64,000 bases of DNA, taken from contig CAYOCD010000001.1 in assembly GCA_964402425.1 (NCBI GenBank), positions 163,442 to 227,441 of the forward strand, written 5' to 3'. How positions within the stretch are numbered: the first letter of the stretch is position 1; each line of letters starts with the position of its first letter. A model generated the notes under the pieces. It was given only the letters and a program-made list of their open reading frames with translations. It was not told where the DNA came from and did no database searches. Of this stretch, positions 1 to 64,000 are shown piece by piece. This stretch comes from an uncultured Gammaproteobacteria bacterium. GTDB lineage: Bacteria; Patescibacteriota; Patescibacteriia; UBA9934; GWF2-40-263. Made by a program: the position numbers and the translations under genes.

Positions 1-1215
1 CTTTGTGATAGAAATAGGCGCCACCGCAACAGACATAGACCCCGCATCATTACGTGCCACCTGAAGCAAATCGCTCACCAAATGATTCAAGTGTTCACTT
101 GCCTGATTGATCGCATCCAAATTATCTCGCATGGATTTTGGAACTTTTTTGACATCGTCTTGAACAAGCTCAAGAAATCCACGAATAGCAAACACAGGAG
201 CTTTCAATTCATGAGCTGCCAAAAAAACAAACTCATCTTTCAATTTGGCGACATCTCGTGCTTTTTCAAGCTCACGCGCTTGCGACTCCTTTAATTGTTG
301 GTTCTTTTGCTTTAGTTTTTTTGTTTCTGTTGAAAGAGCCTTGTTCAACATTTCAATTTTCTCACGTTTATTCACTTCACCATGCACACTCCGAAGAAGC
401 ATGAACACAAAGAACACAACCAAAACGACAGCAAGAAGCCTTAACAACATTTCCGCCAACGAGTTTGAAAGAAAAAATTCAAACAAGAAAAGAATCGTAA
501 CGAGTGTGGAAAAAACCTCCACACTCAAGATTTTTACATTCAACGCATGGTACTTTACCATCGCATACGCAACAAGAAGAGCAAATGGAATAGCAGAAAG
601 AAAAACAATCGGATAGATAGAAATTCCGTAAGCAGGTAAAAATGCCAAAGGACCTATTGAATCCAAAATGAAAAACCCGATAAGAAGAAATTTGATTTGT
701 TGTTTCTTCACCCCTTCTGCCTGTCGATAAAATCGATACAAATTTATAAAATACAAAACGAAATACGAGAGAAAATAGACAAGAAAAAGTGCGTGTAGTG
801 GTTGTGCACGTGTATGAACCCCCCATGCATATTTAAACAAATCCTTTACAAGATAATCCGTTTGCGTGAGAGGAAAAAAACAAAAGGCAAGCACATATCC
901 TATGCGCAAAAGGAGTTTTTGTTTTGTATTTTCAGAATAAACAAGACCGAAATGATAAAGAAAAATAGGGATAAGTACGACACCCCCATAAATAAATCGA
1001 TCCCAAAAAATAGCAGATTGATCATTCGTTGCGTTGAAAAGCTCAAAGGTACCAAACAACCAAACCGTAAGCGCAAGCGAATAGAGAAAAAAGAGAATGG
1101 AAAGTGAAGAAGATGGTTTTTTAATCCAAACAAAAAAACCAAGCGTGATTGTAAATATCGCTCCTAGTAACGGAAGCATTGAATATGCAGATGTAATCAA
1201 CAAAAGATTCATCAT
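1..1215 (-). CDS. Sensor histidine kinase with multi-pass (7TM-type) N-terminal membrane domain; C-terminal ATPase part runs off the window 5' edge
   Basis: Manual minus-strand translation from ATG (top about 1213-1215) gives MMNLLLITSAYSM..., about seven hydrophobic helices, then QQLKESQARELEKARDVAKLKDEFVFLAAHELKAPVFAIRGFLELV (classic HisKA H-box) reading through position 1. It is absent from the ORF track because no stop lies inside the window. The plus-strand ORFs 82..294 and 245..616 and minus 479..826 are out-of-frame artefacts. Confidence 0.75.
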   Translation of the reverse strand, partial: MMNLLLITSAYSMLPLLGAIFTITLGFFVWIKKPSSSLSILFFLYSLALTVWLFGTFELFNATNDQSAIFWDRFIYGGVVLIPIFLYHFGLVYSENTKQKLLLRIGYVLAFCFFPLTQTDYLVKDLFKYAWGVHTRAQPLHALFLVYFLSYFVLYFINLYRFYRQAEGVKKQQIKFLLIGFFILDSIGPLAFLPAYGISIYPIVFLSAIPFALLVAYAMVKYHALNVKILSVEVFSTLVTILFLFEFFLSNSLAEMLLRLLAVVLVVFFVFMLLRSVHGEVNKREKIEMLNKALSTETKKLKQKNQQLKESQARELEKARDVAKLKDEFVFLAAHELKAPVFAIRGFLELVQDDVKKVPKSMRDNLDAINQASEHLNHLVSDLLQVARNDAGSMSVAVAPISITK

Positions 1216-1265
1216 GTATTTTAAGTATAACAAAAAAAGAAAGTTGTGAGAACAACTTTCTGAGT

Positions 1266-2357
1266 TCAGATCTTTTTTAAGTGTGACGACCGCGGCGCAA
1301 GCTTGAGACCCATCTGTTCACAATCGTGTCCAATGGACTCTAATGCATTCATTTGAACATTTCCTACTTCAGAATTTGCCCAACCTTGATGCGCATGCGC
1401 CATTGTTCCGCCAGAACATGCGTATGTCACAAACGGTTTGAGACGCATCATGTAAGACATGTCACATGTATCAGGTATGAGCACAAGCCCACCGTCCACA
1501 TGACACAAATCTTTACGTGAGCGCAGAACTCCTTCCGAAAGAGGATCTGGCACGGAAAAATTCAAGACAGCAGCCCCGTGTGGAATGAACGAGATCAACC
1601 CATTCGCTCTCGGCTTGTTTTTTCCCGTTACCCACACACGACAATCTTGCATGTCATGCAACTGCGTCACGTGAATCACGTTCGCCTGAAATTCAAACGG
1701 AAGTTCTTTTTGAATTTCCACAAATCGCTCGCGCGAATTCGTGTAAGCCTTAAAGACAAATCCTTTCTTGGCGAGGTGTAAGATCACCGCACGCCCAATT
1801 TTTGAGGTTGGACCGATCATGGCAATAGGCTTTCGTGCCCCATGCTCCAAATACAGCTCTTCAAGCCGCTTGATCACAAACCAAGCTGTGCATGTATCGC
1901 CATGGATGATGGGAATGTTAACCCCCGATTGCATGTACAGCCACTTCCCTCCCTGCGTAAGGGATTCATCTTTTGTCAAAGCGCCAAGACCGACCACATC
2001 TACACCCAATTCATTTTGGGCAAATAGCGTTGCGGCCAAGATCCGCTGTCGAATTTGCTCATGGCGGTTTTTCAAAAGAAAGTGCCACCCGAAATTATTG
2101 ATGAGAATTGTGTATCCATAGACACGATCATTCACTCGAAACGAGTCAACAACCTTGAACGATTCTTTGCGAAACAAGAAAAAAATACTCACCAGAAGAC
2201 AGATCGGGTAAAGCGGAAACAGAAAGAACGGGAATCCCGACTGCTTATGCAAAAAAGCAAACGCCTTGTGGTTCAATAACCAATTCCAAGGCTCTACGTA
2301 ATGCGCAATAAAGGCATATTTTTTGGTTTGCAACATGAGTCTTTTCCTCCACAACAA
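1266..2357 (-). CDS. NAD(P)-binding oxidoreductase resembling the cyanobacterial acyl-ACP reductase (AAR) / semialdehyde dehydrogenase-like family, with an N-terminal hydrophobic insertion
   Basis: 363-aa ORF. HGDTCTAWFV and IAMIGPTSKIGRAVILHLAKKG (GxxGxIG Rossmann) parallel AAR TGNTHTAYVI / VAVVGATGDIGSAV. An N-terminal TM-like segment FPFFLFPLYPICLLVSIFFLF is present. The family call is by recalled similarity only. Confidence 0.5.
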   Translation of the reverse strand: MLWRKRLMLQTKKYAFIAHYVEPWNWLLNHKAFAFLHKQSGFPFFLFPLYPICLLVSIFFLFRKESFKVVDSFRVNDRVYGYTILINNFGWHFLLKNRHEQIRQRILAATLFAQNELGVDVVGLGALTKDESLTQGGKWLYMQSGVNIPIIHGDTCTAWFVIKRLEELYLEHGARKPIAMIGPTSKIGRAVILHLAKKGFVFKAYTNSRERFVEIQKELPFEFQANVIHVTQLHDMQDCRVWVTGKNKPRANGLISFIPHGAAVLNFSVPDPLSEGVLRSRKDLCHVDGGLVLIPDTCDMSYMMRLKPFVTYACSGGTMAHAHQGWANSEVGNVQMNALESIGHDCEQMGLKLAPRSSHLKKI

Positions 2358-2369
2358 CTGTACTCCCTC

Positions 2370-2409
2370 AGTACAGAGAGCTGTCTCTTCAGAAACAGCT
2401 CTCTGTACT
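2370..2409 (-). other. 15-bp perfect inverted repeat hairpin (agtacagagagctgt / acagctctctgtact, 10-nt loop) between the response-regulator stop and the oxidoreductase start; no T-run
   Basis: Seen directly in sequence. Lies within the 51-nt spacer of the HK-oxidoreductase-RR operon, so it may be an intra-operon attenuator or processing hairpin. Confidence 0.35.
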
Positions 2410-2801
2410 CACGAAACAGTAAGCCCAAGCAAAACCTGAATCTTTTCAATAAAATCCTTTTCCTCTATTCCTTTATGCATGTACTCAATCTTATACGCTT
2501 GTTTTAATGTACGCTCAACATCTAGAGACAAATCTTCTGCCGTCAGCATGGAGATAGGTGTTTCCCCCAACTCACCTTCTTGTCGTAATCGAATCGCTGT
2601 TTTCATGCCATCTTCATCACCCGGCATATGCATATCCATCAAAATCAAATCAGGTTTCATGCGACGAGCCATTTCTCTTCCTTCTACACCATTATGGGCA
2701 TAAAGCGTGTTATATCCCAACTTTGATAAACGCCCACCAAAAAGACGCTGAATGAGCGGATCATCATCAATGAGGAGTATGCATTTGAGTTTTTCAGCCA
2801 T
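2409..2801 (-). CDS. Single-domain response regulator (CheY-like receiver, no output domain)
   Basis: 130 aa: ILLIDDD...LILMDMHMPGDEDG...K motifs of the REC domain (Asp pocket, phospho-acceptor D, conserved K). Confidence 0.8.
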   Translation of the reverse strand: MAEKLKCILLIDDDPLIQRLFGGRLSKLGYNTLYAHNGVEGREMARRMKPDLILMDMHMPGDEDGMKTAIRLRQEGELGETPISMLTAEDLSLDVERTLKQAYKIEYMHKGIEEKDFIEKIQVLLGLTVS

Positions 2802-2833
2802 ACGAAGAAGAGTTTGAACTTTTTACAAACCAA

Positions 2834-3604
2834 TTATACCTGGAGCAATGCAAAATACCAATGAAACAAAGAGGAACCTGTCAATAGAACAATAACGGTT
2901 CCCGTAACAAGAAAAGTTCCAAATGGCATTCGTGTTTTACGGTTTACTCTCTTAAGAAGAAGCAAACCACCTCCAACAATCGCCCCAATGAAATACGAAA
3001 GAAAAAGAGCAACAAGTCCATTTGTAACCCCAAGTAAACATCCCATCAACACCCCCATACGGATATCTCCCCCACCAACCCATGCACCTTGAGACAAAAG
3101 AAACTGTACCAGAAAAAAACCACCAACAACAACCATGCCAAGCAACATGGATGATAAGGAAATTATCTGGAAACCCGTATTCATCACAAATACAAACACA
3201 ATTGCAGGGATAGTGAATTTGTCTGGAATTAACATGTAACGGAGATCGTACACAAATAAAAGCACGAGTATCGATCCGATCACACAATCCCGAAACAAGA
3301 CAGGAGAGGAAGTTGCACCCTGCAGAAATCGAGTCAGAAAAAGAACAAAAAGAAAACCAATCGCCGTCTCTAAAAGAAGGTACTGCCAATCGATCTTATG
3401 TTTACAATTCCGACACCTTCCACCAAGAAACAAGAAGCTCAAAACAGGAATAAGATCAAACGCACGAATTGTTGTATGACAATGCATACATTTAGATCGT
3501 CCGTACACAACTGTTTCGTGTTCAGGTGCTCGAAAAATAATCACATTTAAAAAACTTCCAACACAGGCCCCAAGAAGAAAACCCAAGAGAAGCAACATAA
3601 GCAC
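2834..3604 (-). CDS. pilD: Type IV prepilin leader peptidase (A24 family, PilD-like)
   Basis: 256 aa, polytopic. An N-terminal CxxC...CxxC zinc pair (CMHCHTT...CRNCKHKI) is followed by the peptidase A24 membrane core with conserved Asp-containing loops (GGGDIRMG). Confidence 0.85.
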   Translation of the reverse strand: MLMLLLLGFLLGACVGSFLNVIIFRAPEHETVVYGRSKCMHCHTTIRAFDLIPVLSFLFLGGRCRNCKHKIDWQYLLLETAIGFLFVLFLTRFLQGATSSPVLFRDCVIGSILVLLFVYDLRYMLIPDKFTIPAIVFVFVMNTGFQIISLSSMLLGMVVVGGFFLVQFLLSQGAWVGGGDIRMGVLMGCLLGVTNGLVALFLSYFIGAIVGGGLLLLKRVNRKTRMPFGTFLVTGTVIVLLTGSSLFHWYFALLQV

Positions 3605-5023
3605 CTATTCCTTTGCGACCGGCAATTGATGCACAACGGCCTTCACTTCTTTTTCTGAACTCAATTTCTTTTTGACCACCGAAACAATCTTGTTAATATC
3701 AACAATTTCTTGTGCGCCGGATTCCATATCACGAATGATAATTGTTCCGTCCAACACTTCTTTTTGTCCAAGAATGATGGTGTATTGAACCGCGAGTTTA
3801 TTCGCCGCTTCAAGTTGAGCTTTCAAAGCATTCTTTCCAAAAGCTTCCGCAACTGGAATTTGTGCCATACGGAAATCTTCATACAATTTGAGACCAACAC
3901 GACGCGCAGCATCTCCAAGTTGTGCAAAAAAGACTTGTGGTTCAGGACGTTGCGGTGGATTGATTCCCATTTCTCCAAGCGCCTTTGCCACACGATCCAT
4001 TCCGATTGCAAATCCACATGCGGGCGTTGGACGACCGCCGATCAGTTCAACAAGTCCGTTGTAACGTCCGCCGCCACCGAGCGCATTTTGTGCGCGCTCA
4101 CCGTCATCCGTATCAAGAACGAATTCAAATACAGTGTGCGTATAATAATCGAGTCCGCGTACAAGATGTGGATTCAATACGTATGGAACTTGAATTTCCT
4201 CAAGGAACTCGAGCACTTTTGTGAAGTGTTCTTTTGATGCATCATCAAGCCAATCCAAAATCTGAGGCGCTTCTGCAAGCAACTCTTTCATTCCTTCTTC
4301 TTTACTATCAAGTAAACGAAGAGGGCTCTTTTGCAAACGGCGCTTATCATCTTCTGATAATTTGTTGCGATGTGGGCGGAAATAACTTGTGAGCTCTGCC
4401 AAGTATGCCTGGCGAGATTCTGGTGTGCCAATAGAGTTCACCTGAACTTTTACATTGAGTCCAAGATCTTTAAAAATTTGATATCCAAGCACAATGAGTT
4501 GAGCATCCATGATGGGCTCATGTGTTCCAAACACTTCAAATCCCGCTTGATAAAACTGGCGATATCGCCCAGCTTGTGGACGATCGTGACGGAACATTGG
4601 TCCTTCATACCAGAGCTTTACGGGTTGGGGACGATCTAACATTCCATGATTGATATATGCACGGGCAGCTGAAGCGGTTGCTTCAGGACGAAGCGCAACC
4701 ATGCGCTCTGACGGATCCACGAATGCATACATTTCTTTTTCAATAATATCTGTTTGTTTTCCAACAGTACGTTGAAATAAATCTGCACGCTCCAAAACAG
4801 GAAGATCAATACGATCAAACGTATATGCCTCTGCCAAGTTACGAACCGTGTCACGCACAAAATTCCACTTCCCTTGTTCTTCAGGCAAAATATCACGGAA
4901 TCCACGCAAAAGTTCTGGCGGAGCTTTTGCTCCACTTTTCTTTTCTTTTTCTTCTCCTCCTTCTGCTTTCTTTGGAGCAGGTGCCGGCTTTGGAGCTTCT
5001 TTCTTTTTATTGAATGGGGACAT
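3605..5023 (-). CDS. hisS: Histidyl-tRNA synthetase with a Lys/Ala/Pro-rich N-terminal extension
   Basis: Class II motifs: LRPEATASAARAY, GGGGRYNGLV (GGRYD-type), GFAIGMDRV. Start chosen at MSPFNKKKEAP (ATG); the ORF track allows 5050 via an upstream in-frame start. Confidence 0.9.
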   Translation of the reverse strand: MSPFNKKKEAPKPAPAPKKAEGGEEKEKKSGAKAPPELLRGFRDILPEEQGKWNFVRDTVRNLAEAYTFDRIDLPVLERADLFQRTVGKQTDIIEKEMYAFVDPSERMVALRPEATASAARAYINHGMLDRPQPVKLWYEGPMFRHDRPQAGRYRQFYQAGFEVFGTHEPIMDAQLIVLGYQIFKDLGLNVKVQVNSIGTPESRQAYLAELTSYFRPHRNKLSEDDKRRLQKSPLRLLDSKEEGMKELLAEAPQILDWLDDASKEHFTKVLEFLEEIQVPYVLNPHLVRGLDYYTHTVFEFVLDTDDGERAQNALGGGGRYNGLVELIGGRPTPACGFAIGMDRVAKALGEMGINPPQRPEPQVFFAQLGDAARRVGLKLYEDFRMAQIPVAEAFGKNALKAQLEAANKLAVQYTIILGQKEVLDGTIIIRDMESGAQEIVDINKIVSVVKKKLSSEKEVKAVVHQLPVAKE

Positions 5024-5089
5024 ACAAAAAATAATGATGACGAGAAACAAGTAATAAGAATAAACGTGTAATGCTACAAAAAAACTTTT

Positions 5090-5698
5090 CTACAAATTAA
5101 ACGTTGGATCTGGAAATGTTGAGGCGCGATTAAGAGGCAATCCTCTTACCCAGACACGTCCAATAAACTGCTCTCGTTTTACCGGTCCGAAACTGCGAGA
5201 ATCCATACTTTCTGGACGATTATCACCCATGACCCAATACTCATCCGCCCCGAGCGTAGACTTTTTCATGCCATCTGTCGAGACATCTCCCAAATACGCT
5301 TCTGTCAATAACACTCCGTTTGGATGATCTTCATTATAGATAGTGACGTGTCCCCCACTTACCTCTACAGTCTCTCCGGGGAGTCCGATCACGCGTTTGA
5401 TAAAAAACTCGCTTGGATTACGCGGGTAACGAAATACCACGATCTCTCCACGCTCCGGTGTGCGCAAACGATAGGAAAGTTCATCAATAATCAGATATTC
5501 AGAATCGTAAAAATTTGGTTCCATGCTCGCCCCTTTCACATAAAACGGCTGAATGAGAAAGTAACGAATTGGAATAATAATAGCGCTTGAGATGAGAATA
5601 ATCTGAATCACTTCAACGAAAAATAAAGCAACAGACGATCCAACAGGTCCGAGTTTTTTTAAAAAGATCGGTTCCAATTTTTGAAAGGTTTTTGACAT
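5090..5698 (-). CDS. lepB: Signal peptidase I (S26 family)
   Basis: 202 aa, N-terminal TM anchor, catalytic GASMEPN (Ser) box, KRVIGLPGE, and GDNR box. Confidence 0.9.
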   Translation of the reverse strand: MSKTFQKLEPIFLKKLGPVGSSVALFFVEVIQIILISSAIIIPIRYFLIQPFYVKGASMEPNFYDSEYLIIDELSYRLRTPERGEIVVFRYPRNPSEFFIKRVIGLPGETVEVSGGHVTIYNEDHPNGVLLTEAYLGDVSTDGMKKSTLGADEYWVMGDNRPESMDSRSFGPVKREQFIGRVWVRGLPLNRASTFPDPTFNL

Positions 5699-5811
5699 AG
5701 GAAAAGCAGAAAGGGGTGAGTAGAAAGTAGAAAGGGAGAGACAAGGAGGCGGAAAAATAAAAAGGGAATTCCTAAACCCTTTCTATTCTCTACTTTTTCT
5801 CCAGGATATCA

Positions 5812-5842
5812 AAAAAAAAGACCCTGGACAAGGGTCTCACGT
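5812..5842 (-). terminator. Rho-independent terminator downstream of the transglutaminase-like gene
   Basis: On the minus strand: gagacccttgtccagggtctc hairpin followed by a T9 run. On plus it reads aaaaaaaaagaccctggacaagggtctc. Confidence 0.65.
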
Positions 5843-5861
5843 TCTTAATCGCATACTTGTT

Positions 5862-6710
5862 TTACTCAGCAGAAAGAAACTTCGCGAGCTCGTGATCATA
5901 GACGAATTTCCCCATTTCTCCCCCATTTTCAAGGGTACCAAAGAAATTTTGTGCAGGATCCAAGATGATCGGTCCTGTTCCCTCTTGTTCAAATCGTGCC
6001 CAGGCATGGCTAAAAAAGTTCGGAATATAGCAACGACACACAGACATGCTCCCGTGTGTCAAGTCAATTTGAGAAAGAAGCTCAAACATTCCAACAAGGA
6101 AAAGAACCATGTGCCGACACACCCCTGTTTGTGCGATCAAATATGCATCGAGCGAGAGTTCGGCATCTGGTTCAATCTTTGCTTGCCGGAACACATCTGA
6201 TGTTTTGTGTTCGTTGTATGGCAAACATTTTTTTGTGTACTGAAACAAAGCTTCTGGCAACCCAGATTGAAATGTCTGAACCAATCCTTCACGTGTGATG
6301 TCGAGTTGGATATCCCCATTTATAAACCGTGTTCTTATGACACTAAATCGATTTTCAATAAAGGATCCACACAACGCACGCAAAACACGACTTGAAGAAT
6401 CAACAAAAATCGCTTCCCGTGCTCTATGTCCCAAATACACCCCATCAAGAACCCGTGTTCCTGTTCCAATAATATGTCGTCCACGGAATCGACCAAACGG
6501 AGCAAAAGGATCGGATCTGTTTGGAGATTGATAATCCGGATGACCAAGCAATCGTTCAATCGCAATCGCCGTATTTGAAAACCGCGAACGATCAATCCCG
6601 TCACTTGATCGACCCAATCCCGCAAGGGTGTCTGTTATTTCTTGATCAGATTGACGTTGAAAAAGCTCGTCAACCCGTCTTGCGTTGAATAGGCTTTCGA
6701 TTTCCATCTC
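5862..6710 (-). CDS. Transglutaminase-like superfamily protein (putative Cys-His-Asp cysteine protease fold)
   Basis: TGVCRHMVLFLVGMF (G-x-C core), FSHAWARFE (H-A-W-x-E), ILDPAQN (Asp). Start taken at MEIESLF, ATG preceded by gtgaggt. The track's longer start at 6797 overlaps the divergent LCP gene. Confidence 0.6.
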   Translation of the reverse strand, partial: EMEIESLFNARRVDELFQRQSDQEITDTLAGLGRSSDGIDRSRFSNTAIAIERLLGHPDYQSPNRSDPFAPFGRFRGRHIIGTGTRVLDGVYLGHRAREAIFVDSSSRVLRALCGSFIENRFSVIRTRFINGDIQLDITREGLVQTFQSGLPEALFQYTKKCLPYNEHKTSDVFRQAKIEPDAELSLDAYLIAQTGVCRHMVLFLVGMFELLSQIDLTHGSMSVCRCYIPNFFSHAWARFEQEGTGPIILDPAQNFFGTLENGGEMGKFVYDHELAKFLSAE

Positions 6711-6821
6711 ATACCTCACACAAAGAACTAAACGCAATCTATGGGAAGAACCTGTTTGCGTCAAATAAAACAATTCAAGCGCTTGTTTTATGAACACAAA
6801 ATTGATACAATCGCCCTACCT

Positions 6822-8408
6822 ATGGAGCATCCAAAAATCGATTTCCTGAAAGAAAAATACGATCTTAAAAAACCAGACGAAAAACCGTTTCTTTTTTTTC
6901 GCAAGCGCCTGATCGCCTTTTTTTTCGTTTTAGCAACCATTGGGGCTGTATTCTCTTTTCAGGTCCATACAACATCTGATACCAGCGGAAGTCCTACAGA
7001 ACTTTCCCTTTTTTCGATTATCAAAAATTTTATTTTACCGAGCGATGATTTACTCATGGGAGAACAAGAAGATCGGGTCAATTTTTTGTTAACAGGAATC
7101 GGTGGAGAAGGTCATGCGGGTCCACAACTCACAGATACTATTTTATTTGCGAGCTATCGTCCTTCCACAAAAAAACTCGCGTTTCTTTCTCTTCCTCGCG
7201 ACATGACTGTTCAGATCCCCGATCGCGGATATCAAAAAGTCAATCACGTAAACGCTTATGCTGAAACCGAAAAACCTGGCACGGGAGGTGAGGTAACAGC
7301 ACAATTTATCGGCAACACACTCAAACAACCTGTTCATTATTATTTACGCGTTGACTTTAATGGATTTGCTGAATTTATTGACGCCATTGGCGGGGTGGAT
7401 GTCTATGTCGATCACCCATTTACAGATCCAGCCTATCCTATTATCGGAAAAGAAAAAGACACGTGCGGAAACTCCAAAGCATCCATGAATGCCACAGCAG
7501 AAGAACTTTCAAATTCCACATCAGGACCATCTATTCTTCCTCCAGATTACAGTTGTCGATTTACAAATCTTACATTCAAAGAAGGGCTCACACACATGAA
7601 CGGTACAACAGCCCTTGCCTTTGTCCGCTCTCGTCACGGAAACAACGGAGAAGGTTCAGACTTTGCACGTTCACGCAGACAACAAAAAATTATGCTTGCG
7701 GTAAAAGACAAAATCTTTTCCGCTTCTACTTTTTTAAATCCAGTTCGCATCACAGGAATTTTTGACACGCTTCAAAAAAACATCTCCACGAATCTTTCTG
7801 TTTCTCAGCTCATGCGTCTTGGAAAAGAGTTTCGTGATTTACAATCAGAAGAAGTTATTAGTCATGTCATTGACGATTCTCCCAACTCCCCTCTTTACGC
7901 CACAAACTTGAATGGAGCGTATGTCCTTCTTCCAAAGAATGATGACTGGACCACTCTTCAACAAATGGCTCTCTATATTTACACTCCAGAACCAACAACA
8001 ACCCCCAAACCAAAAATCGCAGAAACACCAGCAGCAAAAACAGAACCGGTTGTTCGTGTAGAAATTCAAAATGGCACAGATGTAACAGGTCTTGGTGTTC
8101 GAGCCTCACAGTTACTCACGGCAAATGAAGAGTTTCACGTTGTCAAAGTTGGCAATGCTGTCACGCGCGACTACAACCACACCGTCATTTATGACCTCAC
8201 AAATGGCACAAAAACAGATGAATTAAAGGCTCTTCAAACGTTTTTTCAAGCAGACATCGCCAAAGCTTCCGGATGGATGCAAAACAATGAGGTCGTCCAA
8301 AAACAAGTTGCCGTCACCCCAGATGAAACAAAGCCCCTCACAACGGGTTCAAAGGTTGACTTTTTGGTCATTCTCGGGCAGAGTGCGCGAGATATCGTCA
8401 TGAAATAA
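6822..8408 (+). CDS. LytR-CpsA-Psr (LCP) family cell-envelope phosphotransferase with N-terminal TM anchor and C-terminal LytR_C-like domain
   Basis: LLTGIGGEGHAGPQLTDTILFASY, LSLPRDM, VNHVNAY, VRSRHG...DFARSRRQQ are LCP signatures. Start at MEHPKIDFL; the track's 6741 is an alternative. Confidence 0.8.
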   Translation: MEHPKIDFLKEKYDLKKPDEKPFLFFRKRLIAFFFVLATIGAVFSFQVHTTSDTSGSPTELSLFSIIKNFILPSDDLLMGEQEDRVNFLLTGIGGEGHAGPQLTDTILFASYRPSTKKLAFLSLPRDMTVQIPDRGYQKVNHVNAYAETEKPGTGGEVTAQFIGNTLKQPVHYYLRVDFNGFAEFIDAIGGVDVYVDHPFTDPAYPIIGKEKDTCGNSKASMNATAEELSNSTSGPSILPPDYSCRFTNLTFKEGLTHMNGTTALAFVRSRHGNNGEGSDFARSRRQQKIMLAVKDKIFSASTFLNPVRITGIFDTLQKNISTNLSVSQLMRLGKEFRDLQSEEVISHVIDDSPNSPLYATNLNGAYVLLPKNDDWTTLQQMALYIYTPEPTTTPKPKIAETPAAKTEPVVRVEIQNGTDVTGLGVRASQLLTANEEFHVVKVGNAVTRDYNHTVIYDLTNGTKTDELKALQTFFQADIAKASGWMQNNEVVQKQVAVTPDETKPLTTGSKVDFLVILGQSARDIVMK

Positions 8409-8441
8409 AAGAATGGTAATTCGACTTTTTCACGTTCCCCT

Positions 8442-9809
8442 ATGACCTCCAACAATCTCCCAACCGTCGCGCTCATTGGTCGCACGAACGTTGGAAAATC
8501 CACTCTGTTCAATCGCATGATCGAACAATCAAAAGCCCTGGTCTCTGCAACGGCAGGTACCACACGCGATCGAAACGATGGCGAGTGTTTGTGGCGCGGA
8601 AGAACGATTCGAGTTGTGGATACCGGAGGATTAGATGTCAACAAACAAGACGAAATCGAAAAAAACATTTTGATCCAATCAGAGCTTGCCATGAAAGAGG
8701 CGGACATTATTTTATTTGTTGTCGATCTAAAAAATCCCCCACTCCCTACAGACCTTGAACTCGCAAGCAAACTCTGGAAAACAAAAACACCTATTATCGT
8801 TGTTGGAAACAAAGCAGAAAAAGCCGCGGAACGCCGACGCGCCCACCAACCCGATTGGCGCCTTCGTGGGCTCCCAGCCCCTATCGCCGTCTCTGCAACA
8901 CAAGGCTCTGGTGTTGGAGATCTCCTTGATCTTGTTTATGAAAAACTGACAGAGATCGGCAAACATCCCGTTGACTATAAAGAATTAAACGCAACACGTG
9001 TTGCGGTCATTGGAAAACCAAACGTCGGAAAATCCACTCTGTTAAACGCCCTCGTTGGAACAGATCGATTTATCACGAGCTCCATCGCACACACAACACG
9101 CGAACCAAATGACGTTCTGTTACACATCGGAGACAAAAACTATTTGATTTACGACACGGCCGGAATGCGTAAGCATGCAAAAATCAGCAAAGGTGGTGGA
9201 CTTGAAAAAATGGCCGTTGATAAAAACGAGTGGGTCATTCGTCAATCAGATGTTTCTCTCCTTGTCCTAGACGCAACAGAACCCATCGGTACACAAGAAA
9301 AACACCTCGCAGGAATTTTGGGGGACTCAGGAGCGGGTGTAATTATCATCGTGAACAAATGGGACTTAGTAAAAGACAAAGACACAACCACCATCAATGA
9401 TTACAAAAAATATCTTGCTGGTGAACTCCCATTCATCACATGGGCTCCGGTTATGTTCGTGAGTGCTCTCACAAAACAACGCACAAGCACCATCTTTAAA
9501 ATGATCGATGAAGTAAACCATAACAGAAGCATCGAAATCGACATGAAAGAATTGGACGGTTTCTTACGAGAAGCTCTTCGCACTCACCTTCCCTCTCTTG
9601 GAAAAGGAAAGAATCCTCCAAAAGTTATGGGGCTTAAACAAGTCTCCACAAAACCCCCAAAATTTGATCTCACCTTAAAAGCACAGCGTACAGACGCCCT
9701 TCACCCAAGCTATCTCCGTTTTATTGAGAACCGCTTGCGTGTCTTGCATGATTTTCGTGGAACACCAATCAATATAAAAGTAAGAATTGCAACAGCTGTA
9801 TCAAAATAA
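8442..9809 (+). CDS. der: Ribosome-biogenesis GTPase Der/EngA (tandem GTPase domains plus KH-like C-terminus)
   Basis: Two G1 boxes GRTNVGKST and GKPNVGKST, DTGG/DTAG, NKAE/NKWD. Confidence 0.95.
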   Translation: MTSNNLPTVALIGRTNVGKSTLFNRMIEQSKALVSATAGTTRDRNDGECLWRGRTIRVVDTGGLDVNKQDEIEKNILIQSELAMKEADIILFVVDLKNPPLPTDLELASKLWKTKTPIIVVGNKAEKAAERRRAHQPDWRLRGLPAPIAVSATQGSGVGDLLDLVYEKLTEIGKHPVDYKELNATRVAVIGKPNVGKSTLLNALVGTDRFITSSIAHTTREPNDVLLHIGDKNYLIYDTAGMRKHAKISKGGGLEKMAVDKNEWVIRQSDVSLLVLDATEPIGTQEKHLAGILGDSGAGVIIIVNKWDLVKDKDTTTINDYKKYLAGELPFITWAPVMFVSALTKQRTSTIFKMIDEVNHNRSIEIDMKELDGFLREALRTHLPSLGKGKNPPKVMGLKQVSTKPPKFDLTLKAQRTDALHPSYLRFIENRLRVLHDFRGTPINIKVRIATAVSK

Positions 9810-9811
9810 TC

Positions 9812-9849
9812 AAAAAACTCGACGCATTCACGTCGAGTTTTTTGTTTTC
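9812..9849 (+). terminator. Rho-independent terminator after der
   Basis: aaaaaa-ctcgacg-cattca-cgtcgag-ttttttgttttc: 7-bp GC-rich stem plus T-run. It is followed by a cataat -10-like box ahead of pth. Confidence 0.8.
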
Positions 9850-9875
9850 TTTGGAATATGGCATAATCTTCGTAT

Positions 9876-10400
9876 ATGAAATTGATTGTTGGACTTGGAA
9901 ATCCTGGAAAGAAATATGAACGAACACGTCACAATGTGGGGTTTTTGGTTGTAGAAGAACTTGCAAAACAATTAAACGTCCCCTTTAAAAACAAAACGTC
10001 GTTTGTGGCAGAAGTAGCAGAAGGAGATGGAATAACCCTCATGAAACCACAGACCTTCATGAATGTAAGTGGTCGCGCCGTAAAATCATATCTCACAAAA
10101 CACAAATGCACATCTGAAGATGTTTTAGTTATTTATGACGATGCAGACATACCATTTGGAGAGATCAAATTCAAACAAGGCGGATCTTCTGCGGGACACA
10201 ACGGCATGCAGTCCATTATTGATCAATTTGAAAAAGGAACATCCGTCGCACGCATTCGCATTGGAATTGGTCGTCCAACACACATAGACACACCCCTTGA
10301 TGTGTTCGTCTTACAAAAATGGACAAATGAAGAGGAAAAGAACATCCCCAACATGATCAAAACAACGATTGAAAAAATACATGCCCACATCGGATCTTAA
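9876..10400 (+). CDS. pth: Peptidyl-tRNA hydrolase
   Basis: MKLIVGLGNPG...HNG motifs; 174 aa. Confidence 0.95.
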   Translation: MKLIVGLGNPGKKYERTRHNVGFLVVEELAKQLNVPFKNKTSFVAEVAEGDGITLMKPQTFMNVSGRAVKSYLTKHKCTSEDVLVIYDDADIPFGEIKFKQGGSSAGHNGMQSIIDQFEKGTSVARIRIGIGRPTHIDTPLDVFVLQKWTNEEEKNIPNMIKTTIEKIHAHIGS

Positions 10401-11490
10401 ATACTGGCTCGCCCTTACCCGCATTCCAAATTTTGGTGCGGTACGGATCGGAAAATTATTTCGCGCGTTCCCAACCATGGAACGCGCGTTTTCGGCATCT
10501 GTTATGGATTTACTCGAGGCGGGTTTTGATGCAAATCTCGCAAACCATTTTTTACAAACACGCATTCACATAAGTCCAGAGCAAGAATTAGAAAAATTAC
10601 ACAACGCAAATGTACAAGCGGTCACAAGACGTGATCCTGAATATCCACCTCTTCTTTCTAAAATTTATGATCCGCCAGCTGTTCTTTTTTTTCGCGGAAC
10701 TCTTCCTGACCCATCTCTAAAACACATCGCTGTTGTCGGCACACGCCAACCATCCAAATACGGAACATACGCGGCAGAAAAAATTGTTGGAACCCTTGCC
10801 GAATCCGGTGTTGTTATTGTAAGTGGACTTGCCTATGGCGTTGATTCCCTTGCGCACGAATCAACAATTCAACACAACGGAAAAACAATTGCCGTTTTAG
10901 GTTCGGGGGTTGATGCCCCTTCTATTTACCCGGCTGGTAATCGCACCATCGCGTCTCATATTCTTGCACACGGCGGCGCGATTGTTTCAGAATATCCTGT
11001 TGGGACTCTTCCCCTTCCGTTTCATTATCCACTTCGCAATCGCATTATTGCTGGACTCGCACACGGAACTCTTGTCATTGAAGCTGCACAAAAATCCGGC
11101 TCTCTTATCACTGCACGTGCGGCACTAGAAGGTGGAAGAGATGTTTATGCCGTTCCAGGAAACATTGATTCAGAAAAGAGCGAAGGGCCGAATAATCTTT
11201 TAAAGATGGGGGCGGTCCCTGTTACGTGTGCAGAAGATATTCTTGGAATTGCAAACACATCCATTCCCTCAAAAGAAAAATCACGCACAGCCCCTGTTTA
11301 CACATATGAACCACGCTCAGAAACAGAGCGTGTCATTCTTGCGCAACTTGCAAAAGATCCTGTACACGCAGATGAAGTTGCACGTGCAACCCTTCTCCCA
11401 ATTGAAGCCCTCGGAAGCGTTCTCACACTCCTTGAAATGAAAGGAATTATAAAACATGAAGGCGGTCGTTATTATACGCGTCAAAAATAG
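10381..11490 (+). CDS. dprA: DNA processing protein DprA (Smf)
   Basis: Rossmann-like core VSGLAYGVDSLAHE, GSGVD, IDSE..GPNNLL, plus a C-terminal winged-helix. Start at MPTSDLKYW overlaps the pth end by about 20 nt. Confidence 0.9.
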   Translation: MPTSDLKYWLALTRIPNFGAVRIGKLFRAFPTMERAFSASVMDLLEAGFDANLANHFLQTRIHISPEQELEKLHNANVQAVTRRDPEYPPLLSKIYDPPAVLFFRGTLPDPSLKHIAVVGTRQPSKYGTYAAEKIVGTLAESGVVIVSGLAYGVDSLAHESTIQHNGKTIAVLGSGVDAPSIYPAGNRTIASHILAHGGAIVSEYPVGTLPLPFHYPLRNRIIAGLAHGTLVIEAAQKSGSLITARAALEGGRDVYAVPGNIDSEKSEGPNNLLKMGAVPVTCAEDILGIANTSIPSKEKSRTAPVYTYEPRSETERVILAQLAKDPVHADEVARATLLPIEALGSVLTLLEMKGIIKHEGGRYYTRQK

Positions 11491-11521
11491 CGACAAGTTG
11501 ACGAAACAGTTTTGATAAAGC

Positions 11522-13849
11522 ATGATGCCTCTGAATATGTCACACAAACTCATCATTGTTGAGTCTCCAACGAAAGCAAAAACGATCACAAAATTTTTAG
11601 GACGCGACTATCGCGTCTTATCTTCGTTTGGACACATTCGTGATTTGCCGACAAAAGAAATTGGCGTCGATGTTGAGAATGGGTTTGTGCCAACATACAT
11701 TGTCCCCCCAAACAGCAAATCACATGTTACGGAATTAAAAAAAGCAGCAAAGGATGCAGATGAAATCTTATTCGCGTCCGATGAAGACCGCGAAGGAGAA
11801 GCGATTTCTTGGCATGTCGCGGAAGTTCTTGGAATCAATCCTGCAAAAGCAAAACGCATCACCTTTCACGAAATCACCAAGTCCGCAATCGAACACGCGC
11901 TTGCAAACCCAAGATCGATTGATCAAAACCTTGTAGACGCTCAACAGGCTCGTCGCATTCTCGATCGTTTAGTGGGTTATGAACTTTCACCGTTTCTTTG
12001 GAATAAAGTTCGTCGCGGACTCTCTGCTGGTCGTGTGCAATCTGTTGCGATGCGGTTAGTTGTTGAGCGCGAACGTGAACGCATAGCGTTTAAAATAGAA
12101 GAATACTGGTCCATTGAAGTTGTGTGTGAAAAACTCGGCATGGACTTTCCAGCAAAGCTTGTAGAAGTTGATGGGAAGAAAATCGCTGTTGGTGGATCCG
12201 AAGGTGCGGGCGAAAAGCTCGAAATCAAAACAGAAAAAGAAGCACGCGCGATCGTTGACGCTGTCACAGGCAAACCGCTGAACGTCATTGATGTTGTAAA
12301 AAAAGAAGTTTCAAAAGCACCCCCACAACCATTCACCACATCAAGTTTACAGATCGATGCCAACAACAAACTCGGCATGAGCGCAAAACAGACCATGACG
12401 CTCGCACAACAACTTTACGAAACGGGACGTATTACTTATATGCGTACAGACTCCGTAAACTTGGCCGATAAATTTCTTGATGAAGCACAAACATTCCTCG
12501 CATCTGAATTCGGAAAAGAATATGCGACGGGATCAAAAAAATATAAAACAAACAAAAAAGGCGCACAGGAAGCCCATGAAGCGATCCGTCCAACAGATCC
12601 AGCAACAACTCCAGAATCCATTCGTGCAGATCTTGAGCCACGTCTCTGGAAGCTCTATGACTTGATCTGGCGCAGAACGATCGCATCGCAAATGCCAAAC
12701 GCTCGTGTAAACCAAGTGCGTGTGGATATGGACGTTGAAAAACACACCTTCCGTGCAAATGGTTCGAGTATTCTCTTTGATGGCTACACAAAAATCTATC
12801 AAGCCACAAAAGAAAAATTCTTGCCTGACATGAAACAAGGTGATGTTGTAAACACAAAGTCCATCGAACCCATTCAACATTTTACAGAACCTCCCGCAAG
12901 ATATTCGGATGCAACACTCGTCAAAGTCCTTGAGGAATACGGAATCGGTCGTCCTTCCACCTACGCCCCAACCATCAGCACCATTATTGATCGCGGGTAC
13001 GTGGAACGTGATGACAACAAAAAACTCGGTCCTACAGACATTGCCATGATCGTATCCGATCTTCTCGTGGCACACTTCCCACAAATCGTGGATTACACAT
13101 TCACCGCAAAACTGGAAAAAGAACTTGATGATGTCGCGGAAGGTGAACTCGAGTACGGCCCCATGCTCGAACAATTCTACAAACCATTTCACCAAAATCT
13201 CATCGATAAAAACAAAGCCCTGACGCGCGATGACGTGATGCCAGACCGCATTCTCGGAAAAGATCCAGAGTCCGGACTCGATATTATTGCAAAGACAGGA
13301 CGTTACGGAGCGTTCGTTCAAATTGGCCCTTGGAGCAAGGAAGACCAAAAGGCCAAAGTAAACAAGCCAAAGAGTGCATCCATCCTCAAGGGAATGAATA
13401 TTGAATCGATCACCCTCGAGGAAGCGCTCAAATGTCTTGAACTCCCTCGAACACTCGGCACAACAAAAGAAGGCAAAACCCTCAAGGCGGCCGTTGGACG
13501 ATTTGGTCCGTATGTCACAGACGGAAAACTCTACGCCTCACTCAAAGAACCGTTTGATCCTTTATCTATCACGTTCGATCAAGCAGAAGAATTGATTGCC
13601 CTCAAAGAAATCTCTTCACGTCCACTTGCAGAACTCGGCGAGGATCCAACTACAAAAGGCGCGATCGTCGTGCGCACAGGAAGATTCGGTGCGTACGTCA
13701 CAGACGGAAAAACAAATGCATCCCTTGGAAAAACCATCGATCCTCTCACCCTCACACATGAGGAAGCGGTCGAGATCCTTATAAAAAAACGTGCGGCGCC
13801 TGTCAAAAAATTTGGCAAACGCGCATCAAAAAAAACTCAGGCTGAATAA
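11522..13849 (+). CDS. topA: DNA topoisomerase I
   Basis: N-terminal TOPRIM (LIIVESPTKAKTI, DEDREGE), an active-site Tyr region, and C-terminal repeats (GRFGPYVTDGK / GRFGAYVTDGK). Confidence 0.95.
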   Translation: MMPLNMSHKLIIVESPTKAKTITKFLGRDYRVLSSFGHIRDLPTKEIGVDVENGFVPTYIVPPNSKSHVTELKKAAKDADEILFASDEDREGEAISWHVAEVLGINPAKAKRITFHEITKSAIEHALANPRSIDQNLVDAQQARRILDRLVGYELSPFLWNKVRRGLSAGRVQSVAMRLVVERERERIAFKIEEYWSIEVVCEKLGMDFPAKLVEVDGKKIAVGGSEGAGEKLEIKTEKEARAIVDAVTGKPLNVIDVVKKEVSKAPPQPFTTSSLQIDANNKLGMSAKQTMTLAQQLYETGRITYMRTDSVNLADKFLDEAQTFLASEFGKEYATGSKKYKTNKKGAQEAHEAIRPTDPATTPESIRADLEPRLWKLYDLIWRRTIASQMPNARVNQVRVDMDVEKHTFRANGSSILFDGYTKIYQATKEKFLPDMKQGDVVNTKSIEPIQHFTEPPARYSDATLVKVLEEYGIGRPSTYAPTISTIIDRGYVERDDNKKLGPTDIAMIVSDLLVAHFPQIVDYTFTAKLEKELDDVAEGELEYGPMLEQFYKPFHQNLIDKNKALTRDDVMPDRILGKDPESGLDIIAKTGRYGAFVQIGPWSKEDQKAKVNKPKSASILKGMNIESITLEEALKCLELPRTLGTTKEGKTLKAAVGRFGPYVTDGKLYASLKEPFDPLSITFDQAEELIALKEISSRPLAELGEDPTTKGAIVVRTGRFGAYVTDGKTNASLGKTIDPLTLTHEEAVEILIKKRAAPVKKFGKRASKKTQAE

Positions 13850-13863
13850 GCCTGAGTTTTTTC
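13836..13863 (+). terminator. Bidirectional rho-independent terminator overlapping the topA stop codon
   Basis: aaaaaaa-ctcaggc-tgaataa-gcctgag-tttttt. The loop contains the TAA stop. A-run upstream and T-run downstream would serve the convergent minus-strand gene too. Confidence 0.8.
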
Positions 13864-13899
13864 TTACGTCATCCTGAACACAATCAAAGAGTCTCACGT

Positions 13900-14916
13900 T
13901 TATGATCGTCCACGACCCTTTCCTTTTCCACCGCCGCCACCCTTCCCTTTCTTTTTATTCCCTTGCTTTGACTCCGCGATCGCCGTGCGTGCAGATAATT
14001 CTTTTTTAACTCTTTCTCGAAATTCTGCCTTTGCGGCAAGTTTTACATCCCTCTCAGGATCATCATCACGAATAACTTCCTTATAAAGCGTCTCTTCCTC
14101 CGTTGTCATGTGTCGAATAAGCAAAGATTCTTCCTCACTCGCTTTTCGTTTTTCTTGTCGTTTGGACAAATCATCTTCGACTGTTTTCAAAATCTCCTTC
14201 TTTTTCTCTTCGTCCCCATTTTTATAATTGTATTCTTCAAGGGGGGTCATGAATGACTGAAGTATTTTTTCCTGATTTCTTTTTTCTGTTTCTATTTTTT
14301 TATTTTCCGTTGTTTCCGCTTTCTTCAAATCTGACTCATCTTTTTTTGCTTTTGTCTCTAGATCTTTTTTTGCTTTTTCCAAAGCGGCTTTTTCTGCTTT
14401 CAAAATCGGCTCTGCTTTTTTTGCAGCTTCTTTATCAAGCTCTTCCCACGTTTTCTTTGGTTCGCTCAAAAGCCATGTGCCAACAAGCGGAATCTTTGCG
14501 ACCCCTGGCATATTTTTTTTTATCATGTTTTTTCCCCAGTTATCAATTCCAACCAAAAGAGCACTGCCTTTGTATCCAAACCATTTTGGCAATGAAACAG
14601 CCTTATCTTCTGTTTTAAGCGCAACGTATGTTCCTGCAGGCCAAATCAACTTTGATTTATTTGGATTTTCTGCCAATCCTTTTAATGCATCTGGAATTTC
14701 CTCTGCCGGTTCCCACTCTTTCAAAATTTGAGCAATCTTATCACGGGATTCTACAGTATCTTCTTTTAAGAGTTGTTCAATGTATCTTTGACGTTCCTTA
14801 TGCGCCTGTTCAGCTTCTTCTTTTCTCTTCTTTTGTTCTTCTTCACTTTCTTCTCGTTCAACAACAACTTCCGACGCATCTGGTGGTGGTATGGTTTCAG
14901 GAGATCGCTCTGTCAT
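13900..14916 (-). CDS. Hypothetical Lys/Glu-rich coiled-coil protein with a central globular segment and a Gly/Lys/Arg C-terminal tail
   Basis: ORF 13900..15063. Start taken at internal MTERSPET to avoid a 44-nt overlap with divergent rel. KKGKGGGGGKGKGRGRS tail; no recognisable catalytic motifs. Confidence 0.5.
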   Translation of the reverse strand: MTERSPETIPPPDASEVVVEREESEEEQKKRKEEAEQAHKERQRYIEQLLKEDTVESRDKIAQILKEWEPAEEIPDALKGLAENPNKSKLIWPAGTYVALKTEDKAVSLPKWFGYKGSALLVGIDNWGKNMIKKNMPGVAKIPLVGTWLLSEPKKTWEELDKEAAKKAEPILKAEKAALEKAKKDLETKAKKDESDLKKAETTENKKIETEKRNQEKILQSFMTPLEEYNYKNGDEEKKKEILKTVEDDLSKRQEKRKASEEESLLIRHMTTEEETLYKEVIRDDDPERDVKLAAKAEFRERVKKELSARTAIAESKQGNKKKGKGGGGGKGKGRGRS

Positions 14917-15019
14917 AAAAAAAGATGAAAATTGATACTTTATTTTGGCACAGGAAACACGTTTTGTCCAAAAAATCTTTACAGGCAGACGAGCGCAATG
15001 TATCTTAGAATAGCCCTCT

Positions 15020-16522
15020 ATGGATACCATGCGCACATACGATGATCTTGAAAATCTCGTCAAAACACACTATCAAAATCCGGATCTTGCCCTCTTGCGC
15101 AAAGCTTTCGAGCGTGCAGATCTGGCGCATGCAAAAGTCGTGCGTTTAACCGGTCAACCCTACATCACACACCCTCTTGCTGTTGCATATAGACTTGCGG
15201 AAATGGGTTTGCATCTGAATGTTGTGGCAGCCGGGTTGCTTCATGATGTCTTAGAAGATTCTGGAATGACAGGAGATGAAATGCGCGCAGATTTTGGTGA
15301 TGATATCACAACACTCGTCGAAAGTGTCACAAAATTAAAACACGCCGTCCACTACAGAGGAGAAGAACGATACGCAGAAAACATGCGCAAAATGTTTTTG
15401 GCCATGGCTTCTGATGTGCGTGTGGTCTTCATGAAATTTGCAGATCGATTGCATAATTTGCAAACACTTTACGGTCAACCAAAACACAAACAACTACGCA
15501 TTGCACGCGAATCCCTTGAAATTTATGCACCAATTGCCGGACGTCTTGGCATGAGTGAAATCAAAGGAGAACTTGAAGACGGCGCATTTGCTTACATTCT
15601 CCCAAAAGAATTTGAGCGTGTAAAAGAAATCATGGATGTGAAAGTTCGTGAGCGCGGAGCGCAAGTCAGCCGCATCATTGATCAAACAGAAAAACTCATC
15701 TCTGTCAGTCGTATTCTCAATTATCAAGTCTACGGCCGCGTGAAGCGTTTGTATAGCTTGTATAAAAAAATGCTCCGTTACGGCGATGATATTGAAAAAA
15801 TTTATGACCTCATTGCTATTCGCGTAATCGTTTCAAGTGTAGAAGAATGTTATGCCGTCCTTGGGATGATTCACCAACGTTGGCGTCCACTTCCCGGACG
15901 TATTAAAGACTACATCGCCCAACCAAAACCAAACGGGTATCAATCGCTTCACACAACTATTTTCGCAGACGATAAAACGATTGTGGAATTCCAGATTCGT
16001 ACACGGGAAATGCATGAACTCTCCGAGTACGGCGTCGCCGCTCACTGGAGATATAAAGAAGACGGATCGCGCGATGTTCAAAACATGCGCTGGATGGAAG
16101 AGCTCATGCTCATTCAAAAAGAACTGGAGAGTAAAAAAGATTTCATGGAACAGCTTGAGATCATGAAAATCGATGTCTTCAAAGATCGCATTTTCGTCTT
16201 TACTCCAAAGGGCGACGTCATCGATTTGCCAGAAGGCGCCACTCCCGTAGATTTTGCCTACGCCATTCACTCCCAAATCGGGAACAAATGCACATCGGCC
16301 AAAGTAAATGATGTTGTCCGTAACTTGGATATCACCCTCCATTCTGGAGATATTGTAGAAATTATTACAAACAAAAACCGCCGCGGACCAAATCCGGATT
16401 GGAGTAAGTTCGTCAAAACACGCTACGCAAAAAGCAAAATACGTGACGCAACAAAATCAAGTGTGCGCGCATGGCTCTCAGGAATGCTCAAATCAAAAGA
16501 TGATCCTGCAAAGAAAAAATAA
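15020..16522 (+). CDS. rel: Bifunctional (p)ppGpp synthetase/hydrolase Rel/SpoT, short form (HD + synthetase + TGS, no ACT/RRM)
   Basis: HD: HPLAVA...LLHDVLED. Synthetase: RVKRLYSLYKKM, IRVIV, YQSLHTT. TGS: VFTPKGDVIDLPEGATPVDFAYAIHSQIG. The protein ends right after TGS. Confidence 0.9.
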   Translation: MDTMRTYDDLENLVKTHYQNPDLALLRKAFERADLAHAKVVRLTGQPYITHPLAVAYRLAEMGLHLNVVAAGLLHDVLEDSGMTGDEMRADFGDDITTLVESVTKLKHAVHYRGEERYAENMRKMFLAMASDVRVVFMKFADRLHNLQTLYGQPKHKQLRIARESLEIYAPIAGRLGMSEIKGELEDGAFAYILPKEFERVKEIMDVKVRERGAQVSRIIDQTEKLISVSRILNYQVYGRVKRLYSLYKKMLRYGDDIEKIYDLIAIRVIVSSVEECYAVLGMIHQRWRPLPGRIKDYIAQPKPNGYQSLHTTIFADDKTIVEFQIRTREMHELSEYGVAAHWRYKEDGSRDVQNMRWMEELMLIQKELESKKDFMEQLEIMKIDVFKDRIFVFTPKGDVIDLPEGATPVDFAYAIHSQIGNKCTSAKVNDVVRNLDITLHSGDIVEIITNKNRRGPNPDWSKFVKTRYAKSKIRDATKSSVRAWLSGMLKSKDDPAKKK

Positions 16523-16546
16523 TCCCATCATGGGATTATTTTTTTG
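16521..16546 (+). terminator. Rho-independent terminator after rel
   Basis: aatccca-tca-tgggatt hairpin starting at the stop codon, then atttttttg. Confidence 0.75.
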
Positions 16547-16548
16547 AT

Positions 16549-16575
16549 AAAAAACCATCTGTTTTTGACAGATGG
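16549..16575 (-). terminator. Rho-independent terminator for the convergent minus-strand hypothetical gene
   Basis: Minus-strand reading: ccatctgtcaaaaacagatgg followed by tttttt. Confidence 0.7.
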
Positions 16576-16622
16576 GCAAAAGAGTTTACGCGTCGAAACA
16601 TCAATAACTTTCGACGTAAGAA

Positions 16623-17093
16623 TCAAGTGTTTAACTGCGGCACCACAACACGATATCTATAACCTGCAGACCACGCATCGCCGTAGTCGAGACGGTAGAA
16701 AATGGCGTACAGACCATTTGTGAATTCGTTCACACGAGCAACAAAGAACTGGTCATCTTCCTTAAAAAGGAAGAATGTGGAGTAACCGTCCTTACGAAGC
16801 CTAGACCGATGTTTCTCACAAAACTCGATGATCTGATCTTGTGTAAACGCAAGCTTGTCGAAATGTGAATTGAGCGAGCCAAACATTTGCACAAACGTTA
16901 CCCTCTCAATCTGTTCATACACAGAGACATTTGTGGCCAAGGTTGCACTACGACGCTTGTCCAGATCCCATCTCGCGAATTCCTTATCAACACCGATAGA
17001 AAACGTCCTTGTCGCAGTCGAGATGAACCGGGAACCATCACACGCACCAATGGTGATCACCTCACCTTTGAACAACTGATTCATGACTGTCAT
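16623..17093 (-). CDS. Hypothetical protein (about 156 aa), no recognisable domain
   Basis: ORF 16623..17153. Start taken at MTVMNQLF because of a strong SD gaggtgaggtg 7 nt upstream. Slightly GC-richer than flanks by eye. Confidence 0.5.
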   Translation of the reverse strand: MTVMNQLFKGEVITIGACDGSRFISTATRTFSIGVDKEFARWDLDKRRSATLATNVSVYEQIERVTFVQMFGSLNSHFDKLAFTQDQIIEFCEKHRSRLRKDGYSTFFLFKEDDQFFVARVNEFTNGLYAIFYRLDYGDAWSAGYRYRVVVPQLNT

Positions 17094-17211
17094 AACACAC
17101 CTCACCTCTCGATGGTGGGAAAATGTTTCTGCCCTGTGCAGAGCCAAAGACAAACCTTACCGGAGACACTGAAAGTAGATGGAATCGGGATTTTTGTCAA
17201 TGGTTATACAC

Positions 17212-17240
17212 AAAAAAAATAGGCATGAGCCTATTTTTTT
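17212..17240 (-). terminator. Bidirectional terminator overlapping the parB stop
   Basis: aaaaaaaat-aggc-atga-gcct-attttttttc: short stem flanked by A9 and T8 runs. Confidence 0.65.
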
Positions 17241-18091
17241 TCACTTAACAATTCAAGCAAATCCATGAGTTCTGGACGTGAGTAAAACGTAATCTCAATC
17301 TTTCCCTTTCCGTTCGACTCAGTGATATCAACCTTAGTTCCCAAAATCTCACGCAATTTCTTTTCATGTGCTGCAATATTTGGATCTTTGCCGATCGGCA
17401 TGGAACGTTTAGACGTGATACCCGTTACACGCGCTTCCGTTTGTCTGACGGTCACTCCCCCATTCAACATTTGTTCAAAGAGGTCATGTTGTTTTTTTGG
17501 ATCTGTCTCTGCAAGCAATGTTCGAGCATGTGACTTTGAGATGCGCCCTTCTTTAAGGGCATCAAGAATGTCTGACGGAAGATCGAGCAAACGAATAATG
17601 TTTGCCACATTCGATCGAGACTTTCCGACACGCATGGCAACCTCTTCTTGTTTCAAATTGAATTCGTCGATGAGTGCCTTGTACGCAATCGCTTCTTCCA
17701 CAGCATTCAAATCCTGACGTTGAATGTTTTCAATAAGAGCAAGCTCAAGTTTCTGTTGCTCATTTGCTTCTCTGACAATCACAGGCACCGTCTCAAGACC
17801 GAGCGCGCGAGCGGATCGCAAACGACGTTCACCTGCAATCAATTCATATGCACCGTTCGAGCGGGTTACAACGAGCGGTTGGAGGATTCCGTGTTCTTTA
17901 ATGCTCGCAATCAAATCCTCAAGGTCGCTCGGAGAAAAATGATGGCGCGGCTGATGTGGATTCTCTTTAATGTCATTCGGTGGAATCTCTAAAATTTCTT
18001 TCCGTGCGGATGGAATGACGCGCTCAGTAAGTGTATGTTTTTGTGGAATGAGGGACCCAAGACCTTTTCCAAGAGCAGATGGATGATTCAT
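17231..18091 (-). CDS. parB: Chromosome partitioning protein ParB/Spo0J
   Basis: ParB N-terminal box GILQPLVVT, ELIAGERRLRSA, HTH VGKSRSNVANIIRLL, and a C-terminal dimerisation region. Confidence 0.9.
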   Translation of the reverse strand: MNHPSALGKGLGSLIPQKHTLTERVIPSARKEILEIPPNDIKENPHQPRHHFSPSDLEDLIASIKEHGILQPLVVTRSNGAYELIAGERRLRSARALGLETVPVIVREANEQQKLELALIENIQRQDLNAVEEAIAYKALIDEFNLKQEEVAMRVGKSRSNVANIIRLLDLPSDILDALKEGRISKSHARTLLAETDPKKQHDLFEQMLNGGVTVRQTEARVTGITSKRSMPIGKDPNIAAHEKKLREILGTKVDITESNGKGKIEITFYSRPELMDLLELLSEKK

Positions 18092-18100
18092 AACGATCGA

Positions 18101-18874
18101 TTAAAGAGCACCTTCAGCTCGCAAAATAAATTCATGCGCGAGTCGTTCATAAGACTTTGCTGCTTTACTCAGCGGATCATATCCAAGAATCGTCTTTCCA
18201 AATGATGGCGCCTCTGCCAAACGAATACTGCGCGGAATCACTGAGCGAAAAATTTTATCTGGAAAATGGCGATAAAGTTCTTGGAGGACTTCTTTTGAAA
18301 GTTTTGTTCGGGAATCATACATAGTGATCACCGCCCCCATAATCTCCAGATTTGGATGAATGTTTGCACGCACAAGGTTTACTGTATTCATCAGGTCTCG
18401 GAGACCTTCAAGGGCATAAAACTCGGCTTGCACCGGAATAAGAATAGAATCAGACGCAACAAGTCCGTTGAGGGTAAGCATTCCAAGTGATGGTGGATTA
18501 TCGATCAAAATATAATCGTAATCATTTCTCACAGACAACAAGGCTTTACGAAGATAATGCTCGCGCTCTTCAACGTTTACAAGCTCAACAGATGCACCAG
18601 CAAGAGCCTCCGTTGCGGGGAGTACACGAAGACCTTCATGTGCGGTTGGAAGAATCAATGACTTGAGTGAATGAGACCCAACAAGCGCTTCATACACACC
18701 CGCATTCAGTGCCCTGTGATCAATTCCCGCACCGGAAGTTGCGTTTGCTTGCGGATCTAAATCAACAAGCAAAACAAACTTCCCCGCCTCTGCAAGATAC
18801 GCAGCGAGATTCAAAGTAGTTGTTGTTTTTCCAACACCACCTTTTTGATTTACGACGGAAATAATATGTGCCAT
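18101..18874 (-). CDS. parA: Chromosome partitioning ATPase ParA/Soj
   Basis: Deviant Walker A NQKGGVGKTTTT, DLDPQAN, IDNPPSL. Start at MAHIISV; the track's 18901 start adds 9 aa. A TATAAT-like box lies just upstream. Confidence 0.9.
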   Translation of the reverse strand: MAHIISVVNQKGGVGKTTTTLNLAAYLAEAGKFVLLVDLDPQANATSGAGIDHRALNAGVYEALVGSHSLKSLILPTAHEGLRVLPATEALAGASVELVNVEEREHYLRKALLSVRNDYDYILIDNPPSLGMLTLNGLVASDSILIPVQAEFYALEGLRDLMNTVNLVRANIHPNLEIMGAVITMYDSRTKLSKEVLQELYRHFPDKIFRSVIPRSIRLAEAPSFGKTILGYDPLSKAAKSYERLAHEFILRAEGAL

Positions 18875-18922
18875 AGCTGACAGAATTATACAGAAGTTCA
18901 AGAAGAAACGAAAGAACGATCA

Positions 18923-20191
18923 TTAATCACGATCACGATATCCCAAATCTTTTAACGAACGATGAGCAAAATAAGGATCGTCCTTCATCTTGGTTCCATG
19001 GTTGGACACCCGAAGTTGCTCGTTTCCTCCTTGTGTTCGTCTTTTCGCGAAATAATCAGATGCGATCACTTGAACATTCCCATCTTTATTTACGATGGTA
19101 TTCTTTTTTTCCACTCGATCTTGAATAATCCATGTGTCCTTTGAATCACACATAAAACCATCAACAACCGGCAATGTATCCCGATCAAATTCAGCGGCCA
19201 ATGTTCGCAAGATGGGATTCAGGAGATTAAAGAACGTTCCCTCTCTCAAACCTTTCACAAGAACACTTGATTCAGGCAATACAAGTACAGACTCGTATGT
19301 TCCTCCTCTTGTGTTATAGAATCCACCAGACATCGATCCATCACTTCCCGCATCAAATTTATTTAATCCGGCAGGATATCTGGATTGAAATCGTAAAATC
19401 ACTTTTGTGGGCGATGTCGGGTGCGGTATGATTTGCAACTCATTTGGATCCACCATGCTATCGCGTTTTAATTGACATCGTTCTGCGGGAGGAACTTGAT
19501 CGGAAAAATGTTTTAAAAGTTTTTCTGTGTCTTCGCTTTTATCATCAAAAATTTCAAACCCTCTATGATCCCCACTCATTTTCCCTATTTCTTGCGCAGA
19601 AACACCAAACGCTTTTCCTGTTACGATTCCGTAATAACTTACATCTTCAAGACATGACATCACGACCCATGTTATCTGACGCTTTTTAAAAACATCCATT
19701 TTTTCTGTCTCCTGAATAACAAAGGGGTTTTTAAAATCGTAAAAAAAATGGGGTCGCAATGTTTTAAACGTTTCTTTATCTTGTCTTCGTTGATCAAGCA
19801 TAAGACCATCAAAGACTTGTTGAGCGTCTTCAAGAGAAAGAGCTGTTTTGTCCCCTAAAATAAAGGAGGATTTTTTGCCCGCTAAAAAACGATCTAGATT
19901 TGCTCTTACAATACGAAAACTTGGTCGATTATTCTTTCTAAGTTCAATATATCGATCAATAATCACCTTATTTTTTTCTGAAATTTTTTCCCAAAGTTTA
20001 TCAGTTGTCTCCATAGCAACCCGATCTTTTTCTCTCATTTGTTCCAAGCTAAAATCAACAGGAGCTTCTCTGGATGACAAGAGAACAGAGCGGAGATCCG
20101 TTACTTTAAACTGTGAAATCAATTCTTCGCGAGAAGGAGAAATGCGACTTTTGTCTATTGCAGGAGAACCATGACCACCTTCTGAAAACAT
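18923..20191 (-). CDS. Hypothetical 422-aa protein immediately upstream of parAB (the position usually held by rsmG/mnmG), no recognisable motifs
   Basis: Long uninterrupted ORF. Codon usage looks like neighbours. No Walker, HTH or methyltransferase motifs were found. Confidence 0.55.
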   Translation of the reverse strand: MFSEGGHGSPAIDKSRISPSREELISQFKVTDLRSVLLSSREAPVDFSLEQMREKDRVAMETTDKLWEKISEKNKVIIDRYIELRKNNRPSFRIVRANLDRFLAGKKSSFILGDKTALSLEDAQQVFDGLMLDQRRQDKETFKTLRPHFFYDFKNPFVIQETEKMDVFKKRQITWVVMSCLEDVSYYGIVTGKAFGVSAQEIGKMSGDHRGFEIFDDKSEDTEKLLKHFSDQVPPAERCQLKRDSMVDPNELQIIPHPTSPTKVILRFQSRYPAGLNKFDAGSDGSMSGGFYNTRGGTYESVLVLPESSVLVKGLREGTFFNLLNPILRTLAAEFDRDTLPVVDGFMCDSKDTWIIQDRVEKKNTIVNKDGNVQVIASDYFAKRRTQGGNEQLRVSNHGTKMKDDPYFAHRSLKDLGYRDRD

Positions 20192-20256
20192 AAGGTATCG
20201 ATTATTACCAAGCGCTTATCAAAGCAGACTATAGCATAATGTTGTTGATTTAAAAA

Positions 20257-20287
20257 CAAAAAATCACCACGTGCATGATGATTTTTT
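20257..20287 (-). terminator. Imperfect hairpin plus T-run between the tRNA-Met/repeat unit and the downstream ORF promoter region
   Basis: aaaaaatca-ccacgtgcatga-tgaatttttt. A/T stem with a bulge around an internal cacgtg/catg palindrome; runs on both sides. Confidence 0.4.
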
Positions 20288-20290
20288 GTG

Positions 20291-20418
20291 TATAAAACAT
20301 TCAAAGTGAGATGCATCGCGCTGTGCTGGAGGAGAAAAATCTTTGAGTCGTAGACAGACCTACGGCGAAAAGATTTTTCTCCGAAGCGCAAGCGAGGCGC
20401 TCATTTTGAATGTTTTAT
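20291..20418. repeat. Palindromic MITE-like element copy A (about 128 nt): 19/20-bp terminal inverted repeats around a GC-rich core with a nested 14-bp perfect hairpin
   Basis: TIRs tataaaacattcaaagtgag / ctcattttgaatgttttat. Inner ggagaaaaatcttt...aaagatttttctcc with cgtag/ctacg at the centre. Abuts the tRNA-Met 3' end. Confidence 0.6.
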
Positions 20419-20494
20419 GGTAGCTGGAGAGGGGGTCGAACCCTCGACCTCGGGCTTATGAGTCCCGCGCTCTAACCAACTGAGCTACCCAGCC
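20418..20494 (-). tRNA. tRNA-Met (CAU), elongator type, CCA encoded
   Basis: Minus-strand GGCTGGGTAGCTCAGTTGGTTAGAGCGCGGGACTCATAAGCCCGAGGTCGAGGGTTCGACCCCCTCTCCAGCTACCA. Cloverleaf folds with anticodon loop CUCAUAA, T-loop TTCGACC, and 1-72 / 7-66 G-U pairs. Confidence 0.9.
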
Positions 20495-20621
20495 GTAAAA
20501 ACTTTCAAAATTGGCGATCTTTCGGCTTGCGCTCCGCGCGCTCCATCGAAGGGCATTTAAGCCCATCTCCGTCGCATGCTCGCGCTACACCGAAATCTCA
20601 TCCAATTTTGAAAGTTTTTAC
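20495..20621. repeat. Palindromic MITE-like element copy B (about 127 nt): perfect 20-bp terminal inverted repeats around a GC-rich about 87-nt core
   Basis: gtaaaaactttcaaaattgg ... ccaattttgaaagtttttac. The core shares gagcgcaagc and tgagat blocks with the reverse complement of copy A. Abuts the tRNA-Met 5' end. Confidence 0.6.
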
Positions 20622-20652
20622 ACTTACATTCATTGGATGAGCCTTGATTGTA

Positions 20653-20738
20653 TGGTGCCGACAGTGGGACTTGAACCCACATGAGTTTCCCCACACGATT
20701 TTGAGTCGTGCGCGTATACCAGTTCCGCCATGTCGGCC
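20653..20738 (-). tRNA. tRNA-Leu (CAA), long variable arm, CCA encoded
   Basis: GGCCGACATGGCGGAACTGGTATACGCGCACGACTCAAAATCGTG...GGGTTCAAGTCCCACTGTCGGCACCA. Same architecture as E. coli tRNA-Leu; anticodon loop CUCAAAA. Confidence 0.9.
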
Positions 20739-20791
20739 TATTAAGGTAGCGATAAGATATCAAAATCACAAAAAAATGTCCAGCGGCTAAG

Positions 20792-20820
20792 TTGACGCAT
20801 TTATTCAGATCCTGTATAAA
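20792..20820 (+). promoter_or_regulatory. Sigma-70-type promoter for initiator tRNA (TTGACG-17 nt-TATAAA)
   Basis: ttgacg catttattcagatcctg tataaa, with the tRNA 5' end about 19 nt downstream. Confidence 0.7.
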
Positions 20821-20838
20821 TATCACGCTAGGTTTTAC

Positions 20839-20915
20839 CGCGGGGTAGAGCAGCCTGGCAGCTCGTCGGGCTCATAACCCGAAGGTCATTGGTTCAAATC
20901 CAATCCCCGCAACCA
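20839..20915 (+). tRNA. Initiator tRNA-fMet (CAU), CCA encoded
   Basis: CGCGGGGTAGAGCAGCCTGGCAGCTCGTCGGGCTCATAACCCGAAGGTCATTGGTTCAAATCCAATCCCCGCAACCA. C1:A72 mismatch and three G-C pairs in the anticodon stem (GGG/CCC) are bacterial initiator hallmarks. Confidence 0.9.
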
Positions 20916-20917
20916 AA

Positions 20918-20947
20918 AAATCCATCACAAAATGTGGTGGTTTTTTG
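20918..20947 (+). terminator. Terminator after tRNA-fMet
   Basis: ccatcaca-aaa-tgtggtgg (one U-G pair) followed by ttttttgttggttttt. Confidence 0.55.
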
Positions 20948-21018
20948 TTGGTTTTTCGCCATTTCTGCCTTCTTCGCCCCTTTCCGCTCTTTCCTTTCCG
21001 TGCTATACTTCTTTCATT

Positions 21019-21483
21019 ATGACACTGACCACTCACGCAACTTTAGGTGCTGTTCTTGCCGGAGCGGCCGGAAATCCAGTTCTTGCATTCATTTTCGGAT
21101 TTATCTCCCACTTTATTATTGACATGATTCCGCATGGAGATTCCGGATTAGCAGACAACTTTCGTGTGCACAAGCGCCGACGAAAACAAGCTGTCGCTTA
21201 TGTCGCTGTGGACGCAATCATCGCCATCTTCTTTGTCCTCATGCTTGCAAACACAAGAGACATCATCTCCGTTCGCAACTTTACCTGGGGTATTATTGGT
21301 GGAGTTCTTCCAGATCTCCTTGTTGGTCTTTACGATTTAACAAAATCCCCTCTCCTAAAATGGTTCTTCAAGATGCATTTTTACTTCCATGACTTCTTTA
21401 TAAAACGAAGAGGAGAAGTTCCGCTCTATTACGCGCTCATGGCACAAGTTGTCCTCATTGCATACCTACAAACAAAGCTTTAA
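21019..21483 (+). CDS. Small polytopic membrane protein, possibly YdjM/DUF457-like metal-dependent hydrolase
   Basis: ORF from 20932. Start taken at MTLTTHATLGAV (ATG) because the 5' part overlaps the tRNA terminator. His/Asp-containing HFIIDMIPHGD between TM helices. Confidence 0.45.
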   Translation: MTLTTHATLGAVLAGAAGNPVLAFIFGFISHFIIDMIPHGDSGLADNFRVHKRRRKQAVAYVAVDAIIAIFFVLMLANTRDIISVRNFTWGIIGGVLPDLLVGLYDLTKSPLLKWFFKMHFYFHDFFIKRRGEVPLYYALMAQVVLIAYLQTKL

Positions 21484-21485
21484 CC

Positions 21486-21512
21486 AAAAAAACCGGCATA
21501 GCCGGTTTTTTT
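21486..21512 (+). terminator. Bidirectional rho-independent terminator between convergent genes
   Basis: aaaaaaa-ccggc-ata-gccgg-ttttttt. Confidence 0.75.
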
Positions 21513-21534
21513 ATTTCCTCCATTTTTCTTTTTT

Positions 21535-22704
21535 TTAAATCTCCCCAACCTTTCCGACGTCTTCAATCATTTTCAATGTTTCTTTTGCGGTTTTCTCCCA
21601 CGAAAACTGCCTTGCTCTATCAAGCCCATCTTGACGCAACATCTTCACCCCTTCCGGAAGAAGAACACATTGTGCCATTGCAAGCGCAAATGATTCTGCA
21701 TCATCGACACACATCACCGCATCTCCCCCAACTTCCACAACAGCATCTGAACGAGACGCAATCACAGGTGTTCCAACAGCCATCGCTTCAAGAACAGGAA
21801 GCCCGAATCCTTCATCAAAGGATGGAAAAACAAATACGGATGCACGCGCAAGAAGTGTCCACTTTTCTTCTTCTGAAACTGTTCCTAAAAACTGAATGAC
21901 TCCTTCTGGCTCCAAATCCAACCAAACACGATTCACTTCTTCCACCAATCGAAACACCTCTTCTGTTCCCCATCCTTTTTTTCCAGCAATGACAAATCGT
22001 ACCGTAGTTGCACATTCCGGATGTTGGCGTAAAAAAAGGTCAAACGCTTCAATCGCGAGCGTGAGATTTTTGCGCGGTTCGATCGTTCCTAATGACAAAA
22101 TAACATCTCGATCGAATGGAAAACGTTTTGATGTCGCATCAAACGAAAATCCTTTTGGAATCTGAACCCCTTCATAAACAACAGCTGTTTTTGCCGCAAC
22201 CGACGGGAACAATCGCACAACACGTTCAGCTGTTGTGCGTGATACAGCAAGCAAACGGTCTGCTCGGCGAATAGAACGTGGCACAATCACACGTGTAGAA
22301 AAGTCTTGATTTGGAAGCGCAGAAAACCATTCTGGATGTTCATAAATAGCAACATCATGAACGGTGATCACAGATCGTTTGAACCAACCAAATGGAAGTT
22401 GGCCAAACGGACTAAAAAATACATCTGCACGACATAAAAGAAAGCGTAATGGCAACAAAACATGTCGTGAAAAAAATGGTACGTCTGAAATCCATGGTCG
22501 CATCACAACAACCTTGCTTTGTGCCCCCTCAATCAACATACGTAAACGATCAGGAGAAAGCACTTTTGGAGGACATAAAAAAAAGGTATGATCTGTTTTT
22601 TGTTTTACCAAATGCGAAACAACTTCCCACGAATAATGTTCAATCCCCGCCCCCACACCCCCTGATTCATCACAAAGCGTCTCTCCGTCAATAACAATAC
22701 GCAT
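21535..22704 (-). CDS. Glycosyltransferase family 1 (GT4, GT-B fold)
   Basis: C-terminal EGFGLPVLEAMAVGTPVIAS...E motif of GT4 retaining glycosyltransferases; 389 aa. Confidence 0.85.
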   Translation of the reverse strand: MRIVIDGETLCDESGGVGAGIEHYSWEVVSHLVKQKTDHTFFLCPPKVLSPDRLRMLIEGAQSKVVVMRPWISDVPFFSRHVLLPLRFLLCRADVFFSPFGQLPFGWFKRSVITVHDVAIYEHPEWFSALPNQDFSTRVIVPRSIRRADRLLAVSRTTAERVVRLFPSVAAKTAVVYEGVQIPKGFSFDATSKRFPFDRDVILSLGTIEPRKNLTLAIEAFDLFLRQHPECATTVRFVIAGKKGWGTEEVFRLVEEVNRVWLDLEPEGVIQFLGTVSEEEKWTLLARASVFVFPSFDEGFGLPVLEAMAVGTPVIASRSDAVVEVGGDAVMCVDDAESFALAMAQCVLLPEGVKMLRQDGLDRARQFSWEKTAKETLKMIEDVGKVGEI

Positions 22705-22705
22705 A

Positions 22706-23152
22706 CTAAAATAAGTTTATGGAAGCTTCTGTAAGCGAAAGAACGATGAGACCAGATGCAAGCATTCCAAGAATAATGGATGGAATGGCAAATCGTGGAT
22801 TTAAACGAAATAAAATAGCAAGAATGCACGCAGTCCACACACCCGTTCCTGGATAAGGAATAGCAACAAAAATAAAAAGAGAGAATGAACCGAAGCGATT
22901 AAGTGTTTTGCTGTGTTTTTCTGAAAGTCGAAAAAAATACCGTTCAAAAATCTCATGCATCTTTGGTGAATAAATCGAAAGAGCTGTAATGAATTTTGGT
23001 AAATATAAAAAAAGCAACACGAGTGGAATCAGATTTCCAATCGCAGACCACATGTAGGCCGAAAATGCGGAGAGATGAAAAATCCCGATTCCAACAGGTA
23101 TCGCCGCACGCAACTCAACAACAGGCATGGCTGCCAAAAGGACAATGGCCAT
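22706..23152 (-). CDS. Small membrane protein of the COG2426 / putative small multidrug-export (PF06695-like) family
   Basis: AAMPVVELRAAIPVGI motif and four TM helices. Start taken at MAIVLL (ATG 1 nt after the upstream stop); longer track start 23323 would overlap the upstream gene. Confidence 0.55.
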   Translation of the reverse strand: MAIVLLAAMPVVELRAAIPVGIGIFHLSAFSAYMWSAIGNLIPLVLLFLYLPKFITALSIYSPKMHEIFERYFFRLSEKHSKTLNRFGSFSLFIFVAIPYPGTGVWTACILAILFRLNPRFAIPSIILGMLASGLIVLSLTEASINLF

Positions 23153-23153
23153 T

Positions 23154-24167
23154 TCATTGGGTACGAAGCGGATCAAGTTGAGGATTTCTTGGGTCATACG
23201 TGAGTTGTCCATTCCATTTAAATGTTTGATAAGACCAAACCGCAAGCGACTTAATATCCTGAAAACGGTCCTCATTGGTTTCTGAGCCCAGAACAACAAC
23301 GATAATATCCCCTGCCCCTTCATGATTCAAAACCGTTCCAAGGCAATAACCGGCTTCCGGCAAAAAACCCGTCTTCCCCGCAATGATACGATAGGGCGGC
23401 TGATTGATGAAACTCAAAAGAAGCTGATCGGTACTTTTAAGGTCGTAGGTCTTTCCGGAAGCGGTTGTAATCGTGAATTGATCGTGTGCTGTTGCATCAC
23501 GAATGATTTCATTTTGAGCGACAACATCAAGCAACTTTACCAAATCAGAAACAATCGATTCGTTCCGTGGCGACAATCCTGTCGGATCTGCAAAATGCGT
23601 ATGTTCCATTCCCATTGAAACAGCTGTCTTGTTCATTTTTGTAACAAAATCCTGAATACTCATTCCAGACAATCGAGCAAGCGCAGCTGTGGCAGAATTA
23701 TCTGAACTGATTAGACTTGCGTACAAAACATCTTTCACTGTTGCATCATCACCAAACCCAATATGCTGCACTCCTCCCGCACGAAAATCCTCCGCTTGAA
23801 GTTTTGCGGGAGCCCCAAGATCTGGATTTGTGCTCAAAAAAACAAATGCGGTCATGAGTTTTGTGATTGATCCTATTGAACGCGGGGTATCAATATTTTT
23901 TTGAAACAAAATCTGTTTTGTTTTTCGATCAACCACAATCGCACTTTCTGCCGATGTCACAACACCAAGACTATTTGGACGAATCTTTGTTGGGGCTGCA
24001 TTTGTCGATGGTGACAAATGTGCGTTTGGTAAAGTAAAAAAATTATACAATGAGGGCGCTTGTTTCTTTGATTGCGTTGCAAGACGTTCAATATCACTTA
24101 CATCAACCGGAAACACTTGCAGCAAAGTAGATGCGAGAATGATTTGCGTTAAAAATTGTAAGATCAT
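23154..24167 (-). CDS. D-alanyl-D-alanine carboxypeptidase (S11 serine peptidase, low-MW PBP)
   Basis: SITKLMTA (SxxK), SSDNSA (SxN), KTG triad, N-terminal signal/anchor. Confidence 0.85.
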   Translation of the reverse strand: MILQFLTQIILASTLLQVFPVDVSDIERLATQSKKQAPSLYNFFTLPNAHLSPSTNAAPTKIRPNSLGVVTSAESAIVVDRKTKQILFQKNIDTPRSIGSITKLMTAFVFLSTNPDLGAPAKLQAEDFRAGGVQHIGFGDDATVKDVLYASLISSDNSATAALARLSGMSIQDFVTKMNKTAVSMGMEHTHFADPTGLSPRNESIVSDLVKLLDVVAQNEIIRDATAHDQFTITTASGKTYDLKSTDQLLLSFINQPPYRIIAGKTGFLPEAGYCLGTVLNHEGAGDIIVVVLGSETNEDRFQDIKSLAVWSYQTFKWNGQLTYDPRNPQLDPLRTQ

Positions 24168-24715
24168 ACAACTGTTTCGTCCGGAGTGGTTTTCAAGAGT
24201 TCATCAATAGATTCATTGGTGTGAAATGATTCGTATTCTGGTAATTCCTCAAGATGCGTGAGGCCAAGTTTGCGCATGAAATCAATGGAAACTGAATAGA
24301 CAGGCTGTAAGCGTGTACGGTCCTGTGTTTCCTCAATAAATCCGCGAATAAGCAAGTTGCGCAAAATCACTCCGCAGTTTACCCCGCGAATTTGTTCGAG
24401 CTCTGGGCGAGTAACTGGTCCGCGATATGCAATAACCGTTAACGTCTCAAGCGATGGTTTTGTAAGCGGCGAAGTTGCATCCTTCTTTAAAAAACTTGCG
24501 ACATCCTCAGACGCATCCGGGTTTGTGACAAACTGAACTTTCCCTTCTTGTTCAAGCAAGTGGATTCCAGAAGTCTCACGATTATAACGTGTGCGAATAT
24601 CTTCAATCGCTTCCAAAGCAACCTCCGACGAAACATCAAAATATTTTCGAAGTTGCTCGATGGCGATTGGTTTTGCCGCAGCAAAGAGAATGGATTCAAT
24701 GTTGGTTGTAAGCAT
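24164..24715 (-). CDS. scpB: Segregation and condensation protein B
   Basis: Tandem winged-helix ScpB pattern LETLTVIAYRGPVTRPELEQIRGVN; 4-nt overlap with the downstream gene. Confidence 0.85.
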   Translation of the reverse strand: MLTTNIESILFAAAKPIAIEQLRKYFDVSSEVALEAIEDIRTRYNRETSGIHLLEQEGKVQFVTNPDASEDVASFLKKDATSPLTKPSLETLTVIAYRGPVTRPELEQIRGVNCGVILRNLLIRGFIEETQDRTRLQPVYSVSIDFMRKLGLTHLEELPEYESFHTNESIDELLKTTPDETVV

Positions 24716-24717
24716 AT

Positions 24718-25410
24718 TTAATCAATTCTCTTAATCTCAATATCTTCAAACGAATCTCCTTGCACCACATGCACAACGCGTTGTTTCACGAGCTCGAGCA
24801 GGGCAAGAAAACTAATCACTGTTTCTACTTTTGATTTTCCTGTTCCAACAATATCCCGAAACGTGAATCGGGCGCGCTGCATAATTGCGTCGCGAATTTC
24901 ATCAAAACGTTCCTTTACAGATACAACACGCTCAAGGGCAACTTGTTTCAAGTTAAAAAATGGTTCGAGGTTCTTTAGAAGTTTTGCGAATGATTCACGC
25001 ATTGTCTCAATCGCAAGCCCTTCTGGAATGACAAGTTCAAGAACCTTGATGGTCTCCGGCTTCTCACGCGGAAATAATTCAATCTTTGCATTGAATTGCT
25101 TCTCAAGGTGCGCCGAAAGCTCCACAAACTGTTTATACATTTTAAGTTGCGCCGCAAGGTCTGACGTATCTTCTTCTTCCACAACCGGATCCGGAAGGAG
25201 TAATCGTGATTTTATGAGAAGGAGTCGTGTTGCGACAATCAAGAAGTCTGCAAGCTCATCTGGTGGCGGTTCATTTTTCTCAATATGCGCAAGATAGGAC
25301 TCGGTCACATGTGCAAGCGAAACTTCCGAAATCGAAAGAGACTCGGCTTCGATGAGTTCGAGCAAAAGTTCAAGCGGCCCCGTAAATTGTTCCGATTCAA
25401 TCTCAAACAT
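24718..25410 (-). CDS. scpA: Segregation and condensation protein A
   Basis: FTGPLELLLELIE N-terminal ScpA signature. Start at MFEIESEQ; the track's 25500 start adds 30 non-conserved residues. Confidence 0.8.
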   Translation of the reverse strand: MFEIESEQFTGPLELLLELIEAESLSISEVSLAHVTESYLAHIEKNEPPPDELADFLIVATRLLLIKSRLLLPDPVVEEEDTSDLAAQLKMYKQFVELSAHLEKQFNAKIELFPREKPETIKVLELVIPEGLAIETMRESFAKLLKNLEPFFNLKQVALERVVSVKERFDEIRDAIMQRARFTFRDIVGTGKSKVETVISFLALLELVKQRVVHVVQGDSFEDIEIKRID

Positions 25411-25565
25411 GTCTTTTGTGTCATCCTGAGCAAAGCGAAGGATCTCTCCCTGCAAATTATGTGTGTATTTTACCTGATCGAGAGACAACACGCAAAACAA
25501 AAAACCCGAGTTTTCCCCAGGTTTTTTCGCTCTTTCCTCCCTTTATCCTTTCTACTCTCTTCTTT

Positions 25566-26963
25566 TTACTTCAACTGAATATGCACATCATCGAGTGCAC
25601 GCTTTGGCATCTCGCTTGGAGCGCCCATCATAACGTCTCGAGCGTCTCCCGTCTTTGGAATCGCGATGACTTCACGGATGTTTGGCTCGTTTGCAAGGAT
25701 CATGATCAATCGATCAAGTCCTGGTGCAATTCCTCCATGTGGAGGCGCGCCAAAGGAGAATGCTTCGAGCATGTGACCAAATTGTTCGTTGATCTGTTCA
25801 TCCGTAAAGCCCATCACTTCGAAGACTTTGCGAAGCGCGTCCGGTTTATGGTTACGAATACTTCCTCCACCCGCTTCATATCCATTGAGAACGATATCGT
25901 ATTGCGTGGTCAAAATATCGCCGATATTCTTTTTCTCCATCAGCATTTCCATGTGTTCCGGCTTTGGAGATGAGAATGGGTTGTGTGTAAAGGTCCATCC
26001 TCCTTCTTCCGTCTTTTCAAAGAATGGGAAATCGATCACCCATCCGAACGCAAGAAGGTTTGGATCGTCTTTGTCTTCTCGAAGGTCAGGCTTGTCGGAA
26101 CCATATTTTTCCATTGCTTCTGCGTACGACAATCGCGGAAATGGAATTTGTTGAATGCGTTTTTCTGGCGCGCAGACTTTTACCATTTCAATCATCATCG
26201 CTTCGACCAACCGCATCACATCCTCACGATCAACAAACGACATTTCCATGTCGAGTTGTGTGAACTCTGGCTGACGATCTCCGCGTTGATCCTCGTCTCG
26301 GAAACAACGTGCAACTTGAAAATAACGCTCAACACCGCCAACCATCAAAAGCTGTTTGAACTGTTGCGGAGATTGTGGAAGCACATACATTTTTCCTGGG
26401 TGGACACGAGATGGAACAAGAAATTCACGTGCGCCTTCTGGCGTTCCTTTCGTAAGAATCGGCGTCTCAACTTCGACGAAGCGTTGCTCGTGAAGAAACT
26501 TGCGAAAGAATGTTTCGACGTTGTCTCGAAGTACTAAATTGCGATGCATGCGCTCAGATCTAAGATCAAGATAACGATACTTCAAACGAAGCTCTTCGTT
26601 AATGACGCGTGTATCGGAATCAATCTGGAACGGAAGTGTCTCTGATGTATTCAATACGGTAACCGACTTGATGCCGATCTCGATCGTGCCGGTGATCATC
26701 TCAGGATTAATCTGCTTTGCTCCACGTGCCTTAACCTCGCCCTCAATTTCGAGAACATATTCTGGTTTCAAACTATCGACAATGGCCGCGGTTGCTTCAT
26801 CGAGGTCTGGCTTATAGGCCACAACCTGAACGAGTCCGGACGCATCTCGCAAATCGATAAACACAAGCTTATCCCCCATTTTTCGGAGCGTATTGACCCA
26901 TCCGTTCACACGAACGGTTTGGCCGATGGATTGAGGAGTGTCTGAAATAAATGTTCTTTTCAT
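25566..26963 (-). CDS. aspS: Aspartyl-tRNA synthetase, bacterial-type motifs but lacking the GAD insertion domain
   Basis: N-terminal OB anticodon-binding domain, motif 2 FRDEDQRGDRQPEFTQLD, motif 3 GGIAPGLDRL. Sequence passes directly from motif 2 to ...YGSDKPDLR with no GAD. Start at MKRTFISD. Confidence 0.9.
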   Translation of the reverse strand: MKRTFISDTPQSIGQTVRVNGWVNTLRKMGDKLVFIDLRDASGLVQVVAYKPDLDEATAAIVDSLKPEYVLEIEGEVKARGAKQINPEMITGTIEIGIKSVTVLNTSETLPFQIDSDTRVINEELRLKYRYLDLRSERMHRNLVLRDNVETFFRKFLHEQRFVEVETPILTKGTPEGAREFLVPSRVHPGKMYVLPQSPQQFKQLLMVGGVERYFQVARCFRDEDQRGDRQPEFTQLDMEMSFVDREDVMRLVEAMMIEMVKVCAPEKRIQQIPFPRLSYAEAMEKYGSDKPDLREDKDDPNLLAFGWVIDFPFFEKTEEGGWTFTHNPFSSPKPEHMEMLMEKKNIGDILTTQYDIVLNGYEAGGGSIRNHKPDALRKVFEVMGFTDEQINEQFGHMLEAFSFGAPPHGGIAPGLDRLIMILANEPNIREVIAIPKTGDARDVMMGAPSEMPKRALDDVHIQLK

Positions 26964-27206
26964 AAAAAAATCCAGCTCTTTGGCTGGTTTCATTGGCGTT
27001 TTTCGCGGCAACAAAGAGACCAGCTTGATTAGCTGTTATCATCGTTATTATTTGCAAGAGAAACGCAGTGCATAAGTGCAAGTATTGTTGCAAAGGGGGG
27101 AAAGATTGTCAAACAAAAGAACATCGAATTGTTGACAAAACAGCATAACCACCTTAAGGTTGGGCCGTCGATAACGACAAATCTACTTCCGAAAAGAGGC
27201 AAAAAA

Positions 27207-28337
27207 ATGAATTGGAAATGGTGGACAAGTTCTCCTGCGGTACCTGCTGAAAAGCATCGAGACGCGCCACGAGAAAAAAAGCCGAAAAAAAGTACGTCGG
27301 TTTCGCTCGGGATTGCCTTTGATGATTTTCAAAACCTTTATGAACAATCCGTGTTGTGGGCCTTTAAAAAAGGCCAACCAATGGATCGCGACTCCCCAAT
27401 GGCGAGATGGAATTATCGAGAAGGTCCTGTTGTAGATCTTGAAAACACAGACGCTTTGAGACGAGGGTATTATCACCCTAATGGTGATCTCGATCAGATG
27501 CGTCAAATTGCCAGAGCGGATGTCATGAAAAACATCCCTGTTGATCTTCTCCTTGAATTTTTGAAAACCAAGGAAAGCAAAGATCTTCCGAACACACTCT
27601 ATGGTTTGTGCAAAGAAGCGATTGAATGGGCACGTCAACAAGATCTTATCAAGAAAGAACACTACAACCGAACAATGGACGATCAGCAAATCAAATCTCT
27701 CATCGAGACACATCAGGTTTCCTACTCTGTCATCTTGCACTACATCAAGAGCAGAATTGATGAAGAAGCCGATCGATTCCTTGGTTTCAACTCTGAACTT
27801 GAGATCATGATCAGTAAATACAAAAAAGGGCTATGGGAAGCTCAAGATCTTCTTACATCTGTTAAGAAAGATCTTCGAAATCCAACAGCTGCACGGCAGT
27901 TTCCTTACCTTCTTCGCGAACAACAGCAACTCGAAGAAACAATTTCCCGATACAACACAACAATCATCGCCCTTGAACATCACAAAAGATCACTCAGAAC
28001 ATTCTTTGAACTCTGTCGGAAAAAAATACAGATCTTAGAAGAACCTCTTGTACACGCACAACGCAGCCGTCGAATCGCGCGCGTTGTCGAAGAAGCAAAA
28101 CAAGGTGAGCTCGAAGCTCAACAGCTCATTTTGTCCACTCTGACCGATTTGTCCGGACGTCTCTGTTTGTTTCACGAAGAAATGATCGATCTCCTCACAA
28201 ATGTTGGCACAACCGTTGCCCCCATAATCAATAGTGCCGAGGAAAATCCACATGAAATTGTTCGAACCCTTGACTCTGTCGTCGAACGTTTCATGAGCGA
28301 ACTCACTCATGCACTCCCCACTTCTCCAGCCCCATAA
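27207..28337 (+). CDS. Hypothetical helical protein (about 376 aa)
   Basis: Start at MNWKWW with SD aagagg 8 nt upstream. No motifs recognised; the N-terminal basic stretch PREKKPKKSTS was noted. Confidence 0.5.
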   Translation: MNWKWWTSSPAVPAEKHRDAPREKKPKKSTSVSLGIAFDDFQNLYEQSVLWAFKKGQPMDRDSPMARWNYREGPVVDLENTDALRRGYYHPNGDLDQMRQIARADVMKNIPVDLLLEFLKTKESKDLPNTLYGLCKEAIEWARQQDLIKKEHYNRTMDDQQIKSLIETHQVSYSVILHYIKSRIDEEADRFLGFNSELEIMISKYKKGLWEAQDLLTSVKKDLRNPTAARQFPYLLREQQQLEETISRYNTTIIALEHHKRSLRTFFELCRKKIQILEEPLVHAQRSRRIARVVEEAKQGELEAQQLILSTLTDLSGRLCLFHEEMIDLLTNVGTTVAPIINSAEENPHEIVRTLDSVVERFMSELTHALPTSPAP

Positions 28338-28340
28338 CAC

Positions 28341-28366
28341 AAACATCCAAATGGATGTTTTTTTAA
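28341..28366 (+). terminator. Rho-independent terminator
   Basis: acatcca-aa-tggatgt followed by ttttttt just after the stop. Confidence 0.7.
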
Positions 28367-28429
28367 TACAACCACGGCTTTACAGAAAACAAACAAAAAA
28401 CCCATTCAATAGAATGAGTCAGATAACGA

Positions 28430-29263
28430 CTACCAGGTCTCCCGATGCTTCTTTCCATCAAGCAAATTGTCATGCGATCTTGTTTGGTGAGTTGTATTAG
28501 AACTTCCACCCGTTGATTCGCTGTAGTGATCACCAAAGATCCCTTCTCGATCTCGAGATATGGACTTCACTCCACCATCAGTACCGCGCGTCTCTCGATA
28601 GTGACCGCCGATGATGCCCTCACGATCACGTGTGCGCCCAATCACCTGTCCGGAAGCAGATCGATGCTCACGGTAATTGTCACCAGGTAAACCCTCTGCA
28701 TCGCGCGACTCGCTAATAAACTGACCTCGGCTGTTGTATGTTCGCCAAACAACATTACTGAGAAAATCCGTCTCTCTTACTGTCTTAAAGGGCTTGAACT
28801 TAAAGAGTTCTCTACAATCTTTGCACCGATTGGGCGGGTCCCATCCCTGCTTTACACAGTTGATGAGCGTGCCTGTTGGAATCGTAAATGTGCTCCCGCA
28901 ATGCGAGCACGACTTATACTGAGGCGGATGATTTTGCTTACATGTTTTGCAAAACACAGGAGGATGATCCCAGTCACGATTCGCATGAATCGTTCCACCA
29001 CATCCTTCACAAGGCTTATCATACCACTTGGCTTTCTGTGTTTCTTTGCAACCCGCACAATAGCGAGGAGGATTACTCCACTCTCGGTGAACACGTATGG
29101 CCGCACGACAAGACTCACACGGCTTTTCGTACCACATGCTTTGTCGCGTTTCCTTGCAAGATTTACAAATCGACGGAGGATTTGTCCAATCTTCATGAAC
29201 GCGTATTTCGCCTCCACAGTCTCCACAGGAAACGGTGTACCAACCGGCCATGACTCCTCCCAA
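28430..29263 (-). CDS. Cys-rich repeat protein: four tandem CxxC...CxxC zinc-ribbon-like modules then three R/D/E/G-rich C-terminal repeats; function unknown
   Basis: Repeats WYxxxCxxCGGxIxVHxDWxxPPxxCKxCKET x3 plus a degenerate fourth, then SRDREGIxGxHYxE-type units x3. GC-richer than neighbours by eye. The overlapping minus ORF 28852..29322 is rejected. Confidence 0.6.
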   Translation of the reverse strand: MGGVMAGWYTVSCGDCGGEIRVHEDWTNPPSICKSCKETRQSMWYEKPCESCRAAIRVHREWSNPPRYCAGCKETQKAKWYDKPCEGCGGTIHANRDWDHPPVFCKTCKQNHPPQYKSCSHCGSTFTIPTGTLINCVKQGWDPPNRCKDCRELFKFKPFKTVRETDFLSNVVWRTYNSRGQFISESRDAEGLPGDNYREHRSASGQVIGRTRDREGIIGGHYRETRGTDGGVKSISRDREGIFGDHYSESTGGSSNTTHQTRSHDNLLDGKKHRETW

Positions 29264-29326
29264 GAAACGCCTTTTTGGGACATTTCTCTAAAACTCTTAA
29301 CATCAAAACGCATTTTCGTCAATCAT

Positions 29327-29357
29327 AAAACCAAAGGCATTTGAAACCTTTGGTTTT
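29327..29357 (-). terminator. Rho-independent terminator downstream of asnS
   Basis: aaaaccaaagg-catttgaaa-cctttggtttt: 11-bp stem, followed on minus by a T-rich tract. Confidence 0.7.
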
Positions 29358-29372
29358 ATGTCTATTTTCTCT

Positions 29373-30671
29373 TTATGGAGTCAATCGATTGATCAATCGT
29401 GGAAATGGAATGGTTTCGCGAATGTGTTGAAGTCCGCACATCCAGGCTGTAATGCGTTCGAGTCCATAGCCGAAACCAGAGTGAGGAACGGATCCGTATT
29501 TACGCAGATCGAGATACCACTGAAATGGTTCAATCGCGAGATTGTGTTCACGCATTCTCTCGAGAAGCGTTTCGTAATCATCCTCACGTTGTGAACCTCC
29601 GATAATTTCGCCGTACCCTTCTGGTGCGAGCATGTCGTTGTTCAAAACGAATTCTGGATTTGCAGGATCGCGCTTCATGTAAAACGCTTTCACAGCCGCA
29701 GGATATTTTTCAATAAAGATCGGGCGATCAAATTGTTGTGTAAGAATTGTCTCATCGTCCGCACCCAAGTCATCCATATCTCCAATGTCGCTCCCGAGCT
29801 CGCGCAACTTCGCGATCGCTTCTTGGTGCGTCATGTGAACGAACGGCGCTTGGATTGCTTCGAGAGGTTTTGTGTCACGCTCAAGAACTTTAAGTTCGTG
29901 CTGACAGTTTGCAAGAACATCATGAACAATGCGGCAAATGAGTCCTTCCTGAATTTGCATGTTGCCTTGATGCTCAACAAAGGCAGCCTCTGCATCCATC
30001 ATCCAGAATTCTGTGAGGTGACGGCGTGTCTTTGATTTTTCTGCGCGGAACACTGGCCCAAAGTCGAATGCACGACCAAGGGACATGATTCCCGCCTCAA
30101 GATAAAGCTGACCAGATTGGGAGAGATACGCTTTGCCCATGTCGAAATATTCCATTTCGAAAAGCTCTGTTGTTCCCTCGCAAGAGGTTGGTGTAAGAAT
30201 TGGTGTATCAAATTTTACAAAATCATTTTCAGCAAAGTATGCGTACGTAGAGTTGATGATTTGGTTTCGAACGCGTTGAATCGCCCACTGTTTATCGGAA
30301 CGAAGCCACAAATGACGTTCGTCAAGCAAGAAGTCTGGACCATGATCTTTTTTTCCAATCGGAAATTCATCGGTCGCAAGCGCAACAATCTCAAGTCCAA
30401 GTCCATCAAGTTCAAATCCACTTGGTGCACGTGTATCTTCTTTTACACGACCAAGAACGCGAACAGAAGATTCGAGACGCAATGACTCGAGTGCTGTCCA
30501 CGTTTCTTCCGATACATCCGCTTTTGAATACACAATCTGTACACGAGCGGATCCATCACGCAACTGCAAAAAGAAAATTTTTCCGCTGGAACGAAAGTTG
30601 TATGCCCAACCTTGCAGTTGAACTTCTTGACCAACGTATTGGCCGATCGATTTGATGAGAGTTGAGATCAT
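29373..30671 (-). CDS. asnS: Asparaginyl-tRNA synthetase
   Basis: Class IIb core FRAEKSKTRRHLTEFWMMDAE, motif 3 GFGYGLERI, N-terminal OB domain. Start taken at MISTLIK. Confidence 0.9.
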   Translation of the reverse strand: MISTLIKSIGQYVGQEVQLQGWAYNFRSSGKIFFLQLRDGSARVQIVYSKADVSEETWTALESLRLESSVRVLGRVKEDTRAPSGFELDGLGLEIVALATDEFPIGKKDHGPDFLLDERHLWLRSDKQWAIQRVRNQIINSTYAYFAENDFVKFDTPILTPTSCEGTTELFEMEYFDMGKAYLSQSGQLYLEAGIMSLGRAFDFGPVFRAEKSKTRRHLTEFWMMDAEAAFVEHQGNMQIQEGLICRIVHDVLANCQHELKVLERDTKPLEAIQAPFVHMTHQEAIAKLRELGSDIGDMDDLGADDETILTQQFDRPIFIEKYPAAVKAFYMKRDPANPEFVLNNDMLAPEGYGEIIGGSQREDDYETLLERMREHNLAIEPFQWYLDLRKYGSVPHSGFGYGLERITAWMCGLQHIRETIPFPRLINRLTP

Positions 30672-31444
30672 ACATGTTTGCATGCCTCTCGCATGGAGAC
30701 AGCGGGAATAACGGGAAAGTGAGCGATGATAAGAGATTCGATTGTTTCGTGAAAAGAAGCAAGGGTGTTTCCTGATAAATGCGGACGGAGTTGCTCTGGA
30801 AATTCTTGTGTGAGAGCGAAGCGCAAAAGTTTTAGTGTAACGTCATCAATGAGACGTGCGGAAAACCATTGCTCGCGATCTTTTTCAAAACAGATTGAAC
30901 AGATCACTCCCCCTTTAAGGGCATGCCATCGATAATTTCCCTCGCGAATCGCAAGGCGACACACAAGACAATGGCTCAATTCTGGATGATACCCGAGATG
31001 GGATAAAAATTTCAAGGCAAACGTCGCAAGCAGAAATCCGGCGCGTTCGGCCGTAATTTCAGGGATTTTTTCAACAAATTCAAGCCAATTCATCAAAAAA
31101 TCATATAAATCTTCGTCGAGTTCGTGGGTGCGCGTCCCAAGATCCACGAAGGCAAACGCGTTTTGAACGAGTGTTGTCTTTGTTAAATTCTCGTATACAG
31201 ATCTGAATCCACGCAGTCGATCTGTTCCTGCGACAGTAAAATACTGTCGGCCGTCGACAAGTAGCAGTCGAACTTCTGCGTGCGCTTCAAGATGCGGAGT
31301 GAGTTTTGCAAGTGGCTTTGATCCTCCACGCGCCACAAACTCAATCTTTCCATGCTCCCGCGTAAACGCAGAATACGACCGATCATGTTCTCTATAAGGC
31401 CGCCACGAAAGCACGAGCGCCGTTGTCTCGAACAATACAGACAT
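30668..31444 (-). CDS. recO: DNA repair protein RecO
   Basis: N-terminal OB fold, C-terminal zinc finger CLVCRL...CSIC; about 258 aa. Confidence 0.85.
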   Translation of the reverse strand: MSVLFETTALVLSWRPYREHDRSYSAFTREHGKIEFVARGGSKPLAKLTPHLEAHAEVRLLLVDGRQYFTVAGTDRLRGFRSVYENLTKTTLVQNAFAFVDLGTRTHELDEDLYDFLMNWLEFVEKIPEITAERAGFLLATFALKFLSHLGYHPELSHCLVCRLAIREGNYRWHALKGGVICSICFEKDREQWFSARLIDDVTLKLLRFALTQEFPEQLRPHLSGNTLASFHETIESLIIAHFPVIPAVSMREACKHV

Positions 31445-31445
31445 A

Positions 31446-31838
31446 TTAAACGCGATTCAAGTACGATTGAAGAATGATCATGGCCGCAAGCGCATCTTCT
31501 TCTGCTTCCGCCCCTTCCTCATTCATCAACCGACGACTTTCCGCTGTTGTGAACGATTCGTCTTCTTCTTCAATCGGGAGGTCTGTAAACTTTTTTAACT
31601 TGTCGACAAACGCACGAACAATCGCGATTTGTTTTTCGTTCGAATGATTTCCAACCGCACTTGGAATCCCAATGACAACTCCTTCCATATCCTCTTTTTT
31701 GAGAATCGAAACAATATCCCGAATCGCTTCGTCTCCTTGTTTCCAGATCACTTCAAGCGGCACAGCAATTTTTGTTTCTGTGTCACCAAACGCGAGTCCG
31801 ATTTTTCGTTTACCGTAGTCGATTCCAAGGAGGCGCAT
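31446..31838 (-). CDS. ruvX: Putative pre-16S rRNA nuclease / Holliday junction resolvase-like YqgF (RuvX)
   Basis: MRLLGIDYGKRKIGLAFGD (RNase H-like YqgF signature), acidic tail. Confidence 0.85.
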   Translation of the reverse strand: MRLLGIDYGKRKIGLAFGDTETKIAVPLEVIWKQGDEAIRDIVSILKKEDMEGVVIGIPSAVGNHSNEKQIAIVRAFVDKLKKFTDLPIEEEDESFTTAESRRLMNEEGAEAEEDALAAMIILQSYLNRV

Positions 31839-31840
31839 AC

Positions 31841-32161
31841 TTAAAGTTCTTTCGAAGAAATAATCTTCTTTCCCACCGCACCCGCGAACAATCGAATCGC
31901 CGGGCGGTCTTCTTTTTTATATATGATTGGAACTCCGAGAAGTGTTTTACATTTCGGACATTCGAGATTCGACTTCAGCCATTTATGTGTGTCGACATTC
32001 ACCATCCGATCAAGATACATCCGTTTCAGAATTCCCGGTCCGTCTTTTTGATAAATCACAATCGGCGCTATGCACGATTCGCAAAACACCTGAAGCCAAC
32101 GCGAAAATCCTCCGCGTGCTTTTTTGAACTTATCCGATTGGAATTTTGAATTTTTAGACAC
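31841..32161 (-). CDS. Small hypothetical zinc-ribbon protein (CxxC...CPKC)
   Basis: 106 aa; Cys pairs FCESC and ECPKC about 45 aa apart. Confidence 0.45.
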   Translation of the reverse strand: MSKNSKFQSDKFKKARGGFSRWLQVFCESCIAPIVIYQKDGPGILKRMYLDRMVNVDTHKWLKSNLECPKCKTLLGVPIIYKKEDRPAIRLFAGAVGKKIISSKEL

Positions 32162-32163
32162 AG

Positions 32164-32496
32164 TTATTTTAACTTTGCTTTTCTACGCGCTTCATAATTC
32201 CATGGAGTCTCTTTTGAGATACGATCAGGTCCCGCATCAAAAACATACTCCTCGATAAATGGAATAACGATATCTCTGTGAAACTTTTCTCCACGAAACT
32301 TATCTGAATCATTCCAAATATAGACTATTGCTTGAGCTTTCCCGCCCATACGTAAAGCTTTAACAACTTTCCGAAGTGATGTGGACTTTATATCTTCCAG
32401 TTCAAGTCCATTTTCTTTCATGAGAGTCTGCAGCTGATCCGCAACCATATTCCCTTCTGCAATTTCGCGCTCAATTTGTTCGCGTCCTTCAGACAT
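32164..32496 (-). CDS. Hypothetical 110-aa protein in the position usually taken by infA/rpmJ after map
   Basis: No IF-1 OB signature. Charged N-terminal helix; not assignable. Confidence 0.45.
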   Translation of the reverse strand: MSEGREQIEREIAEGNMVADQLQTLMKENGLELEDIKSTSLRKVVKALRMGGKAQAIVYIWNDSDKFRGEKFHRDIVIPFIEEYVFDAGPDRISKETPWNYEARRKAKLK

Positions 32497-32505
32497 ATAA
32501 AAATG

Positions 32506-33288
32506 TTAGATGGGTAATGGTGTCAAAATTTCTGTACCGTTTTTTGTGATCGCAATCGTTACTTCAAAATGCGCACCAATCGACCCATCCGCCATAACAA
32601 CCGCCCAACCGTCATCTGCAGTATCAACGCGATAATCTCCACCCATCCCAAACATCGGCTCAAGGGCAAGACACATTCCTTCTTTCAATTTTACAAATGG
32701 ATATTGTGGCGAAACAAAATTCGGCACGTGTGGTTTCTCATGTACCGCATGACCAACTCCGTGACCAACAAGCGCACGAACATTTCCGTATTTATGTGGT
32801 TTCACAATTTTTTCAATTGCGGTACTAATGTCTTTCACATCACCACCGACATGTGCAGCCGCGACTCCTGCGAGCAGGGCTTCTTTTGTGACCGCAAGAA
32901 GTTTTACAATCTTCTCAGGTGGATTCTCACCGACATAAACTGAAACAGCCATGTCTGTACACAATCCTTTGTACCAGCATCCAATGTCGAGTCCGAGAAC
33001 ATCCCCTTCGATAAGGACACGATCGCGATTTCCGAGTCCATGCACAATCTCTTCATTTACGGAAAGACAAATCGTACTTGGAAATGGTGTATCCAATGGC
33101 GAAGATTTGTAATGCAAAAATGATGGCGTTGCGCCTTCTGCCCGCATGCTCGCCTCACCAATCGCATCAATCTCACGAAGAGTCATTCCTGGACGCACCG
33201 AATCAACCGCGGCTTTAAGCGCACGGGAGAGAATGTGGCCACCTTCGCGCATGGCGTCGATTTCTTGTGGAGTCTTAATGAGGGACAT
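32506..33288 (-). CDS. map: Methionine aminopeptidase type I
   Basis: Metal ligands in D..D...H...E...E context (GHGVGHAVHE, ALEPM). Start at MSLIKTPQEID overlaps the adk end. Confidence 0.9.
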   Translation of the reverse strand: MSLIKTPQEIDAMREGGHILSRALKAAVDSVRPGMTLREIDAIGEASMRAEGATPSFLHYKSSPLDTPFPSTICLSVNEEIVHGLGNRDRVLIEGDVLGLDIGCWYKGLCTDMAVSVYVGENPPEKIVKLLAVTKEALLAGVAAAHVGGDVKDISTAIEKIVKPHKYGNVRALVGHGVGHAVHEKPHVPNFVSPQYPFVKLKEGMCLALEPMFGMGGDYRVDTADDGWAVVMADGSIGAHFEVTIAITKNGTEILTPLPI

Positions 33289-33940
33289 AGCAGAATTGTT
33301 CAATGGCGTCGACGAGTCGTTTTTGGACTTCTTCCACCGTACCAAGACCATCAACGTGATGAATTGGAATTCCTGTTTGGACGTATTCGTCGATCACAGC
33401 AAATGTTTCTGTTTGATAAATTTGTAATCGTTTTTCGATCGCTTCAGGTACATCATCTTTTCTGACAAACAATGTTCCGCCATCCGGTGTTTTTTCTCCG
33501 GCAACATGCCCATCTTTTGTGCTGTAAATTTTTCCCGTCTTGTCATCAGTCAATCGTCCTTTCAAACGTTCAAGCGAAACATCATGTGGAATGTGAATGA
33601 TAATCAGATGCGATGGACGATCAAAATCAAATGCCTTCGCCTGCGCGCGATCACGTGGAAAACCATCAAGAATGTATCCATCCTTCGCATCAGGATTCGC
33701 AAGACGACGCTTTAACAAATCGGCGGCGTCCATGTCTGCAATCAATTTTCCTTCTTCCACAATTGGCGCAAATCGCTTTCCCACATCTGAACCTGTCGAA
33801 ATCTCATCACGAATCAACTGCCCCATGCTGAACGTTGGGATGCCGAATTCTTCCGAAAGTAAGTGAGCTTGAGTTCCCTTTCCGCTTCCTTGAGGTCCAA
33901 ATAAAATGACCTTGTAGGGCTTGTTTTGAAGTTGATGCAT
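33275..33940 (-). CDS. adk: Adenylate kinase
   Basis: P-loop GPQGSGKGTQ and LID region; 221 aa. Confidence 0.95.
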   Translation of the reverse strand: MHQLQNKPYKVILFGPQGSGKGTQAHLLSEEFGIPTFSMGQLIRDEISTGSDVGKRFAPIVEEGKLIADMDAADLLKRRLANPDAKDGYILDGFPRDRAQAKAFDFDRPSHLIIIHIPHDVSLERLKGRLTDDKTGKIYSTKDGHVAGEKTPDGGTLFVRKDDVPEAIEKRLQIYQTETFAVIDEYVQTGIPIHHVDGLGTVEEVQKRLVDAIEQFCYVPH

Positions 33941-34034
33941 ACTGTATTGAATGTGAAGAGTAAGCCCCTCATTCTCATCTCGACGGACAGGAATGAATGC
34001 TTGGGTAGTATAGCAAATATCGGATTTTTGGCGA

Positions 34035-34063
34035 GAAAAAAGCCCCGATGAACCATCAGGGCT
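34035..34063 (-). terminator. Terminator after the inserted secY-adk ORF
   Basis: Minus strand: agccctgatggttcatcggggct followed by tttttt. Followed by a TATACT -10-like box ahead of adk. Confidence 0.6.
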
Positions 34064-34418
34064 TAAGGATCCTAAAAGAGGTACATTTCTTACGTCGATT
34101 CCTTCCGAACTCTTTCACTCCTCCGCGATACTGAACAGAATCTTCATAACGAGACTCAAGTTGAAGTGTCACACCCGGAGTGACAAGGCGGCGACTTGTC
34201 TCTGAAAACCAAGTCCACGGAAACAATTCATCTCCCGACGGATCCTCAGGATCCATTTTTTCCACGACAAATTTCTTTTCCTCACATCTTCGAAACAGAG
34301 TCCGAAAGACAAAACCTTTGTCTGTCACAGAAACGACAGTCCCGATTTGTTGAGACAAGAGCGTTACGGCCGTGGGTTGCTCCTGCCAAAATCTACGAAC
34401 AAGGCCGATTGATGCCAT
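34056..34418 (-). CDS. Hypothetical 120-aa protein inserted between secY and adk, with its own promoter-like sequence, SD and terminator
   Basis: The ORF track starts with TTG at 34454. ATG at MASIGLV has SD ggtgga 6 nt upstream. A TTGACG-17-TAAGTT promoter-like sequence lies just downstream of the secY terminator. Confidence 0.45.
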   Translation of the reverse strand: MASIGLVRRFWQEQPTAVTLLSQQIGTVVSVTDKGFVFRTLFRRCEEKKFVVEKMDPEDPSGDELFPWTWFSETSRRLVTPGVTLQLESRYEDSVQYRGGVKEFGRNRRKKCTSFRILKP

Positions 34419-34496
34419 GAGATATCCACCCATTCTTATGTTAAGAAATGCCAATGAAACTTAGCAAGCAATCATCGCCGCGTCAATGCTGTGCTA

Positions 34497-34523
34497 TCAA
34501 AAAACAGCCCCGAAGAGCTGTTT
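34497..34523 (-). terminator. Terminator after secY
   Basis: Minus strand: aacagctcttcggggctgtt followed by ttttgatagc. Confidence 0.6.
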
Positions 34524-34531
34524 TCTTTCAT

Positions 34532-35794
34532 TTATAGATCGTACTCACGCATGGTGAGTTGTGCCTCAATCTGTTTCACACTATCAATCACAACTGCGAC
34601 GATAATGAGAATGGATGTTCCACCAATGACGAGATTTTGGCTTCCTGTAAAGTGCTGCACGATGAGTGGCAACACGGCAATAACTGCCAGGAATGTTGCT
34701 CCAAGGAGCAACAAACGATTCGTCACAAAGCTGAGATAATCTGCTGTGTGTTTTCCTGGTCTAATTCCAGGGATGAATCCACCTTGCTTTTGAATATTTT
34801 CCGCCACTTGTTCCGGGTGAAAAATCACCGATGTGTAGAAGTAGGCGAACAAGAAGACAAGAGCAAAGAATGAAACTCCGTAGAAGAGTTGATTTTGGAA
34901 GATTTGCAATACCTGCGTTGCCGCATCACGCAAAAATGGTGTTTTTGCATTCAAGAAAAACTGTGCGAGAACGGTTGGAAACAAGATGATAGAAATTGCG
35001 AAAATGATTGGAATAACTCCACCCATATTCAAACGAATTGGAATGTGTGAGCTGACACCACCCGCAAGACGTGACCCTTGAATATGACGAGCATATTGTA
35101 CAGGAACATTTCTTTGAGCTTCATTCATGATAACAATTCCGATAACAGTCACAATAACGACCACAACGAAAAGGATCAATGTTATGAGCTGACTCTTGTC
35201 ATAAACAGCAAGCGATTGGCTCAAAATGGTTGGAAGTCCTGCTACAATTCCAGAAAGAATAATGATTGAAATTCCATTACCGATATTCTTTTCCGTAATC
35301 AATTCTCCAAGCCACATAAGGAAAATCGTTCCTGCGGTCATACTAATGATCGCAAAAAGAATTGATGTGCTTTGAATTCCTGTAAAAAATTGACCTTGTC
35401 GCGAAAGAAGCAAAATCAAGCTGTAGGCTTGAATAAAGCTTAAAGGCACTGCGAGCCAACGTGTCCACATGCTGATTTTCTGTCTTCCTGATTCTTCTTT
35501 TTGCATTTGCTCAAATGCAGGTACAATCATTCCTAACAATTGGAAAATAATCGACGCTGTGATATAAGGCATGACCCCCATAGCTACAACCGAAAAATTT
35601 TGCAATGTCCCACCGGAAAAAATATTCAAAAGTCCTAGAAATTGATTTTTTGAAAACACTTGTGCAAGTGCACTCGCATCAATTCCTGGAGCAGGAATAT
35701 GTGCTGCAATACGAAAAATCACGAGCATAAGGAGAACAAAGAGCAAGCTTGAGCGTAGCTCTCTTGTTTTCCAGATGCGAAGAAGAGTGTTCAT
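34532..35794 (-). CDS. secY: Preprotein translocase subunit SecY
   Basis: 420 aa, 10 TM helices, conserved plug/hinge motifs. Confidence 0.95.
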   Translation of the reverse strand: MNTLLRIWKTRELRSSLLFVLLMLVIFRIAAHIPAPGIDASALAQVFSKNQFLGLLNIFSGGTLQNFSVVAMGVMPYITASIIFQLLGMIVPAFEQMQKEESGRQKISMWTRWLAVPLSFIQAYSLILLLSRQGQFFTGIQSTSILFAIISMTAGTIFLMWLGELITEKNIGNGISIIILSGIVAGLPTILSQSLAVYDKSQLITLILFVVVVIVTVIGIVIMNEAQRNVPVQYARHIQGSRLAGGVSSHIPIRLNMGGVIPIIFAISIILFPTVLAQFFLNAKTPFLRDAATQVLQIFQNQLFYGVSFFALVFLFAYFYTSVIFHPEQVAENIQKQGGFIPGIRPGKHTADYLSFVTNRLLLLGATFLAVIAVLPLIVQHFTGSQNLVIGGTSILIIVAVVIDSVKQIEAQLTMREYDL

Positions 35795-35830
35795 AGAGGG
35801 AGATTTGAAAGACGAGGATGTTCCGAAAAA

Positions 35831-36265
35831 CTACACAACAGATCCACCAGCTTGTTCAATCTTTTCTTTTGCAGAAGCAGATACAAGGCAACCTTGAAGA
35901 ACAATCTTTGAAGCAATTGTTCCTTTTCCAAGAACTTTAATGGTTGCTGTCGCATCTGTAATAAGTTTTTTTGCAAGCAAGTGTTTTGGGGTAATTTTAC
36001 CTCCATCAATAAACATTTTTGCAAGATCTCCAATATTCAAAACTTGAGCTTTTGGATTCTTTGCTTTAAATCCACGTAATTTTGGTGTGGAAAGAATGAT
36101 TTTGCGCATTCCTTTCAACTTCAATCCAGAAACACCAGAACGTGCCCCTTGTCCTTTAACTCCACGACCGGAGTAAGTTCCTTTAGATCCCAAACCACGA
36201 CCGATATATTTTCGATCCTTTTTTGAGTGTGGACTTGGTTTCAGTGTGTGAAGTGAAAGTGACAT
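35831..36265 (-). CDS. rplO: 50S ribosomal protein L15
   Basis: GRGxGSGKGKTSGRG-type Gly-rich N-terminus. Start taken at MSLSLHTL; abuts rpsE with no L30 gene in between. Confidence 0.9.
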   Translation of the reverse strand: MSLSLHTLKPSPHSKKDRKYIGRGLGSKGTYSGRGVKGQGARSGVSGLKLKGMRKIILSTPKLRGFKAKNPKAQVLNIGDLAKMFIDGGKITPKHLLAKKLITDATATIKVLGKGTIASKIVLQGCLVSASAKEKIEQAGGSVV

Positions 36266-36269
36266 ACAA

Positions 36270-36857
36270 TTATTTTTTGGAATCATTCAATGATTGAATG
36301 GCAAGAAACGTTGCGTGAGCGATGTTGATTTTATTATTTGAGTTCAAAATTTTTGAAACAGCATTTGGTACACCCGCGTATTCAAGAATAACACGCATTG
36401 CACCCCCGGCTTTTAATCCAGAACCTTTTGGTGCTGGCTTCAACATAACAATTGCAGAACCTAACTTTACCGTTACGGCATGAGGTAAGGTCTCTTGAAC
36501 CATCGGAACAGTGATCAGGGTCTTTTTTGCTTGTCGGTAAGCTTTATCAACAGCAATTTGTACGTCTGCACCTTTTGCAACACCAAATCCAACACGTCCT
36601 TTTCGATCACCAATAACAAGCGCGCAACGGAAAGACATGCGCTTACCACCAGCTGTCACACGTGTAACACGTGCAAGGTCAAGAATTTTTTGATCAAATT
36701 CTCTTGGTTCTTTTTGCTCGCGACCTGGGCGTTTTCCGCCTTTTCCGCGTGTATCACCTTTTCCACCAAAAGATTTTTCCCCAGAAGCAGAACCTGCTCC
36801 GCTGGGCTTTTGGCCAGATGATGTTTTTGGTCGTGTAGTTGTTTGTGCGTTTGTCAT
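36270..36857 (-). CDS. rpsE: 30S ribosomal protein S5 with a Gly/Lys-rich N-terminal extension
   Basis: dsRBD plus S5 C-terminal domain. Extension is about 50 aa. Confidence 0.95.
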   Translation of the reverse strand: MTNAQTTTRPKTSSGQKPSGAGSASGEKSFGGKGDTRGKGGKRPGREQKEPREFDQKILDLARVTRVTAGGKRMSFRCALVIGDRKGRVGFGVAKGADVQIAVDKAYRQAKKTLITVPMVQETLPHAVTVKLGSAIVMLKPAPKGSGLKAGGAMRVILEYAGVPNAVSKILNSNNKINIAHATFLAIQSLNDSKK

Positions 36858-36864
36858 ACAAAAA

Positions 36865-37215
36865 TTAGAACTTCAAACCACCGGCGCGAGCTCCTTCTGC
36901 CAAAGAAGCAACACGACCATGATAACGAAATGATCCGCGATCAAATACAACCGTTTCCACACCGGCAGCAATCGCTTTTTTCGCGATCATCATACCAACC
37001 TCTTTTGCAACCTCAATAGGTGACGCATCGGATTTCATATCCATATCAGATGAAGAGGCAATTGTAATACCCTTATCATCATTGATGAGCTGAACATAAA
37101 TATGCTTTAAACTGCGCGAAACACTCAAACGAGGTTTGAGTTCAGTTCCATGCATAGCAATACGTGTGCGATGTGCGCGTCGTGCGCGACTAAGTTGTTT
37201 TTTCAATCCGTTCAT
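36865..37215 (-). CDS. rplR: 50S ribosomal protein L18
   Basis: Order and sequence match. Confidence 0.95.
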   Translation of the reverse strand: MNGLKKQLSRARRAHRTRIAMHGTELKPRLSVSRSLKHIYVQLINDDKGITIASSSDMDMKSDASPIEVAKEVGMMIAKKAIAAGVETVVFDRGSFRYHGRVASLAEGARAGGLKF

Positions 37216-37224
37216 ACGTTTGTG

Positions 37225-37782
37225 TTAAGCAGCTGCCTTTTGTGATTTACCAGCCTTGCGACGAACTACTTCATCTGTATACTTAATTCCCTTTCCTTTA
37301 TATGGTTCAGGCTTTCTTACTTTTCTAATACGTGCAGCAATTTCACCGACAGCCTCATTATCAATTCCGATAATTGTAATGATGTTGCCTTCAACCGTAG
37401 CTGAAATTCCTTCCGGAAGAAGGAACGGGACATCATGCGAATAACCAACAATCAAGTTCAACACACGTCCTTGAAGATTTACGCGATATCCAACTCCATT
37501 TACTTCTAATTTTTTTGTAAATCCTACCGTAACACCCGCAATCATATTTGCAATCAATGTACGTGCGGTTCCCCACTGGGAACGGTTAACCTTTTCTGTT
37601 TCATCTTCCACGGAAACAGTGAGATGTTTTCCTTCCGCATCTTCTGTGAGAGCAAGCGAAACAAGCGGATGAACAGTCCGTGACAAAGATCCTTTTGGTC
37701 CTTTCACCGTAATGAACTTGTCATCAACAGTTAATTCGACACCTTGAGGAATAAGAATGGGTTTTTTTCCAACACGTGACAT
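37225..37782 (-). CDS. rplF: 50S ribosomal protein L6
   Basis: Order and sequence match. Confidence 0.95.
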   Translation of the reverse strand: MSRVGKKPILIPQGVELTVDDKFITVKGPKGSLSRTVHPLVSLALTEDAEGKHLTVSVEDETEKVNRSQWGTARTLIANMIAGVTVGFTKKLEVNGVGYRVNLQGRVLNLIVGYSHDVPFLLPEGISATVEGNIITIIGIDNEAVGEIAARIRKVRKPEPYKGKGIKYTDEVVRRKAGKSQKAAA

Positions 37783-37793
37783 ATCGTTTTTTT

Positions 37794-38186
37794 CTAATAA
37801 ACTTCACAAATCACTTCCCCACCAAGATGGCGAGCATGTGCTTCTTTATTGGTCATGAGTCCGTTTGATGTGGATACGATTGAAATACCGAGTCCAGACA
37901 AAATGGAGCGCAAATCTTCCGATTTGGTATAAACACGACGTCCTGGCTTACTTACGCGTTGAATAGATTGAATTGCTGGGAGATGATTTGTATATTTCAA
38001 ATCAATTTGAATCATCGGAAATTTTGATTCCGTTGTCATCACAGCTTTTACAATAAATCCTTCTTTTTCAAGAATTTTTGCAATCGCGAACTTGATGTTC
38101 GAGTACGGCAAAGCAAGCGCAGCTTTTTTAACAGCTTGTGCATTACGAATGCGTGTGAGCATGTCTGAGATTGGGTCTGTGATCAT
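37794..38186 (-). CDS. rpsH: 30S ribosomal protein S8
   Basis: Order and sequence match. Confidence 0.95.
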   Translation of the reverse strand: MITDPISDMLTRIRNAQAVKKAALALPYSNIKFAIAKILEKEGFIVKAVMTTESKFPMIQIDLKYTNHLPAIQSIQRVSKPGRRVYTKSEDLRSILSGLGISIVSTSNGLMTNKEAHARHLGGEVICEVY

Positions 38187-38187
38187 A

Positions 38188-38373
38188 TTACCAACTTGAT
38201 TTTCTTACACCTGGAATTTCTCCCTTGTTAGCCAATTCCCGAAAACAAATACGGCATAACTGAAACGCGCGCATAAAACCACGGTTTCTACCACACTTCC
38301 AACAACGACGATGGATGCGGGTTGAAAACTTTGGTTGCTTTTTGGATTTCGCAATTTGATTTTCTGTTGCCAT
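38188..38373 (-). CDS. rpsZ: 30S ribosomal protein S14 type Z (zinc-binding, 61 aa)
   Basis: CWKCGRNRG...CRICFRE C4 motif. Confidence 0.95.
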
Positions 38374-38375
38374 AT

Positions 38376-38918
38376 TTATGCGTCTTGTTTGAGAGGAAGT
38401 CTCAAGTGTTTGAGCAAAGCTTCTGCTTCTTTATCTGTTTTTGCGGAAGTCGCAATTGTTACTTGGATTCCGTGAGTAATTTCAATTTCTTCAGTTGAAA
38501 TTTCAGGAAAAGCCATGTGCTCTTTAAATCCCATTGAATAGTTTCCATTTCCATCAAAAGATTTTTTTGACAAACCACGGAAATCACGGACACGTGGCAA
38601 AGAAACACTGATCAATTTTTCTAGAAAGTCCCACATGCGCTTTCCGCGAAGTGTGACCATTACACCCACAACACTTCCTTCACGAATTTTGAATCCAGCA
38701 ATGGACTTACGTGCTTTTGTAGTAACCGGCTTTTGACCCGTAATTCTCTTTAAGGTATTTTGTGCTGTTTCAAGGAATTTTGCATCTTTCATGCCAGGCC
38801 CAACTCCAATATTCAGTGTCACTGTATTGATTACAGGCACTGCATTCACATTTTTGTACCCAAACTCTTTCATGAGTTCAGGAACGACAGATGTTTTGTA
38901 TGAATCTTTGAGTGACAT
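38376..38918 (-). CDS. rplE: 50S ribosomal protein L5
   Basis: Order and sequence match. Confidence 0.95.
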
Positions 38919-38923
38919 AATGT

Positions 38924-39247
38924 TTATTCAATATCCTCGACAGTTCCTTTTTTTCGAAGCACACGGATCTTTTTCTTTGTACCTTCAGTTTCGATCATCT
39001 TGTATCCAATTCGACCATGAGCTCCAGACTTTTCTGAAACGAGCTGCACGTTAGATATATGAATAGGTGATGGAAATTGAATTTTTTGCCCCGCATGTTC
39101 TCCGCGCCCTTTCATGTGCTTTGTAAGAATGTTAATTCCATCTACAACCACACGCTCGAGACCTGGAAAAACCTGAAGTACTTTCCCTTCTTTGTTTCTA
39201 TCTTTTCCGGTCAAAACCCGGACTTTGTCGCCTGTTTTGATTTTCAT
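38924..39247 (-). CDS. rplX: 50S ribosomal protein L24
   Basis: KOW motif GDKVRVLTGKDRNKEGKV. Confidence 0.95.
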   Translation of the reverse strand: MKIKTGDKVRVLTGKDRNKEGKVLQVFPGLERVVVDGINILTKHMKGRGEHAGQKIQFPSPIHISNVQLVSEKSGAHGRIGYKMIETEGTKKKIRVLRKKGTVEDIE

Positions 39248-39258
39248 AGAAGGGTGAT

Positions 39259-39630
39259 TTAGAGCACTTCTGGTGCAAGAGAAATAATTTTATTATATCC
39301 ACCAGCACGCAATTCACGAGCAACCGGTCCAAAAATACGTGTACCTTTTGGATCCTTTGTCTTTTTATCAATGATCACAGCTGCGTTTTCATCGAAACGG
39401 ATGTAAGTTCCATCTTTTCGGCGCGTCTCTTTGCGAGTACGCACCATAACAGCGGTGATAACATCACTCTTTTTAACAGCAGCGTGTGGAACAGCTTCCT
39501 TCACAGAGCAAACAACGAGTTCGCCCAAGTGAGCATAGCGCTTTTGGAAGCCTCCGAGTACGCGAATAACCATGAGCTTTTTAGCCCCTGTATTATCTGC
39601 AACTTTGAGCATTGAGAATTCTTGTACCAT
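39259..39630 (-). CDS. rplN: 50S ribosomal protein L14
   Basis: Order and sequence match. Confidence 0.95.
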
Positions 39631-39709
39631 AGATTGAAAATTTGTAGTTGGTCGTTCGAGTCAAGAAATGAATAATCATTCCCTCACATCGAACGACGAA
39701 CTGTTTGTT

Positions 39710-39955
39710 TTACGCAACAACGGTCCAACGTTTCGTCTTCGAAAGAGGACGGCATTCTTTAAATGAGACCATTTGTCCAATTTCATATGTACCCGTTGGT
39801 GCATGCACATGAAACTTTTCACTGCGCACATAACGCTTTCCATATTTTGGATGCACGAGTGTTCGGTCAACACGAACCACAATTGTTTTATCCATTTTGT
39901 TGGATGTAACAACCCCAGTAAATGCGCGTCGAATTGTGCTAATCTTTGTGTTCAT
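39710..39955 (-). CDS. rpsQ: 30S ribosomal protein S17
   Basis: Order and sequence match. Confidence 0.95.
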   Translation of the reverse strand: MNTKISTIRRAFTGVVTSNKMDKTIVVRVDRTLVHPKYGKRYVRSEKFHVHAPTGTYEIGQMVSFKECRPLSKTKRWTVVA

Positions 39956-39958
39956 ACG

Positions 39959-40153
39959 TTATGTGTTCTTTTGAGATTCGTGGACGAGTGTGCGCATGCG
40001 TGCCATTTGCTTTTTAAGCAAACGAATTTCGCGTACGTTCTTAACTTGATTTGAAGACAACTTGAACTCGAGAGCCTTCAGCTTTTCTCCTGCATCATGA
40101 ATATCATGCAAAAGCGCATCTGGAGTTTTTTGTCGGAGAGTTTTTGCATCCAT
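39959..40153 (-). CDS. rpmC: 50S ribosomal protein L29
   Basis: Order and sequence match. Confidence 0.9.
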   Translation of the reverse strand: MDAKTLRQKTPDALLHDIHDAGEKLKALEFKLSSNQVKNVREIRLLKKQMARMRTLVHESQKNT

Positions 40154-40158
40154 ACAGG

Positions 40159-40578
40159 TTAAGCAATTTCACGAGAAATGATCTTGGTCTTGAGCGGAAG
40201 CTTACTTGCTGCGAGCGTAAGCGCATGACGCGCAAGCTCTTCAGAGATTCCCCCCATTTCGAACATGACTGTTCCAGGACGAATAACTGCAACATAGTGA
40301 TCTACCGCACCCTTTCCTTTACCCATAGGCATTTCTGAACCTTTAGAGGTGACTGGTTTGTCTGGGAAAATTCGGATCCAAACTTTTCCACCACGCTTAA
40401 TGGCACGTGTCATTGCGCGACGAGCAGCTTCAATCTGACGTGAGGTTACCCATGCTTCTGATGTTGCTTTGATAGCAAAATCTCCGAACGCAACGGTTGT
40501 CATGCGAGTAGCAAGACGTTTTCCGCGTGCGCGTCCTTTATGGGATTTGCGATGTTTTACCTTCTTCGGCATTAACAT
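40159..40578 (-). CDS. rplP: 50S ribosomal protein L16
   Basis: Order and sequence match. Confidence 0.95.
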
Positions 40579-40589
40579 AAATTTCTATC

Positions 40590-41240
40590 CTATGCTTTTT
40601 TATCGAAAACCTCTCCGCGATTAATCCACACCTTAATTCCGATAGCTCCCCAGATTGTACGAGCTGTAACGGAAGCATAATCAATATCTGAACGAAGGGT
40701 ATGTAATGGAATCTTTCCTTGTGCAAGCATTTCTCGACGCGCAATTTCTGATCCATTCAATCGTCCGCTAATGACCACCTTCACTCCTTTTGCACCAGCT
40801 TTTGTAACGCGCTCAAGAGTTCCTTTCATGACACGACGAAATGGCATGCGTTTTTCAATATCAGCAGCAATTTGTTGTCCAACAACCATTGCAGAAAGAG
40901 ATACATTTTGAACCTCTTTTACATTAATGGACATTTTTACTCTCTTTCCAGGAAAAAACTTTGATTTGATTTTTTTTGAAAGATCCTCGATCCCTGTTCC
41001 GCCACGACCAATGATAATTCCTGGCTTTGCGGAGTAAATCTGAATCTTAATTTCCTGACGAGTACGCTCGATTTCAACTTTTTCAATCAACGCATCCTTT
41101 AATGTCTTCATGAGAAACGCACGAATCATGACATCTTCTTGCAAAAGTTTGACGTAATTTTTTGAATCCGCGAACCAAAGACTGTCCCACCCTTGTGTGA
41201 CTCCGATTCTGAACCCTCTTGGATTTACCTTATTTCCCAT
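40590..41240 (-). CDS. rpsC: 30S ribosomal protein S3
   Basis: KH plus S3-C domains. Confidence 0.95.
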   Translation of the reverse strand: MGNKVNPRGFRIGVTQGWDSLWFADSKNYVKLLQEDVMIRAFLMKTLKDALIEKVEIERTRQEIKIQIYSAKPGIIIGRGGTGIEDLSKKIKSKFFPGKRVKMSINVKEVQNVSLSAMVVGQQIAADIEKRMPFRRVMKGTLERVTKAGAKGVKVVISGRLNGSEIARREMLAQGKIPLHTLRSDIDYASVTARTIWGAIGIKVWINRGEVFDKKA

Positions 41241-41248
41241 AGAAGTGA

Positions 41249-41686
41249 TTATTCAGTCTTAGCGATTACGGTCTTTTTTATAGCCTGTTTCTTTGGAGCC
41301 TTTTTTTCTTTTTTTGTTTCTTCATTTTCTTTTGAAGAAACACTCCCTTTTTGTTCAACCGCTTCAAGAATGATTGAGATGTGCGTACTGCGTTTACGAA
41401 TTGGCATTGCACGACCATGTGCACGTGGTTGCCAACGATCCAAAATCGGACCTTCGTCTGCTGTAATAGATGTAATTTTCAAATCTTCTTTATTCATTTG
41501 AAAATTATTCACTGCATTTGCAATTGCTGAATTCAAAAGTTTCAGCACCGGTTCAGCGGCGAGTTTATTTGCAAAACGAAGTTGTGTTTGCGCTTTTTCC
41601 ACACGAGCACCACGGATAAGGTCAATCACGAGACGAACCTTCCGAGATGACATGCGAATATGGCGAGCGTGAGCTTTCACTTGCAT
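41249..41686 (-). CDS. rplV: 50S ribosomal protein L22 with Lys-rich C-terminal tail
   Basis: Core plus ...ENEETKKEKKAPKKQAIKKT extension. Confidence 0.95.
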   Translation of the reverse strand: MQVKAHARHIRMSSRKVRLVIDLIRGARVEKAQTQLRFANKLAAEPVLKLLNSAIANAVNNFQMNKEDLKITSITADEGPILDRWQPRAHGRAMPIRKRSTHISIILEAVEQKGSVSSKENEETKKEKKAPKKQAIKKTVIAKTE

Positions 41687-41699
41687 ACATGTTCAATCA

Positions 41700-42026
41700 C
41701 TATTTTTTCTTTGCAGCAGGTTTTGCTGCTGGTTTTGGAGCAGCTTTTGCTGCTTCAGATTCTTTTTGAAGCTTACCTCCATGTCGGACAAATTTACGTG
41801 TCGCGGAAAATTCTCCAAGTTTGTGTCCAACCATGTTTTCTACAACACGAACTTTGATAAAGTCTTTTCCGTTATGTACTGCAAATGTGAATCCGAGCAT
41901 TTCTGGCGTAATCGTGGAAGCGCGGGCCCATGTTTTGATTGGTGTTTGATCTCCTGCTTTCAGCTTACCGATCTTTTTGATCAGTTTAGGATGAACGTAG
42001 GGACCTTTTTTCAAACTGCGTGACAT
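41700..42026 (-). CDS. rpsS: 30S ribosomal protein S19 with AAKPAAKKK-type C-terminal tail
   Basis: Order and sequence match. Confidence 0.95.
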
Positions 42027-42030
42027 AGGA

Positions 42031-42876
42031 TTACTTACCGCCGACGAATCGGCCCTTCTTACGACGTTGAATGATGAGTTTATCTGAAGCTTGTTTACGA
42101 CGTGTCTTCACACCCAATGCTGGTTTTCCAGATGGTGTCTTTGGGTGTTTCAAACCAATTGAGTTACGAGCTTCTCCTCCACCGTGTGGGTGATCCACTG
42201 GGTTCATAGCTTTTCCACGAACAGTTGGACGAATTCCACGATGTCGTGTACGACCAGCCTTACCCCAACGAATCAATCGTCGATCTGGATTTGAGGTTTG
42301 ACCAATAGTAGCCATGCACTGCTTAAAGACCATGCGAATTTCTCCAGATGGCAATTTGATTGTGGCATACGAACCTTCTACGGCCATAAGTTGCGCCGTA
42401 GAACCAGCTCCTCGAACCAACTGACCACCTTTTCCAGGTTGAAGTTCTATATCATACACTTGAATTCCGACGGGAATATGTTCTAGTGAAAATCGATTTC
42501 CTGTCTGAATTTCACCTTTTTGTTTTGAAGAAACAACTGTATCACCAACTTTCAAACCAATAGGAGCTACAATATAGCGTTTTTCTCCATCTTTATAAAA
42601 GAGAAGAGCAATACGAGCACCGCGATTTGGATCATATTCAATGGTTGCTACTTTAGCAGGGACATCAAACTTGTCACGCTTTGCATCCACAAGACGAATG
42701 CGTTGTTTTGCACCGCCACCCTGATGTCGAACGGTAATTTTTCCATTCGAACGACCAGCAAATTTCTTTTTGTGAATAGTAAGAGACTTCAACGGCTTAA
42801 AAGCTGTGAGATCTTCAAAAGTATCCACACTTGAATTGCGGCGTCCTGCAGTCGTTGGTTTATAGCGTTTAACTGG
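42031..42876 (-). CDS. rplB: 50S ribosomal protein L2
   Basis: Start taken at [10 protein letters not shown]; conserved H-rich C-terminus. Confidence 0.95.
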
Positions 42877-42910
42877 CATAAGTGTTGTTAGTTCTCGTCG
42901 CAAGATCCAA

Positions 42911-43291
42911 TTAGACCCCTTCGTAAATATTCAAGGTTTTTCCTTCTGGTAATGTAACAATCGCTTTCTTCCAAGCCTTGCGATGTCCATCAACTTTTCC
43001 ACGACGCACGTATTTTCCACGCACATTTTGGATATTCACAGATTCTGGTGTGAGACCGTACATTTTACGTACAGCATTCGCGATTTCAATTTTATTCGCA
43101 GACTTTGCTACAGCAAAGACATATGAATTTTTTGAAGCAAGAATAGCGCTTTTTTCAGTAACGATCGGGCGAATAAGCACAGAAGAAATAAATGGGGCAA
43201 GTTTCTTTGCTTCAGAAACAGAAACCTCTTTCTTTTCTTTTGCCACCTTTGGCGCTTTCGTTGTTAAATTGTTTTTTTTGAAAATTCCCAT
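42911..43291 (-). CDS. rplW: 50S ribosomal protein L23 with N-terminal extension
   Basis: Order and sequence match. Confidence 0.9.
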
Positions 43292-43295
43292 ACCG

Positions 43296-43931
43296 TTACG
43301 CTCGCTTGTAAGTTTGAGTGACCATGTCGATTGCCTCTTTTGAGATCAATACAACATCTGCTTTTAAGAGATCGACAACGTTTAATGTGTTTGCTGGCAT
43401 TGTTACAACCCCTTTCATGTTCTGTGCTGCAATTGCAACATCTTTTTGTGCCGGTGGAAGAACAATGAGTGTTTTCTTTTTTGAAATTGGCAAATTCTTG
43501 AGAATCATTCCTAATTCTTTTGTTTTTCCATCTTTGAGGTTTAACTCATCGATAGCAACAAAACGATCAGACGAAACCTTTTCAGACAAGATCATTGCAA
43601 GCGCTTTTCGTTTTGCGCGCTTGTTAATTTTCAAAGAAAAATTACGGTCATTACGTGGTCCGAAAGTGATTCCACCACCAACCCAAATTGGGGATTTTGT
43701 AGAACCGTGTCGAGCACGTCCTGTTCCTTTTTGCTTCCATGGCTTTTTACTTGAACCAGCAACTTCTCCACGTGTTTTTGTGTGTGCAATTGCTTCACGA
43801 GAGTTTGCTTGTTGAGCAACAACAGCTTCGTGAATAAGTGCAGGATTCATTTTCACATCAAATAAACTCGCTTCGAGCGTGAGCGATCCAACTTTTTCAC
43901 CTTTTGTATTGAGGAGGGATACTACTGCCAT
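43296..43931 (-). CDS. rplD: 50S ribosomal protein L4
   Basis: Order and sequence match. Confidence 0.95.
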   Translation of the reverse strand: MAVVSLLNTKGEKVGSLTLEASLFDVKMNPALIHEAVVAQQANSREAIAHTKTRGEVAGSSKKPWKQKGTGRARHGSTKSPIWVGGGITFGPRNDRNFSLKINKRAKRKALAMILSEKVSSDRFVAIDELNLKDGKTKELGMILKNLPISKKKTLIVLPPAQKDVAIAAQNMKGVVTMPANTLNVVDLLKADVVLISKEAIDMVTQTYKRA

Positions 43932-44554
43932 AATTGTTTTCTTTCATGTGAACGAACCAAGATAAGTCCTCCACGCGCTCCTGGAATTGCACCCTTGACT
44001 GCAAGTAAGTTTTTATCTGCATCAAAGGAAACAATTTCGAGATTTTTAACAGTCACACGCATATCACCCATATGCCCACCCATGCGTTGACCCTTGATAA
44101 CTTTTCCTTGGCGCTGAGAACCAATGGAACCTCCCATACGTTGCTGGTCCTTGTTACCATGAGTTGCCTTACTTCCAGAAAAGTGGTGACGCTTCATAAC
44201 ACCAGCAAATCCGCGTCCTTTAGAAACACCGACAATATCAACTTTTGTACCAGGAATAAAATCACTTACACGGATTTCAGCTCCGCGTACATAATTCTCT
44301 GGAACACGCGCCACACGAAATTCACGCAAGGTTTTCACTTGCGGAAGATCAAGGAGGTGCCCCGCTTCACTCTTAACGAGTAATTTGGTTGTAACCTCAG
44401 ATCCGACTTGAACCGCAACATAACCGTCGCGTGATTCTTCGCGGATTTGGGTAACAATATTTGGCTCAGCTTTAATAAGCGTAACCGGAACGACGGTACC
44501 GTCATCCTTAAATTGTTGTGTCATTTCAACTTTGCGTCCGATGATAAATGGCAT
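43922..44554 (-). CDS. rplC: 50S ribosomal protein L3
   Basis: Start taken at MPFIIGRK; the longer track start adds 4 aa. Confidence 0.95.
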   Translation of the reverse strand: MPFIIGRKVEMTQQFKDDGTVVPVTLIKAEPNIVTQIREESRDGYVAVQVGSEVTTKLLVKSEAGHLLDLPQVKTLREFRVARVPENYVRGAEIRVSDFIPGTKVDIVGVSKGRGFAGVMKRHHFSGSKATHGNKDQQRMGGSIGSQRQGKVIKGQRMGGHMGDMRVTVKNLEIVSFDADKNLLAVKGAIPGARGGLILVRSHERKQLWQ

Positions 44555-44566
44555 ACGTGTTTTCAA

Positions 44567-44858
44567 TGCTTACTAGCACAAAAGCTAGAAGTCGACAGTT
44601 ATTCTACTAAATAACAATCGGCTTCTAGCCCCTAATACAATATCTCCAAAATACTGGAGTAAAACGTTTGTACGAAGGAATTGTTGCTTACAATGTAATA
44701 ATCTCCGAAACAATCTTTCAAAGCTCAGGAAGGTTTTCTTGCAGGTACAAACCAAATGCGTAAGATCTTTCTTCCTTGTTTAATTGATTGGTTGATTTCC
44801 GTCAGGCTTCAGAAGCAAAGAAGACTTCTTTTTCTCTGAAGCCTGACCGAAGTCAGGG
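44567..44858 (-). other. Unusually long (about 290 nt) structured non-coding spacer between rpsJ and rplC
   Basis: Contains a 13-bp inverted repeat gtcaggcttcaga...tctgaagcctgac (about 44800-44850) and an 8-bp IR gctagaag...cttctagc with nested gttatt/aataac (about 44590-44640). No ORF of 60 aa or more. Confidence 0.5.
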
Positions 44859-45194
44859 TTATGTTTTGATTTCGACATCGACACCTGCTGGGAGGTTTAA
44901 ACTCATCAGAGCATCAATGGTTTTGTCTGTTGTTTCTGTGATGTCGATAATGCGTTTATGAACACGCATTTCGAACTGATCACGAGAATCCTTATGAACG
45001 AAGGTGGAGCGGTTAACGGTGTATTTCTTCTTCTCTGTTGGAAGAGGAATTGGACCAATCACTTTTGCTCCCGAACGCTCGATTGTTTTTAAAATTGTTT
45101 CTGTAGCTTGATCAATGATCTTGCTATCATACGCACGAATTTTAATACGCAAGCGAGGTTTGTCTTCTTGTTCTTTTTTTGTTGTATTCGTCAC
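44859..45194 (-). CDS. rpsJ: 30S ribosomal protein S10
   Basis: Order and sequence match. Confidence 0.95.
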
Positions 45195-45250
45195 AATAAT
45201 GAAAGAAAGAACGATGTGTAAGAGGCGAAAAGCGCCCCTTACACGTTAAA

Positions 45251-46444
45251 TTACTTGATAATTTTTACAACGATTCCAGCTCCAACTGTTTTTCCACCTT
45301 CACGAATTGCGAAGTTCATCTTTTCTTCCAAAGCAACAGGGTGAATGAGTTTAACAGTTGCGCTAACAGTATCTCCAGGCATAACCATTTCTGTTCCTTC
45401 TGGAAGAACAACTTCACCTGTTACGTCTGTTGTACGAACGTAGAACTGTGGCTTATACCCCTTAAAGAATGGTTTATGACGTCCACCCTCTTCTTTTGTA
45501 AGAGCGTAAATTTCTGCTTCGAATTCTGTGTGAGGTGTAATGGATCCTGGTTTTGCAAGAACCATTCCGCGCTCTACATCTTCTTTCTTGATTCCACGAA
45601 GCAAGATTCCTGCATTGTCTCCAGCAAGACCTTGTGACAAAGACTTGTTGAACATTTCGATTCCTGTAACGATTGTTTTTTGTGGTTCTTCATGGATTCC
45701 GACCAATTGAACTTCATCGTTCAAATTGATGGTTCCGCGTTCAATACGTCCTGTTACCACTGTTCCACGTCCTTCAATAGAGAAGACGTCTTCAATTGGC
45801 ATGAGGAGTGGCTTGTCTGTTTCACGAACGGGTTCTGGAATATAGGAATCAAGTGCTGCAACGATATCCATGATGCACTTTGATGCTTCTGCATCTGTTG
45901 GGTTGTTGAGTGCCTTAAGAGCTGATCCGCGAATAACAGGCACTTCGTCACCTGGGAATTTGTATTTTTTCAAAAGATCGCGAACTTCTTCCTCAACAAG
46001 ATCAATAAGTTCTGGATCATCCACCATGTCAACTTTGTTTAAGAAGACCACCATGGCAGGGACTCCAACTTGGTGTGCAAGCAAGATGTGCTCACGTGTT
46101 TGTGGCATTGGTCCGTCTGCAGCTGATACAACCAAGATCGCACCATCCATCTGAGCAGCACCCGTAATCATGTTCTTGATGTAGTCCGCGTGTCCTGGAC
46201 AGTCCACGTGAGCGTAGTGACGCTTTTCAGACTCATATTCACAGTGGGCAGTAGCGATGGTAATTCCACGAGCTTTTGACTCTGGAGCTTTATCCAAATC
46301 GTCCATTCCCTTTGTTTGTGCAGCAAGTCCTCTCGCACCCAAAACGGCGAGGAGGGCAGCTGTTGTTGTGGTTTTTCCGTGGTCAACGTGACCAATGGTT
46401 CCAACGTTAACGTGCGGCTTGGTGCGCGCAAATGCTTCTGCCAT
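45251..46444 (-). CDS. tuf: Elongation factor Tu
   Basis: [18 protein letters not shown]. 397 aa. Confidence 0.97.
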
Positions 46445-46556
46445 AGATATGAGAAAGGGCTAAGTGCCCAAAATTAATTTTTGCTTATTTTATCGAAAAG
46501 AGTTGGCCTTTCGAGACAGGCGAAAGTATAGCAAACCCTTTAAAAACATGCAAGTC

Positions 46557-47075
46557 TTACTCGATCGGTTCGAGATAAAACTGTTCTTCCCCAAATTCAT
46601 CCTCATTTTCCTCTAATTTAGGCGAAATTTCTTTATTTACGGCTTCCGAACTTATTTCTGACAAGTGGGGCAACTCTGGCTCCTGTGTATACTTTTTATA
46701 TTGCTCTTCAAGATCTATAACTTCATCTTCTGACATTTTTGTCAGATCCCAGGTTTCACCATCTTCACCAGCTGGTTTCATACTAGCCCAAATGTCTGAT
46801 GATTTTTCCCCATGAGGAATATCCTCTTTCACTGATACTGCAACTTCACCTTCCTCAACCCAACTCACATCATTTGGAAAGCTAGAAGTGGGAGGAAGAT
46901 GGCTCTCAAGATCACTTAGCTCTGTTTCTGGGTCGAAAAACTCAGTATTTCTGAGGTTTTCATACTGATCGAGCCCCATAACCACGTAAACGTCTTCCCC
47001 ATTTGGGTCTGTGACGATCATGGTGTCCCCTGTTTTCTGCACAAGGTTCAAGATGCGTTTGAGCTGATCTTTCAT
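46557..47075 (-). CDS. Acidic hypothetical protein with an N-terminal Phd/YefM-antitoxin-like fold segment and a long Asp/Glu-rich tail
   Basis: MKDQLKRILNLVQKTGDTMIVTDPNGEDVYVVMGLDQYENL resembles Phd/YefM N-domains. The alternative TTG start at 47111 overlaps the upstream kinase stop in a TTGA arrangement. Confidence 0.5.
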   Translation of the reverse strand: MKDQLKRILNLVQKTGDTMIVTDPNGEDVYVVMGLDQYENLRNTEFFDPETELSDLESHLPPTSSFPNDVSWVEEGEVAVSVKEDIPHGEKSSDIWASMKPAGEDGETWDLTKMSEDEVIDLEEQYKKYTQEPELPHLSEISSEAVNKEISPKLEENEDEFGEEQFYLEPIE

Positions 47076-47107
47076 ATGAGCGCATTTTAGTTGATTTCGA
47101 CCTTGTG

Positions 47108-48136
47108 TCAAGCGTCTTTTGTAATGATTTTCTCAATAATTTTGCGCTTTTTCAAATAATCTTTAAACTCCGTAATTTGTCCGTTTGTACGAGCGAGATT
47201 ATGCGCTCGTCGAGATGGGTATCGAGAAGAATCCCAACCAAAATAGGTGTCCTCGAAATAATCTGTCATAAATCGGCAAGCAAGTTCGAGGGTAATCGTG
47301 CCAATAGCTTTACCAATGTATTTTTGCTCTGTTTTCTTTAAAAACGAAGCATTTGATCGATACCCTTTCCAGGCGGCACGAAATAACGGAATCGAAAACC
47401 TATTTTTTGAATCATCTTCCCCACCACCACACCAAGAACGAAATGCATCTCCAAGCTCAACAAGAACAGGTCGATGATTCACCGTATCGAGATCAACAAG
47501 AGCTTTCGCCTTCCCTGCCGCATCAAACAAAATATTTGAAATTTTTGGATCCCCATGAATAACCCGCAAAGGAATTGTTTTTGGCAAAAAAAATTTTGGA
47601 GTCTGCTCGAGAAGAAACACGACATCATCAAGCACATCAAACATAAGTTCTGAATCACGATACATCTCAACCGTTTGTCGAAATGTTTCGAAAATCTTTT
47701 CTGTATCATGCAAAACTTTTTTTGATTGAAATATATACGGCATGTTTACAACCGTTTCATGAAATCGCGCATAGATCTTCCCCGCTTCCATCGCCATCTT
47801 TGCATCCTTTAATAAGGAAATGGTTTTTCCGGGAATATATGTTTGTACACGCCACTTCCATTCCCCATCATCAACGAGTACCTCACCTGTTTTCGAAAGA
47901 ACACATTCAGGTGCAAGAAATTTTTCTTCCTTTAAATACTTCGTCACAGCCAAAAAATCCTTCGCAATTTCCGGTGACGCAAGTACCGGGTGCAAACGTT
48001 GAATGATATACTGTTTGCGATCATTCTTTATGAGAAATGTTTGATGAATAAGTCCGCTTGCGAGTTGTTTTGTTGTGACAACGTGATCAAACCCGAATGC
48101 CTTAAACACTTTTTTTGGAATCATATGTTTTTTCAT
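47108..48136 (-). CDS. Aminoglycoside-phosphotransferase / choline-kinase-like (APH superfamily) kinase
   Basis: Brenner motif HGDPKISNILFD and DLD (VDLDTV); 342 aa. Confidence 0.75.
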   Translation of the reverse strand: MKKHMIPKKVFKAFGFDHVVTTKQLASGLIHQTFLIKNDRKQYIIQRLHPVLASPEIAKDFLAVTKYLKEEKFLAPECVLSKTGEVLVDDGEWKWRVQTYIPGKTISLLKDAKMAMEAGKIYARFHETVVNMPYIFQSKKVLHDTEKIFETFRQTVEMYRDSELMFDVLDDVVFLLEQTPKFFLPKTIPLRVIHGDPKISNILFDAAGKAKALVDLDTVNHRPVLVELGDAFRSWCGGGEDDSKNRFSIPLFRAAWKGYRSNASFLKKTEQKYIGKAIGTITLELACRFMTDYFEDTYFGWDSSRYPSRRAHNLARTNGQITEFKDYLKKRKIIEKIITKDA

Positions 48137-48667
48137 TATTTTATTCTCGGGATCATCGGTATTGGTTCAAGTATTTATCTTATTCATGCAACACGAGAGT
48201 TGATTCGTGTCATGATTCCAACAATTGCAGGCGGTGGAATCTTTGTCGGAACACCCGCTGTGGCAATTGCAACCATGATTGAACTCGCCGAAATAAAACC
48301 AACGGATATCGTCATGGATCTTGGAAGTGGCGATGGTCGATTACTGATCGCGGCTGCAAAAGCTGGTGCAAAAAAATCGATTGGCTATGAGATTCAACAT
48401 TGGCTTGTTAAACAATCTCGGGAGTTGGTCGAGAACGAACATTTAAAAGACAAAATTGAAATACATCCTGATTCATTTTGGCATGTAGATGTATCGAACA
48501 CAAATCTTGTTCTGCTCTATCAAATTTCATACGCCATGAAAGGGATTGAAAAGAAACTACAAAAAGAATTACCAGTCGGCGCAAGAGTGGTTGCGAATGG
48601 ATTTAAATTTCCAAAGTGGAAAGAGGAAAAAACGATTGATAATGTTCGACTCTATATCAAAAAATAA
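48125..48667 (+). CDS. Class I SAM-dependent methyltransferase with N-terminal TM helix
   Basis: Motif I VMDLGSGDGRLLIAAAKAGA. Start at MFFHYF overlaps the divergent kinase start by about 12 nt. Later ATGs at about 48212 or 48275 are alternatives. Confidence 0.6.
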   Translation: MFFHYFILGIIGIGSSIYLIHATRELIRVMIPTIAGGGIFVGTPAVAIATMIELAEIKPTDIVMDLGSGDGRLLIAAAKAGAKKSIGYEIQHWLVKQSRELVENEHLKDKIEIHPDSFWHVDVSNTNLVLLYQISYAMKGIEKKLQKELPVGARVVANGFKFPKWKEEKTIDNVRLYIKK

Positions 48668-48842
48668 ATTCAAATGTTACAGACATCACTCTTGTAAATG
48701 ATCTCAATGAGGTAATTGGAGCAAAAGATATTTATCGCATCACAATCCTTTGAGTCACAAATTCGTAATAGGATCTTTTTCTTTGATCTTGTGATGATTA
48801 TGTACGGAAACAATCGATTGGCACAAAATATTCGCGTAAACA

Positions 48843-48874
48843 AAAACCGAGACTTATGAGTAGTCTCGGTTTTA
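48843..48874 (-). terminator. Rho-independent terminator downstream of the SPFH gene
   Basis: aaaaa-ccgagact-tatgagt-agtctcgg-tttt. Confidence 0.75.
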
Positions 48875-48885
48875 GATATATTCCT

Positions 48886-49638
48886 TTACTTTGCACCATC
48901 TCCCTTCATAAACGAAACGGCCTCTTGTACGGTTGTCATAAACTGTGCAGGAAAAATAATTGTGGAATTTTTCTCTACACTAATCTCTGCCATTGTTTGC
49001 AATGTTCTCAACTGAAGTGCAACTGGATGAGATGCAATGATGTCTGCCGCTTGTCCGAGTTTCACCGCCGCCTGAAACTCACCTTCCGCTGCAACGATTT
49101 TTGCACGGCGCTCACGTTCCGCTTCCGCCTCCTTTGCCATCGCGCGTTGCATGTTCTCCGGTAAGAAAATATCTTTAATTTCTACAACAGTTACCTGAAC
49201 TCCCCATGGTTCTGTATGAGAATCAATAACGTTTTTAATTTGCGAATTGATTGCTGCCGTTTGAGATAACACTTGATCCAATTCAAATTGCCCAATAACA
49301 TTACGAACGGTTGTTTGCGAAATTTGGTTTACCGCTTCATACACATTCTCAATTGCCAAAACGGATTTTGTGGAATCAACCACGTGATAATACGCCACAG
49401 CCGCAATGTCGATCGAAACATTATCTTTCGTGATAATTTTTTGTGACGGAATGTTCATGGTAATTGTTCGCAATGTCACCTTCGTCATTTGCTCAAGGAT
49501 TGGAACAAGAATGATCAAACCAGGACCACGCACACCCGTACATTTTCCAAGAAAAAAGATCACGCCACGATCATACTCTTTTACAACACGCAGTGAGAGA
49601 CTCAGAACAATTAAGGTGGCAAAAATGATGAAATACAT
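48886..49638 (-). CDS. SPFH/Band-7 (stomatin/prohibitin-like) membrane protein
   Basis: N-terminal TM, SPFH core, C-terminal coiled coil [27 protein letters not shown]. Confidence 0.85.
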
Positions 49639-49734
49639 ACAAATTTATTAACGAATAAACAATGAATACATAACTCTTCATATCTTCATCTAAAAACTCC
49701 CGATACGCAAGCATGCTTAAAACCGAATAGGGCC

Positions 49735-49777
49735 TTTTAAAAAAACATCTCGACAATTTCGAGATGTTTTTTCTTTT
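49735..49777 (-). terminator. Bidirectional terminator downstream of fusA
   Basis: aaaaaaa-catctcga-caatt-tcgagatg-ttttttctttt. Confidence 0.75.
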
Positions 49778-49778
49778 C

Positions 49779-51878
49779 CTAGTTTCCAACGCGTCGGTTT
49801 TGACCTCCACGCTTTTCGATAATTTCTTTTGCAACTCCGCCTGGAACAGCGTCGTAGTGATCAAATTCCATGGAGTAACTTGCGCGACCTTGGGTCATGC
49901 TGCGAAGCGTTGTTGCGTAGCCGAACATTTCTGCGAGCGGAATAAACGCGAGGATAACTTTTGCTCCTGAGCGGTCTTCCATACTTTGAATTTGTCCGCG
50001 CTTTGCGTTCATGTCTCCAACAACGGATCCCATGAAGTCTTCCGGGGTAACGGCTTCAACTTTCATGATCGGCTCCATAAGTTCCACACCAGCTTTCTTG
50101 GCCGCGTCTTGGAATGCCATAGATCCCGCGATCTTAAAGGCTGCTTCTGAAGAGTCGACATCGTGGAATGAACCATCGGTTAAGATAACTTTAACATCCA
50201 AAAGTGGGTATCCAGCAAGAACTCCGCGATCTGCAGCTTCATGCGCACCTTTTTCAATTGGGTTAAAGAACTCTCTTGGAACAGATCCACCTTTGATTTC
50301 TTCTTCGAATTCGAATCCGGATCCTGGTGGCAATTTTTCGATACGCACAACCGCGTGTCCGTATTGTCCCTTTCCACCTGTTTGACGAACGTATTTTCCT
50401 TCTCCTTCCGCGTTTCCTTTAATAGTTTCGCGGTAAGAAACTTGTGGAGTTCCAACGTTACAATCAACCGAAAACTCACGCTTCATACGATCCACAATAA
50501 TGTCCAAGTGCAATTCTCCCATTCCGGAAATAATAACTTGGTTTGTCTCCTCGTCCGTACGAACGCGGAAGGTTGGATCTTCTTCAGCCAATTTTTGAAG
50601 AGCAACTCCCATTTTTTCTTGGTCGCCCTTTGTTTTTGGCTCAATAGCGATAGAGATAACTGGTTCTGGGAACACAATTGCCTCAAGCAAAATTGGGTTT
50701 TCAGGATCACAAAGTGTGTGACCAGTAAATGTTTCTTTAAGTCCTACCATAGCCGCAATTTCTCCGGCATAGACTTCTTGAACTTCTTCACGTGTGTTTG
50801 CGTGCAAACGAACGATACGTCCGACACGTTCTTTTGCTCCGTTTGAAGAGTTCAAAATGTAGGTACCTGCTTTTACGGAACCAGAGTACACACGGAAGAA
50901 GGCAAGCTTTCCAACAAATGGATCCGCTGCGATCTTAAACGCAAGTGCTGCAAATGGTTCAGAGTCAGACGAATGACGATCGATAACTTTTTCATGATCA
51001 TCTGGGTCTGTTCCGTGAAAAGACGGAACATCAAGCGGGCTTGGCAAGTAAGCAACGACCGCATCCAACAAAAGTTGAACACCTTTGTTTTTAAGCGCGG
51101 AACCACACATGATTGGAATGAATTCGTTTGAAATGGTTGTACGACGAATAACAGGATTCATTTCTGCTTCTGTAATGAATTCACCTGCCAAATACTTTTC
51201 CATCAACTTTTCATCATTCTCACAAACAGCCTCAACGAGAATAGTTCGGTATTCTTCTGCTTTTGCCTTGTATTCTTCTGGAATGTCTGTTTCCTCTACT
51301 TCACGTCCCGCTTCATCGCGATACATGAATGCACGCATCTTCAACAAATCAATAATTCCGTTGAATCCACCTTCTGTTCCAATTGGAAGTTGGATGCAGT
51401 ATGCACGCTTTGTTAAACGATTGTGAACAGAAGCAACATCTTTATAAAAATCTGCTCCTGTGCGATCGAGTTTATTGATGAACACAATGCGAGGCACTTT
51501 AAAATCATCCGCATAGCGCCAGTTTGTTTCAGATTGTGGCTCCACTCCGGCAACACCATCAAAAACAGCAATTCCTCCGTCCAAAACACGCATGGAACGC
51601 TTCACCTCAACGGTAAAGTCGATGTGTCCTGGAGTATCGATCAAGTTCAATTGATGATCTTTCCAAAAACAGGTTGTTGCAGCGGCTGTAATGGTAATTC
51701 CACGTTCCTTTTCTTGTTCCATCCAGTCCATGGTTGCAGCACCTTCGTGCACTTCACCAATTTTGTGTTTCTTTCCTGTATAAAAAAGCACGCGTTCAGA
51801 AACGGTTGTTTTTCCCGCATCAATGTGGGCAAAAATTCCGAAGTTACGAACGTCTTGCAATGGGTATTCTCTAGGCAT
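49779..51878 (-). CDS. fusA: Elongation factor G
   Basis: [17 protein letters not shown], five-domain length of 699 aa. Confidence 0.97.
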
Positions 51879-51920
51879 AAAGAATGATAGAAAGATTTGA
51901 GGAGGTTAAAAAGTTGGAAT

Positions 51921-52388
51921 CTACTTAGCGAAGTGAGCAAAGGCACGGTTGGCTTCTGCCATACGTTGTACATCCAATTTCTTCTTAACAGCATCCCCTT
52001 CTCCATTTGCAGCTGCAAGCAATTCATCTGCAAGCTTTTCTGCCATACGGCGGCCTTTCTTTGCACGAGCAGCTGTAATAATCCAGCGGAATGTCAAAAG
52101 ATAACGACGATCACCACGAACAGACATTGGAACCTGGTAGTTTGCTCCTCCAACACGTTTACTCTTCACTTCCAAAGAAGGCATAACGTTTTTAAGAGCT
52201 TTTTCAAATGTTTCAATTGGGTCTTCGCTTGTTTTTTTATTCATGAGTTCAAACGCGTCATACACAATTCCTTGTGCAACGGTCTTTTTCCCGTTTTGCA
52301 TGATGGTGTTCACAAGTTTTGCAACAACAACATTTCCAAACTTAGGGTCTGGGGTAATCTCACGTCGGGTCGCTTTTTTTCCGCGCAT
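51921..52388 (-). CDS. rpsG: 30S ribosomal protein S7
   Basis: The track start at 52430 is a TTG. ATG at MRGKKATRREITPDPKF matches the canonical S7 N-terminus. Confidence 0.9.
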   Translation of the reverse strand: MRGKKATRREITPDPKFGNVVVAKLVNTIMQNGKKTVAQGIVYDAFELMNKKTSEDPIETFEKALKNVMPSLEVKSKRVGGANYQVPMSVRGDRRYLLTFRWIITAARAKKGRRMAEKLADELLAAANGEGDAVKKKLDVQRMAEANRAFAHFAK

Positions 52389-52460
52389 AATGTTATGAAA
52401 TAATCGAATGGAATTTATTCCCCGACTCAAGAATCAGGTACTCCATTCATGAATGAAATT

Positions 52461-52889
52461 TTACGCCTTTTTTACTTTTGGACGTTGTGCACCGTATTTT
52501 GAACGGCCTTGCATACGACCCTTTACTCCTTGAGCATCATACACACCACGAACGATGTGATAACGCACACCAGGAAGATCTTTCACGCGACCACCTCGAA
52601 TCATGACGATAGAGTGCTCTTGAAGATTGTGACCTTCACCTGGGATGTAGGCATTTACTTCTGTTCCGTTTGAAAGACGCACACGAGCGATTTTACGGAT
52701 AGCAGAGTTTGGCTTCTTTGGAGTCATGGTTGCAACCTTCACACAAACACCACGCTTAAATGGACTTCCTTTAATAAGGGAGGTTTTTTTGCGGTGCAAG
52801 GAGTCAAAGGTGTACTGCATGGCAGGAGACTTTGACTTGGATCCTTTGCTCGTGCGTCCTTTACGAATAAGTTGATTGACTGTTGGCAT
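52461..52889 (-). CDS. rpsL: 30S ribosomal protein S12
   Basis: [12 protein letters not shown]...PKKPNSA. Confidence 0.97.
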
Positions 52890-53060
52890 AGTGATGAGTT
52901 TAGGCTCGAAGAAAGCCGGATGGCCAAAGGGCCAATAAAGACATTATAAGAAAAATAAAACTCAAATAAATTGAGGTCGACGAATTTCTGAATTTCAGCA
53001 GCGTTTTATGTGGCCAAAAGATATCACGGAGATGGAAAAGCGTCAAGAATATTAAGGAAA

Positions 53061-53094
53061 AGAAAAACCCCAAGTGTTCAGAGAACACTTGGGG
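53061..53094 (-). terminator. Strong rho-independent terminator after the helicase gene
   Basis: Minus strand: ccccaagtgttc-tct-gaacacttgggg (12-bp stem) followed by tttttctttt. Confidence 0.8.
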
Positions 53095-53105
53095 TAAGAA
53101 AACCT

Positions 53106-56100
53106 CTACTGCAGGAGTTGCGTCGGCAATCCAGGGAACATGTTGAGACCGTCTTTGAGAACACGCTCGACATCGACCTTCGTCTTCCCCACCTTGCGAT
53201 AGAGACTGATTTTGGTCGAACCATTCCCGGGAATCACATGACACCACCAGGGTTCGCCTGCATTCGGGTACCGGGACAGATCGTCGCCATAGGGAGCATC
53301 GACAAGCTCGCGCTTGTACTCTGCAACCATGGTTCCGTTGCCGCGATCTCTGAACGTGAGGCAAACAACTTCACCCGATGTCACTTTTCGCTTGAGGTCA
53401 TCAACAAATGCGAGTTCGGCTTCAAGAGCCTTCTTCGCCTCGTCGAGTTCCGCAAGCCAAATTTCAATAAGCTCTTTATCTTCCACAAGTGACCGTGGAA
53501 GCCGGATCACATTTGAACGAACCACAACGCATTCTTCGCGATCAATGCGTTGACGTTCAATACGCGCCGCATTTTCACGCTCCAGCCGTTCAACGATCTC
53601 CGCATATCGCCGCAGTTCATTCGGCGCCGTCGTGAGATCAAACGCGTTCGTGCTATTCACACGCACACACGTAATCTCACGCTGATTACTATCACGGAAT
53701 TCCATCCGCTTTCCGCCCGAGTAATCGAACACGTACCCAAGGGCACGCACACGAGCATCGAGCACGGCGAACTCTTCGCGTAGTGGAGCGAATTCGGCTT
53801 GCGCCTTTTCGCGCGCCTTGCGCGTTTCTTCTTCGCGACGAGCATGCTCTGCGGCCACCTCACGTTCACGCTGCAGTTCTGCCGCGTGTTCCGCTTGGTA
53901 CGCCTTGAGCGCGTCGCCTGTGAGTATATCTTCTGACGTTATGGTGTTCATCGCAGCGACAACGAGTTCAGGTGTGGATTCCGCCACAATCTTTTTCGCA
54001 ATCGCTTTCGTGAACTGATCCACATACGGCTGAATGCGCTTGCGGCGCTCTTCTCCATAAACATACAACGCACTCGTCGGAAAATTCTGCTGCCACAGCT
54101 TTGCGAGCTGCGGTGCATTATTAACGAAAAACCCAAACCCGTCCGAAAGCTGCATTGCAACCAAAGCGGCAATGGACGGAATGAGCGTTTCCGGAATCGT
54201 CTCCAAGGTTTTACGCTCGAGTTCGATTCCGTTCCAGGTGCGACAACAAACGAACATCTCAGCACCGCTCGAGAAAATATTTTCTCGTGCCACACTAACC
54301 ACAGTCTTACACGCTTCCACCGGAACAAGTTCCGACAACCATTTCTCGTCAATCGCATGACATCCGTGCATGTAGGTTTTGGTTCCACGATCGCTCGTGG
54401 TTCCCATTGCCTTCGTGCACACAAGCAATTCCGGCGGATCATCTCCAAACAGCGCAGAGCCGGGAGAGATGAACGTCGTGCGATCGTTCCAGGAATAATT
54501 GAACCGCCCAGACTTCTGAGCGATATTCACAATGAGCCCCGAGGCAACAGCCTTGCGGAGCTTGAGGGAATCTTGCGACGACGAATAGGTAACCCCTTCC
54601 TGCTCGAGCGTGCTCATCAGTTGATCGCGCAAACGATCCACCTGAGTGAGCGCACGAGACGAAAGGAAATTCTCCCTCGCCCACCGATGATCTCCGTCGG
54701 TCCGGTCCCAGTCCCGCCACACCTTGAGAAAAGTGAGCAAGTCCGAGTTCGGATCGTCAAAGCCTTTCTTCGCCCGACGAGCTTCTTCACGCTTGTCCTT
54801 CGGAGCAACGAAGATCGGCCTCGTGCCGGCAAGGCACGCAGCGATCGTGATCACTTCATCGAGACATTCGTGCCGTTCGCCCTCGAGAATCATGCGCCCA
54901 ATCATCGGCTCCACATGGAACCGCTTCATCCGCATGCCATCCTTCGTGACCTCGCCGTCCGCATCGAGCGCACCGAGCAGCTTCAGACGCGTTTCCGCAT
55001 CCTTCCACTGCACAGTCTTCGGTGCATCCATGAGATCTAGGGCGAGAATTTCCGAAAGCGTATACTTCAGGCAGCGCAAATCCAGGAGCACTTGATCGAG
55101 CGACATGCGCAGGATCTCGGGCTTCGTGAACGCCACGCGGCTTTCGAAATCTTCCTGACTGAACAGACGATGGCAGATGCCATCTTGAGTTCGACCCGCC
55201 CGGCCCTTACGCTGATCGCAACCGGCACGAGAGTGCTCGGTGACTTGCAGCGCAGACATCGACGCATCCACGTACACCGTTGCCTTGATCTGTCCAGAGT
55301 CGACCACGTGTCGAACTCCGTCAATCGTGAGCGAGGTTTCCGCGATGTTCGTCGCCACAATGATGCGGCGGCGACCATCCACCTTGAACACTTCTTTCTG
55401 ATCATCCGGCGCCTGCGAGCCGTAAAGCGGCAGGAACCGATAGCGCGACAATTCGCGTTCCTTTTCCTTCTCGAGAGCATTCACGACTTGCGTGATGCTT
55501 GCTTGATCAGGGAGAAACGCAAGAATGTCGCCCGGCTCATTGTTGTGCAAGATCTCGAGAATCTTCTCGATCATTGCCTTGACCATGTCGCCGCTCTCCG
55601 GCGTCTCCTTCGCGTAGCGGACCTCGACCGGGAAAACCCGACCAGGAACCGTGAGCACAGGAGCGTTGCCGAAGTACTTCGAGAACTTCTCCGTATCGAT
55701 CGTGGCCGACATGACCACAACCTTGAGGTCTGCACGCTTCGGGAGCACGCTCTTCACGAGCGCCATGAGAAGGTCTTGATTCACGCCGCGCTCATGCACC
55801 TCGTCGAGGCAGATGACGCTGTAGCGATGAAGAAGCGGATCCGAATGGAGCTGGTTCAGCAGCACACCTTCGGTGATGTACGCGAGTCGCGTTTCATCTC
55901 CGAGCATACGATCCTGTCCAATCTGGTAACCCACCACAGCCCCGAGATCGGTGCCGTAGAGTTCAGACACCCAGTCTGCGAGCATGGTCGCAGCCGGCCG
56001 CCGAGGTTCGGAAACCCCGATTAGCTTGTGGCTACCGAGTCCGGCCCGCAAAAGCGCGAGCGGACCCTTGGTCGACTTTCCCGCGCCGGTTTGGGCGGCG

Positions 56101-56180
56101 AGAATGACAACCTGGTTTTTACGAACAAGGTCGAGAAACTCGGCCTCATATGCATCAAACGGAAGAATGAGTTCAGACAC
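53106..56180 (-). CDS. DEAH/RHA-family ATP-dependent helicase (HrpB/HrpA-like) with an uncharacterised about 440-aa C-terminal extension; visibly GC-rich gene
   Basis: Motif I AQTGAGKST, II LDEVHER, V TNIAETSLTIDGV, VI QRKGRAGR, then HA2/OB-like. The C-terminal half is rich in coiled-coil/charged segments. GC is clearly above flanks by eye. Confidence 0.8.
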   Translation of the reverse strand: MSELILPFDAYEAEFLDLVRKNQVVILAAQTGAGKSTKGPLALLRAGLGSHKLIGVSEPRRPAATMLADWVSELYGTDLGAVVGYQIGQDRMLGDETRLAYITEGVLLNQLHSDPLLHRYSVICLDEVHERGVNQDLLMALVKSVLPKRADLKVVVMSATIDTEKFSKYFGNAPVLTVPGRVFPVEVRYAKETPESGDMVKAMIEKILEILHNNEPGDILAFLPDQASITQVVNALEKEKERELSRYRFLPLYGSQAPDDQKEVFKVDGRRRIIVATNIAETSLTIDGVRHVVDSGQIKATVYVDASMSALQVTEHSRAGCDQRKGRAGRTQDGICHRLFSQEDFESRVAFTKPEILRMSLDQVLLDLRCLKYTLSEILALDLMDAPKTVQWKDAETRLKLLGALDADGEVTKDGMRMKRFHVEPMIGRMILEGERHECLDEVITIAACLAGTRPIFVAPKDKREEARRAKKGFDDPNSDLLTFLKVWRDWDRTDGDHRWARENFLSSRALTQVDRLRDQLMSTLEQEGVTYSSSQDSLKLRKAVASGLIVNIAQKSGRFNYSWNDRTTFISPGSALFGDDPPELLVCTKAMGTTSDRGTKTYMHGCHAIDEKWLSELVPVEACKTVVSVARENIFSSGAEMFVCCRTWNGIELERKTLETIPETLIPSIAALVAMQLSDGFGFFVNNAPQLAKLWQQNFPTSALYVYGEERRKRIQPYVDQFTKAIAKKIVAESTPELVVAAMNTITSEDILTGDALKAYQAEHAAELQREREVAAEHARREEETRKAREKAQAEFAPLREEFAVLDARVRALGYVFDYSGGKRMEFRDSNQREITCVRVNSTNAFDLTTAPNELRRYAEIVERLERENAARIERQRIDREECVVVRSNVIRLPRSLVEDKELIEIWLAELDEAKKALEAELAFVDDLKRKVTSGEVVCLTFRDRGNGTMVAEYKRELVDAPYGDDLSRYPNAGEPWWCHVIPGNGSTKISLYRKVGKTKVDVERVLKDGLNMFPGLPTQLLQ

Positions 56181-56194
56181 GTGTCACCTCTGAT

Positions 56195-56275
56195 TTTGTG
56201 TCATTGCGAGGAGTTCGACGACGAAGCAATCTTAACGAAAAGGTTGCTTCGCTTCGCTCGCAATGACAGTTGCCT
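56195..56275 (-). other. Long (about 75 nt) nested inverted-repeat hairpin in the helicase 5' leader
   Basis: gtcattgcgag...ctcgcaatgac outer 11-bp IR enclosing gaagcaatc...ggttgcttc. Confidence 0.45.
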
Positions 56276-56400
56276 AAAATGGTTCGGTTTTATCGAACAA
56301 TCGTACAAAAACTCAGACGAACTTCGCCTAATTTTTGACGGATAACTATATCACAAAAATGCACTTTTGTCAAGTGTTTACGGGGACTTTTTGTATTTTT

Positions 56401-56430
56401 TCAAACAAAAAACCCGAGAAATTTCTCGAG
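56401..56430 (-). terminator. Terminator downstream of the BtpA-like gene
   Basis: Minus strand: ctcgagaaatttctcggg followed by ttttttg. The stem is a perfect palindrome cgagaaatttctcg. Confidence 0.65.
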
Positions 56431-56435
56431 CAGTA

Positions 56436-57128
56436 TTAATGAGTTTCCCCCATTGCATCCGCAAAAGTGCGAACGCGAGCGGGATTCAGTTCTGTGTGTG
56501 AATCACTGATTCCGGTCGCGACAAGGAAATAGTCGGCGTACGGAAGGAATAAACGAATGTTTTCTGGAGTCATACCGCTTGCAATCGCAAGGGGCTTGTC
56601 CGGAACCGCTTCTTTCATGAGACGAATCTTGTCGACATCCGGAGCCGATCCTGTTCCAGAACCGCTCGTTGTGATGACGTCCACAAATGGTGCGGCGAGC
56701 TTGGCATCCGATGCCGGATCGCCAAACTGTGGTTGATACTTGAATGCGACTCCTCCAAAGAACAATCCTTTCCACCGCTGAGCCGTAGCCTTTTGAATCG
56801 CACGATACCGACGTGCGTTATACGAAGGATCCGCAAGGTCAGCGCGAATATCAACGGAATCAACCCAGATCCCGGAAACATCCGGAGGAACAATCGTAAG
56901 TATTTGTGCCGGTTCAAGACCAAGACAATTCAGTCCGATCCAAGCTCTTGGAAACAACCTGCGTATCTGACAAAAAATAGTCAGAAGTTGCTGTGATGTG
57001 ATTGAGTGATTGATGAGAAAAATTCCATGTGCACCATTCTCAAACGCAACATGCACATTGCGCAAAGCTTGCGCGGAATATTCCACATGGATGACGGGAA
57101 GAAATGCGCGCTTCGGAAGATGAAACAT
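56436..57128 (-). CDS. BtpA/SgcQ-family TIM-barrel protein (tentative)
   Basis: LPVIHVEY...GAHGIFLINH N-terminus and ITTSGSGTGSAPDVDKIRLMKEAV...AIASGMTPENI resemble BtpA family motifs. Start at MFHLPKRAF. Confidence 0.5.
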   Translation of the reverse strand: MFHLPKRAFLPVIHVEYSAQALRNVHVAFENGAHGIFLINHSITSQQLLTIFCQIRRLFPRAWIGLNCLGLEPAQILTIVPPDVSGIWVDSVDIRADLADPSYNARRYRAIQKATAQRWKGLFFGGVAFKYQPQFGDPASDAKLAAPFVDVITTSGSGTGSAPDVDKIRLMKEAVPDKPLAIASGMTPENIRLFLPYADYFLVATGISDSHTELNPARVRTFADAMGETH

Positions 57129-57206
57129 GGAACACCTCAACAAAATGAACTAAAGAAACGTTAGCGAAAAAACATGATTACGTCAACATTTCTTCCCAAT
57201 AAAAAA

Positions 57207-57245
57207 CATCTCCGTTACGTGGAGATGTTTTTATTTTTTGTATCA
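57207..57245 (-). terminator. Bidirectional terminator
   Basis: aaaaaac-atctccg-ttacg-tggagat-gtttttatttttt. Confidence 0.7.
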
Positions 57246-57264
57246 ATAGAACGGACATCTTTTT

Positions 57265-57948
57265 TTACAACGAAGAAAATAACAATCCTTGATACGCCGC
57301 GCAGCTTGCGCCGGATAATGCGTCACAAATGGCGTATGCAGGAGTTGAAATAAAAAAGAACACATTGAAATTTGTGAGGAGCGCAACAAAAACGGCAAAC
57401 ATCAAAATTTGTGGACCACGAACCGCAACAAAACTTCTGAGCTTTTCATGTTTTGGTGCATCAAAAAGGGCAAAAAATAATTTTGAGCCATCAAGTGGAT
57501 GAATTGGAATCACGTTGAAAAGCGCCAAAAATAAATTTAACAGAGTCAGAAAAAACAGAAAAGCTGTGAGTAAGCTGTACGGAGACAACCCGCCATTCAC
57601 AACCAACAATCGAAACGCAATAGAAGAAATAGTTGCGATGGTGAGATTTGAAACAGGCCCCGCAAGCGCAATCATGACAGAATCCCACTTAGGATTTTTT
57701 AAATTGTATGGATTAAACGGAACTGGTTTTGCCCAACCAAATCCAAATAACAAAAGTGGAATAAATCCAAACAGATCCACGTGTGCAAGCGGATTCAATG
57801 TTAATCGCCCTTCACGTTCTGCGGTTTGATCCCCTTTCCATTTTCCGACAAGCGCATGCGAAAATTCATGAACCGTAAGCGAAATTAAAATAGCGATCGT
57901 CCAAGCAAACGCAAGAGGGGGTGAAGAAAAAAGTAAAGTAAGAAACAT
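57265..57948 (-). CDS. Site-2 protease family zinc metalloprotease (M50)
   Basis: HEFSHAL zinc motif in a TM helix, LDGSKL second motif, polytopic. Confidence 0.85.
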   Translation of the reverse strand: MFLTLLFSSPPLAFAWTIAILISLTVHEFSHALVGKWKGDQTAEREGRLTLNPLAHVDLFGFIPLLLFGFGWAKPVPFNPYNLKNPKWDSVMIALAGPVSNLTIATISSIAFRLLVVNGGLSPYSLLTAFLFFLTLLNLFLALFNVIPIHPLDGSKLFFALFDAPKHEKLRSFVAVRGPQILMFAVFVALLTNFNVFFFISTPAYAICDALSGASCAAYQGLLFSSL

Positions 57949-57951
57949 AAT

Positions 57952-59250
57952 CTAAACACGTTTAATTTGAGCACCTACACCACGAAGTTTCTCTTCCAGA
58001 TTTTCATATCCTCGATCAAGATGTTCGATTCCTGTCAGAGTTGATGTTCCGTCCGCAATAAGCGCAGCAACTACGAACGCGAGTCCTGCACGAATATCTG
58101 GAACTTCAACTTCTGCGGCACGCAATTTTGACGGACCATTGATGACAGCCGAATGTTTGTAATTCATCCCTTTAAATCGACAAGTAATTTCTCCGAGGCA
58201 ATTTGAAAACAATGCGATGTCTGCTCCCATTTTTTTAAGAGCTTCTGTGTATCCAAAACGTTCTTCATAAACCGTTTCATGTACGACACTCGTTCCTTCC
58301 GCTTGTGTAAGCACTGTCACAAATGGCTGTTGCCAGTCTGTCATAAATCCCGGATGTGTATCTGTCTCAAGTTCGATTCCTTTGAGTGGTCGTGTTCCGC
58401 GAAACAAAATTCCGTTTTGTTTCACTTCATATTCCCCGCCAATTCTACGCACAGCATTCAGAAACGTCATCATGTGTGCATGCTCCGCACCACGAACAAG
58501 AATCTCCCCACGTGTTCCAATCGCCATCGATGCATAGGACGCCGCTTCCATACGATCCGGCATAATTGTGACCTCTGTGCCACGCAATTTTTCCACACCA
58601 AAAATTTCAATCCATCGTCCAGAATTAATTTGAATGATCGCCCCCATGTTTTGCAGCATCATGATCAATTGTTTCACTTCAGGTTCTCCAGCCGCATTAC
58701 GAATCGTCGTTCGACCTTCTGCAAGCACACTGGCGAGAATAGCTGTTTCTGTTGCCCCGACGGAAGGATAAGCGAGTTCAATCAACGTTCCTTTTAATCG
58801 TTTTGGAACGGTTGCGTGATAACCGTTTTCTGTTTCAACGATTTGCGCCCCCATCTTTGAGAGAATTTCAATGTGAAAATTGACCGGACGTGGTCCAATA
58901 GCATCTCCTCCAACTCGAGGCACAAAGGCTTCTCCCGCACGATGCAAAAGAGGTGCAAGGGCCAAAATACTAATACGATTTTTTCGTGAAAGCGAAGTTG
59001 CGTTTGTAGAGCTGATTGATGATGTTGTCACACAAACTTCGTTTGGACTTCGCCAGTCAACCTTTGCGCCGACCGCTTCAATAATTTCTTGCGTGATTTG
59101 TGTTTCTTGTTGGCGCGGAACATTTTTGAGCACAACAGGTTCATCTGTGAGCAATGATGCGATCAGCATTTTTGATGCAGCATTTTTTGCTCCAGAGACA
59201 GCAATCTCTCCAACAAGTGGCTTCCCGCCCATGATTTGAAAAACAGACAT
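57952..59250 (-). CDS. murA: UDP-N-acetylglucosamine 1-carboxyvinyltransferase
   Basis: 432 aa EPSP-synthase fold; SGAKNAA N-terminal motif, catalytic Cys-region loop. Confidence 0.95.
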   Translation of the reverse strand: MSVFQIMGGKPLVGEIAVSGAKNAASKMLIASLLTDEPVVLKNVPRQQETQITQEIIEAVGAKVDWRSPNEVCVTTSSISSTNATSLSRKNRISILALAPLLHRAGEAFVPRVGGDAIGPRPVNFHIEILSKMGAQIVETENGYHATVPKRLKGTLIELAYPSVGATETAILASVLAEGRTTIRNAAGEPEVKQLIMMLQNMGAIIQINSGRWIEIFGVEKLRGTEVTIMPDRMEAASYASMAIGTRGEILVRGAEHAHMMTFLNAVRRIGGEYEVKQNGILFRGTRPLKGIELETDTHPGFMTDWQQPFVTVLTQAEGTSVVHETVYEERFGYTEALKKMGADIALFSNCLGEITCRFKGMNYKHSAVINGPSKLRAAEVEVPDIRAGLAFVVAALIADGTSTLTGIEHLDRGYENLEEKLRGVGAQIKRV

Positions 59251-59257
59251 AAAAAAA

Positions 59258-59557
59258 TTAATGAAGTGTTAAAGGCCCTCGTTTATTTCCAAAATCTTGT
59301 GCAATCTTTCGGATTATTCGATTCGTTTCTTTGAGCGCTTCACGTGCAGCCGTAAGATCTATTTCCATTTTGTGAACATCTTCCCACCCAGCCTCTGGAT
59401 CCGCCTGTGCAACAACGAGTTCTTTTGTACGTTCATCAATTTGTTTTCCAAGATACTCACGTTGTTCTTCAAGTGTAAGCAATTGACGATCGCCAAACAT
59501 GGCGAGGGCTTCTACACCAGTCATGGGTGGGACATAAGGAAGTTTTTCTCGTTCCAT
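59258..59557 (-). CDS. Hypothetical 99-aa protein
   Basis: No motifs; 1-nt spacing to the upstream gene suggests co-translation. Confidence 0.45.
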   Translation of the reverse strand: MEREKLPYVPPMTGVEALAMFGDRQLLTLEEQREYLGKQIDERTKELVVAQADPEAGWEDVHKMEIDLTAAREALKETNRIIRKIAQDFGNKRGPLTLH

Positions 59558-59558
59558 A

Positions 59559-59972
59559 TTATTTATTTACAAATTCTTCAAACGCTTTTTCATCATCAAA
59601 CGGCAAAAAATCTTTGTGATGTTCTGGTGGTTTAAACCCATCATATTTTTTATTCCTGATGCCACACCAATATTTTTCTGTTTCTCCGGCAATCGCACCT
59701 GCATAACGAAACCATCCGTTTGCATATCCGCAGTAAGCACATCCAATTTTTTCATACCACGTGAGATACGAAAGCTTGTGTCGATCCATGCGAATAAAAT
59801 CTTTTCGTTGAAGACGAGAAATCCCCATCAAGCGAAATCCGATCTGATGATAAAATTCAAGAGAGATATCAAACAGAACAAGTGGAATGAACTGAAAGAA
59901 GACAAGGGGTGTATAGAAAGTAAATCGAAACTTCATTCTTGGTCGATGATTCAAAATCTGACGATATTTCAT
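59559..59972 (-). CDS. Hypothetical membrane-associated protein with CAYCGY...YWCG cysteine motifs
   Basis: Start taken at MKYRQIL; the track's longer start at 60023 runs into the divergent nrtR promoter region. Confidence 0.45.
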   Translation of the reverse strand: MKYRQILNHRPRMKFRFTFYTPLVFFQFIPLVLFDISLEFYHQIGFRLMGISRLQRKDFIRMDRHKLSYLTWYEKIGCAYCGYANGWFRYAGAIAGETEKYWCGIRNKKYDGFKPPEHHKDFLPFDDEKAFEEFVNK

Positions 59973-60074
59973 ACATATACAGTTAACGCACACAGTATAC
60001 GTCTCCTCCCTGCTTTTTTCCACACGTCTATGAGATAGATAAACTTGACGTTACAGATATTCTCTGATACTTTG

Positions 60075-60089
60075 TGTGTAATTTACACA
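60075..60089 (+). promoter_or_regulatory. 15-bp palindrome TGTGTAATTTACACA 8-22 nt upstream of the nrtR start codon (candidate operator)
   Basis: Perfect 7-1-7 palindrome preceded by a TTGACG -35-like hexamer about 30 nt upstream. Confidence 0.4.
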
Positions 60090-60096
60090 AACAGAT

Positions 60097-60756
60097 ATGT
60101 CCCAACAAAAAATCATCGTTGCTGTTGATACGGTCATCTTTACCGTTCATGATGACGAACTCTGCGTACTCCTCATTCAAATGAAAAAAACACCGTACAC
60201 AGGACTCTGGGCCTTCCCTGGCGGTCGAGTCGAAAATACTGAAACGACAGAACAAACCGCAATTCGTATTTTAAAAGAACAAACCGGTGTTTCAAACGTT
60301 TACCTTGAACAACTCAAAACCTTTGATTCTATTGAGCGAGATCAGCTGGAGCGTGTCATCTCCGTTGCCTCCTTTGCCCTTATCTCCTCATCAGATATTC
60401 ATCTCACAACAACCGACAAATACGCAGACGTAAAGTGGTGGCCGATCAAAAAGCTTCCAGAATTAGCCTACGACCACAAATATATCGCCAAAGAAGCGAT
60501 CGTTCGATTAAAAAGCCGGCTTCAGTACACAAACATCGCCTGGAGTCTGCTTACCGACGAGTTTACCCTCACAGACTTACAGCGTATTTACGAAATTATT
60601 CTTGATACCACCATAGATAAACGTAACTTCCGTAAGCGAATCCTCGCCCTCGACCTCATCTCCTCCGTCGGCAAGAAACGTGGCGGCGAAGCAAACCGCC
60701 CAGCAGAGCTTTACAAGTTCAAGCACAAAAAGCTTGAATATGTGGAGATTATGTAG
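60097..60756 (+). CDS. nrtR: NrtR-type regulator: Nudix (ADP-ribose-binding) domain fused to a C-terminal winged-helix DNA-binding domain
   Basis: Nudix box GGRVENTETTEQTAIRILKEQTG (degenerate GX5EX7REUXEEXGU) and a C-terminal NFRKRILALDLISSVGKKRGGEANRPAELYKF typical of NrtR wHTH. Confidence 0.75.
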   Translation: MSQQKIIVAVDTVIFTVHDDELCVLLIQMKKTPYTGLWAFPGGRVENTETTEQTAIRILKEQTGVSNVYLEQLKTFDSIERDQLERVISVASFALISSSDIHLTTTDKYADVKWWPIKKLPELAYDHKYIAKEAIVRLKSRLQYTNIAWSLLTDEFTLTDLQRIYEIILDTTIDKRNFRKRILALDLISSVGKKRGGEANRPAELYKFKHKKLEYVEIM

Positions 60757-60905
60757 GGAAAGGGCGGAAGTGGCAGAGAGGGCAGAAAAGGCGGAAAGGA
60801 ACGAAAGAAACAAGAGCCAATTTGGCTCTTTTTTGTTCACGCTTTCCACCCCATCCCTTTCCGCCCATTCCGCCTTTTCAGCCTTTTCCGCCCTTTTTCA
60901 TTACG
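60757..60905. repeat. About 150-nt imperfect inverted repeat (purine-rich GGCGGAAAGG-type arm / pyrimidine-rich CCTTTCCGCC-type arm) centred on a perfect intrinsic terminator (about 60811-60836)
   Basis: Left arm gggaaagggcggaag...ggcggaaagg. Centre aagagccaa-tttggctct-tttttt. Right arm ctttccacc...ccgccttttcagccttttccgccc. Plus ORF 60680..60910 and minus ORF 60577..60849 here are spurious. Confidence 0.6.
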
Positions 60906-60914
60906 TTTGACATA

Positions 60915-60939
60915 AGTAAGTGTCTATATTACACTTACT
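60915..60939 (+). promoter_or_regulatory. 25-bp palindrome AGTAAGTGT-n7-ACACTTACT overlapping TTGACA / TATAAT-like hexamers upstream of pncA (candidate operator)
   Basis: 9-bp perfect arms. TTGACA at about 60907 and TATAAT at about 60939 are 26 nt apart, so the promoter assignment is uncertain. Confidence 0.4.
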
Positions 60940-61122
60940 ATAATTTAAAGGACATTTCAAACAAAAAACACCTAAGAAAAACCATTGACATTTTGCGCAA
61001 AATTGGATATTCTTCCCCGTCCTAAGGTGGTGTTTTTCAATGAATACATCTGCGGAAAACACAGGGTTTCCCGCAGATGCCGTTCGTTGAACGTCCCCAT
61101 GGTGGGGATTGAGGTGAGAGCC

Positions 61123-61881
61123 ATGTTGAATGATGAAGGTTTGATTCAGATCGGAAAGGGTGATGCGGTCATCGTCGTCGATGCCACGGGAGCATTCGGT
61201 CCGGACGGCGGACTGCCCGTGCCCGGCGCCCTTGAGATCATCAAGGTCATTCGAGAACTCGTCTTGAAGTTCAAGCGCCGTCAGCGCTTCAACGTCTTTG
61301 ATGCGCACCCAAGAGGTCACATCAACTATCGCACCTCCTACGTGAAGCGGGCCCGTGGTCCGCTCAACATCACGGAAGTTCTGGGCAATAAGATCAAGAT
61401 TGCGAGTCATGCACTCTTCACCCGCGAAGATTTGATCGCCTACCTCATGCGTCTGAATCGGCACGAAACACTCCTCTGGGACGAACATGCCGAAATGACC
61501 ACAAGCGAGATTCGTCTCTTCGACGGTCTGCGCGATCTCGAAGACGCATTCGTCCTTCACTTCCCGAAGGGCACGGATCCAAAAATCGACAGCTACAGTG
61601 CGTTTCGCGATACGCTTTGGATGCCGACCGGTCTTGGTCGCATTCTAAAAGAACGTGGCATCAAACGTGTATTCATCGTCGGTCTTGCGTTCGACTTCTG
61701 CGTTGGCTTCACAGCTGAAGACGCCGCGCTCGAAGGTTTCGAGTCCTACATCGTCCGCGACGGTACACGCTCTGTCGGCCTTCCCGCCGAAGGTGACTAC
61801 CCCGGTTCGATTGCCTTCATGGAAGCGCGTCTCATCGCTCGCGGTGTAAAGTGCATCAACTCGAATCAGATCCAAGCCTAA
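61123..61881 (+). CDS. pncA: Nicotinamidase / pyrazinamidase (isochorismatase-like cysteine hydrolase)
   Basis: VIVVDATGAFGPDGGLPVPGA (D...G), IVGLAFDFCVGFTAEDAALEGF (catalytic Cys). Start at MLNDEG with SD gaggtgag 8 nt upstream; the track ORF begins at 60985. GC-rich. Confidence 0.8.
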   Translation: MLNDEGLIQIGKGDAVIVVDATGAFGPDGGLPVPGALEIIKVIRELVLKFKRRQRFNVFDAHPRGHINYRTSYVKRARGPLNITEVLGNKIKIASHALFTREDLIAYLMRLNRHETLLWDEHAEMTTSEIRLFDGLRDLEDAFVLHFPKGTDPKIDSYSAFRDTLWMPTGLGRILKERGIKRVFIVGLAFDFCVGFTAEDAALEGFESYIVRDGTRSVGLPAEGDYPGSIAFMEARLIARGVKCINSNQIQA

Positions 61882-61947
61882 TTCACTCGCTCTTTTAGCC
61901 CCCCTCGCTCTTCATCTCGAAGGGCCCTTTTCTTAAGCACCTCAACC

Positions 61948-61990
61948 AGTGGGATGCTTCAATCAAAGGTTCGGAACAAGCAGGAGGTCG
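61948..61990 (+). promoter_or_regulatory. Conserved 5'-UTR motif copy 1 (TGGGAYGCTTCAATCAAARGYTCRGAACA...AGGAG) immediately upstream of nadD
   Basis: agtgggatgcttcaatcaaaggttcggaacaagcaggaggtcg followed by the TTG start. Contains the gttcggaac palindrome. Confidence 0.55.
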
Positions 61991-61991
61991 T

Positions 61992-62627
61992 TTGAAAGAA
62001 GAATGCAACGAACAAAAACCACGGACAATCCTCTACAGCGGGAGTTTTGATCCTCCGGGATATCACAACACAGCAACAGCAAAAGCTCTCGCAGATTTTG
62101 CATCGGAAAATGACGTCGTTTGGATTCTTCCTTACGGAGGTCGTCCGAAAAAAAACGGAATCTCGAAATGGCAGGATCGCAGAGAGATGATTCTCCGTGC
62201 GCTGTGTGGATCCAAAAAAACCATTCTGGATTTCATGGATCTCAAACACAGAGAAATGACACCGAACATTGATATGGACCGACGCTTTCGAGACAGACAG
62301 CCGAACCGTGAGGTGTGGCATGTAATCGGAGCGAATATGATTGTGGGTGGAGCAAAGAAACAGTCGAAGATTCATCAGAGGTGGAAAGAGGGACCTTGGG
62401 TCTTTGACCACTTGAACTTCATTATTCTTGTAACACCAAATTCACCAATCAACAAAGAAGACCTTCCTCCGCGCCACAATATCCTGAGAGTGAACACTCA
62501 AGGGACAAGTCAGGAAATTCGGAATCGGGTATCGCGCGGCGAACCGATCGATCATCTTGTTCCTTCGAACGTACTTTCGTACATTCAGGAACACAAACTG
62601 TACTTTCCCAACTCTGCAGAGACCTAA
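61992..62627 (+). CDS. nadD: Nicotinate/nicotinamide mononucleotide adenylyltransferase (NadD-like), TTG start
   Basis: ILYSGSFDPPGYHN (nucleotidyltransferase (H/T)xGH-type motif) and C-terminal SQEIRNRVSRGEPIDHLVPSNVLSYIQEHKLY (ISSTxIR-like). SD caggagg 4 nt before TTG. Confidence 0.75.
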   Translation: MKEECNEQKPRTILYSGSFDPPGYHNTATAKALADFASENDVVWILPYGGRPKKNGISKWQDRREMILRALCGSKKTILDFMDLKHREMTPNIDMDRRFRDRQPNREVWHVIGANMIVGGAKKQSKIHQRWKEGPWVFDHLNFIILVTPNSPINKEDLPPRHNILRVNTQGTSQEIRNRVSRGEPIDHLVPSNVLSYIQEHKLYFPNSAET

Positions 62628-62661
62628 AAAAATCTCTGCCTTTTTCTCAAGCGCCCCAAAT

Positions 62662-62704
62662 GCTGGGACGCTTCAATCAAAAGCTCAGAACACAAGGAGA
62701 CTCG
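62662..62704 (+). promoter_or_regulatory. Conserved 5'-UTR motif copy 2 immediately upstream of the first LOG/SLOG-like gene
   Basis: gctgggacgcttcaatcaaaagctcagaacacaaggagactcg followed by ATG. About 75% identical to copy 1 over 43 nt, with an identical 12-nt core GCTTCAATCAAA. A terminator-like hairpin gcagaga...tctctgc overlaps the nadD stop just upstream. Confidence 0.55.
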
Positions 62705-63478
62705 ATGTCTATCATCATTCCTTCCCTGTTCATAAAGAACCAAGGAGATCAGTCAGTGAAGATCGCTCTGAAGCTGACGACCGCTCGGCAACGAGTTGTT
62801 GTACGGATCACGGGTGGATGCGGATATATGTCTGACGAAGACACGCAAGATTTTCTCTCGCTCTTCGCGGAAGCGTTCTCTGGTTTTGCGGGCGCCATGC
62901 TCTTTGGTGGCACACGCATGATCGAGAAAGAAAACGCTTCAAGAATTGTCCCCGGGATCACCGAGATTCCGTCGCACATTCGCGAGCGTTGTCCAGAAAT
63001 GGTTTCGCTTGGAGTCGTTCCAAGAACCTCTGACATTAAAATCACAGAACACGGACTCGTGGTTTCGGAGAGTGATGAGGATGCGTATCGCACCATCATT
63101 CATCCAAGCCAAGACATGTGCCTGCTGGTTCAAGTGTCTCCGGATCAACCGGCCATTTGGGATGCCGAGTTCGAAGAGTGCCTTCAGATCACGCGCGACC
63201 TGCGCGAGTTCGCGGAGTTCAAGTCACTACTCGTTGTTTACAACGGTGGTGGCGTGACCGAACGCGAACTTCTTGCAACAGCAAAACAGGGCTGGCCGAT
63301 TCTGCTCATCAAGGGCAGCGGCCGCATCGCGGATGCGTACGCAGCGAACACGAAGTTCCTTGCCGCACACCCAAATGTTCGCGTCGCAGAAAAAGATTCT
63401 GACGACATCAGGCAACATCTCATTTCATTCGGGATGCTTCCCCCGGAGAAACTGCGTCTCGTGAAATCACGGGCGTAG
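62705..63478 (+). CDS. Rossmann-like protein with LOG/SLOG-like glycine motifs (paralog A), function unknown
   Basis: RITGGCGYM (compare GGGxxGxM) and LFGGTRMIE (compare PGGxGTxEE). Start at MSIIIPS with SD aaggag 6 nt upstream; the track ORF begins at 62660 inside the UTR motif. Confidence 0.55.
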   Translation: MSIIIPSLFIKNQGDQSVKIALKLTTARQRVVVRITGGCGYMSDEDTQDFLSLFAEAFSGFAGAMLFGGTRMIEKENASRIVPGITEIPSHIRERCPEMVSLGVVPRTSDIKITEHGLVVSESDEDAYRTIIHPSQDMCLLVQVSPDQPAIWDAEFEECLQITRDLREFAEFKSLLVVYNGGGVTERELLATAKQGWPILLIKGSGRIADAYAANTKFLAAHPNVRVAEKDSDDIRQHLISFGMLPPEKLRLVKSRA

Positions 63479-63503
63479 AAAATCAGGAAGTACGTTGGTG
63501 ATC

Positions 63504-64000
63504 ATGACAACGACAGCCAGAACCGTAACAGGGGCAGGTGGGAAAACTTACCTGCTTATCCAAGACAAGCGTGATCAAATCCCCACAACGTTCGCCCTCA
63601 TGGCAACGCGTGCGGGAGAGAAAGTATGTTTGCGCATCAGTGGCGGATGCAAAGGAATGGATGGTGATGATAAGCGTGCCATGATCGGCTTTTTCCTGAT
63701 GGCCCTCGAAGGCTTCAAGGGAATGATCTGGTCGGGTGGCACACGTCAGTTCGACAAAGACATCGTTCTTGACCCCATGGTCACGGACATTCCCGGTTTC
63801 ATCGCAGCCTCAAATCCCGAATGTGTTGCACTCGGCTCCGCTCCGCGTACGGACGTCTTGCGCCTCACGGGCGAATCACATCTGATGCTCGACGATTACG
63901 GCACCGCGCCGAATCCGGCCATGAATGCAATTCTGCTTGTGCAGGATGGTGCGGAAGGCAAACTCGACTGGGACGGCGATCTGAATGCCGCCTTCGAACT
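63504..64000 (+). CDS. Paralog B of the LOG/SLOG-like Rossmann protein (3' end beyond window)
   Basis: Manual translation MTTTARTVTGAGGKTYLLIQDK...RISGGCKGMDGDD...IWSGGTRQFDKD...LLVQDGAEGKLDWDGD aligns with paralog A (RITGGCGYMSDED...LFGGTRMIE...LLVQVSPDQPAIWDAE). Confidence 0.55.
   Translation, partial: MTTTARTVTGAGGKTYLLIQDKRDQIPTTFALMATRAGEKVCLRISGGCKGMDGDDKRAMIGFFLMALEGFKGMIWSGGTRQFDKDIVLDPMVTDIPGFIAASNPECVALGSAPRTDVLRLTGESHLMLDDYGTAPNPAMNAILLVQDGAEGKLDWDGDLNAAFE

Follow-up and report, generated by a model that had tools for sequence, protein, structure and literature searches.

Type II antitoxins of the Phd/YefM family (PF02604; e.g., E. coli YefM, PDB 2a6q) and toxin kinases such as HipA and Doc, which phosphorylate translation components, belong to toxin-antitoxin (TA) systems, which are sporadic and fast-evolving. 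Another well-known arrangement consists of an oligomerising N-terminal domain, a long, acidic, disordered linker and, at the C-terminus or close to it, a short acidic/aromatic tip that is conserved. It is found in SSB (tail DDDIPF), in the RNA polymerase delta subunit with its acidic tail, and in the P-stalk of archaeal and eukaryotic ribosomes, whose tails bind translational GTPases. Finally, the N-acetylhexosamine 1-kinases, such as NahK, are sugar kinases.

The window, i.e., the whole stretch of 64,000 nucleotides analysed here, contains just upstream of the EF-Tu gene (tuf) a small gene whose product is a member of an undescribed family of Uhrbacteria-type bacteria. The genes of this region are the following:

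45251..46444, minus strand: tuf (EF-Tu, 397 aa), conserved next to the small gene on its downstream side
46557..47075, minus strand: gene of the small acidic protein (172 aa; ATG at 47075, stop TAA at 46559..46557), the founding example of the tuf-linked family
47108..48124 (alternative ATG at 48136), minus strand: APH-fold kinase, NahK-like, 338 aa (342 aa from 48136)
48125..48667, plus strand: divergent methyltransferase of 180 aa, similar to protein-lysine methyltransferases and with a hydrophobic helix at its N-terminus

A sequence-only reading of this DNA had described, after an ORF of the APH family, the gene of a small acidic protein that ends at 46557. Both were confirmed: the upstream ORF matches Pfam APH with an E-value of 6e-21 (75.7 bits; cut-off 23.2), and the small protein is very acidic, with a pI of 4.08, 45 D/E versus 13 K/R residues and a net charge of about -32. 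That reading also placed the start of the small protein at a TTG codon overlapping the kinase gene (TTGA) and took both genes to be translationally coupled, and these points had to be corrected. The conserved start codon is the ATG at 47075, where all the homologue alignments begin (87/87), and a 172-aa database protein (P0001) is identical to the small protein of the window. This ATG lies 32 nt past the kinase stop codon, with no stop/start overlap, and in relatives the same distance ranges from 32 to about 400 nt. The TTGA sits, in fact, inside the -35 box TTGACA of a putative promoter of the small gene. Two promoters were predicted around this gene:

47084..47111, minus strand: small-gene promoter, with -35 TTGACA at 47111..47106, a 16-nt spacer and -10 TAAAAT at 47089..47084
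46525..46553, minus strand: tuf promoter, directly past the small-gene stop, with -35 TTGCAT at 46553..46548 and the extended -10 TGCTATACT at 46533..46525

The kinase stop codon TGA (47110..47108) falls within the -35 box of the first promoter, which has 11/12 consensus matches and is the best sigma-70-like site between positions 45100 and 50000; only two sites as good as this one were found in the whole window. A match of at least 10/12 is located upstream of the small gene in 63 of the 82 distinct family loci, versus 2 of 445 control windows, and the -10 box ends 8-10 nt before the ATG in 45 of these 63 loci. In the window it ends 8 nt ahead of the ATG, implying a leaderless or near-leaderless mRNA. 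Of the 75 spacers that separate the small gene from tuf, 74 contain the TGnTAnnnT pattern, compared with 19% of shuffled spacers. No terminator-like site was found between the small gene and tuf, and thus transcription of the small gene should read through the tuf promoter into tuf and the S10 operon. The leaderless start and both promoters were predicted from consensus sequences, and the corresponding 5' ends are predicted ends. An Rfam scan of the whole window yielded three tRNAs only, and no known leader or riboswitch near tuf. The literature search returned nothing relevant on leaderless mRNAs in Patescibacteria or on EF-Tu in Uhrbacteria.

The position beside tuf, to which the sequence-only reading had given weight, proved to be meaningful for the small protein. 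The linkage was counted in 80 species-representative genomes, where 72 loci were testable for tuf and 66 for the kinase. The tuf gene is the next gene downstream, at 45-298 nt, in 71 of the 72 testable loci, and it is still directly downstream in the 14 of 55 loci that have no fusA within 5-6 kb upstream. About 300 clusters at 50% identity make up the family, which covers at least 93 species and is vertically inherited, with a fixed position, in Uhrbacteria and related Patescibacteria.

The kinase behaves differently. Of the 66 species, only 11 have it directly upstream of the small gene; in 8 others it lies at a distance of 1.2-5.4 kb, and in 47 it is not seen in the upstream region. Its usual companion after fusA is the divergent methyltransferase (NCBIfam NF041081, E-value 6e-26; Pfam PrmA/DOT1 matches), which is arranged head-to-head with the kinase, with no spacer, both in the window and in loci L001, L004, L090 and L091. 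When fusA and tuf are separated, the kinase remains with fusA and the methyltransferase, and the small gene remains with tuf. The kinase belongs to a separate, fusA-anchored module and is not the partner of the small protein.

These data bear on the earlier proposal that the APH kinase and the Phd-like protein constitute a coupled pair, either toxin/antitoxin-like or enzyme/regulator, possibly acting on EF-Tu. The pair finds some support in the fact that both genes are same-strand neighbours here and in 11 species representatives, in the Phd/YefM-like N-terminus of the small protein, which fits such a model, and in the automatic name given by JGI to the kinase homologues, which carries the COG label 'Ser/Thr protein kinase RdoA (MazF antagonist)'. 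Nevertheless, the co-occurrence data have already largely refuted it, since the kinase follows fusA and the methyltransferase instead of the small gene and is missing upstream in most species, and the spacing between both genes is variable and contains a promoter. The nature of the kinase also argues against the pair. Its closest solved relative, N-acetylhexosamine 1-kinase NahK (PDB 4wh1/4ocj), aligns along the full length (residues 18-326; E-value 1.3e-24), the sequences IHGDPKISN and VDLD of the kinase being aligned to THNDTKLNN and IDLD of NahK, so that the catalytic HGDxKxxN loop and the metal-binding DLD are kept. Its homologues are also 338 aa long. The APH domain scores above threshold and carries the HxDxxxxN catalytic loop and the metal-binding D, as in APH/NahK-like enzymes; the identity with NahK is low, however. 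All the solved relatives in PDB are N-acetylhexosamine 1-kinases, i.e., sugar 1-kinases, with no protein kinase or toxin kinase among them. Unlike HipA and Doc, this is an APH-fold enzyme close to NahK, and the searches in Pfam and NCBIfam revealed only APH-type families and neither a HipA_C nor a Fic domain, while PADLOC gave no match; in NCBIfam, the models of homoserine kinase and of the Ser/Thr protein kinase PRK11768 were matched only weakly and far below threshold. In addition, neither the kinase nor the small protein has a match in viral contigs or among the defence-system models of PADLOC. The idea of a toxin kinase aimed at EF-Tu was consequently dropped, as the kinase is NahK-like, lacks any HipA or Fic/Doc family match and is independent of the small gene, and the coupled pair as a whole is now barely credible. 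The small protein is not the antitoxin of this kinase, and the translation of both genes is not coupled.

As the sequence-only reading had pointed out, no RelE/Doc-type toxin gene adjoins the small gene, and no toxin-like gene was found near it in 89 related loci. The small protein could still be an orphan antitoxin of a Doc/YoeB-like toxin encoded elsewhere in the genome, as suggested by its Phd/YefM-like domain and by the fact that Doc, the natural partner of Phd, phosphorylates EF-Tu. We consider this highly improbable, because at least 93 species representatives have the gene at the same fixed place in the chromosome, the C-terminus is invariant and no toxin gene was seen in those 89 loci. 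The distribution is not the sporadic and mobile one of an antitoxin, the gene being fixed before tuf in 71 of 72 species with no viral-contig relative.

The resemblance of the first 45 residues or so to Phd/YefM antitoxins, suggested from the sequence, was supported by profile methods, always below threshold. The domain is located as follows:

46944..47075, minus strand: N-terminal domain (residues 1-44), Phd/YefM-like, consisting of a helix, two strands and a short helix, without strand beta1

Residues 1-44 align to the helix1-strand2-strand3-helix core of these antitoxins, e.g., TMIVTDPNGEDVYVVMGLDQYENL. The match to Pfam PhdYeFM_antitox (PF02604) has an E-value of 4e-6 and a score of 26.9-27.1 bits, just under the gathering cut-off of 29.8 bits, and spans profile positions 10-51 of 74. 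The same sub-threshold match appears in 32 of 35 family members and in 7 of 7 distant members, every score being under the Pfam cut-off, and it always begins about profile position 10, indicating that beta1 is absent. The AlphaFold2 (AF2) secondary structure of the domain comprises a helix (2-15) and two strands (18-22 and 29-33). Searches of PDB folds with both AF2 models gave nothing significant, with the best YefM match at an E-value of about 0.45, and a PDB profile search with the family alignment gave nothing meaningful. Thus, the assignment of the Phd/YefM fold relies on sub-threshold sequence profiles, which identify the N-terminus as a consistent, putative Phd/YefM-like match.

The hhalign comparison with YefM places the family-invariant Asp23 opposite Arg31, and the position equivalent to YefM Arg10 is variable across the family (alignment A1). 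Arg31 of YefM is needed for DNA binding, according to what PMC4803016 states on the role of Arg10 and Arg31, citing Bailey and Hayes (2009). This comparison is relevant for a model in which the small protein, as Phd/YefM antitoxins do, would be a DNA-binding autoregulator that controls both its own promoter and that of tuf, arranged in tandem. The N-terminal domain, the location of the gene between two conserved promoters and the basic residues of helix 1 (R7 in at least 90% of the members, K/R at positions 13-14) would be in agreement with this function. We find it unlikely, though, given the Asp at the Arg31 site, the lack of conservation at the Arg10 site, the missing beta1, a net charge of about -32 with a pI of 4.1, and the lack of any evident conserved palindrome in the anchored promoter alignments, which were inspected by eye only. 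Besides, an autoregulator leaves unexplained the invariant C-terminal peptide.

The region that follows the domain was initially seen as an extremely acidic tail. It is indeed very acidic, but it is not featureless, since two conserved elements lie in it, a central motif and a C-terminal peptide that hardly varies:

46680..46796, minus strand: conserved motif in the centre of the protein (residues 94-132), formed by DIWxxMKPAGxxGETWD and a helix and restricted to the closer clade
46560..46595, minus strand: C-terminal peptide FGEEQFYLEPIE (residues 161-172), the near-invariant tip of the family

In the central motif, W96, M99, A102, T108 and W109 are nearly invariant (alignment A1), and AF2 predicts a helix at 116-131 with a pLDDT of about 88. 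Of the 80 species loci, 46 have the motif, which tracks the clade, with no link to the presence of the kinase or the methyltransferase. In the C-terminal peptide E163, E164, F166, Y167, L168, E169 and P170 are invariant (alignment A1), and the consensus of the family tip is EEQFYLEP(I/V/L)(E/D), on which the literature search provided nothing relevant. The peptide was found in 89 of 89 loci of the genome scan, an invariance that is biased because these loci were retrieved partly through the pattern EEQFYLEP; unbiased support comes from a word-index-free search, in which 114 of 135 new representatives have the peptide and the remainder are fragments or near variants. The codons of the motif include all six for Leu and all four for Pro, with saturated synonymous sites, demonstrating that it is the protein sequence, rather than the DNA, that is under selection. 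A constraint at the DNA or RNA level at the 3' end of the gene, where the tuf promoter begins 3 nt past the stop codon, was ruled out by this saturation.

Apart from the small folded N-terminal domain and one helix, both AF2 models consist of low-confidence linkers. The C-terminal part after the fold would resemble the disordered one of Phd/YefM antitoxins, from which it differs in that its C-terminal half holds a new set of motifs and not a toxin-binding helix of known type. Other differences are the Asp at the place of the DNA-binding Arg31, the absence of an adjoining toxin gene and the fixed, inherited position beside tuf. A circular permutation, in which the C-terminal peptide would replace the missing beta1, was also considered and was not supported, as neither AF2 model forms the strand. 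Moving the peptide to the N-terminus brought no gain in the Pfam Phd/YefM score: the permuted constructs scored 27.3-30.2 bits, versus 29.5 for the native domain and 28.5-28.9 for scrambled controls; profile coverage left beta1 out in three of the four constructs, and the best one reached only position 8.

Taking these data together, the interpretation that we consider probable is that two independent modules abut here by chance. The first one would contain fusA, the divergent lysine-methyltransferase-like gene and the NahK-like sugar kinase gene, which stay downstream of fusA, and the second one the small acidic protein gene and tuf. The small protein would belong to a family of domesticated Phd/YefM-like proteins with a tethered peptide: a cut-down antitoxin fold without beta1, with an invariant Asp in place of the DNA-anchoring Arg, followed by disordered acidic linkers and then by the almost invariant C-terminal peptide. 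The N-terminal domain would dimerise like the Phd/YefM domains, and the flexible acidic tether would present the peptide, and in the closer clade also the Trp-rich central motif, to a highly conserved partner. In short, the protein looks like a domesticated antitoxin fold with a docking peptide on a disordered tether. Its parallel with the SSB tail, the P-stalk and the delta subunit would be a mechanistic analogy only, with no kinship in sequence or fold.

Foremost among the candidates for this partner is EF-Tu or the translation apparatus, a possibility that we rate at around a third. More precisely, the family might have evolved from an antitoxin fold into a partner, specific to this lineage, of EF-Tu or the ribosome factor-binding site, and its dimer would bind through the EEQFYLEP peptide and regulate, sequester or recruit EF-Tu, co-produced from a shared leaderless transcript; this complete scenario is tentative, and we hold it as rather doubtful. 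The linkage with tuf may reflect only a shared growth-coupled expression, for which the spc operon with its secY, adk and map genes is a precedent, and does not necessarily imply a physical interaction. Along this line, the small protein could be a polyanionic adaptor whose peptide docks on a partner outside translation, e.g., RNA polymerase, a chaperone/protease or the division machinery, a possible alternative to which we grant slightly less than that third. It would be consistent with the analogy that a small domain, an acidic disordered tether and a conserved tip draw with the delta subunit and the SSB tail, with the persistence of unrelated genes inside ribosomal operons, and with a strong promoter that suggests an abundant protein. 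Against it, the small gene has stayed joined to tuf in 71 of 72 species, whereas all that lies upstream has been reshuffled, which argues for more than passive residence, and no specific alternative partner has positive evidence in its favour.

The conservation of a consensus promoter together with a predicted leaderless start provides a useful annotation rule for Uhrbacteria-type genomes. Since the invariant C-terminal peptide would be carried on a disordered tether, the partner can be searched for directly with the 12-residue peptide. This undescribed family would show how an antitoxin fold has been domesticated into a core, vertically inherited gene that is wired to tuf expression and, if the partner is truly EF-Tu, it would represent a new accessory translation factor in a major uncultivated lineage, the Candidate Phyla Radiation bacteria.

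The small acidic gene lies immediately upstream of tuf, on the minus strand, in the following gene order.

51878..49779, minus strand: fusA
49638..48886, minus strand: SPFH/Band-7 gene, flanked by fusA and the methyltransferase gene
48125..48667, plus strand: 180-aa methyltransferase gene, head-to-head with the kinase gene (NF041081, E 6e-26)
48136 or 48124..47108, minus strand: APH-family kinase gene (Pfam APH, E 6e-21)
47075 (database-matched start ATG)..46557 (end), minus strand: small acidic ORF
46553..46548 (TTGCAT) and 46533..46525 (extended -10 TGCTATACT), minus strand: second putative promoter, directly 3' of the small-gene stop
46444..45251, minus strand: tuf
3' of tuf, minus strand: rpsJ, rplC and more ribosomal protein genes

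The kinase gene, the small acidic gene and tuf are thus present as the sequence-only reading had described them, and the small protein is indeed strongly acidic (pI 4.08; 45 Asp/Glu vs 13 Lys/Arg). For both the small protein and the kinase, the databases contain identical proteins, which derive from Candidatus Uhrbacteria or Patescibacteria assemblies. Many public records with a clearly Patescibacteria-type locus (L014, L015, L021, L024 and many more) are titled 'uncultured Gammaproteobacteria bacterium', and these titles, carried by third-party metagenome bins, are probably mislabelled. The SPFH/Band-7 gene is missing in the closest related loci (L001, L010 and L012) and has apparently been inserted into the str operon in a lineage-specific manner. 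Elsewhere in the window, a cluster of three tRNA genes (20418..20915) contains a tRNA-Leu (CAA) between two opposite-strand tRNA-Met (CAT).

A TTGA overlap had been proposed to couple the translation of the small gene to that of the kinase gene. The small protein has an identical database entry of 172 aa, whose start corresponds to ATG 47075, and all 87 homologues align only from this Met onward, the conservation beginning exactly there (MxDQxKRIL...). The TTG at 47111 opens a TTGACA box that, together with TAAAAT at 47089..47084 and a 16-nt spacer, forms the best sigma-70-like site of the region (11/12 matches), the kinase stop TGA being located within the -35 box. Where both genes adjoin, the small gene starts 32 to about 400 nt after the kinase stop. 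Given this start, the promoter in the overlap and the variable gap, translational coupling is not supported, and the "TTGA overlap" is, from its sequence, a predicted promoter. When 82 distinct family loci were aligned on the ATG, a match of at least 10/12 was found in 63, compared with 2 of 445 control windows; TTGACA was exact in 60 of these 63 loci, and in 45 of them the -10 box ends 8-10 nt from the ATG. In the window this distance is 8 nt, which predicts a transcript leader of 0-2 nt. The only other 11/12 site in the 64-kb window (TTGACA-17-TATAGT at 56373, minus strand) lies 164 nt 5' of the ORF start of an HrpA-like DEAH helicase gene (53106..56180, minus strand; Pfam DEAD, Helicase_C, HA2 and OB_NTP_bind), which is found 5' of rpsL in a region of about 56% G+C, vs about 42% for the window, and also neighbours rpsL in the related loci L001 and L009.

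The extended -10 of the second promoter is present in 74 of 75 spacers between the small gene and tuf, vs 19% of shuffled spacers. No terminator-like site was found between the two genes, the window spacer having no room for one, and therefore transcripts from the small-gene promoter should run on into tuf and the S10 operon. We infer that tuf is under putative tandem promoters, with the small ORF at the head of the longer predicted transcript, as its leaderless first cistron. The tuf 5' leader (46445..46524) showed no visible Shine-Dalgarno sequence and no Rfam match. It contains a small hairpin, GGGCACTTAGCCC (46457..46469, minus strand), located some 12 nt 5' of the tuf ATG, and many related loci have it in the form TTTGGGC...GCCC.

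A genome scan with one genome per species, annotated by tblastn, yielded 80 loci, nearly all titled Uhrbacteria or Patescibacteria. In 71 of the 72 loci with enough sequence, tuf starts 45-298 nt 3' of the small gene, the lone exception carrying a 1.4-kb insertion, so that the proposed significance of the position beside tuf is borne out for the small protein. The suggested kinase/small-protein pair was not found to be conserved, since among 66 loci the kinase gene is directly 5' of the small gene in only 11, 1.2-5.4 kb 5' in 8 and out of view in 47. The fusA end is less than 700 nt 5' of the small gene in nine loci, with nothing between them in seven and a methyltransferase gene in two; four loci have the methyltransferase without the kinase. 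Even where fusA is absent within 5-6 kb (14 of 55 loci), the small gene still abuts tuf. In kinase-bearing loci, fusA is 5' of the kinase gene in 16 of 20, with a divergent methyltransferase gene between them in 14. Two loci retrieved from kinase homologues confirm this pattern: in L090, fusA-methyltransferase-kinase is followed by unrelated genes and no tuf, and in L091 by two opposite-strand genes and then the small gene and tuf. The kinase tracks fusA and the small gene tracks tuf; thus, the adjacency in the window arises where two modules with separate anchors, fusA-methyltransferase-kinase and small gene-tuf, come together.

The idea of a toxin kinase fared no better. The sole significant solved relatives of the kinase are the N-acetylhexosamine 1-kinases 4wh1 and 4ocj (E 1.3e-24), aligned over residues 18-326 including the catalytic loop and the metal-binding DLD. 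NCBIfam gave only far sub-threshold matches (homoserine kinase and PRK11768, a Ser/Thr protein kinase model), a defence-system search gave no matches, and the label "RdoA (MazF antagonist)" of its homologues is an automatic COG name. From these similarities, the enzyme is best interpreted as a small-molecule kinase, for a sugar or another compound, rather than as a toxin. The methyltransferase, which matches an archaeal protein-lysine N-methyltransferase model and has an N-terminal hydrophobic helix, adjoins the kinase gene with zero spacer, or overlaps it by 12 nt should 48136 be the kinase start. This head-to-head arrangement also occurs in L001, L004, L090 and L091, and the pair lies 3' of fusA in many Uhrbacteria. 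As a putative lysine methyltransferase encoded between fusA and tuf, it could have the elongation factors as candidate targets.

The Phd/YefM resemblance of the small protein was confirmed by profile methods, residues 2-44 matching PhdYeFM_antitox with E 4e-6, although at 27 bits, below the 29.8-bit cut-off. The same sub-threshold match was obtained for 32 of 35 family members and all seven distant members, always starting at profile position ~10, which indicates that strand beta1 is missing. In an hhalign comparison with E. coli YefM, whose sequence was checked against PDB 2a6q, TMIVTD stands opposite PILITR, so that the family-invariant Asp23 corresponds to YefM Arg31. Arg10 and Arg31 are reported as essential for operator binding by YefM in PMC4803016, citing Bailey and Hayes (2009); the position equivalent to Arg10 is not conserved in the family. 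Two AF2 models concur in a helix (2-15), strands 18-22 and 29-33, a short helix and a longer helix in the central motif, with low-confidence linkers. Fold searches with these models gave nothing significant, YefM chains ranking first and third (E ~0.45-0.47). As judged from these alignments, the N-terminal domain is antitoxin-derived and has lost a known DNA-binding residue. A DNA-binding autoregulator is less likely, considering the Asp in place of Arg31, the missing beta1 and the pI of 4.1. Phd/YefM is the closest family by sequence, but the small protein departs from its antitoxins in domain score and completeness, adjacent toxin, DNA-binding residues and mobile distribution; an orphan antitoxin or a kinase partner is unlikely, and the protein is best classed as a domesticated antitoxin fold.

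The acidic tail contains conserved elements that the earlier description lacked. A closer clade (46 of 80 species) is characterized by a central motif, DIWxxMKPAGxxGETWD, with a helix after it, and every family member, among both aligned homologues and scan loci, ends in (D/E)xGEEQFYLEP(I/V/L)(E/D). Since EEQFYLEP had been one of the scan's retrieval patterns, a search without a word index was run, giving 296 clusters at E <= 1e-10. Of its 135 new representatives, 114 have FYLEP in the last 15 residues, the others being fragments or near variants (YYLEP, FFLEP, FYFEP). All six codons for Leu and all four for Pro occur in the motif, as do both for each of Glu, Gln, Phe and Tyr, which places the constraint on the peptide and not on the DNA beside the tuf promoter.

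The family is vertically inherited, under protein-level selection and tuf-linked, and its invariant C-terminal peptide ends a disordered acidic tether. By analogy with Phd/YefM domains, the N-terminal domain may dimerise, and the tether would offer the peptide to a partner that should be very conserved, because eight residues are fixed across lineages with EF-Tu divergence up to ~25%. Such a tethered docking tail resembles the SSB tip, the ribosomal P-stalk tails and the acidic tail of the RNA polymerase delta subunit, as analogies only. The leading candidate partner, proposed tentatively and at a minority chance, is EF-Tu or the translation apparatus, given that, with everything upstream being reshuffled, the small-to-tuf junction is the sole feature to stay unbroken. 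Shared expression alone can also produce such persistence in ribosomal operons, and may account for the tuf linkage. The searchable literature yielded no account of the family or of its C-terminal motif; this well-delimited, undescribed family poses a testable question, namely, what its C-terminal peptide binds.

What the first reader, a model, noticed from the sequence alone, without database searches (positions are those of the whole stretch)
53061..56275. GC-rich HrpB-like DEAH helicase with a 440-aa novel C-terminal half and a 75-nt hairpin leader, inserted beside the str operon
Helicase motifs I-VI are canonical. After the HA2/OB region the protein continues for about 440 aa of charged/coiled-coil sequence with no recognisable domain. 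The gene composition is visibly GC-rich versus the flanking rpsL and BtpA-like genes. It has its own strong terminator and a long nested inverted repeat in the 5' leader. This pattern fits a horizontally acquired RNA/DNA helicase, possibly a defence- or repair-related module.
Basis: partly seen in the sequence, partly recalled or inferred. Interest (0 to 1): 0.5.

Follow-up and report, generated by a model that had tools for sequence, protein, structure and literature searches.

The report
Patescibacterial DEAH RNA helicase, uncharacterised tail
This is an intact RNA helicase of a family found only in the tiny "candidate phyla radiation" bacteria, with an uncharacterised 400-residue tail; it is an old, stably placed resident next to the ribosomal str operon rather than a recent foreign insertion, and its leader hairpin is a separate small mobile palindrome.

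Summary
ORF 53106-56180 (- strand, 1024 aa) is an intact DEAH/RHA helicase (RecA1, RecA2, winged helix, ratchet, OB; residues 1-620). The following 404 aa match no Pfam family and no solved structure. GC3 is 0.63 against about 0.36 in some 60 neighbouring genes. The gene has its own promoter and a strong terminator, and a 68-nt hairpin lies in the leader.

- **Not HrpB-like.** The core is closest to Prp22/DHX8 and HrpA, and it fails the defining features of both HrpA and HrpB.
- **Family-restricted tail.** Only 15 cluster representatives among 1.84 billion proteins match it, all from the same Patescibacteria helicase family. It is predicted to fold confidently, ending in a probable OB/S1-like barrel.
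- **Not a recent insertion.** The order murA-M50-(BtpA)-helicase-rpsL-rpsG-fusA and the GC3 excess recur in every related locus examined, including one where EF-G is only 85% identical. Synonymous divergence matches the flanks and dN/dS is 0.16-0.38. Any transfer is old.
- **No defence context** was found.
- **The hairpin is not part of the conserved leader.** It is an inserted copy of a palindromic element found across many phyla and in viral contigs.

The function is inferred, not shown: an ATP-driven 3'->5' RNA/RNP remodeller whose tail does the targeting.

The parts
56345..56373 (-). Sigma-70-like promoter of the helicase gene: TTGACA, 17 nt, TG-TATAGT (11 of 12 matches)
   Evidence: Consensus scan. 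The hexamers and their spacing are conserved in six orthologous loci. Function is inferred, not shown.
56274..56343 (-). Conserved 5' leader. It holds an A-tract/GC hairpin/U-tract terminator-like stem-loop (about 56302-56340) and a second small hairpin (about 56282-56298).
   Evidence: The sequence is conserved in six loci, including the distant L129 (A5, A6). One pair shows compensatory change (A-U / G-C / G-U). No Rfam match. A role as a cis-regulator or attenuator is inference.
56200..56267 (-).
   Evidence: Arms GTCATTGCGAG/CTCGCAATGAC; fold z -5.0. Present only in the window and in L005/L006/L133, and absent from L001, L003, L138 and L129. The same element family occurs in more than 120 genomes of many phyla and in 118 viral contigs. 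A second copy sits at a different site in L001.
56184..56190 (-). Shine-Dalgarno sequence GAGGTGA, 3 nt before the GTG start
   Evidence: Read directly from the sequence; conserved in the orthologous loci.
54321..56180 (-). Helicase core, residues 1-620: RecA1, RecA2, winged helix, ratchet (HA2) and OB
   Evidence: Pfam. PDB sequence hits: Prp22 399 bits, HrpA 355 bits. AF2 per-10-residue block means are mostly 86-97, with a few blocks at 69-82. Foldseek against Prp22, Prp16 and Prp2 gives target-normalised TM-scores of about 0.85-0.9.
53925..54320 (-). Tail module 1, residues 621-752: three-stranded sheet plus a helical bundle
   Evidence: AF2 C-terminal model, mean pLDDT 91.4. No Pfam or PDB match. 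This is the most divergent segment, at most 66% identical to any relative.
53376..53915 (-). Tail module 2, residues 756-935: long charged helices (756-813, 828-872, 896-935) with a low-confidence linker at 873-895. Most family members carry a CPxCG...C...H zinc ribbon plus a beta domain at this linker; that insert is missing here.
   Evidence: Secondary structure from AF2. The insert is present in P0002-4 and P0007-30 and absent from the window protein, P0005 and P0006 (A1).
53109..53375 (-). Tail module 3, residues 936-1024: five-stranded small beta barrel (938-996), a helix, and the conserved FPGLPxxLLQ end; probably an OB/S1-like fold
   Evidence: AF2. Weak fold hits of about 60-119 columns, most of them to OB folds: eIF1A, Rrp4/Csl4, the S1 domains of RNase II/R, NusA S1, RuvA N-terminal domain, RPA, Dis3L2 and Rrp44. 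Family-invariant residues are P972, W978 and C980. Which part of the model aligned was not reported, so assigning the hits to this barrel is inference.
53057..53095 (-). Intrinsic terminator: 13-bp stem ACCCCAAGTGTTC/GAACACTTGGGGT followed by TTTTTCTTTT
   Evidence: Scan; fold -25.1 kcal/mol, z -5.3.

Best explanation
The gene encodes a catalytically intact DEAH/RHA-type (Prp22/HrpA-like) helicase. It belongs to a family confined to Patescibacteria and best represented in Candidatus Uhrbacteria.

Mechanism of the core (inferred by homology). RecA1 and RecA2 hydrolyse NTP. Together with the winged-helix, ratchet and OB domains they form the tunnel through which single-stranded RNA is pulled 3'->5', unwinding RNA or stripping proteins from it.

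Role of the tail (inferred). The family-specific 404-aa tail consists of an alpha/beta-plus-helical domain, a long helical arm and a terminal OB/S1-like barrel. It most likely acts as the targeting or adaptor module that decides which RNA or RNP is remodelled. This is the role played by the unrelated C-terminal regions of HrpA (collided ribosomes) and of the eukaryotic Prp/DHX helicases.

Likely target (weak inference). A ribosome- or translation-linked substrate is the best guess. The grounds are the HrpA precedent and the conserved position directly upstream of rpsL-rpsG-fusA.

Gene organisation. The gene is an independent transcription unit: its own promoter, a conserved leader with a terminator-like hairpin, a Shine-Dalgarno sequence, a GTG start and a strong terminator.

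Evolutionary history. The gene has been inherited vertically in its present position since before this genus-to-family-level clade diverged. It evolves under purifying selection that is 4-10 times weaker than on its neighbours, and its segments show mosaic relationships among close lineages. Its GC-rich codon usage is old and shared by all syntenic orthologs. If it reflects horizontal acquisition, plausibly from a GC-rich patescibacterial lineage, the event was ancient.

The hairpin. The 68-nt hairpin is a later, lineage-specific insertion of a mobile palindromic element and is not part of the helicase system.
For: Shown here.
- Domains and invariant motifs.
- Core sequence and fold match Prp22, Prp16, Prp2, Prp43 and HrpA.
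- The AF2 models are confident: pLDDT 87.3 for the full protein and 91.4 for the tail.
- The tail is found only inside this helicase family: 15 representatives among 1.84 billion proteins, all family members or fragments of them.
- Source names are Candidatus Uhrbacteria or Patescibacteria.
- Synteny is conserved in L001-L006, L129, L133 and L138.
- The GC3 excess is conserved: 0.59-0.66 against 0.33-0.47.
- Helicase dS is 0.65-1.1, against 0.95-1.5 for murA and 0.4-0.6 for fusA. dN/dS is 0.16-0.22 in the core and 0.27-0.38 in the tail, against 0.02-0.05 in the flanks.
- Nucleotide identity shows no sharp boundary.
- Segment identities are mosaic: the core is 91-96% identical to P0002, while residues 873-1024 are 79-93% identical to P0005.
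- Promoter, terminator and conserved leader.
- The hairpin is present or absent independently of the gene.
- The weak fold hits to the tail are mostly OB folds.

From the literature. The HrpA C-terminal region binds collided ribosomes and is required for splitting them, and diverse C-terminal domains specialise this helicase clade (PMC11419001).
Against: - No biochemical or expression data exist, so both the substrate (RNA or DNA) and the target are inferred.
- The ribosome link rests only on gene adjacency, which holds in one subclade (helicase identity of about 49% or more). It is lost in more distant homologs, which sit next to RtcB/GGDEF, ADP-ribosylglycohydrolases, or HAD/racemase genes. 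The gene is also transcribed separately from the str operon.
- The GC3 excess persisting across saturated synonymous divergence (W-L129 dS 1.6-2.0) is not explained by simple ancient transfer followed by amelioration.
- The window protein lacks the zinc-ribbon and beta insert that most family members have, so it may not behave like the typical member.
Confidence: 0.6

Rival explanations
1. One reading: a recently acquired foreign RNA/DNA helicase, possibly a defence or repair module, inserted next to the str operon.
For: Strong compositional outlier: GC3 0.63 against 0.36, and tetranucleotide z 5.0. The gene has its own promoter and terminator. The adjacent BtpA-like gene is variable and is replaced by an unrelated gene in L001.
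Against: The same position and the same GC3 excess occur in every syntenic relative, out to fusA 85% identity. dS equals that of the flanks and there is no sharp identity boundary. No integrase, tRNA or flanking direct repeats are present. PADLOC gives only generic Cas3-helicase similarity at E 3e-7 or weaker, with no partner genes. All close homologs are patescibacterial.
Confidence: 0.05
2. It is the functional counterpart of HrpA in Patescibacteria. It would be a collision-sensing ribosome rescue helicase whose non-homologous tail (long helical arm plus OB barrel) has replaced the DUF3418 'Hook' region to fit the unusual ribosomes of these bacteria.
For: The core is 34% identical to E. coli HrpA over 601 residues. 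HrpA needs its C-terminal region to bind and split collided ribosomes (PMC11419001). The tail contains long helices and a probable RNA-binding barrel. The gene lies immediately upstream of rpsL-rpsG-fusA in a whole subclade.
Against: The tail shows no detectable homology to the HrpA C-terminal region (hhalign 0.5%), and HrpA is not among the listed fold hits. The adjacency is not conserved in more distant family members. The transcription units are separate. In the NJ tree the family lies outside the HrpA clade.
Confidence: 0.2
3. It is a DNA-directed or repair-type helicase acting on R-loops, G-quadruplexes or DNA, rather than an RNA/RNP remodeller.
For: Some DEAH/RHA helicases (DHX36, DHX9) act on DNA structures, and DHX36 is among the PDB hits. 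The weak fold hits to the tail include the OB domains of RuvA and RPA. RmuC is a neighbour of one distant homolog.
Against: The closest characterised relatives (Prp22, Prp16, Prp43, HrpA) are RNA helicases. No repair genes lie nearby in the window or in the syntenic loci. The RuvA and RPA hits are just OB folds, with E of 0.04 or worse.
Confidence: 0.1
4. It is a decaying or non-functional gene, and the fast protein divergence reflects loss of constraint.
For: Protein identity to relatives is only 71-78% where the flanking proteins are 92-99% identical. The family's zinc-ribbon domain and, relative to some members, a 45-aa N-terminal extension are missing.
Against: The 1024-codon reading frame is uninterrupted and all catalytic motifs are intact. 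dN/dS is 0.16-0.38, well below 1. The identical protein was recovered from at least nine contigs in several samples. The fold is predicted with confidence.
Confidence: 0.03

Closest known systems
E. coli HrpA (DEAH/RHA RNA helicase; ribosome-collision rescue factor)
   Same: The RecA1-RecA2-WH-ratchet-OB core is shared: 34% identity over residues 6-588, and 355 bits against the PDB HrpA chains. Both have a long C-terminal extension beyond the OB domain. Both are bacterial.
   Different: The helicase core begins at residue 6 here but at residue 77 of HrpA, so the N-terminal domain is missing. There is no DUF3418 C-terminal region (no Pfam hit; hhalign 0.5%). The score is below the NCBIfam HrpA cutoffs (449.6 against 722.75; 407.6 against 1400). 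The protein falls outside the HrpA clade in the NJ tree.
Eukaryotic spliceosomal DEAH helicases Prp22/DHX8, Prp16, Prp2/DHX16 and Prp43/DHX15
   Same: These give the best sequence and fold matches to the core: 399-344 bits, about 35-37% identity, and target-normalised TM-scores of about 0.85-0.9. In the NJ tree they group with the patescibacterial family at 94% bootstrap, to the exclusion of HrpA.
   Different: The organism is bacterial. The N-terminal S1/RS regions of those proteins are absent, no G-patch partner is known, and the tail is entirely different. The tree is a distance tree with limited sampling and an HrpB root, so the grouping is provisional.
E. coli HrpB
   Same: The DExH core through the start of the ratchet is shared: 36% identity over residues 6-435.
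   Different: The alignment stops at about residue 450. The score is 216 bits, against 355-399 for HrpA and Prp22. There is no HrpB connector or C-terminal region (hhalign 0.4%; the features are defined in PMC7237152). The score is below the NCBIfam cutoff (354.7 against 546.15).
REP/MITE-type bacterial palindromic repeats (for the leader hairpin only)
   Same: A short (68-83 nt) non-coding imperfect palindrome. It is intergenic, and its presence differs between close relatives. Copies occur at different sites within one genus.
   Different: An exact 22-nt arm is shared across many phyla and viral contigs, whereas classical REPs are species- or genus-specific. Only one copy lies in this 64-kb window. 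No associated transposase was looked for. No Rfam family or paper describing it was found.

Membership tests
DEAH/RHA (SF2) helicases | Motifs I, Ia, Ib, II (DExH), III, IV, V and VI in two RecA-like domains | tested here: met
   GAGKST 32-37, DEVH 126-129, SAT 158-160, TNIAETS 277-283 and QRKGRAGR 323-330 are invariant in 62 sequences. Pfam DEAD and Helicase_C both score above their cutoffs.
DEAH/RHA (SF2) helicases | Winged-helix, ratchet (HA2) and OB auxiliary domains following RecA2 | tested here: met
   HA2_N, HA2_C and OB_NTP_bind all score above the Pfam cutoffs. The fold superposes on Prp22, Prp16 and Prp2 over about 625 columns.
DEAH/RHA (SF2) helicases | RNA-stimulated NTPase activity and 3'->5' unwinding | not testable with these tools
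   This needs biochemistry on the purified protein.
HrpA | DUF3418-type C-terminal region (two alpha+beta domains plus the Hook domain), as described in PMC11419001 | tested here: not met
HrpA | N-terminal domain preceding the core (E. coli residues 1-76) | tested here: not met
   The alignment starts at query residue 6 and HrpA residue 77. The ORF cannot extend upstream.
HrpA | Score above the NCBIfam equivalog cutoffs (TIGR01967, NF008348) | tested here: not met
   449.6 against 722.75, and 407.6 against 1400.
HrpA | Phylogenetic placement within the HrpA clade | tested here: not met
   In the NJ tree of 605 core columns, E. coli HrpA and the DUF3418-bearing P0118 form a 100% clade. That clade lies outside a 94% clade holding the query family. 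The method is a distance method only, so the result is provisional.
HrpB | Connector plus conserved HrpB C-terminal region (PMC7237152) | tested here: not met
   No Pfam HrpB_C hit; hhalign probability 0.4%.
HrpB | Score above the NCBIfam equivalog cutoffs (TIGR01970, NF008662) | tested here: not met
   354.7 against 546.15, and 317.3 against 1053. The match covers only residues 14-453.
Anti-phage defence systems (PADLOC models) | Match to a defence-system protein model, together with the partner genes of that system | tested here: not met
   Only Cas3-type helicase-core similarity at E 3e-7 to 1e-3 over residues 120-287. The neighbours are BtpA-like, M50 protease, murA and rpsL.
Recently acquired genomic island | Composition deviating from the host genome | tested here: met
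   GC3 0.627 against about 0.36; delta* z 3.9; tetranucleotide z 5.0.
Recently acquired genomic island | Absence from close relatives at the same site, or sharp boundaries in sequence identity | tested here: not met
   The gene is present at the same site in all nine related loci examined. Sliding identity changes gradually. dS is comparable to that of the flanks.
Recently acquired genomic island | Mobility signatures: integrase or transposase, a tRNA target, flanking direct repeats | tested here: not met
   The nearest tRNAs are at 20.4-20.9 kb. No integrase or transposase appears among the neighbouring genes called in the related loci. No dedicated repeat search was run here (one search failed). 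The only repeat is the palindrome inside the leader, and it does not flank the gene.

The most novel reading that the evidence does not exclude
The Patescibacteria-specific tail is a convergent ribosome- or RNP-docking arm: a long helical arm, zinc-ribbon-tipped in most members, plus an S1/OB barrel. On this reading the family would be the candidate-phyla-radiation counterpart of HrpA-type collision rescue, or a ribosome-biogenesis helicase of eukaryote-like (Prp22/DHX) ancestry. Its GC-rich codon usage, maintained across saturated synonymous divergence, would reflect a gene-specific selective or recombinational force rather than a relic of transfer.
Probability: 0.15. Interest if true: 0.6.

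Novelty: new variant of a known kind. Interest (0 to 1): 0.35.

Why it matters
Patescibacteria have very small genomes, yet they retain this 1000-residue helicase. Its tail has no relatives outside the family and no characterised function. In HrpA and in the eukaryotic Prp/DHX enzymes the equivalent region decides the cellular target. Working out what this tail binds would therefore show which RNA-remodelling task these reduced, episymbiotic bacteria cannot do without, and whether a ribosome-rescue or biogenesis helicase has evolved a different docking solution.

The locus is also a caution for scans based on composition. A gene can be a strong GC and tetranucleotide outlier and still be an old, syntenic resident.

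The inserted hairpin is a separate point of interest. It exposes a palindromic element with a near-identical arm in many bacterial phyla and in viral contigs, for which I found no description.

Tried and rejected
- **Rfam.** The gathering-threshold scan of the whole window found only three tRNAs. E-value scans of the leader and of the terminator region gave only sub-threshold chance hits.
- **Literature.** A string search for the palindrome arms returned only primer coincidences. A search for 'Patescibacteria DEAH helicase' returned nothing relevant.
- **PADLOC.** Generic helicase similarity only.
- **Sequence searches of the tail.** Pfam at E up to 10 gave only noise (DUF6779, DUF4419). PDB phmmer gave nothing meaningful.
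- **Fold searches.** afdb50 was unavailable. The full-length model returned only the helicase core.
- **Amelioration test.** I polarised singleton changes at four-fold sites. The helicase gave GC->AT 58 against AT->GC 29, and the flanks gave the reverse. I rejected this as evidence because parsimony at dS of about 1 produces the same bias.
- **Allelic replacement.** I looked for a sharp recombination boundary around the gene and found none, only segment-level mosaicism inside the gene.
- **Assembly chimera.** Considered and rejected. The same arrangement was recovered independently in NCBI, ENA, JGI and Logan assemblies.
- **Failed call.** The repeat finder on a minus-strand reference failed. 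The arms were located with the DNA search instead.


Full report
**What is there**

The window carries a 1024-codon ORF at 53106-56180 on the - strand, starting with GTG. Pfam places DEAD (14-162), Helicase_C (204-331), HA2_N (395-418), HA2_C (424-484) and OB_NTP_bind (541-620) on it, and nothing beyond residue 620. The catalytic motifs are GAGKST, DEVH, SAT, TNIAETS and QRKGRAGR. All are intact and invariant in alignments of 24 and 62 family members.

The gene is 55.6% GC with GC3 0.627. About 60 other ORFs in the 64 kb have GC3 of 0.20-0.51. GC1 and GC2 are ordinary, so the anomaly lies in codon choice. The 3-kb window over the gene is the top outlier for dinucleotide signature (z 3.9) and tetranucleotide distance (z 5.0).

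- A 13-bp GC-rich hairpin with a T-run sits just after the stop codon (53057-53095; -25.1 kcal/mol, z -5.3).
- A 68-nt nested inverted repeat sits at 56200-56267, 9 nt before the Shine-Dalgarno sequence.

**Which helicase**

Against the PDB sequences, residues 6-621 score best with Prp22 (399 bits) and DHX8 (387 bits). Prp16 (about 369), DHX16/Prp2 (about 367), HrpA (about 355) and Prp43/DHX15 (about 344-349) follow. HrpB scores 216 bits and aligns only to residue 449. Pairwise BLAST gives 34% identity to E. coli HrpA over 601 residues. For HrpB it gives 36% over 434 residues, ending before the ratchet.

The NCBIfam equivalog models for HrpA and HrpB both match below their cutoffs. The AF2 model (pLDDT 87.3) superposes on the Prp22, Prp16 and Prp2 cores over about 625 columns.

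A bootstrapped NJ tree on 605 core columns gives two results:
- E. coli HrpA and a DUF3418-bearing HrpA form a 100% clade.
- That clade lies outside a 94% clade uniting the patescibacterial helicases with eukaryotic Prp22/DHX8/DHX16-like sequences.

This is a distance tree with limited sampling, so it is indicative only. 'HrpB-like' is wrong. The protein is a DEAH/RHA helicase of the HrpA/Prp22 type and is a member of neither bacterial named family.

**The tail**

Residues 621-1024 have no Pfam hit above noise and no PDB sequence hit. A tail profile has 0.5% hhalign probability against the HrpA C-terminal region and 0.4% against the HrpB one.

An exhaustive phmmer search of 1.84 billion cluster representatives found only 15 hits. 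All are long helicases of this family or 5'-truncated fragments of them. Where a source gives a name, it is Candidatus Uhrbacteria or Patescibacteria.

With a 59-sequence alignment, AF2 predicts the tail confidently (mean pLDDT 91.4). The predicted parts are:
- a three-stranded sheet plus a helical bundle (621-752);
- long charged helices (756-813, 828-872, 896-935) around a low-confidence linker;
- a five-stranded small barrel (938-996) and a final helix with a conserved FPGLPxxLLQ end.

Most family members carry a CPxCG...C...H zinc ribbon plus a beta domain of about 85 aa at the linker. The window protein, P0005 and P0006 lack it.

**Is it an insertion?**

No, or at least not a recent one. 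The order murA - M50 protease - (BtpA-like) - helicase - rpsL - rpsG - fusA is found in:
- L001 (a Candidatus Uhrbacteria MAG), L002-4, L005/6, L133 and L138;
- L129, with one extra gene after the helicase, where EF-G is only 85% identical to the window's.

In each of these loci where composition was measured, the helicase has GC3 of 0.59-0.66 against 0.33-0.47 for most neighbours. More distant homologs (41-44% identity) lie elsewhere. Two of them sit in 58-62% GC genomes where their composition matches the flanks. A GC-rich patescibacterial source is therefore plausible for an old transfer.

Between the window and its near relatives, helicase dS (0.65-1.1) is comparable to murA (0.95-1.5) and fusA (0.4-0.6). 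Sliding nucleotide identity shows no sharp boundary.

What differs is the protein-level rate. The helicase is 71-78% identical where MurA is 92-95% and EF-G 97-99%. dN/dS is 0.16-0.22 in the core and 0.27-0.38 in the tail, against 0.02-0.05 in the flanks. This is weaker purifying selection, but selection is clearly present.

Segment identities are mosaic. The core is 91-96% identical to P0002. Residues 873-1024 are closest to P0005 (79-93%). Residues 621-760 are at most 66% identical to anything. This suggests intragenic recombination among related lineages.

No mobility genes or tRNA flank the gene. PADLOC shows only generic helicase similarity.

The persistence of high GC3 across saturated synonymous divergence (W-L129 dS 1.6-2.0) remains unexplained. 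My polarised-substitution test was inconclusive.

**Regulatory region**

Downstream of a terminator-like hairpin that ends the BtpA-like gene lies a near-consensus promoter: TTGACA, 17 nt, TG-TATAGT, at 56345-56373. A leader of about 70 nt follows, conserved in six loci including L129.

Its consensus fold is an A-tract/GC-hairpin/U-tract stem-loop, which is the architecture of an intrinsic terminator, followed by a second small hairpin. One pair shows compensatory change. This may be an attenuator or a protein-binding leader. That is inference, and no Rfam family matches.

**The hairpin**

The 68-nt palindrome lies between this conserved leader and the Shine-Dalgarno sequence in the window, in L133 and in L005/6. 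It is absent from L001, L003, L138 and L129. L001 has the same element in the opposite orientation in the murA-M50 spacer, where the window has only 3 nt.

An exact 22-mer of its arm occurs in more than 120 species genomes, and the scan stopped at its limit. These span Alphaproteobacteria, Chloroflexota, Planctomycetota, Omnitrophota, Bacteroidota, Cyanobacteria, Legionellales and others. It also occurs in 118 IMG/VR viral contigs.

Of the genome hits, 74% are complete palindromes with a median length of 83 nt and the same architecture: outer stem, asymmetric middle, inner stem, variable loop. For the viral hits the figure is 46%, with a median of 82 nt.

Several short-read contigs carrying the identical protein break 48 nt upstream of the start codon, which is inside the palindrome.

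The hairpin is thus a mobile palindromic insertion and not a feature of the helicase. Its effect on expression is unknown.

**How it most likely works**

Shown:
- an intact DEAH/RHA core with a tunnel-forming WH-ratchet-OB module;
- a tail that is under selection and confidently folded;
- an independent transcription unit;
- vertical inheritance in this clade.

Inferred by homology with Prp22, Prp43 and HrpA: NTP-driven 3'->5' translocation on single-stranded RNA, which unwinds duplexes or remodels RNPs.

Inferred by analogy: the tail targets the motor. HrpA's unrelated C-terminal region docks on collided ribosomes and is essential for splitting them. The authors of that work argue that diverse C-terminal domains specialise this helicase clade (PMC11419001).

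A translation- or ribosome-related target is my best guess, at roughly 20-35%. It rests on that precedent and on the subclade-wide adjacency to the str operon.

**Verdict**

This is an uncharacterised variant of a known enzyme class. It is already in the databases as 'HrpA-like RNA helicase' or 'helicase-related protein'. It has a tail module that is restricted to the family and matches no known domain, and an unexplained conserved compositional anomaly. It is not a recent horizontal insertion or a defence module.

Noticed in passing
window 56200-56267; also L001 8313-8383, L005 about 9905-9975, and loci L007-L126 and L139-L218: The leader hairpin belongs to a palindromic element family. Its architecture is GTCATTGCGAG-CGAAGCGAAG-CAATCC, a variable loop, then GGATTG-CTTCG(TCG)CTTCGCTC-CTCGCAATGAC. 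Its exact 22-nt arm occurs in more than 120 species genomes of many phyla and in 118 viral contigs; complete copies have a median length of about 83 nt. Presence varies between close Uhrbacteria, and a second site is occupied in L001. I found no Rfam family and no paper describing it.
   Followed up: partly
window 56274-56343 (- strand): A conserved 5' leader follows the helicase promoter. It has a terminator-like A-tract/GC-hairpin/U-tract stem-loop and then a second hairpin. The sequence is conserved in six loci despite saturated synonymous divergence, and one pair shows compensatory change. It is a candidate attenuator or cis-regulatory RNA. No Rfam match.
   Followed up: partly
window 60900-63500 (ORFs 60985-61881 and 62660-63478, + strand): A second GC-rich block (GC3 0.58-0.63) corresponds to the NAD-salvage-type cluster of relatives (isochorismatase/nicotinamidase, LSDAT, NAD kinase-like, NAPRTase). 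It is likewise GC-rich (GC3 0.55-0.72) and syntenic in L001 and L003. The helicase is therefore not the only conserved compositional outlier.
   Followed up: partly
window 56436-57143 (- strand): The BtpA-like gene upstream of the helicase is unusually variable. It is 64-69% identical between genomes whose EF-G is 97-99% identical, and L001 has an unrelated 214-aa ORF in its place.
   Followed up: partly
window 53106-56180; compare P0002 (L138) and P0005 (L005): The helicase shows mosaic ancestry. The core is 91-96% identical to P0002, but the last 150 residues are closest to P0005 (79-93%). P0005 shares the same deletion junction where the zinc-ribbon domain is missing. Some relatives (P0002, P0006) also have a 45-aa N-terminal extension that is absent here.
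   Followed up: partly
window 48700-49750: The segment between fusA and the next conserved genes, which includes a 250-aa SPFH/band-7-like ORF at 48886-49638, is absent from L001 and L003 and poorly aligned in L005. It is another variable spot flanking the str operon.
   Followed up: no
window 20418-20915: A cluster of three tRNA genes: tRNA-Met (CAT) and tRNA-Leu (CAA) on the - strand, and a second, divergently oriented tRNA-Met (CAT) on the + strand.
   Followed up: no

Follow-up and report, generated by a model that had tools for sequence, protein, structure and literature searches.

A tandem TRPM-type SLOG gene pair within a predicted NrtR-repressed NAD salvage operon of Candidatus Uhrbacteria

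The window analysed here (the whole DNA stretch of 64,000 nt) comes from a genome of Candidatus Uhrbacteria, a member of the candidate phyla radiation (CPR), and its end sits inside a Preiss-Handler NAD salvage operon that is predicted to be repressed by NrtR. Within this operon lie two tandem paralogous genes, slogA and slogB, which encode TRPM-type SLOG proteins. The identity of the two proteins and their link to NAD can be stated with considerable confidence. Their function is a more tentative matter: the best explanation overall, towards which we lean with reserve, is that a heteromer of SlogA and SlogB binds a phosphoribosyl nucleotide derived from NAD, either NMN or ADP-ribose (ADPR), and probably hydrolyses it.

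Organisation of the operon

Nine genes were ordered by combining the window with the public contig L001, which equals it over 7797 nt and supplies the genes downstream of the window end. The resulting order is nrtR / pncA-nadD-slogA-slogB-pncB-nudix-radical SAM-nadE, where nudix encodes an ADPR-pyrophosphatase-like Nudix protein (Table 1). An NrtR-linked NAD salvage cassette had been proposed in an earlier note on this DNA and proved to be real; pncB and nadE, which the note had expected past the window end, are both found just downstream on the contig. The cassette is also richer in GC than its surroundings, as had been claimed (0.50; mean of the window 0.44, sd 0.033).

Table 1. Features of the operon in the window
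Feature	Position	Strand	Description
NrtR box 1	60071-60091	.	TTTGTGT-GTAATTT-ACACAAA; perfect 21-bp palindrome, GT-N7-AC core, 7/7 arm pairs
nrtR	60097-60756	+	Nudix-like effector domain and NrtR winged-helix DNA-binding domain, 219 aa
Inverted repeat	60759-60896	.	Large, imperfect, 41-nt arms; between nrtR and pncA
Operon promoter and NrtR box 2	60907-60937	+	TTGACA-17-TACACT (60907-60935) with overlapping box 2 (60917-60937), TAAGTGT-CTATATT-ACACTTA, 7/7 arm pairs
Second promoter-like site and leader	60985-61107	+	TTGACA-17-TATTCT (60985-61013), then structured leader
pncA	61123-61881	+	Nicotinamidase, 252 aa; PF00857, 48.9 bits
55-nt spacer element, copy 1	61924-61978	.	Upstream of nadD; 78% identical to copy 2
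nadD	61992-62627	+	NadD-like nicotinate-nucleotide adenylyltransferase, 211 aa, standalone; PF01467
55-nt spacer element, copy 2	62638-62692	.	Upstream of slogA
slogA	62705-63478	+	A-type paralog, TRPM-type SLOG (LSDAT_prok), 257 aa
slogB	63504-64000 (cut by window end)	+	B-type paralog; full protein 257-259 aa

Profile searches showed that all four Preiss-Handler families are encoded: PncA (PF00857), PncB (PF04095 and PF17767), NadD (PF01467/TIGR00482) and NadE (PF02540 and PF00795). NadE scored above its equivalog cutoff (710 bits vs 473); PncA, PncB and NadD all stayed under theirs. For the pncA product, the top NCBIfam match was PRK11609 nicotinamidase (77 bits, under cutoff), and the protein displays the motifs VVD, FDAHPRGH, KG...DSYSAF and GLAFDFCV; the nadD product reached 68 bits with TIGR00482, under the cutoff of 112. 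The earlier naming of these two genes, as a nicotinamidase gene and a NadD-like adenylyltransferase gene, stands, the former being of the isochorismatase/nicotinamidase type. In the source lineage nadD is inserted between pncA and slogA, whereas relatives carry a nadD::nadK fusion 3′ of slogB and not a standalone nadD. Both copies of the 55-nt spacer element match the lone pncA-slogA spacer of the two closest relatives (L007 and L008).

The large inverted repeat had been taken to bound the cassette upstream and the whole block to have been acquired as a unit. Neither claim was supported. The repeat, present in one copy in the window, is internal and encloses the intrinsic terminator of nrtR (hairpin 60812-60830 followed by a T-run), and as RNA it folds with −76.8 kcal/mol (z = −8.6). 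Neither of the two closest relatives has it; at this position both show a plain terminator, and the repeat is an elaboration confined to the source genome. Synteny of the flanking genes BtpA-M50-MurA-hyp99(-hyp89) is shared with two further Uhrbacteria genomes (hyp89 being detected in L007 only), and recent acquisition of the block in one piece is therefore not indicated.

Predicted control by NrtR

The product of nrtR matched PF21906 (83 bits) and PF00293 (60 bits), in agreement with its original description as an NrtR-type Nudix-wHTH regulator. Its Nudix box is degenerate in sequence (RILKEQ, not REUxEE), and it scored 144 bits with NF050029 against an equivalog cutoff of 400. Judged from its sequence, the protein is a member of the NrtR family but not an NF050029 equivalog. 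NrtR operators have been defined as 21-bp palindromes with a GT-N7-AC core located upstream of NAD genes, and in characterised NrtRs ADP-ribose releases the repressor from DNA (PMC2330246). Two such palindromes were identified. That nrtR controls its own transcription is implied by box 1, which overlaps the −10/+1 region of its promoter (TTGACG, 60045-60050); the sequence of this box is identical in the two closest relatives. Box 2 lies on the pncA promoter, and in the same relatives its arms are kept while the 7-nt centre varies. The leader that precedes the pncA ribosome-binding site is conserved and contains two hairpins, a long one near 61036-61091 and one of CCCC/GGGG type near 61095-61107; it matched no Rfam family. 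Across the loci, NrtR-like boxes were not enriched directly 5′ of slogA.

To our knowledge, CPR genomes did not yet exist in 2008. The operon resembles the NrtR regulons described in that year (Rodionov et al., 2008; PMC2330246) in its Nudix and winged-helix repressor, in its 21-bp palindromic GT-N7-AC operators placed on the promoters of the regulator itself and of the pncA operon, and in its targets pncA, pncB, nadD and nadE. The Uhrbacteria regulon differs in that it adds the SLOG pair, the ADPRase-like Nudix protein and the radical SAM protein; a term search of that paper found neither the word 'hypothetical' nor the word 'radical'.

SlogA and SlogB are divergent TRPM-type SLOG proteins

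The presence of two co-directional paralogs was borne out, SlogA and SlogB being 33% identical (E 3e-24). With the Pfam family LSDAT_prok (PF18171; gathering score 25.4), SlogA scored 33.2 bits and full-length SlogB, whose gene ends at window-equivalent position 64277, scored 39.4 bits; the 165-aa SlogB fragment in the window gave no match by itself. AlphaFold models of the two paralogs (pLDDT 93 and 96) display a Rossmannoid three-layer fold with a Gly-rich loop after strand 1 and an extra lobe of the TRPM MHR1/2 type, and the C-terminal 98 aa of SlogA alone match the TRPM2 chanzyme (E 0.005). Neither paralog matched the LOG family (PF03641) at E ≤ 0.1. Of the earlier description as LOG/SLOG-like proteins, the SLOG superfamily part was therefore retained, whereas membership of the LOG family was rejected because the paralogs are of the TRPM-type LSDAT and lack a PF03641 match.

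The LSDAT_prok family is already in Pfam, and Burroughs et al. 2015 (NAR) reportedly defined the TRPM-type SLOG domains, with LSDAT_prok as the prokaryotic branch. SlogA and SlogB share with this family the Rossmannoid core, the Gly-rich loop and the NGG..T and GSGR motifs; the low scores of 33-39 bits mark them as a divergent subfamily, which is distinguished by the A-then-B tandem and, in Patescibacteria, by being embedded in NrtR/NAD salvage operons. When 1.84 billion cluster representatives were searched by profile, only 312 clusters were assigned to the subfamily. All members found carry the database name 'hypothetical protein', and literature searches covering sources other than Burroughs et al. 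2015 found no experimental work on these proteins.

SlogA contains the motifs RITGGCGYM, FGGTRM, GITEIP, HPSQD, YNGGGVTERE and GSGR, and SlogB contains RISGGCKGM and SGGTRQ, followed past the window end by WNGGDITRDE and GSGRAAD. In LOG enzymes the motif PGGxGTxxE holds the catalytic Glu. The 'GGTRxxE/D' motif of the earlier note does not correspond to it; the probable counterpart lies in the C-terminal half, as NGGGVTERE in SlogA and NGGDITRDE in SlogB, an equivalence suggested by alignment with TRPM2 QGGPGTLGT and by topology. The Gly-Gly, the Thr and the final Glu (E188 in SlogA, E193 in SlogB) are invariant, with Pro replaced by Asn, and TRPM2 lacks that Glu. The LOG catalytic Arg lies about 23 residues upstream of the Glu, in an MHxRK helix; the corresponding position (about R167 in SlogA, mapped by sequence offset) is variable among homologs, being R, K, L, V, Q, S or N. 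SlogA and SlogB also differ from LOG/PpnN (YgdH) nucleotide 5′-monophosphate phosphoribohydrolases in a beta-rich lobe that adds about 45 residues and, as a probable heteromeric pair, from the homodimers or hexamers that LOG enzymes form.

The comparison with the animal channel TRPM2, whose MHR1/2 region (LSDAT_euk, shared with other TRPM channels) holds an orthosteric ADP-ribose site, is informative in both directions. Both groups have the GSGR(x)AD motif, and the Arg of GSGR, invariant in SlogA and SlogB, maps by offset onto R358 of human TRPM2, which contacts ADPR phosphates (PMC6759353). Together with the conserved Gly-rich loops, this Arg is indirect evidence that the ligand may derive from a nucleotide. 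In addition, TRPM2 combines MHR1/2 with a Nudix ADPRase-like domain in one protein, and the operon encodes both as separate genes. On the other hand, SlogA and SlogB are two standalone soluble paralogs with no channel, they keep the LOG-type Glu that is missing in TRPM2, and identity is only 13-19%.

These features bear directly on a serious rival explanation, less probable than the one we prefer, in which the pair binds ADP-ribose, or some different NAD metabolite, without catalysing a reaction and acts as sensor, allosteric regulator, buffer or carrier in the manner of TRPM2 MHR1/2, the SLOG domain of ThsA or the Moco carrier protein. Such a binder could tune the activity of the salvage enzymes, or it could keep a metabolite that is scarce or toxic out of circulation. 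The GSGR Arg and the variable LOG Arg position both fit this role, and the presumably ADPR-responsive regulator and ADPR-pyrophosphatase-like Nudix of the operon would make ADPR the shared currency. Moreover, the proteins nearest in structure, TRPM MHR1/2 and the SLOG domain of ThsA, sense ligands and are not enzymes, which counts against catalysis. Against a non-catalytic role, in most of the 312 representative clusters the proteins are standalone, of about 260 aa and with no effector domain, and the LOG-type Glu absent from TRPM2 is invariant in both paralogs. Each paralog also has about 20 invariant polar residues, and so many are more typical of an active site.

Pairing and genomic context

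The A-then-B order was found in 86 of the 88 loci with enough downstream sequence, from Patescibacteria to Melainabacteria, and the slogA stop and slogB start codons overlap in several lineages. The two genes look like an ancient obligate pair, and their products probably form a heteromer. The occurrence of the paralogs in NAD contexts in relatives, also put forward in the earlier note, was confirmed: NAD genes (nrtR, pncA, pncB, nadD or nadE) stand beside the pair in 17 of the 33 Patescibacteria-type loci whose flanks span 3 kb or more, and the linkage extends over about 12 separate lineages with several gene orders. These include pncA-A-B, nadD::nadK-x-A-B-pncB-nadE, nadD-pncB-A-B, A-B-nadD::nadK-nudix-pncB-..-nadE, nrtR-A-B and A-B-nrtR; pncA is directly 5′ of slogA in four loci (L007, L008, L040 and L052). 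No NAD gene is nearby in about half of the Patescibacteria-type loci and in all Melainabacteria, Bdellovibrionota and cyanobacterial loci, and in Melainabacteria the pair often adjoins Ser/Thr kinases. The pair is not restricted to NAD regulons: as an ancient module of two genes, it is also found by itself, surrounded by genes unrelated to it. Since some CPR NAD operons do not contain slogA/slogB, the pair is an accessory and not a core step.

The change of context between lineages and the kinase neighbours are what would be expected if the pair were a nucleotide-signalling or anti-phage conflict module, or had an unrelated function and came to lie beside NAD genes through operon shuffling in small genomes; many SLOG families do work in conflict systems (PMC9503650). 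Such a role is very improbable given that neither SlogA nor SlogB matched a PADLOC model and that a scan of 130 neighbour proteins showed no TIR, SIR2, SLATT or other effector, their 25 commonest Pfam families including neither TIR nor SIR2; this also separates the pair from SLOG-sensor anti-phage systems such as Thoeris ThsA. The linkage to NAD genes in so many lineages and in differing orders is hard to reconcile with it. If placement were random, an NAD operon would be expected within 7 kb in only about 3% of loci, as roughly estimated for a genome size near 0.8 Mb.

The occurrence outside NAD contexts is also compatible with a general nucleotide 5′-monophosphate N-glycosidase of the LOG/PpnN type, converting for example AMP to adenine and ribose 5-phosphate. 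Its role would be to provide ribose 5-phosphate/PRPP and bases to a reduced metabolism, and the link to NAD would arise only from the PRPP demand of PncB and from AMP released by the Nudix protein. The retained LOG Glu agrees with this, as does the placement of PRPP synthase genes, one of which lies close to the pair at a single locus while another belongs to a related CPR NAD operon. We consider it improbable, however, in view of the missing PF03641 match, of the TRPM-type inserted lobe, which makes the bi-lobed pocket deeper than that of LOG, and of the adjacency to nrtR alone (L017, L050 and L068) and to pncA, which favours a pyridine or ADPR ligand over AMP.

A possible role in NAD recycling

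In the explanation that we prefer, SlogA and SlogB would assemble as a hetero-oligomer in which each subunit has a complete pocket for an NAD-derived 5-phosphoribosyl nucleotide, NMN or ADP-ribose. Like LOG enzymes, the complex would most probably hydrolyse the N-glycosidic bond of its nucleotide, and the products would be nicotinamide, used by PncA, and/or ribose 5-phosphate, directed to PRPP and PncB. A recycling loop would thereby be closed (NAD to NMN or ADPR, nicotinamide, nicotinate, NaMN, NaAD and back to NAD), while ADP-ribose would lift NrtR repression of the whole gene set. The variable LOG Arg position, the lack of a PF03641 match, the many loci without NAD genes, the missing enrichment of NrtR-like boxes before slogA and the CPR NAD operons that lack the pair are counted against this explanation. 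That the pair is catalytic we place somewhat below an even chance. The NMN/NaMN N-glycosidase activity suggested in the earlier note is plausible, with the LOG catalytic Glu kept and the LOG catalytic Arg position not conserved, and that the substrate is specifically NMN seems rather doubtful. A more far-reaching proposal, which we regard as unlikely, is that SlogA/SlogB is a heteromeric enzyme of a previously uncharacterised kind that cleaves the N-glycosidic bond of NMN (or ADP-ribose/NaMN), and that TRPM2 MHR1/2 descended from a bacterial NAD-recycling enzyme working alongside a Nudix ADPRase.

In conclusion, the pair provides the clearest metabolic context found for prokaryotic relatives of TRPM MHR1/2. 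SlogA and SlogB are small and soluble, and are suited to co-expression, ligand screening and crystallography. If NMN cleavage were true, it might assign a gene to a reaction long known from pyridine nucleotide cycling, that of NMN nucleosidase, and an ADPR- or NAD-centred role, if true, would tie the origin of ADP-ribose gating in TRPM2 to NAD recycling in bacteria. For CPR bacteria, whose reduced metabolism makes NAD supply matter, the operon and its recurrence represent a testable accessory salvage module.

A complete NAD salvage operon with a SLOG gene pair

Open reading frame listing combined with domain scans identified five co-directional genes from position 60097 to the end of the window (see table), the last two being tandem paralogs of the TRPM-type SLOG family, slogA and slogB (A and B), which are 33% identical (E 3e-24). 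The cassette is thus the one that the earlier note had read from the sequence: a regulator, a nicotinamidase, a NadD-like gene and two paralogs. Public contigs carry the exact slogA sequence, and contig L001 (14.7 kb) is identical to positions 56204-64000 and extends 6.9 kb further. Because pncB and nadE were both found there, downstream of slogB, the prediction that they would lie past the window end is borne out. The whole forms a complete Preiss-Handler salvage operon, to which further genes are joined. Judging from the closest named relatives, the organism belongs to Candidatus Uhrbacteria (Patescibacteria/CPR).

The gene order differs from that of two other Uhrbacteria genomes (L007 and L008), in which a nadD::nadK fusion downstream of slogB takes the place of the standalone nadD. 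A 55-nt direct repeat lies on both sides of nadD, each copy matching the one spacer that these relatives have between pncA and slogA. The repeated element forms a small hairpin with compensatory changes at three pairs among the four sequences compared. The standalone nadD was inserted at the pncA-slogA spacer in the window lineage. Where the NadD::NadK proteins of relatives have the motif GGSFxPPGxHH, the standalone NadD has PPGYHN, an atypical version of the nucleotidyltransferase His motif.

Coordinates of the features in the window and at the numbered loci (L) and proteins (P) compared
Feature	Location	Strand	Remarks
1024-aa gene	53106-56180	-	
Palindrome CAAGTGT-N7-ACACTTG	53071-53091		perfect
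Second GC-rich stretch	53000-56200		GC 0.50-0.58 vs 0.44
NrtR box 1	60071-60091		TTTGTGT-GTAATTT-ACACAAA
nrtR, Nudix and NrtR-winged-helix regulator	60097-60756	+	PF00293, PF21906
Inverted repeat	60759-60896		41-nt arms; -76.8 kcal/mol; z = -8.6
NrtR box 2	60917-60937		TAAGTGT-CTATATT-ACACTTA
Structured 5' leader of pncA	61014-61125		conserved at L007:6997-7106, L008:6990-7098
pncA, isochorismatase-family nicotinamidase	61123-61881	+	
55-nt direct repeat	61924-61978; 62638-62692		
NadD-like adenylyltransferase	61992-62627	+	
slogA	62705-63478	+	
slogB	63504 to past window end	+	
pncB (NAPRTase)	L001, downstream of slogB		
193-aa Nudix	L001, downstream of slogB		best relatives YffH/AdpP-type and E. 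coli ADP-ribose pyrophosphatases
Radical SAM protein	L001:10256-11203, downstream of slogB		
nadE	L001, downstream of slogB		glutamine-dependent
ATP-grasp gene	L001, downstream of slogB	convergent	
Radical SAM protein, other loci	L105:7174-8954; L106:7180-8945; L056:11478-12290; L045:2931-3776		
NadD::NadK (adenylyltransferase and NAD kinase) fusion	L007:9664-11046; L008:9714-11096; L010:6126-7505; L056:7667-9121; L084:1538-2923		
Second isochorismatase-like gene	L105:714-1763		349 aa; motifs CLMPIDCQNTF, AGQAKSHCV
640-840 aa homologs	L034:6597-8714		P0259, Bdellovibrionota; P0250, P0264, P0292, P0321, P0337 unplaced
A-type SLOG and NrtR in one ORF	L078:2783-4060		425 aa

Probable regulation by NrtR, and a conserved leader

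Two perfect 21-bp palindromes with a GT-N7-AC core, the defining feature of most NrtR operators (PMC2330246), were found in the operon. The -10 region of the nrtR promoter overlaps with box 1, and box 2 sits within a TTGACA-17-TACACT promoter that precedes pncA. Both are conserved in the two other Uhrbacteria genomes, where the arms of box 2 are kept and its centre varies. The Nudix box of the regulator reads as a degenerate RILKEQ, as would be expected of a repressor that binds its ligand without hydrolysing it. We conclude that NrtR probably represses the operon and its own gene; by analogy with characterised NrtRs, the inducer would be ADP-ribose (ADPR). A third candidate box, the palindrome at 53071-53091, was rejected, being the intrinsic terminator stem of the 1024-aa gene. 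Across all loci, NrtR-type boxes were not enriched upstream of slogA (one locus in the 26.7 kb scanned, which is less than background), and a relaxed palindrome scan gave lineage-specific candidates only, such as ATAGTGT-N7-ACACTAA before nrtR in L068.

Scanning the operon against Rfam by E-value found no known riboswitch or RNA family, including the NAD+ riboswitch; the matches to miRNA hairpins were spurious and all fell on the inverted repeat. A strongly structured leader separates a second promoter-like site from the ribosome-binding site of pncA. It comprises a long and a CCCC/GGGG hairpin and matches no Rfam family. Conserved in the three sequences compared, it could be a cis-regulatory RNA of the NAD operon.

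Origin of the block

The earlier note had taken a large inverted repeat as the upstream boundary of a GC-rich block acquired as a unit. The repeat is real and the operon is indeed richer in GC than the window (0.50-0.51 vs 0.44). The boundary did not hold up: the repeat lies between nrtR and pncA, enclosing the nrtR terminator, and L007 and L008 have a plain terminator at the same position. A mobile-element boundary was rejected, since the repeat is present in one copy in the window, internal to the cassette and missing in the relatives. Recent acquisition also found no support, because the upstream genes BtpA-M50-MurA-hyp99(-hyp89) keep the same synteny in both relatives. An old foreign origin of the operon is possible. 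The second GC-rich stretch of the window coincides with the 1024-aa open reading frame.

Family, predicted pocket and pairing of the paralogs

Both paralogs score above the gathering threshold of PF18171 (LSDAT_prok, 'SLOG in TRPM, prokaryote'). DprA, the ThsA SLOG domain and the Moco carrier protein come next as relatives. The likeness to LOG/SLOG proteins proposed earlier thus stands for SLOG. LOG membership was rejected: neither protein matches the LOG family model PF03641, and the position of the LOG catalytic Arg is variable in the family. Searched by itself, the C-terminal segment of A (98 residues) recovers the TRPM2 chanzyme (E 0.005), in an alignment that pairs VVYNGGGVTERE...GSGRIAD with IVVQGGPGTLGT...GSGLAAD. 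Alignments of 50 homologs per paralog identified R-x-(T/S)GGC-x-x-M, GGTR, NGG-x-x-T-x-x-E and GSGR as invariant motifs common to A and B. LOG proteins carry the motif PGGxGTxxE, which includes a catalytic Glu. The final Glu of NGG-x-x-T-x-x-E (E188 in A, E193 in B) probably corresponds to this residue, which TRPM2 lacks. The invariant residues include R34, T36, C39, R71, E87, H133, Q136, D147, E155, E188 and R207. The Glu speaks for, and the missing PF03641 match against, a general LOG/PpnN-like nucleosidase, which is an unlikely reading of the pair. The Arg of GSGR corresponds, by offset in two marginal alignments, to R358 of human TRPM2, which touches both ADP-ribose phosphates (PMC6759353). 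Given the invariant motifs, the Glu and the Arg match, each subunit appears to have a complete predicted pocket for a phosphorylated ribonucleotide.

Pattern scans yielded 31 loci in species-representative genomes and 65 in metagenomes, and the operon proteins were placed on all of them by tblastn. Of the 88 loci whose downstream sequence is long enough, 86 have a B-type gene after the A-type gene. The loci are distributed over Patescibacteria (Uhr-, Falkow-, Adler-, Collier-, Saccharibacteria and others) and, outside that group, Melainabacteria/Obscuribacterales, Bdellovibrionota, a Planktothrix bin and an Aenigmatarchaeota bin. The A/B duplication is older than the lineages carrying the pair, since the first gene was always nearer A and the second always nearer B. 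Stop codons of A overlap start codons of B in several cases, as would be expected if the two proteins were subunits of a single complex. Members of the family are uncommon, forming 312 clusters among 1.84 billion representatives, and are named 'hypothetical protein' in every source.

In rare homologs of 640-840 aa the SLOG domain is C-terminal and follows a stretch of 400-550 aa in which Pfam finds nothing clear (a weak GNAT match in one protein), so that this stretch offers no functional clue. L034 has, in place of the B-type partner, a divergent second SLOG gene on the opposite strand. The single open reading frame of L078, joining the N-terminal ~180 residues of an A-type SLOG to a full NrtR, could be a genuine fusion or an artefact of assembly or deletion.

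Possible role of the pair

The operon would convert nicotinamide to nicotinate (PncA), NaMN (PncB), NaAD (NadD) and NAD (NadE). Its genes also include an ADPRase-like Nudix and a repressor that presumably responds to ADPR. What it lacks is a step that frees nicotinamide from a pyridine nucleotide, or deals in some other way with NMN and ADPR, both products of NAD breakdown. Because the pair combines a SLOG fold with a LOG-like Glu and is often encoded directly after pncA, it may be a phosphoribohydrolase whose substrate is ADPR, AMP or NMN, the last giving nicotinamide and ribose 5-phosphate. Catalysis is the most likely mechanism, an assignment that we make tentatively; NMN as the specific substrate is unlikely. 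In the NMN nucleosidase literature the activity was mentioned and no gene assignment was found. By analogy with TRPM2 and ThsA, the pair may instead be a non-catalytic binder of ADPR or an NAD metabolite, the main rival and a lesser possibility. Defence-system membership was rejected for want of PADLOC matches, and with no effector partner seen among the 130 neighbour proteins scanned either, a role in conflict, or an unrelated one, is most improbable.

The SLOG superfamily, the LSDAT_prok family, NrtR regulons and the use of the domain by TRPM2 for ADPR are already known. No description of prokaryotic LSDAT contexts was found in the literature searched, Burroughs et al. (2015) being outside the scope. 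With that study left aside, an obligate A/B pair inside NrtR-controlled CPR NAD salvage operons appears undescribed, as does the parallel between the SLOG and Nudix ADPRase domains of TRPM2 and the SLOG pair and ADPRase-like Nudix of the operon.

Association with NAD genes across lineages

Among Patescibacteria-type loci, defined by an A at least 46% identical and counted where the flank reached 3 kb or more, NAD genes adjoin the pair in 17 of 33, in about 12 separate lineages, which bears out the expectation that relatives would keep the paralogs in NAD contexts. The arrangements differ: nrtR-pncA-A-B-nadD::nadK-pncB-nudix-rSAM-nadE (rSAM, radical SAM), nadD::nadK-x-A-B-pncB-nadE, nadD-pncB-A-B, A-B-nadD::nadK-nudix-pncB-His_Phos-nadE, A-B-pncB-rSAM-..-nadE, pncA-A-B, nrtR-A-B and A-B-nrtR. 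The other loci of the 33 have unrelated neighbours. Below 46% identity, a NAD gene was nearby in one of 34 loci with enough flank, an Adlerbacteria (Patescibacteria) locus, L017, just below the cut-off, and none was found near the pair in Melainabacterial, Bdellovibrionota or cyanobacterial loci. In three Melainabacteria/Obscuribacterales loci (L019, L020 and L029) the pair instead adjoins large Ser/Thr protein kinase genes, one or two per locus.

The radical SAM protein is uncharacterised and widespread in Patescibacteria. It is preceded by a His_Phos_1 phosphatase in two inspected CPR NAD salvage operons without the pair; this phosphatase also occurs in two NrtR-linked loci with it, and an ADP-ribosylglycohydrolase and a PRPP synthase accompany the radical SAM and His_Phos_1 genes in related operons. 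A Komeilibacteria NAD operon (L105) has a second isochorismatase-like gene upstream of pncA.

CPR NAD operons without the pair exist too. Taken together with the linked and unlinked loci, they indicate that the pair is an accessory module with a strong and repeated link to NAD/ADPR metabolism rather than a fixed part of the NAD operon.
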